In this document: one piece after another, positions 1 through 17,944 of the stretch
Layout: every line of letters begins with the position of its first letter
How positions within the stretch are numbered: position 1 is the stretch's first letter
Source: Candidatus Pampinifervens sinense
GTDB lineage: Bacteria > Aquificota > Aquificia > Aquificales > Aquificaceae
Assembly: GCA_037927135.1 (NCBI GenBank)
Contig: JAXSPP010000011.1
Coordinates: 1 to 17,944 of the forward strand
Direction of reading: 5' to 3'
Length of the DNA: 17,944 nucleotides
Notes under the pieces: model-generated
What the model was told of the DNA's origin: nothing
Databases searched by the model: none
Seen by the model: the letters and a program-made list of their open reading frames with translations, nothing else
Made by a program: the position numbers and the translations under genes

Positions 1-22
1 GGTAAGGTGGTATAATTTCCAT
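1..22 (-). CDS. 5' end of an unidentified gene running off the left edge (MEIIPPY...)
   Basis: Minus strand reads GGAGG (35-31), 8 nt, then ATG (22-20) GAA ATT ATA CCA CCT TAC. Only 7 codons are visible, so the product cannot be assigned. Confidence 0.5.
8..16 (+). promoter_or_regulatory. Extended -10 promoter motif (TGnTATAAT), antisense to the left-edge gene
   Basis: TGGTATAAT at 8-16, identical to the motif upstream of the tRNA-Glu. The -35 region lies outside the window. Confidence 0.4.
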
Positions 23-24
23 GG

Positions 25-46
25 TAAAAACCTCCGATGGTTTTTA
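25..46. repeat. Inverted repeat/hairpin overlapping the Shine-Dalgarno of the left-edge gene
   Basis: TAAAAACC (25-32) TCCGAT GGTTTTTA (39-46), an 8-bp perfect stem containing CCTCC/GGAGG at 31-35. Confidence 0.6.
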
Positions 47-68
47 GGGCTACTATTATAGTAGCCCT
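46..68. repeat. Perfect 10-bp inverted repeat (stem-loop or operator)
   Basis: AGGGCTACTA (46-55) TTA TAGTAGCCCT (59-68). There is no U-tract directly after the stem on either strand; a T5 run follows at 75-79 on the + strand. Confidence 0.85.
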
Positions 69-165
69 GCTGTCTTTTTATTGATATGGAAGGTTTAGCT
101 TAAAGGGAATTTCTCACTCGGCGTATAATTTCCTCCCTTAATAATAATATCGCCAAAAAACTGTT

Positions 166-957
166 TTATTTAATTTCTACATAAACTCCTTCCCTAATCT
201 TTATGGCTGTATGCCTTCTTCCAGTATCCTCAAGGATGGTCTCCTCTGAGGTCATCTCTTCCCGCAGTTTTTCCGCAAGGTCAAGGGCTTCTTGGGGCAC
301 ACTACCATAGCCCTCAAAGTCAAAGTCTTTTGAAAACTCCTCAATAAGCACCTCTACCACCTCTTCAGGTTTTACCTTCCTTTTTAGTTCTCTCTCCAGC
401 CAGCTTATATTGTCCCAAAGGCTTTTTCTTACCAACTCTCTTTGATTTTTATCTTTTAGAGCAAAAAGCTCTGCCATGAGGTCTGGGTCAAAGCGTATTA
501 GGATGTTTCCAACAAAGACAAAGAGCTTTCCTATATCGGCAGAACCTTGACCACTTATCTTCCTTTGACTTTCCTTTACCACAAGGTCGCTTATGGGCTT
601 GTATTCTACTTCCACACCAAGCCTTTTGTAAGCTCTGATAACCGGCTGGGATAGCTTTTTGTATGCATCTTCCACTTTAAAGGGAGCCTTGCTTTTGTGT
701 ATCAAAAGTTGATAAAATACCTGGCCTGGTGCCAAAAGCACCGCACCACCGCCTGTTTGCCTCCTTATAACAGCTATGCCAAGCTCCTTACATCTTTTCA
801 AGTCTATTATCTCCTCCGCCTTATCAAAGTAGCCAAGGCTTATGTAAGTATCTTCCGGCTCGCACAAAATTAACCCTTCATAGCCAAGCTCTGCCATAGC
901 ATGAAAGAGGGTGGTGGAGATCATGTTTGGAAGCCTTCCAAGCTTGTATATCTTCAT
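166..957 (-). CDS. Lipoate-protein ligase / lipoyltransferase family protein (BPL_LplA_LipB catalytic domain only)
   Basis: 263 aa with RRQTGGGAV and RKISGQG motifs and GNILIRFD. No C-terminal LplB-type accessory domain. Confidence 0.88.
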   Translation of the reverse strand: MKIYKLGRLPNMISTTLFHAMAELGYEGLILCEPEDTYISLGYFDKAEEIIDLKRCKELGIAVIRRQTGGGAVLLAPGQVFYQLLIHKSKAPFKVEDAYKKLSQPVIRAYKRLGVEVEYKPISDLVVKESQRKISGQGSADIGKLFVFVGNILIRFDPDLMAELFALKDKNQRELVRKSLWDNISWLERELKRKVKPEEVVEVLIEEFSKDFDFEGYGSVPQEALDLAEKLREEMTSEETILEDTGRRHTAIKIREGVYVEIK

Positions 958-966
958 CTTCCAAAG

Positions 967-976
967 ATTTTAAAAT
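967..976. promoter_or_regulatory. Palindromic bidirectional -10 element serving the ligase gene and fliA
   Basis: ATTTTAAAAT gives TAAAAT on + (971-976, 7 nt before ATG 984) and on - (972-967, 9 nt before ATG 957). The intergenic gap is 26 bp and has no SD. Confidence 0.55.
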
Positions 977-983
977 ATTTCCA

Positions 984-1670
984 ATGACAGCAGAAGAGAA
1001 GGAGCTTGTGCTCTCTTATCTGCCCTTGGTTAAAGAGATAGCCTACAGGCTCTACAGGCACTTGCCAAAGTCTGTGGATGTTAGGGACCTAATAGGCTAC
1101 GGTGTGCTTGCAGTGGTAGAAGCCCTTCCAAAGCTTGACAAAAACAAAAACCCTACGGCCTACTTGAAGCTACGCATAAAGGGAGCCATGTATGACTATC
1201 TTAGAAGCATTGACTTTGCAAGCAGGAATGTAAGGTCTAAGGAAAAGGCCATAAGGCAGGCCTTAGAAAAGCTTAGCATAGAAAAGGGAAGGGAAGTGAG
1301 CGATGAGGAATTGGCAGAGTTCCTTGGAGAGGACCCAGAAAGGTTAAAAGAGGACCTTCAAGCTATAAGCTTTTCATACCTTATGAGCCTTGAGGAGATA
1401 TTTTCTGAGAGAAGAAGCTATGAAGAGCTTTTTGAAAGCAAAGAGGAGAGCCCAGAAGAGATTGTGATAAAAAAGGACATAAGGGAAAAGCTTTTAAAAG
1501 CCATAGAAAGACTTGAAAAAAGGGAAAAGCTTGTGCTTCAGCTACTTTACTATGAGGAGCTACCCCTCAAAGAGGTAGCAAAGCTTTTGGGTGTGTCCAT
1601 GGCAAGGGTGTCTCAGATAAAGAGCTCTGCCATAGAAAAGCTCAAAAGCTATTTAGCCTCTGCTCTATAG
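984..1670 (+). CDS. fliA: RNA polymerase sigma-28 factor (FliA/WhiG family)
   Basis: Region 2 motifs DLIGYG and RIKGAMYDYLRSID; region 4 HTH LYYEELPLKEVAKLLGVSMARVSQI. Start moved from the track's TTG 927 (which overlaps the divergent gene) to ATG 984. Confidence 0.93.
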   Translation: MTAEEKELVLSYLPLVKEIAYRLYRHLPKSVDVRDLIGYGVLAVVEALPKLDKNKNPTAYLKLRIKGAMYDYLRSIDFASRNVRSKEKAIRQALEKLSIEKGREVSDEELAEFLGEDPERLKEDLQAISFSYLMSLEEIFSERRSYEELFESKEESPEEIVIKKDIREKLLKAIERLEKREKLVLQLLYYEELPLKEVAKLLGVSMARVSQIKSSAIEKLKSYLASAL

Positions 1671-1941
1671 ACTCTATGATCTTCTCATAAAGGTATCTTA
1701 TTTCGTAGGCCATGTTTATGAGCCTTTTGTTTTTTGTGGCCTCAGCCCTGCCCACCAAGGGCATGATGTTTTTCTTCAATTGGTCCTTGTATTCTTCTAG
1801 GTCGCACCTTAGCTCTTCCGCCGTTAGGTCCTCTATGGTGGCTAAATAACTTCTGTATAACATCTTGGCGGATATAAGCACATGCTCCAATTCCTTCTCA
1901 AGGTCTCCCTTGTCCAGTCCTGCCTTTGTAAAGTCTCCCAT
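1642..1941 (-). CDS. Hypothetical 99-aa helical protein
   Basis: ATG 1941 overlaps the upstream stop (TAATG coupling). Genome-typical codon usage and amphipathic helices. Its 3' end overlaps fliA by 29 nt. Confidence 0.75.
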   Translation of the reverse strand: MGDFTKAGLDKGDLEKELEHVLISAKMLYRSYLATIEDLTAEELRCDLEEYKDQLKKNIMPLVGRAEATKNKRLINMAYEIRYLYEKIIESIEQRLNSF

Positions 1942-3194
1942 TATGGCTCCACCACCACACAATGATAGTTTTTAAGATAATTCTCCCTTAGCCTTTTCAC
2001 CTCTTCAAAGCTCACAGCCCTTATCCTTTCCGGATACTCCTGGTCCATCCTCCATCCAAAGCCCATAACCTCAAAAAAGCCCAAATACCAAGCCTGCCTT
2101 GCCCTTGTCTGATGGGCCAACAGAAAATCACCTATTATCTTATTCTTGGCAAGCTCCACATCCTCTGGAGTTATCTCGGCCTTTTGCACCACCTCTATCA
2201 TATCCCTTAGGGCATCTTCCTTCTTTTCCGGCGATGTGCCAATGTAGGCCATAAGCCTTGGAGAAGAAAGGCGAGTAGGATAGGTAGAGTAGACCGCATA
2301 GGCATAGCCTTTTCTTTCCCTTAGTTCTTTAAAAAGCTTTGAGGTCATGCCATCACCTAGCACGCTGTCAAGCACCTTAAAGGCAAAGTATTCCTCCGTT
2401 CTGAAGTCTGGAGCATCAAAGGCACAAAGGACAGTGGCTTGAGATCCGGGCCTTTTGACCCTTTCCACAAGGTTTTCCACCATGGGCACACTCTTTGGCT
2501 CTACCTTGTACTCCCCCTCTGGCAAGGCTGAAAAGACTTCTTTGAGCAAAGGCAAAACCTCTTCTGATTTGAAGTCTCCCACCAGACTTACCACCACATT
2601 CCTTGACTTTAAAACCTCCTTCCATCTTTTGACAATGTCCTCCCTATTTATGGCCTTTACATCTTCTTCTTGGCCCAGTGGGCCTACCTCATAGTTGGAA
2701 CCCTTGTAGGTTATCCTCCTTAAGGTATCGCTTGCAAGCTCATGGCCCCTTTCCCTCCTTGACCTTATGGCCTGAAGCACATTCTTCTTTTCCCTCTCTA
2801 TATCCTCTTGAGAAAAGGTAGGCTCCGTCAAGAGGCTTTTTATGACCTCCAGACCCTTCTTTAGACCCTCCACCTTGGTGGAAAAACCTATCTCCACATA
2901 GTCATCGGCCGTAGAAGTGTATATATTTCCCCCATAATCTTCAAAGGCGCTGGCTATCTCATAAAAGTTGTATGTTTTTGTTCCCTTTGTGAGGAGAGTG
3001 GCCATAAGGTTTGTAAGACCCCTCTTCTCCTCTCCATAGGTGCCAGACTTTATAAAGATCACACCAGAAACTATGCCCTTGCCCTGTGTTTCTTTCAATA
3101 TAAGCTTTACGCCGTTTTGCAAGCTGTGTTCTTGCACCTTCACACCTCCAAAGGAAAGACTAAGGAGAAAAAACAGAAGTATTATATAGCTCAT
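1941..3194 (-). CDS. M16B peptidase, non-catalytic subunit, with signal peptide
   Basis: M16 fold. HxxEH is replaced by TNLMATLL, but the substrate-binding R/Y pair is kept (ELRERKGYAY). Hydrophobic N-terminus. ATGA overlap with the upstream stop. Confidence 0.9.
   Translation of the reverse strand: MSYIILLFFLLSLSFGGVKVQEHSLQNGVKLILKETQGKGIVSGVIFIKSGTYGEEKRGLTNLMATLLTKGTKTYNFYEIASAFEDYGGNIYTSTADDYVEIGFSTKVEGLKKGLEVIKSLLTEPTFSQEDIEREKKNVLQAIRSRRERGHELASDTLRRITYKGSNYEVGPLGQEEDVKAINREDIVKRWKEVLKSRNVVVSLVGDFKSEEVLPLLKEVFSALPEGEYKVEPKSVPMVENLVERVKRPGSQATVLCAFDAPDFRTEEYFAFKVLDSVLGDGMTSKLFKELRERKGYAYAVYSTYPTRLSSPRLMAYIGTSPEKKEDALRDMIEVVQKAEITPEDVELAKNKIIGDFLLAHQTRARQAWYLGFFEVMGFGWRMDQEYPERIRAVSFEEVKRLRENYLKNYHCVVVEP
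3143..3149 (-). promoter_or_regulatory. Internal Shine-Dalgarno GGAGGTG before in-frame GTG 3137
   Basis: GGAGGTG-TGAAG-GTG, at codon 20 of the non-catalytic M16 subunit. Confidence 0.55.
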
Positions 3195-4480
3195 TTTTCT
3201 GGCACCATAATAACCTCGCTGTATGGCCTGCCAAGAATATACTTCTCAAGCACCCTTAAAACATCCTCCCTTCTTACGCTTCTTATGTTGTTCTCAAAGT
3301 ATTTATAGTAGTCCAAAAGGCCCACAACGGTGAGAGAATAGCCTATATAAAAGGCATCATTTTCCACCTTTTCAAGGGCAAAAACCTCCGAGTTTATCAC
3401 CCTCTCCTTTGCCTTTTGCACCTCTTCCTCTGTAAGGTTCTCTTTTAAATCTTCCATAAGCTTAAAGGCCCTTTCCTTTACCTCCTCAAGCCTCTCCTTA
3501 TCAAGGGTGGCAGAAAGGAAAAAGACATTATCCATTGGCCTTCCAAAGTCTCCTGTGTATATGCCATACACAAGCCCCTTTTCCTTTAGTTCTCTATAGA
3601 AAAGGGAAGTTTTTCCGTTGCCCAGTATCTGGTCAAGGACCACAAGGGCATAGTATTCCTTTGTGCCTATGGCTGGCACCCTCCAGCCTATAAGCCAATA
3701 GGTCTTCTCCACCCTTGGGTCCTTTATTAGCTTGCTTCTGTTTTCCAACTGCTCTGGTTCTGGAAGTATGCTTGGCCTTTGCACGGGCCTTCCCTCTTCC
3801 TTTCCAAAGGTGCCAAGGGCCTCTTGATAGACCTCTTCAGGGTCCACATCCCCCACCACCACTATAAACATGTTCTTTGGCTGGTAGAAGTTTTTGTAGA
3901 ACTCAAGAAGCATGGATCTATTGAACTTCTGGATTGTCTCCTCGTAGCCTATTATAGGATAGCGGTATGGAGAGACCTTGTATATTAGCTTTTCAAACTC
4001 CTCCCAAAGCACGGTGGTAGGATTGTCCTTTCCACGCCTTAGCTCCTCTATAACTATGGGCTTTTCCTTCTCTATCATATCTTCAAGGAGTAAGGGCTTT
4101 TGCGTTAGCTGATAGAGAACCTCAAAGGCCTGCTTCCAATAGGGCTTGGCTATGGTAATGTGATAAAAGGTGTATTCCTTGGAAGTGCCAGCATTGATGT
4201 TTCCGCCAAGGCTTTCCACTATGTAGTCTATCTGGCCGTAGGCATACTTTTCCGAACCGTTGAAAAGCATATGTTCCAAAAAGTGCGCCATACCCTTTTG
4301 GTGATAGTCCTCGTATATGGACCCCACCTTAAACCAAACATGAAGGGCAACAGCCTGAGTATCTTCCCTTTTGTTTATCACAAGCTTGGCTCCGTTGGGA
4401 AGCTTGTAGACCCTTAGCTCTCCAGAAAGGGCAACAGCCACCATAATAAGCACCTCCAAGATTATTAAAGATAGTCTCAT
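3191..4480 (-). CDS. M16B zinc peptidase, catalytic subunit (pitrilysin family), with signal peptide
   Basis: GMAHFLEHMLF (HxxEH), NAGTSKEYTFY, and EKEKPIVIEE (third ligand region). ATG 4480 is preferred because TACAAT lies 7 nt upstream; ATG 4489 and ATG 4444 are alternatives. Confidence 0.93.
   Translation of the reverse strand: MRLSLIILEVLIMVAVALSGELRVYKLPNGAKLVINKREDTQAVALHVWFKVGSIYEDYHQKGMAHFLEHMLFNGSEKYAYGQIDYIVESLGGNINAGTSKEYTFYHITIAKPYWKQAFEVLYQLTQKPLLLEDMIEKEKPIVIEELRRGKDNPTTVLWEEFEKLIYKVSPYRYPIIGYEETIQKFNRSMLLEFYKNFYQPKNMFIVVVGDVDPEEVYQEALGTFGKEEGRPVQRPSILPEPEQLENRSKLIKDPRVEKTYWLIGWRVPAIGTKEYYALVVLDQILGNGKTSLFYRELKEKGLVYGIYTGDFGRPMDNVFFLSATLDKERLEEVKERAFKLMEDLKENLTEEEVQKAKERVINSEVFALEKVENDAFYIGYSLTVVGLLDYYKYFENNIRSVRREDVLRVLEKYILGRPYSEVIMVPEK
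4451..4457 (-). promoter_or_regulatory. Internal Shine-Dalgarno GGAGGTG before in-frame ATG 4444
   Basis: GGAGGTG-CTTATT-ATG within the signal-peptide coding region of the catalytic M16 subunit. Confidence 0.55.
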
Positions 4481-4487
4481 GGCATAC

Positions 4488-4493
4488 ATTGTA
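4488..4493 (-). promoter_or_regulatory. Putative -10 element (TACAAT) for a leaderless M16 transcript
   Basis: TACAAT-N7-ATG 4480. No convincing -35. Confidence 0.4.
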
Positions 4494-4570
4494 AAATCAC
4501 TTTTCTATTTTAAGACTTCTGCCATTTTTGAAACATCTTCATTGCCCATAAAAGAGCTTTAAATTTAATT

Positions 4571-4966
4571 TCATAACAATCCTTCCCTTTTCATAGCCTC
4601 TTCCACTTCTGGATTTCTCTTCGCCAAACTTCTTAGGACCTTTTCCATTTTATCGCTTTTTTCTTCCAATTCCTTTGTCTTTTTTACTACAGGAGATATA
4701 GCTGTTCTTATATCCCACATTACCAAGCCTATAAGTATTCCCATACCACCAAAAAGAATACCAAAGCCCCATAGCATCAAAGTCCTTAGATCGTCAATTT
4801 GTTTTTGAGTTGATATCTTTAAGTCGTCAATCTGTTTTTGCAAAAACTTTTGACCTTCTTCCAACCTTATAAGCCTGTCTCTATCTTCTTGTGTAAAAGG
4901 CACTTCCTTAGCCAAAGCAAGGTTAAGAAAACTCAAGAAGAAAAACACCAATAAAATCCTTCTCAT
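4571..4966 (-). CDS. Signal peptide + coiled-coil + single TM protein, paralogue A (131 aa)
   Basis: MRRILLVFFFLSFLNLALA signal, EVPFTQEDRDRL, two QKQIDDL repeats, TM LMLWGFGILFGGMGILIGLVMWD, C-terminal coil. The track's TTG 5002 is the -35 box, so the start is ATG 4966. Confidence 0.85.
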   Translation of the reverse strand: MRRILLVFFFLSFLNLALAKEVPFTQEDRDRLIRLEEGQKFLQKQIDDLKISTQKQIDDLRTLMLWGFGILFGGMGILIGLVMWDIRTAISPVVKKTKELEEKSDKMEKVLRSLAKRNPEVEEAMKREGLL

Positions 4967-5240
4967 AGGGTAAATTTTAAATTTCTGCACACCCTTTGTC
5001 AATTTAAAGCTTACAAAAGTCCCGCCTTCTTTAAGGCTTGCTCTATCTTTGGGTCTTCTTTAGCCAATTCCTTTAAAACCTTTTCCACCTTATCGCTTTT
5101 GTCTTCCAACTCCTTTGTCTTTTTTACTACAGGAGATATGGCTGTTCTTCTGTCCCACATTACCAGGCCTATTAAAATTCCCATACCACTAAACAAAACA
5201 CCAAAGCCCCATAGCATTAAGGTCCTTAAATTGTCAATCT
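4641..5240. repeat. Direct repeat between tandem paralogues (440-bp offset)
   Basis: 4641-4800 vs 5081-5240: 140/160 identical nt by hand count, ungapped. Confidence 0.9.
4974..5002 (-). promoter_or_regulatory. Near-consensus sigma70 promoter, leaderless mRNA
   Basis: TTGACA (5002-4997)-N17-TAAAAT (4979-4974)-N7-ATG 4966. No SD. Confidence 0.8.
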
Positions 5241-5421
5241 GTTTTTGAAGACCATCAATCTGCCTCTGCAAAGCCTTCTGCCCTTCTTCCACCTTCACCT
5301 CAAGCCTCTCAACCTTAATCTCCACATTTCTAAGCCTATCCCTATCCTCCTGAGTAAAAGGCACCTCTCTTGAAAAGACAAAGGTCAAAAGCATAAGCAT
5401 AAGCACAAAAAACCTTACCAC
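5011..5421 (-). CDS. Signal peptide + coiled-coil + single TM protein, paralogue B (136 aa)
   Basis: AGGAGG SD (5434-5429) 7 nt before GTG. Same EVPFTQEDRDRL and LMLWGFG...WD motifs as paralogue A. Confidence 0.88.
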   Translation of the reverse strand: MVRFFVLMLMLLTFVFSREVPFTQEDRDRLRNVEIKVERLEVKVEEGQKALQRQIDGLQKQIDNLRTLMLWGFGVLFSGMGILIGLVMWDRRTAISPVVKKTKELEDKSDKVEKVLKELAKEDPKIEQALKKAGLL

Positions 5422-5441
5422 TTTAAAACCTCCTAAGGCTT

Positions 5442-8400
5442 TTAATATATAACCCTCAGCTTGGCAGATGCGCCCTTTTTCTCCACCTCAATGCGCTGGC
5501 TAAACTTGTCCGCAATGTCTTCCACATGGGTTATTATGCCCACCATCCTGTTTGTGGATTGTTTTATCACTTCAAAGAACTCTCCTAAGGATTCCCTTGT
5601 CTCCCTGTCCAAAGAACCAAAGCCCTCATCTATAAAAAGGCTCTCAAGAGGTGCATTTTGAGAAAGAATATCCGCCACTGCAAAGGCTAAAGAAAGGCTC
5701 GCAAGAAAGGTCTCACCACCGCTAAGGCTGGAGACTGGCCTAATGTGGCCCGTATGGTGGTCCATCACATACAGATCTTTATCTACAATCTCAAAGGTAA
5801 ACTGACCAGATGTGAACTTAAAAAGGTAATAGCTACCCCTTTCTGCCACCCTACTAAGCATCAACTGACTTACATAATCTGGAAACCTGTTATCTTCAAA
5901 GTCCTCCCTAAGTTTTTTATAAAGGCTATACTTGAAATTTAGCTCTTGCAATTCTCTCTCAATTCCCTTCCTCTCCTCCACAAGCCTCTTTAGCTCTTCC
6001 AAAGACCTCTGAAGCTGGCCATAGGCCTCCCTATTGCTATGAATCTTCTTCTCCAATTCCGATAGCTCCCCTTCCACCCTATCTGTCCTTGGCAGGCCCT
6101 CAAGCTCCTTTAGGCCTTTCTCTAACTCTTCCCTCCTTCCTTTCCACTTCTCCTTATCCCTTTCATATTGCTCCACCTCTTGCCTCAACCTTTCTATACT
6201 CCCTCGGTCAAGCATATACTTTTCCGCCTCCTCAAGGCTTCCAAACCTCTCATATAGCTCATAAAGCCCTTTTGCCACCTCTTCCTTTTGCCTTTTAAGG
6301 TTCAAAAGACTGTTTTCTATATTTCTTATATCCGACTTTAGCCTTTCTAACTCCAACTCTATCCTTTGTCTATACTCGCTTACCTTCCGATAGTCCTCTT
6401 GTATCCGTTTTATCTTCTCTGTTAGGTACTCCACCTCCCTTTTTACCCTTTGCTCCAAAAGGTGAGAATAAGGCTCTCCAATCTGCGCCCTTATATCCTC
6501 TTCAAGCCTTTTCAACTTCTCTCCTCTTTCCTTTATCTGTTCCATAAGACCCTCCCTTTCCTTTTCTAGCTCCACCCTCCTCTTCTCCTTTTGAGACAGC
6601 TCTTCCCTTAGCTTATTTAACCTTTCCAAATACTTCCTTTCCTTATCCCTCAAGTCCTTTAAATCCTTGTAATCCCTTTCCACCTCCTTTATATACTGCT
6701 CCACCCTGCTTGGATCATCAGGTAGGCTGAAAACAAGGCTTTCCTTTTCTTCTCTTATCTGCTCTAAGCGAGACTCTTTGTGCCTCAAGCCCTCTTTTAG
6801 CCTCTCCAGTTCTATCCTTATCCTCTCCAGATCCTTCAAAACCCTTTCTTCTTTCTCTTTTAGCTCCTTTAGCTCCCTTTCCCTTTCTTGCATCAAGGCC
6901 TTTTTCTTTTCAACCTCCTCAAGCCTTTCTTTTAGCCTTGAAAGCTCAAGCTCTATACTTTGCCTGTCATGGCCTTTTAGTTCCTCTGTAAGAGTTCTTT
7001 CCTTTTCTTTTAAAAGATTTAGCTGTGCCTCAAGGCTTGCCCTCTCCCTCTCATAGTAAGACTTCTTATCCTGAAGTTCCTTCAATCTATTTAAAAGGCT
7101 TTCCAGATCCTCCTTCAAGCTTACCTCATGCACATGGCCCACCACACCACCACACACAGGACACACATCCCCCTCCTTTAAAGAAGCCCTTAGCTCCATT
7201 GCGTATATCTCAAGCCTTCTGTTTTCAAGCTCAGAAAGCTCCTCTTCCAACCTTTTTAATATCTCTTCAACATCCTTCAACCTATCTTCCAACCCCCTTA
7301 TTTCCCCTCTCAGCCCCTCAAGTTCAACAGCCCTCTTTAGCATGCCTTCCAGTTCCATCCTTCGGCTTACAAGGATCACTTCCTCCTGCAAGAAAAGCCT
7401 AAGATTTTCCAGCTCTTCCTGAAGCTCCCTTATCCTTTCCTCAAGCCCATGCCTTTCTTTATCCTTTTCTTCCAAAGCCCTTTCTTTGACCTCAAGCCCT
7501 TTTCTTTCTTCCCTTATTTCCTCTAAAACCCTTTTTTCCTCCCTCTCCAAATCTTCAAGCCTTTTTAGCTTTTCCTTTAACTCACCTATGCTTTTTATCT
7601 TCTCTTCCACACCTTTTTCTTCATAGTCTTTTATTTTCTCCTGCACCTCCTTTATAAGGCTTTCACCCCTGCCAATCCTCTCTTTGTATTCCTCCTCTTC
7701 CTTCTTTACTTTTACCAATTCTTCTTCAATATTCCTCAACCTTCCTTCAAGCACATCCCTTTCCCTTTCCATCTCCTTGTAGCTTTCTATCATCTGAAGC
7801 ACAGTGTTTCGTTTTGAAAGCTCTTCATAGTACTCTTCAAGCCTTTTGAACTCCTCTTCTATCCTTTTAAACTCTTCCTCAACTAACCTTAATTCATCCG
7901 AATATGCAATTAGATCCCTCTCCTTCCTCTGCTTTTCCCTTATATGCTCCTCCTCTTGCCTTTTTATCCTTTCATACTCCTCAATCTTTGGCTTATAAGG
8001 CAACAGCTCAATGGCAAGCTTTAACCTCTTTTTCTTCTCTTCTACTTCTTCCTCCACCTTTAATAAAGCCCCTAATCTTTCCTCAACCTCAAGCTTCTCT
8101 TTTTCCAAATCGTCCCTTCTTTTGCAAAGCTCCAGAAGCCTTTGAAGTTCCAGTTTTCTATCCTTTAACTCCTCATATTGCTTTTCAAGAACTTTTATAT
8201 CCTCTTCCAACCTTTTTATTTCACCTTCATTAGCCTGTAAAAGCTGGTTAAACCTCTCCTTTTTAACCTTTATAACTTGCTCCAAAGCCTTATATTCTTC
8301 ACCTATAAGCTTCTTTAAAGCATTAAATAGGCCAGAAAAACCTAAAAGGTAGTTTAATATTCCCCTTCTTTCTTTAGGATCTTGCGGTTTTAAAAATCTA

Positions 8401-8837
8401 TCAAACTGATTTTGTGGCAGAACTATTACCTTTGTAAAGGTCTCATAGTCAAGCCTTAGTATCTCTTTAATATAGTTGTTCAATTCAGTTTCCTTTAAAG
8501 ACAATAGCCTATCGTTTTTGTAGAACCTAAAATCAGACTCACCACTCTCACCTTTTCGCCTATACCATCTTACAATCTTGTAATAATCCCCTTTAACAGA
8601 GAACTCAAAGAGAACTCTCATAAAGGTTTCGCCCCTTGAGAGAAGATAGCTGTGAGCCTTCTCTTTGCCATAGCGTGGAGCCTTACCGTACAAGGCATAG
8701 CATATAGCATCTATAAGGCTTGATTTACCAGCACCCGTCTTTCCCTTTATTACAAAGAAGCTTAACGGAGAAAAGTCAAGAGTATGCCTACCTCTATAGA
8801 CGGTAAAGTTTTCCAGCTCAAGGCGTATTGGCCTCAT
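5442..8837 (-). CDS. sbcC: SbcC (Rad50-like SMC ATPase)
   Basis: Walker A GKTGAGKS, Q-loop LPQNQF, central CPVCG zinc hook between long coiled coils, signature LSGGE, Walker B/D-loop FIDEGFGSLD, H-loop IITH. Adjacent to sbcD. Confidence 0.95.
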   Translation of the reverse strand: MRPIRLELENFTVYRGRHTLDFSPLSFFVIKGKTGAGKSSLIDAICYALYGKAPRYGKEKAHSYLLSRGETFMRVLFEFSVKGDYYKIVRWYRRKGESGESDFRFYKNDRLLSLKETELNNYIKEILRLDYETFTKVIVLPQNQFDRFLKPQDPKERRGILNYLLGFSGLFNALKKLIGEEYKALEQVIKVKKERFNQLLQANEGEIKRLEEDIKVLEKQYEELKDRKLELQRLLELCKRRDDLEKEKLEVEERLGALLKVEEEVEEKKKRLKLAIELLPYKPKIEEYERIKRQEEEHIREKQRKERDLIAYSDELRLVEEEFKRIEEEFKRLEEYYEELSKRNTVLQMIESYKEMERERDVLEGRLRNIEEELVKVKKEEEEYKERIGRGESLIKEVQEKIKDYEEKGVEEKIKSIGELKEKLKRLEDLEREEKRVLEEIREERKGLEVKERALEEKDKERHGLEERIRELQEELENLRLFLQEEVILVSRRMELEGMLKRAVELEGLRGEIRGLEDRLKDVEEILKRLEEELSELENRRLEIYAMELRASLKEGDVCPVCGGVVGHVHEVSLKEDLESLLNRLKELQDKKSYYERERASLEAQLNLLKEKERTLTEELKGHDRQSIELELSRLKERLEEVEKKKALMQERERELKELKEKEERVLKDLERIRIELERLKEGLRHKESRLEQIREEKESLVFSLPDDPSRVEQYIKEVERDYKDLKDLRDKERKYLERLNKLREELSQKEKRRVELEKEREGLMEQIKERGEKLKRLEEDIRAQIGEPYSHLLEQRVKREVEYLTEKIKRIQEDYRKVSEYRQRIELELERLKSDIRNIENSLLNLKRQKEEVAKGLYELYERFGSLEEAEKYMLDRGSIERLRQEVEQYERDKEKWKGRREELEKGLKELEGLPRTDRVEGELSELEKKIHSNREAYGQLQRSLEELKRLVEERKGIERELQELNFKYSLYKKLREDFEDNRFPDYVSQLMLSRVAERGSYYLFKFTSGQFTFEIVDKDLYVMDHHTGHIRPVSSLSGGETFLASLSLAFAVADILSQNAPLESLFIDEGFGSLDRETRESLGEFFEVIKQSTNRMVGIITHVEDIADKFSQRIEVEKKGASAKLRVIY

Positions 8838-9969
8838 GGCTTGCTCTATCTATCAACCTTTGCAACTCTTCCTTCAGGCTCTCAGAAGGCTCACTTCTAT
8901 GCACTTCCTTATAATAGCTCACATAAAGGTCCATCAAGTTAAGGCTTCCTTCCCTCACTTCCACAGAACCAGGAGCACCAATAGGTTCTATCTCAAGCTT
9001 TGCTAGCCTTTCACCCAGAATCCTCTGTATGAGATCCTTTTTTAGGTTATAAAAGGGATCGCCCATTTTCACCTTTAGCCTTACTTTAAGAAGGACATTT
9101 TTGCCAGCATACTGCTCAAGCCTCTGTGCTATGTTATCTCCCTCTTCCAAGATTACTTCCCTTAATTCCCTCTTTAAGTCAAGCTTTATAGGTTCAACCT
9201 TTACTAAACCATCCTCAAAGACAAGGAGGTTTACAAACTTATCTATGCCCTCTTCCGAGAAATCTATCTGATATGGACTGCCCGAATAGTATACCTTTGG
9301 CACCACGCCTTCTATCCTTTGATTCCTGTGCACATGACCAAGGGCCACATAGTCAAACTCTTCAGGTATGGTATCTGCCCTAACCGATACACTTGGACTT
9401 ATACTGGAGTAGAGCTCACTGCCAGCAACCCTTGCCTTGTCTAACATAATATGGGCTAAAAGAACCTTGTAGCGCGCATCCTTTACCTTTGAAGCCAGAG
9501 CCTTCATATATAGCGCCACCTTTTCCGCATAACTCCTCTCTTTCTCCTCATCAGGATGTGTAAGAGCCCTCTCGTCTGGATAGGGCAAGCATGCCACTTT
9601 TAATTCACCGTATTCAAAGATGGCATCCTTTACATCCTTTGAAGGTCTATCAAAAACATGTATATTTGCAAGCTTTTTTAGATTTTTATATATTTTCATA
9701 AAATCATAGCTATCGTGGTTGCCTGCTATAAGAAGGGTATGTAAGCCATAGGAATTTATCTCTGTAAGGAAATCTAGGATGATCTCTTGGGATTCAAAAT
9801 CTGGATTTCTTTTATCAAAAATATCGCCAGCTATCAGAAGTACTTCTATCTTTTCATTTCTACAAATACCTTTTATTTGTTCAAGGGCATAAACAAGGTC
9901 TTCATTTCTGTTAACTTTATCATAGAGTTTTTTACCAGCGTGAAAATCAGAAACATGAAGCAACCTCAT
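8818..9969 (-). CDS. sbcD: SbcD (Mre11-like nuclease)
   Basis: Phosphoesterase motifs SDFH, AGDIFD, GNHD, LGHVH and YSGSP. Overlaps sbcC by 20 nt. Confidence 0.95.
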   Translation of the reverse strand: MRLLHVSDFHAGKKLYDKVNRNEDLVYALEQIKGICRNEKIEVLLIAGDIFDKRNPDFESQEIILDFLTEINSYGLHTLLIAGNHDSYDFMKIYKNLKKLANIHVFDRPSKDVKDAIFEYGELKVACLPYPDERALTHPDEEKERSYAEKVALYMKALASKVKDARYKVLLAHIMLDKARVAGSELYSSISPSVSVRADTIPEEFDYVALGHVHRNQRIEGVVPKVYYSGSPYQIDFSEEGIDKFVNLLVFEDGLVKVEPIKLDLKRELREVILEEGDNIAQRLEQYAGKNVLLKVRLKVKMGDPFYNLKKDLIQRILGERLAKLEIEPIGAPGSVEVREGSLNLMDLYVSYYKEVHRSEPSESLKEELQRLIDRASHEANTP

Positions 9970-10715
9970 GGCAAAACCCCAGCCCTAACAAGTATATCCT
10001 CCAGCCTTCTAAAGAAATGGCTATAACTTTCCTCTTCTTTAAGCTTCTTATAAAGCTTTTTCATCTCATCCAATACGAGCTTTACCACCTCCTCAGGACT
10101 GTTGCATATGGATAAAAGATTGAGATCCTCCTCGCTTATTGTGCCATGATATACCATCTCTGTGCGCATAAAGTCAAGCAGTTTCTTCCAATACTCGTAT
10201 CCGAAAAGCACAATAGGGAATGGTGGGCTTTTGCCCGTTTGAATTAATGTCAAGGCTTCAAAAAGTTCATCAAGGGTTCCAAAGCCACCGGGGAATATGA
10301 TGTAAGCGGTGGAATATCTAAGTAGCATTACCTTTCTTACAAAGAAGTAGTCAAAGTTTAAAGAGAGGGTTTGATATGGGTTTGGTATTTGTTCAGTGGG
10401 TATTTGGATATTCAAACCTACAGAAAGTGTGCCAGCATCCCTGCCACCTCTGTTGGCAGCTTCCATTATACCGGGTCCACCACCCGTTATTATGTGAAAT
10501 CCAAGATTACCCAGCATAAGAGCAGTCCTATAGGCCATCTTATAATAATAGTTGTCCTCTTTTAGCCTTGAGCTTCCAAAGAAGGTGATCGCAGGACCAA
10601 CGGAAGAGAGGGCATCAAAGCCTTTGACAAATTCGCTCATAATCTTTAGAACGCGCCAAGTGTCTCCCTGCTTTATCTTAAGCTCTTCTATTATGCTAAG
10701 CTCTTCACTGTTCAT
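9966..10715 (-). CDS. LOG-family nucleotide monophosphate phosphoribohydrolase (Rossmann fold)
   Basis: FGSSR, ITGGGPGIMEAANRG, FFVRKVML and PGGFGTLDELFE motifs. ATGA overlap with sbcD. Confidence 0.92.
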   Translation of the reverse strand: MNSEELSIIEELKIKQGDTWRVLKIMSEFVKGFDALSSVGPAITFFGSSRLKEDNYYYKMAYRTALMLGNLGFHIITGGGPGIMEAANRGGRDAGTLSVGLNIQIPTEQIPNPYQTLSLNFDYFFVRKVMLLRYSTAYIIFPGGFGTLDELFEALTLIQTGKSPPFPIVLFGYEYWKKLLDFMRTEMVYHGTISEEDLNLLSICNSPEEVVKLVLDEMKKLYKKLKEEESYSHFFRRLEDILVRAGVLP

Positions 10716-10950
10716 TTAAGTCCTTTACCATACCCTCCAGTTTTAAAAGCTCACCTTCTTGAGGCTTATTTATATGAGTGGCATAGCGAGGCTTTTTGTA
10801 TGCTACCTTCTTTTTAACCTTCTTTTTCACCTTCTTATTTTTGACATGAACCACTTTATCCTTTCTATGACTTTGGGCAAAGGACCCATCAATGGGCAAA
10901 GATAGACCTATTAGGCCCATTATTAAGCTTAGTATTATAAACACTCTCAT
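10705..10950 (-). CDS. Small Lys-rich secreted protein (81 aa)
   Basis: AGGAGGAG SD before ATG 10950, signal peptide ending SFA-Q, and a KNKKVKKKVKKKV tract. Overlaps the LOG start by 11 nt. Confidence 0.75.
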   Translation of the reverse strand: MRVFIILSLIMGLIGLSLPIDGSFAQSHRKDKVVHVKNKKVKKKVKKKVAYKKPRYATHINKPQEGELLKLEGMVKDLNEQ

Positions 10951-10961
10951 AGCACTCCTCC

Positions 10962-10981
10962 TTTGCCCCCAGGGAGGCAAA
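10962..10981 (-). promoter_or_regulatory. 5'-UTR stem-loop immediately before the SD
   Basis: UUUGCCUC-CCUG-GGGGCAAA (8 bp including one G-U), followed directly by GGAGGAG. Confidence 0.6.
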
Positions 10982-10984
10982 AAA

Positions 10985-11014
10985 ACTATAACCTAAGCTT
11001 TGGATTTTTGTCAA
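10985..11014 (-). promoter_or_regulatory. sigma70-type promoter for the small protein-LOG-sbcDC operon
   Basis: TTGACA (11014-11009)-N18-TATAGT (10990-10985), 8 nt downstream of the tRNA 3' end. Confidence 0.65.
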
Positions 11015-11022
11015 GGGGAAAG

Positions 11023-11098
<76 letters not shown>

Positions 11099-11103
11099 TT
11101 AAC

Positions 11104-13575
<2,472 letters not shown>

Positions 13576-13980
13576 TTAAATAAGCCCCTTTTCTCTTGCG
13601 TACTCTCCATACTTTTTATCAGTTTTTGCTATATGGTTATACAGCCAGCCCCAGCTCAAAGCCAAGGCCTGAGTAAAAGCATGGTAATCTCCACTTTCTA
13701 TAGCTGGCAGAAGCCTTTGGACCTCTTTTCTAAAAATCTCATGGATCTTTTTGTGCTCTTCTAGATGCGGGTAGCCTATACTTTCCATAAAGGCTTCTTC
13801 ATTGCTAAGATGAATTTCTACATAGCTAGTGATTGTAGTTTTGAAAAACTCAACAGCCTTAACCTTTTCCCCTTTCTTTAAAAACATGCCAACCCTATTG
13901 AGTAGGTCTATAAGAGTTTGATGCTCTTCATCCATCTGTGGAACACCAGTTTTTAGATTCTCATCAAACTCCAACAGCAT
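13576..13980 (-). CDS. Single-domain bacteriohemerythrin
   Basis: Di-iron ligands DEEH, HLSNEE, HKKIH and WLYNHIAKTD. A GGGGGTG SD favours ATG 13980 over GTG 13986. Confidence 0.93.
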   Translation of the reverse strand: MLLEFDENLKTGVPQMDEEHQTLIDLLNRVGMFLKKGEKVKAVEFFKTTITSYVEIHLSNEEAFMESIGYPHLEEHKKIHEIFRKEVQRLLPAIESGDYHAFTQALALSWGWLYNHIAKTDKKYGEYAREKGLI

Positions 13981-14056
13981 AGCCACCCCCCCAATCTTTA
14001 ATCGTAGTAAAAGTATAAATTAAGAAAGTAAAAAATTTATTCATGAGTTTATCATT

Positions 14057-14075
14057 TTATGTGAGAAAAACATAA
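14057..14075. promoter_or_regulatory. Candidate operator palindrome upstream of hemerythrin
   Basis: TTATGT-N7-ACATAA, lying between TTGACT and TAAAAT hexamers on the minus strand (15-nt spacer, suboptimal). Confidence 0.35.
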
Positions 14076-14085
14076 GTCAAATCTT

Positions 14086-14721
14086 TTACCCAAACAAGCT
14101 TCTAAGATATGGATTAAAAAGCCTCTCATGTCCTATGGTAGTCTCCTCATAATGCCCAGTTATAACAAGCACATCGTCCTCAAGCTCTGAGAATATCCTT
14201 TTCAAAGACCTCTTTAGATCCTCAAGGCTTCCGCCCGGAAGGTCCCATCTTCCCACACTCCCTTTAAAAAGAAGGTCTCCAGCTATCAGGGTCTTATCCT
14301 CCTCCGAATAAAGACAGCACAGGCCGGGTGTATGCCCAGGAGTGTGAATAACTTTAAGTTTGCTTTTTCCAAACCTTATCTCCATACCGTCTTTTAGCTC
14401 CACATCTGGCTCTGGACAGGGGAAATTGGCTCCTATTTGTCTTTCAAAGCCGGGCCAGATAGGATCTGTAAGAAGGAACTTGTCCGCGGGATGCATATAA
14501 AAGGGCACATTAAAGCGTTCTTTTAGGGTCTTTACCTGTCCCACATGGTCTATGTGGCCGTGGGTGGCCACAATGCCCACAAGTTCAAAAGGCTCAAGTT
14601 CTTTTATTATCCTTTGGGGGTCCGCTCCCGGGTCCACCACAAGGGCCTTACCACTTTCCTCATCCACCACTATGGAACAGTTTACAGAAAGAAGGCCAAC
14701 CGGTAAGACTTTTAAAAGCAT
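14086..14721 (-). CDS. MBL-fold metallo-hydrolase (glyoxalase II-like)
   Basis: VDPG, THGHIDHVG, TPGHTPG, AGDLLF, VGRWDLPGG, GH...TTIG and NPYL. TGATG overlap with nuoN. Confidence 0.92.
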   Translation of the reverse strand: MLLKVLPVGLLSVNCSIVVDEESGKALVVDPGADPQRIIKELEPFELVGIVATHGHIDHVGQVKTLKERFNVPFYMHPADKFLLTDPIWPGFERQIGANFPCPEPDVELKDGMEIRFGKSKLKVIHTPGHTPGLCCLYSEEDKTLIAGDLLFKGSVGRWDLPGGSLEDLKRSLKRIFSELEDDVLVITGHYEETTIGHERLFNPYLRSLFG

Positions 14722-16103
14722 CAGAACCTAATAAGGTCGTAGAAAAGATGGGGGAAAATACCTAGGATAAGCACAAGCAGAGCGCAGACCATAAGGGTAA
14801 GGGCCTCTCCACCGGAGACCTTGGTGGGCGGATACTTCTTTTCACCCTCCTCAAGGAACATGGAGACTATAACCCTAAGGTAGTAGCCTGCCGATATGAT
14901 ACTGGCAATCACAAAAGCAAGGGCAAGGGGGAAGAGCATGGAGTTTACAAGGCCCATAAAGAGGCCAAGTTTACCAACAAAGAGGGCCATAGGCGGAATG
15001 CCTATGAAGGCAAAGAGAAATAGGGCAAAGATGGAAGCAAGGACAGGGTGGTCTTTAAACAGTCCTCTGTAGTCAAGGATATGGTGGCTAAAGCCCTCCC
15101 TCTTTTCAAGGGAAGCCATAAGTGTGAAGCTTCCAAGGCTTGCAAAGGCATAGAGGGAAACATAAAATAGCAGAGCCTTTTGAAGGTTTGGCTGGGCTGT
15201 AGCCAGTCCTAGGAAGAAGTAGCCAGCGTGGGCTATGGTGGAGTAGGCAAGGAGCCTTTTTACAGACCTTTGAGCGTAGGCTACAAAGTTGGCATAGAAC
15301 ATGGAAAGGAGAGAAAGGAAGGCTACAAGGATGAGCCACTGTTTGAGGTGATAGAAGTAGGATAGGAGCTTTACAAGGAAGAAGTAGATGGCCACCTTTG
15401 GCACGGAGGATAAGTATCCTGTTATGGGTGTGGGGGCACCTTCGTAGGCGTCTGGTGTCCAAAAGTGGTATGGGACTGCGGAGGCCTTGAGGGCTAAGGC
15501 GGAGAGTATGAGGAACATGGCAAGCAAGAAAAGGCTGTTTTCATCCCTGTACTCTTTGAAAAAGAAGCTACCTGTGCTGGCGTAGTAAAAGGCTGAGCCA
15601 AGGGCAAGCATAGAGGTGCCCACCGCACCTATCACAAGGTATTTAAAGCCGGCTTCTTTTGAAAAGTATTCACCCTTTTGTAAGGACACTAGCACATACA
15701 TGCTTATGCTTGCAAGTTCAAGGGAGAGGAAGAGGAGGACAAGGTTGTTGGAAGAAAGGAGTATGGAGAGGCCAAGGGTGGGCAAGAGTAGAAGGTAAGA
15801 AAGTTCCGTGTATACAGAGTTCTTTTTCTCATAATAGTCCTGCATTGAGAAGATGGCCAGGCTTGTAAGCAAGTATATTACTGCCTTTCCAAGGAGGTTT
15901 AAAGAATTGACTTCAAAGAGGTCAAAGAGGGTTTTTGAGGGGTAATTTACAAAAAGCAGGCTTATCAAGGAGGCTATTGGCACAAGGGCTGATATGTAGG
16001 TAAGGGTCCTATAGTGTTTTTTGCTGGCAAAGAGGTCAAGTATGAAAAGAAGGAGTATGCCAAAGGCAAGCACAAGTTCAGGCAATAGGGCATTCCAATT
16101 CAC
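14721..16103 (-). CDS. nuoN: NADH-quinone oxidoreductase subunit N
   Basis: Polytopic membrane protein with LELASI, EAGFKY, KASAVPYHFWTPDAYEGAPTP, KRLLAYSTIAHAGY and GIPP...FVGK. Follows nuoM. GGAGG SD. Confidence 0.95.
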   Translation of the reverse strand: MNWNALLPELVLAFGILLLFILDLFASKKHYRTLTYISALVPIASLISLLFVNYPSKTLFDLFEVNSLNLLGKAVIYLLTSLAIFSMQDYYEKKNSVYTELSYLLLLPTLGLSILLSSNNLVLLFLSLELASISMYVLVSLQKGEYFSKEAGFKYLVIGAVGTSMLALGSAFYYASTGSFFFKEYRDENSLFLLAMFLILSALALKASAVPYHFWTPDAYEGAPTPITGYLSSVPKVAIYFFLVKLLSYFYHLKQWLILVAFLSLLSMFYANFVAYAQRSVKRLLAYSTIAHAGYFFLGLATAQPNLQKALLFYVSLYAFASLGSFTLMASLEKREGFSHHILDYRGLFKDHPVLASIFALFLFAFIGIPPMALFVGKLGLFMGLVNSMLFPLALAFVIASIISAGYYLRVIVSMFLEEGEKKYPPTKVSGGEALTLMVCALLVLILGIFPHLFYDLIRF

Positions 16104-16106
16104 CTT

Positions 16107-17582
16107 TTAGCCTCCCAACACGTATTTGGTGGTCTGTTCTATGACCTTTACAAAGGGGTAAGGGTAAAGGCCCATGAGCAAGGCTAAAGCTATTATAAGC
16201 ACAAAGGAGAGGGTGTGATGGGCCTCTAGGTCCTTAAGGTGCTTCCACTTTTCAAGCCTGTATTCGGAGATCGTCTCCTCTTCAAACATGACCCTTTTGT
16301 ACATGTATAGGAAGTAGGCGGCGGACAAAACCACACCGGAGCCTGCTATGAAGGCCCACACAGGGAAGTTTTTGTAGGTGCCAAGGAAGACCAAAAACTC
16401 TGCCACAAAGCCAGCCAAGCCCGGAAAGCCTATGCCTGCAAGTCCAGCTATCATAAAGAACACGGCCAGCTTCGGTATATACCTGGCCAATCCTCCAAGG
16501 TCATCCATATGGTAGGAGTGTATACGGTCGTATATAAAGCCGGCGGACATAAAGAGGGCTGCGGAAGAAAGGCCGTGGGCTATCATCATGTATATGGCAC
16601 CGTTAAGAGCGTTGTGGTCCATGGCAAAGGTGCCAAGGGTCACTACACCCATGTGGCTTATGGAGGAGTAAGCTATGAGCCTTTTGATATGCGTTTGGGC
16701 TATGGCCATCATGGCAGTGTAAATTATGGCCACAAGGCTAAGGAAGAAGATAAGTGGTATAAATTGCTTGCTTGCCTCAGGGAAAAGAGGAAGAGAATAC
16801 CTTACAAAGCCAAAAGTGCCCATCTTCAAAAGCACGGCAGCAAGTATTACAGAGCCAGCCGTTGGAGCCTCCACGTGGGCATCGGGAAGCCATGTATGCA
16901 CTGGCCACATGGGTATCTTTACCGCAAAGCCTATGCCAAAGAGGAAGAAGGCAATGGTTTGCAAAAACATAGGATAGGAAAAGCTAAGATGGAAAAGGTA
17001 GTCAAAGGATATTTTGCCGGTCATCATATAGCCATAGACCACTATGCTGGCAAGGCCAAGAAGGAGGAAAACGCTACCAAAGAAGGTATATACGAAAAAC
17101 TTGTTGGCAGCATAGACTTTTCTTTCATGTCCCCAAAGGCCTATGATGAAATACATGGGAATGAGCATACCTTCCCAAAAGAGGTAAAAGAGGAACAGAT
17201 CCAAGGCGGAGAAAACACCCAAACATGCAGTCTCCAAAGCAAGGAAGAGAGCAAAGTAAAGGTTTGGCCTGTCCTCTATCTTCCAGGACCACAAGAAGGC
17301 AACCAAAAAGACCAAAGAGGTCATCAAAAGTAGGGATATGGCCATGCCGTCCACACCAACGTGATAAGAAATGCCAAGGGAGGGGATCCAGTCCACTTTT
17401 GTGATGTATTGGAAGCCTTTAGAATTCCAGTCAAAATTGACAAACAGATACAGGATAATAAGGAAGACTATGGAAGAGATCACTAAGGAAGCTAACTTTG
17501 AAAACTTTTCCTTTCTGACAATACCAACCGCTATGGCACCAAGGAGTGGAAGGAATATGGCAAGGTTGAGAAGGTTCTCCAT
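16107..17582 (-). CDS. nuoM: NADH-quinone oxidoreductase subunit M
   Basis: GVDG, FWEGMLIPMY, VKIPMWPVHTWLPDAHVEAPT, LLKMG, KRLIAYSSISHMG and FVAEF. GGAGG SD. Confidence 0.96.
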   Translation of the reverse strand: MENLLNLAIFLPLLGAIAVGIVRKEKFSKLASLVISSIVFLIILYLFVNFDWNSKGFQYITKVDWIPSLGISYHVGVDGMAISLLLMTSLVFLVAFLWSWKIEDRPNLYFALFLALETACLGVFSALDLFLFYLFWEGMLIPMYFIIGLWGHERKVYAANKFFVYTFFGSVFLLLGLASIVVYGYMMTGKISFDYLFHLSFSYPMFLQTIAFFLFGIGFAVKIPMWPVHTWLPDAHVEAPTAGSVILAAVLLKMGTFGFVRYSLPLFPEASKQFIPLIFFLSLVAIIYTAMMAIAQTHIKRLIAYSSISHMGVVTLGTFAMDHNALNGAIYMMIAHGLSSAALFMSAGFIYDRIHSYHMDDLGGLARYIPKLAVFFMIAGLAGIGFPGLAGFVAEFLVFLGTYKNFPVWAFIAGSGVVLSAAYFLYMYKRVMFEEETISEYRLEKWKHLKDLEAHHTLSFVLIIALALLMGLYPYPFVKVIEQTTKYVLGG

Positions 17583-17585
17583 GCT

Positions 17586-17944
17586 CTACCTCCAAAAGAT
17601 TGTTAGGAATAAAAGGGTCAAAAAGCCAACAGAAAGGAAGAGTATATACAGGTTAAGCTTGCCTGCCTGTAAGGCCTTCAAAAGACCACCCAAGGCACGC
17701 ACGCCCACATAAGAAGAGTTTACCAAACCATCTATAAGCTGTCTTTCCGCTGTGGCATACAGCACCCTTGAGTAGAAAAGATAGCCGTAAGCCAAAACCT
17801 TATGGTAAAGCCTTTCAGTGAAGAACTGTTCTTTTAGTGTTGTGTGCAAGGGCTTTAGGGCCTCATAGGCCCTCTCTGGGTCTATCAAACCCTTCACATA
17901 CACCACATAGGCTATGGCTATGCCAACAAGCCCTATGGCCACTG
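17586..17944 (-). CDS. nuoL: NADH-quinone oxidoreductase subunit L, 3' portion (partial)
   Basis: C-terminal transverse-helix region ERQLIDGLVN...LQAGKLNLY plus a final TM helix, directly upstream of nuoM. The frame is open to the window edge. Confidence 0.88.
   Translation of the reverse strand, partial: VAIGLVGIAIAYVVYVKGLIDPERAYEALKPLHTTLKEQFFTERLYHKVLAYGYLFYSRVLYATAERQLIDGLVNSSYVGVRALGGLLKALQAGKLNLYILFLSVGFLTLLFLTIFWR

Follow-up and report, generated by a model that had tools for sequence, protein, structure and literature searches.

Shine-Dalgarno sequences with in-frame start codons inside the signal-peptide-like extensions of both subunits of an M16B peptidase in Candidatus Pampinifervens sinense

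Two partner genes of Candidatus Pampinifervens sinense, encoding the catalytic (A) and the non-catalytic (B) subunit of an M16 peptidase, each carry a perfect Shine-Dalgarno (SD) sequence and a downstream in-frame start codon inside a hydrophobic N-terminal extension. In the orthologues of both genes these few nucleotides are the best conserved of the entire coding sequence. On this pattern we lean, if only slightly, towards the hypothesis that each gene gives rise to two isoforms, one exported and one cytoplasmic.

Results

The gene pair

Both genes lie on the minus strand of the stretch of DNA that was analysed, which comprises 17,944 nt and is referred to as the window. Gene A (3191..4480, minus strand) runs in its long form from ATG 4480 to the stop codon TGA at 3191-3193 and encodes 429 amino acids; the long form of gene B (1941..3194, minus strand) encodes 417 amino acids. 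Pfam matches to Peptidase_M16 and M16_C were obtained for A (7.9e-31 and 6.8e-41) and for B (3.1e-14 and 2.5e-32). In both proteins PF00675 and PF05193 score above their curated cut-offs and follow each other in the order M16, then M16_C. The zinc-binding motif of A is HFLEH at residues 66-70 (4271..4285, minus strand); HxxEH was looked for in the B protein and was not found, which confines the motif to the A subunit. The nearest solved chains of A are M16B peptidases (3hdi, 5.3e-45; 4nnz, 4e-42; 3amj_C, 7.4e-40), and those of B are 3hdi (1.4e-32) and 3amj_B (3e-23), the latter annotated as 'inactive subunit'. By these matches, A and B are assigned to peptidase family M16, subfamily B, in its two-subunit form.

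The M16B systems of Sphingomonas (the SPH2681/2682 heterodimer, 3amj), Bacillus halodurans (BHP, 3hdi) and Thermus (TTHA1264/1265, 3eoq) have the same M16 and M16_C composition at about 45 kDa, and share with A and B the presence of HxxEH in one subunit together with an inactive partner. We infer a heterodimer of A and B from the adjacency of the genes in most genera, from the pairing of an active with an inactive subunit, and from genus g4, in which the frames of A and B are fused into a single open frame of 834-842 codons with one N-terminal extension. By layout only, this fused frame resembles PqqL and FusC, the single-chain periplasmic M16B enzymes; the genes of the window differ from these in being separate and in having an extension each.

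Embedded SD sequences and internal starts

Translated from ATG 4480, A begins with MRLSLIILEVLIMVAVALSGELRVYKLPNG, where Glu-9 is encoded by the embedded SD. This SD is GGAGGTG at 4451..4457 (minus strand; codons Leu-Glu-Val; duplex energy -13.0), and it is followed after 6 nt (CTTATT) by the internal start ATG at 4442..4444 (minus strand), 12 codons downstream of the long start, from which a short form of 417 amino acids would be made. Translated from ATG 3194, B reads MSYIILLFFLLSLSFGGVK-V-QEHSLQNG. Its SD, again GGAGGTG, lies at 3143..3149 (minus strand; codons Gly-Gly-Val; duplex energy -13.2), and the internal start GTG at 3135..3137 (minus strand) stands 5 nt (TGAAG) behind it, 19 codons downstream of ATG 3194 and in frame with it, with a predicted short form of 398 amino acids. 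Duplex energies were computed against the genome's own 16S tail, GGATCACCTCCTTT. Counted from GGAGG, the arrangements are GGAGG-N8-ATG in A and GGAGG-N7-GTG in B, both within the range of 4-9 nt for an SD-led in-frame internal start. A preliminary description of this DNA had read both motifs with their starts at ATG 4444 and GTG 3137, and had pointed out that the SD puts a Glu into the h-region of A; positions and residue are borne out by the sequence.

An energy of -13 or lower is reached by 54 of 13,292 (0.41%) in-frame ATG, GTG or TTG codons deep in long open frames of this genome. At such a background, one strong site in one gene is unremarkable for a genome of this size. Two strong sites in adjacent partner genes, each within a hydrophobic extension, are unusual.

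Conservation and reach

Whole-gene alignments of 23 de-duplicated orthologues from the family were used to rank all 6-mers by conservation. GGAGGT leads the list in both genes (rank 1 of 1,396 in A, rank 1 of 1,330 in B), and its conservation exceeds that of the catalytic-motif codons. The Glu codon within the SD of A is GAG in 29 of the 29 loci that have Glu, which places it first among 18 columns with a conserved Glu; the Leu codon before it is TTG or CTG in 30 of 30 loci. In B, the two Gly codons are GGA and GGT in 28 of 29 loci each and take ranks 1-2 among 27 conserved Gly columns, for which the median share of the top codon is 0.45. The start codons are retained as well. That of A is ATG in 28 of 30 loci, all in the same column, and is replaced in the other 2 by a GTG one codon further on, with 5 or 8 nt between GGAGG and the start; that of B is present in 29 of 29 loci (GTG in 20, TTG in 8, ATG in 1) at a spacing of 7 nt. 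The start column of B holds Val, Leu or Met, yet GTG, TTG and ATG are the only codons used, and no other codon for Val or Leu occurs. The letters persist even where the residues change: LEV becomes LGV in A of genera g5, g6 and g10, with the nucleotides GGGGGT, and FGG becomes FGEE in B of a second family, f2 (GGGGAGGAA). As judged from these alignments, SD and start are under selection at the level of nucleotides. The preliminary description had named conservation at synonymous sites as a check, and by this check no other nucleotides of either gene are kept as strongly as SD and start. The loci are related by descent, so that locus counts overstate the number of independent events.

Among the extension-bearing loci of the family, an internal start with an energy of -9 or lower is found in 35 of 41 for A and in 34 of 35 for B. 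The arrangement extends to family f2, at 43% identity and with unlinked A and B genes. There, the internal ATG of A is present in 13 of 13 loci, with an energy of -8 or lower in 10 of 13 as compared to a background of 10.5%, and B has an internal GTG or TTG in 5 of 5 loci, with energies from -10.0 to -15.4. In genus g12 both genes lack the extension, which indicates that the short form is viable, and the sole start of its A gene lies at most 2 codons from the place of the internal start of A. Family f3 has no extension. In some genera the extension is kept and the internal SD is absent (A in g4 and g9, B in g6), hence the device is dispensable; in g10 the internal SDs are weak (-6.9 and -7.5). 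The states of A and B are concordant across genera, also where the two genes are unlinked.

Part of this distribution would suit an account in which only the long, exported forms matter and the SD-like element is an anti-SD pause signal that aids targeting early in elongation, a standby site for the loading of ribosomes or the slowly decaying relic of an ancestral start. Some extensions lack an internal SD, small residues and Gly-Gly are what one would naturally find where a signal peptide ends, and the internal start of A, being close to the sole start in g12, may be an ancestral start. Neither a pause nor a standby site, however, needs a start codon, and the start is kept in 30 of 30 A loci (2 shifted) and in 29 of 29 B loci, with only NTG codons in its place. 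A pause would moreover come early, at a chain length of no more than about 10-17 residues, and a relic would not rank first in conservation in both genes and in two families. In a PEBP gene with an embedded SD and start (C4:90927-91460 in G000), relatives without an extension (L096 and L100) begin exactly at the embedded Met. The preliminary description had offered relics or pause sites as its own alternative, against which nucleotide conservation, the coding character of the extensions (see below) and the concordance of A and B all argue. We consider this account unlikely.

The long starts

Neither long start has an SD of its own (duplex energies of -2.0 for ATG 4480 and -5.2 for ATG 3194). 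ATG 4480-4478 begins 7 nt past TACAAT (4488..4493, minus strand), a -10-like hexamer that gives this start a leaderless look. The first ATG of A's open frame (4487..4489, minus strand) lies within this hexamer and would add MYA to the protein (MYA-MRL...). In a relative with 99% identity (L003), TAA stands in place of ATG 4489; hence we take 4480 as the conserved long start of A, and ATG 4489 is probably not. In 15 of 30 orthologue loci of A, a -10-like hexamer, defined by a match of at least 5/6 to TATAAT, ends at a distance of 5-10 nt from the long start. Throughout the genome such boxes peak 6-9 nt before starts (218 of 1,079 ORFs), a position with which the leaderless reading of TACAAT-N7-ATG 4480 fits. 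With the box in place and an SD energy of only -2.0, the long start of A has the features of the leaderless class, the share of which in Aquificae is put at 20.7-32.4% by an in silico estimate, according to the available text of its source (PMC3160421). A consensus promoter scan listed 4 promoter-like sites as compared to 3.1 expected and did not include TACAAT, which has no good -35 element.

In the case of B, the stop codon of A (TGA 3193-3191) and the long start (ATG 3194-3192) overlap as ATGA (3191..3194, minus strand). The same overlap was read in L004 and L013, and it has the look of translational coupling. Both long starts, with their leaderless and coupled looks, are present in the sequence as they had been described before.

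An Rfam search (E<=1) returned one sub-threshold chance match in gene A, with 19.8 bits at a gathering score of 71.4, and the predicted folds of both start regions were no better than those of shuffled sequences (z of -0.11 and -0.10). Three raw hot-spring metatranscriptome runs, of which about 3-5% each was sampled, contained 0 reads on positions 2900-4800; one run of assembled contigs contributed 3 pieces, which cover gene bodies only and neither start region.

Coding and signal-peptide character of the extensions

The extension of A (MRLSLIILEVLIMVAVALSG; residues 1-20; 4421..4480, minus strand) and that of B (MSYIILLFFLLSLSFGG; residues 1-17; 3144..3194, minus strand) are signal-peptide-like. 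At codon position 2 the share of T is 78% for A and 58% for B, as compared to 30-45% at the other codon positions, and the gene frame stays open in 30 of 30 loci of A and in 29 of 29 loci of B. This three-nucleotide periodicity of T, together with the open gene frame, indicates that the extensions are coding. The mean hydropathy of the A extension is 2.33 in the gene frame versus -0.51 and 0.51 when the other two frames are read, and that of the B extension is 1.66. Frame +2 of the A extension is open as well (27 of 30 loci); the other frames of B are open in 2 and 7 loci. Among loci, the B extension comprises 18-21 codons and changes its length by whole codons, and replacements among orthologues exchange one hydrophobic residue for another.

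The best 11-residue hydropathy window reaches 3.08 in A and 2.91 in B, values that qualify as an h-region, and a hydrophobic segment is kept in 30 loci of A and 29 loci of B. Lys or Arg occurs within residues 2-6 in 24 of 30 A loci and in 10 of 29 B loci; B of the window itself has none there. Candidate cleavage sites, read by eye, are ALS-G, ALA-Q and SFG-G. The extension of A falls outside the region covered by the solved M16B chains. In family f2 the extensions are textbook signals of the form MKK-hydrophobic-AxA.

These properties bear on a further account, by which the short forms made from the SD are the only ones of importance. The enzyme would then be cytoplasmic, the stretch ahead of the internal start would be a leader or an intergenic spacer that is rarely or never translated, and the 'signal peptides' would be an artefact of annotation. 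Several points are in its favour: the long starts without an SD, the Glu in the middle of A's h-region, which would weaken a Sec signal, the missing basic n-region in 19 of 29 B loci, the open frame +2 of A, and the lack of extensions in g12 and f3. Public gene calls for A are also split among 15 listed members (417 amino acids in 6 of 15, 429 in 9 of 15), and the database record of the window itself calls A short and B long. Localization predictions for this enzyme hence hinge on an arbitrary choice of start. Against it speak the excess of T at codon position 2, a gene frame that is open throughout and alone in its high hydropathy, length changes by whole codons and conservative hydrophobic replacements. 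So do the start codon followed by Lys or Arg in most A loci, the textbook signals of f2 and the -10-like box placed for the long start. We regard this account as improbable, somewhat more so than the one in which the long forms alone matter.

Specificity of the layout

A scan of one genome (G000) found a hydrophobic extension in 9 of 364 upstream-extended starts led by GGAGG. This number is close to the expectation, estimated by hand from motif frequencies, so that the case for enrichment rests on conservation and not on counts in one genome. Comparison of G000 with G002 over 1,940 ORF pairs found the layout at matching places in 7 pairs, of which 2 are the M16 genes; the other 5, judged by eye, resemble inner transmembrane segments. 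The preliminary description had proposed a scan for further genes of this kind; among soluble proteins, this two-genome comparison yields only the two M16 genes, and the layout as a genome-wide habit is rejected. None of 217 leaderless-looking genes has an internal start with an SD energy of -12 or lower in codons 9-31. A PhnD-like binding protein was considered as a further case and was rejected, as its SD and GTG are kept in 1 of 11 loci.

That SD-like words and start codons came together by chance in two stretches containing G is hardly credible: GGAGG does occur about 2 times per kb and strand in this genome, and the 9 starts of the scan include the non-conserved PhnD-like one, but an SD this strong precedes only 0.41% of internal NTG codons, conservation ranks first in both genes, and the layout is also seen in a second family, whose A and B genes are unlinked. 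The earlier judgement that the twin SDs are unlikely to be a coincidence is upheld by this background and by conservation far beyond chance.

Discussion

Conservation of SD and start, coding extensions and the concordance of A and B favour two functional starts per gene, and to this extent the dual-start reading of the preliminary description is supported; the compartments and the ratio of the two forms belong to the hypothesis outlined here. We propose that translation of each M16B gene may begin at either of two in-frame starts. The first of these would be SD-independent, using a leaderless-type position of the -10 box in A and ATGA coupling in B, and would yield an exported precursor whose Sec-type signal peptide is cleaved. 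The perfect SD within the signal-peptide codons would direct initiation to the downstream start, which would yield a protein without a working signal peptide. These short forms would stay in the cytoplasm and be functional there, and the ratio of long to short forms would be set by leaderless or coupled initiation on the one hand and SD-led initiation on the other. Since the device is present in both subunits, the heterodimer of catalytic and non-catalytic subunit may be able to assemble on either side of the inner membrane.

As a tentative extension, about which we are more doubtful than about the two isoforms as such, Aquificales may split a peptide-degrading M16B 'peptidasome' between periplasm and cytoplasm by the mode of initiation, with both subunits in step across two families. 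If true, a shift in the balance of leaderless and SD-led initiation, for instance with temperature or growth state, would re-partition the enzyme.

Dual targeting by alternative in-frame AUGs is known from eukaryotes, where the shorter isoform is made without the mitochondrial or ER presequence; C3 is an example. The mechanism in these cases is leaky scanning, whereas the mechanism proposed here is a competition between SD-led and SD-independent initiation. To our knowledge, bacterial N-terminal proteoforms that differ in compartment amount to a handful of cases in E. coli and Salmonella, most of them without evidence of selection.

For E. coli, internal starts near the 5' end of speA, bamA, ivy and yghG have been identified by retapamulin ribosome profiling, and the available text of that study also uses conservation at synonymous sites as support for the internal start of speA (bioRxiv 10.1101/520783). 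According to the same text, the speA type likewise combines a downstream in-frame start with a short product from which the export signal is missing in whole or in part, and for which a cytoplasmic location is expected. The M16 pair would be of this known kind, here paired across a heterodimer. It differs from the speA type in that the device is found in both subunits, with concordant states across genera, and in that the upstream starts are SD-less and the downstream starts have a perfect SD. A review of M16 peptidases describes cytoplasmic-type as well as periplasmic members (FusC, PqqL), and the portion of its text available makes no mention of two-start genes (PMC12731061). A literature search, with subscription journals and supplementary files outside its range, found no paper on two-start M16 genes.

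With the embedded SD as the best-conserved stretch of two partner genes in two families, the M16 pair may be an unusually clean and testable case. It is one in which the subunits of a heterodimer must be partitioned together, and in which leaderless or coupled initiation and SD-led initiation would meet on one message. The available text of the review describes prokaryotic M16B enzymes as poorly defined in their physiological substrates (PMC12731061). A location in two compartments would restrict the candidates, for instance to peptides that are cleared on either side of the membrane.

As a separate observation, the embedded layout of SD and start occurs in the PEBP gene of several genera. Under the tentative extension above, this would suggest a more general way for thermophiles with small genomes to serve two compartments from one gene.

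The M16B gene pair and its start motifs

The window is contig C11 of the genome G000 (1.55 Mb in 12 contigs), and the M16 genes lie on its minus strand. Gene A (open frame 3191..4489, minus strand) is the upstream frame and adjoins gene B (open frame 1941..3194, minus strand). Because both carry the Pfam domains Peptidase_M16 and Peptidase_M16_C, because HFLEH is present in A alone (residues 66–70; a search of the B protein sequence revealed no HxxEH), and because for both the best solved relatives belong to the M16B peptidases, among them the two subunits, active and inactive, of the Sphingomonas heterodimer, the preliminary description of A and B as catalytic and non-catalytic partners of an M16B pair is confirmed.

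The start motifs it had listed were all located in the sequence as claimed (all minus strand). In A, TACAAT (4493–4488) is followed after 7 nt by the long start ATG 4480, which has no Shine-Dalgarno word (SD), and the internal SD GGAGGTG (4457–4451) is followed after 6 nt by ATG 4444. In B, the long start ATG 3194 overlaps the TGA of A as ATGA, on which it appears to rely, and GGAGGTG (3149–3143) is followed after 5 nt by GTG 3137, in frame and 19 codons after ATG 3194. The first ATG of the A frame, absent from that description, is at 4489; a 99%-identical relative has TAA at that place, hence 4480 is the conserved long start. The 16S rRNA of G000 ends in GGATCACCTCCTTT, with which GGAGGTG can pair perfectly over all 7 bases. 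The duplex of the SD with the 16S tail has an energy (more negative is stronger) of −13.0 (A) and −13.2 (B) at the internal starts, versus −2.0 and −5.2 at the long starts; −13 is reached by 54 of 13,292 (0.41%) in-frame ATG, GTG or TTG codons deep inside the long open frames of G000. An Rfam search and a comparison of folds with shuffles found no known RNA family or unusual fold in the M16 start stretch, and the RNA sequencing data compared with it contributed no read there. Public gene calls for A are inconsistent: among the 15 members listed for its 90% cluster, 6 have 417 aa and 9 have 429 aa, and the window's own public record annotates A short and B long.

Conservation of the internal starts

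Both M16 genes are present in all 61 sampled genomes of the family, and the start regions of 30 A loci and 29 B loci were read. The A codons are xTG GAG GTx at 29 loci and CTG GGG GTT at the remaining one, the Leu before the Glu being TTG or CTG throughout (30/30); ATG stands 2–3 codons past the SD codons at 28 loci, and GTG one codon further at the other 2. The Gly-Gly of B is GGA GGT at 27 of 29 loci (exceptions GGA GGA and GGG GGT), and a start codon stands exactly two codons after it at every locus (GTG 20, TTG 8, ATG 1), no other Val or Leu codon being found there in the 29 loci.

The SD codon columns were compared with other conserved columns of the same alignments, hence on the same tree. 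By codon conservation the A Glu column (GAG 29/29) ranks first of 18 conserved Glu columns, and the two Gly columns of B rank first and second of 27 (median top-codon share 0.45). Once the sets had been de-duplicated so that no two sequences exceeded 93% nucleotide identity (23 left for each gene), no 6-mer anywhere in either gene was better conserved than GGAGGT (rank 1 of 1,396 in A and 1 of 1,330 in B), which also exceeded the catalytic-site codons. The SD letters also survive residue change: LEV has become LGV (GGGGGT) in genera g5, g6 and g10, still able to pair through G-U. In B, FGG has changed to FGEE (GGGGAGGAA) in one genome of another family, f2.

The synonymous-site conservation of SD and start that the preliminary description had called for is thus borne out in both genes, with a rank-1 6-mer and start codons kept; amino acids retained while nucleotides drift, named there as the contrary outcome, is the opposite of what the orthologues display. 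The same data bear on the possibility that only the long forms are made, the SD being a pause, a standby site or a relic. We regard this as unlikely, as it leaves both the invariant start codon and the rank-1 conservation of the SD unexplained.

At one g11 locus (L022), B has a second GGAGGT followed by TTG five codons past the conserved internal start (−13.3), and thus holds two SD-led start candidates in tandem.

Coding character of the extensions

Exclusive use of the SD-led starts would make leader RNA of the stretch upstream of them. The extension, i.e. the codons between long and internal start, does not look like leader RNA at the 30 A and 29 B loci. T is found at the second codon position in 78% of A codons and 58% of B codons, versus 30–45% for the first and third positions. 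All extensions are open in the gene frame (30/30 and 29/29), versus 13 and 27 loci for the other frames of A, and 2 and 7 for those of B; mean hydropathy of the gene frame is 2.33 (A) and 1.66 (B), near zero in the other frames. Length changes by whole codons (A 11–16, B 18–21), and replacements are hydrophobic for hydrophobic. Lys or Arg occurs in residues 2–6 at 24 of 30 A loci and 10 of 29 B loci, with none in the window's own B, so the evidence for a basic N-terminus is weaker for B than for A. Putative cleavage sites, read by eye, are ALS-G/ALA-Q (A) and SFG-G (B). Exclusive use of the short forms conflicts with this coding signature, and we consider it more doubtful still than exclusive use of the long ones.

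We therefore lean, by a modest degree, towards two isoforms per gene, one exported and one cytoplasmic, which may allow a heterodimer in both compartments. The same nucleotides would carry two constraints, namely a hydrophobic export signal translated from a start that lacks an SD, and a perfect SD with a start codon that would bypass this signal. The strongest SD costs A a Glu in the h-region, and lineages with Gly instead keep a G-U-paired SD; a trade-off between SD strength and export signal seems to be visible here.

Variation across genera and families

Among family loci having the extension, the internal start reaches −9 or stronger in 35 of 41 for A and 34 of 35 for B. In genus g12 (L035–L042) neither gene carries an extension and the two are not linked (some 400 kb separate them in the two complete genomes); the sole start of A falls no more than 2 codons from the place of the internal start in the other genera. 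The extension is kept without SD in g9 (A) and g6 (B), and the internal SD of A is weak in g10 (−6.9 and −7.5). Both genes were read in 11 genera, and in all of these except g6 the states of A and B agree (10 of 11), which represents few independent events.

In g4 (L032–L034), A and B form one frame of 834–842 codons with no stop between and a single extension; A has no internal SD, and the hydrophobic extension of B is deleted. The product may be a single-chain M16B, whether or not B is also started on its own. An ATG in the C-terminal EV(L)MVP motif of A is in frame with B there (SD −12.6).

A of the sister family f2 (43% identity) carries a classic signal sequence (MKK-hydrophobic-AxA), and its internal ATG, present at 13 of 13 loci, comes after G-rich words for which the residues differ (VG, VV, WS, WG); the duplex energy is −8 or stronger at 10 of 13, versus a background of 10.5%. 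B of f2 lies elsewhere in the genome, unlinked to A; its extension ends in (F/Y/L)GG or FGEE, with GTG or TTG at the same place (all 5 genomes, −10.0 to −15.4). The extension is absent from the 7 loci of a third family, f3.

Features of the long starts

Leaderless-looking genes are common in G000: of 1,079 conserved ORFs, 218 have a −10-like (TATAAT-like) hexamer whose end lies 6–9 nt ahead of the furthest upstream in-frame start, versus about 10 for each offset elsewhere. The available part of an in-silico study of two Aquificae genomes is in line with this, with an estimate of 20.7–32.4% (PMC3160421). A hexamer with a match of at least 5/6 ends 5–10 nt before the long start of A at 15 of 30 loci (8/8 of g11, 6/7 of g8, and the window), and other genera have a purine-rich run instead (e.g. 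−13.3 in L030). None of the 217 leaderless-looking G000 genes showed, within codons 9–31, an in-frame start whose SD reached −12; A is absent from this set, being classed there by ATG 4489.

Genome-wide scans and known systems

G000 holds 879 GGAGG-led in-frame starts with at least 80 codons downstream, 364 of which have an in-frame start 8–30 codons upstream. A hydropathy window of at least 2.5 occurs in 9 of these 364 extensions (A and B rank third and sixth), about the chance number by a rough hand estimate from motif frequencies; single-genome counts therefore prove nothing. Across 1,940 ORF pairs of G000 and G002, a relative of another genus, a hydrophobic extension and an SD-led start recur at the matching place in 7, including A and B. 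In the other 5, hydrophobic residues flank the start on either side, and by visual inspection these segments resemble internal transmembrane stretches of membrane proteins; the layout as a general habit of G000 was accordingly rejected. Chance as origin of the layout in the M16 pair is excluded.

Two further genes were followed. A PhnD-like phosphonate-binding protein (G000 C2:45810-46469, plus strand; L083:211-870) combines a start that looks leaderless with a signal peptide, at whose end AAGGAGGT-N4-GTG is located; SD and GTG are kept in 1 of 11 family loci, and it was rejected as a chance case and serves as negative control. A PEBP-family gene (G000 C4:90927-91460, minus strand; L082:128-661; Pfam PBP 3.3e-47) has the same layout. 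All 15 de-duplicated loci have GGAGG-N7-ATG directly behind the hydrophobic extension of this gene, a count that omits L091, L096, L100, L101 and L103 (at least 60% identity, without extension or SD) and all loci below 60% identity. In G000 its GGAGG is in a different codon phase (GGG AGG versus GGA GGN), and two relatives without extension (L096, L100) start at exactly the embedded Met.

According to the accessible part of a preprint, E. coli speA is a documented case of an internal start that strips a signal sequence, and bamA, ivy and yghG are proposed ones (bioRxiv 10.1101/520783); such starts are also discussed in a 2026 review of N-terminal proteoforms, as far as its available text goes (PMC13515050). 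The M16 pair shares with these an internal start that would bypass the signal. Its unusual points are that the layout occurs in both subunits, that it is deeply conserved, and that SD-less initiation would compete with SD-led initiation. The available portion of a 2025 M16 peptidase review lists prokaryotic members of cytoplasmic type as well as periplasmic ones, with poorly defined substrates, and holds no mention of two-start genes (PMC12731061). No report of the layout in M16 genes was found in the literature searched, subscription journals and supplements being outside the search.

Surroundings of the gene pair

Downstream of B, the stretch 1642–1943 (minus strand) probably holds a third, coupled gene of the M16 operon: the stop TAA of B (1943–1941) overlaps an ATG (1941–1939) preceded by GGTGGAG. 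Its product of about 100 aa, tested as a 106-aa ORF from TTG 1962, has no Pfam match. In the last codons of A (SEVIMVPEK*), GAGG-N5-ATG (3206–3217, minus strand) opens a 5-codon frame ending at the TGA that overlaps ATG 3194; its SD letters vary among genera (GAA in several loci). A promoter-like TTGGCA-16-TATTAT (3234–3207) ends 12 nt before ATG 3194, one of 4 such sites found versus 3.1 expected. Upstream of the pair, 4571–9969 (minus strand) holds two small ORFs (143 aa and 136 aa) without clear Pfam families and an SbcC/Rad50-like ATPase of 1,131 aa (AAA_23, SbcC_Walker_B).
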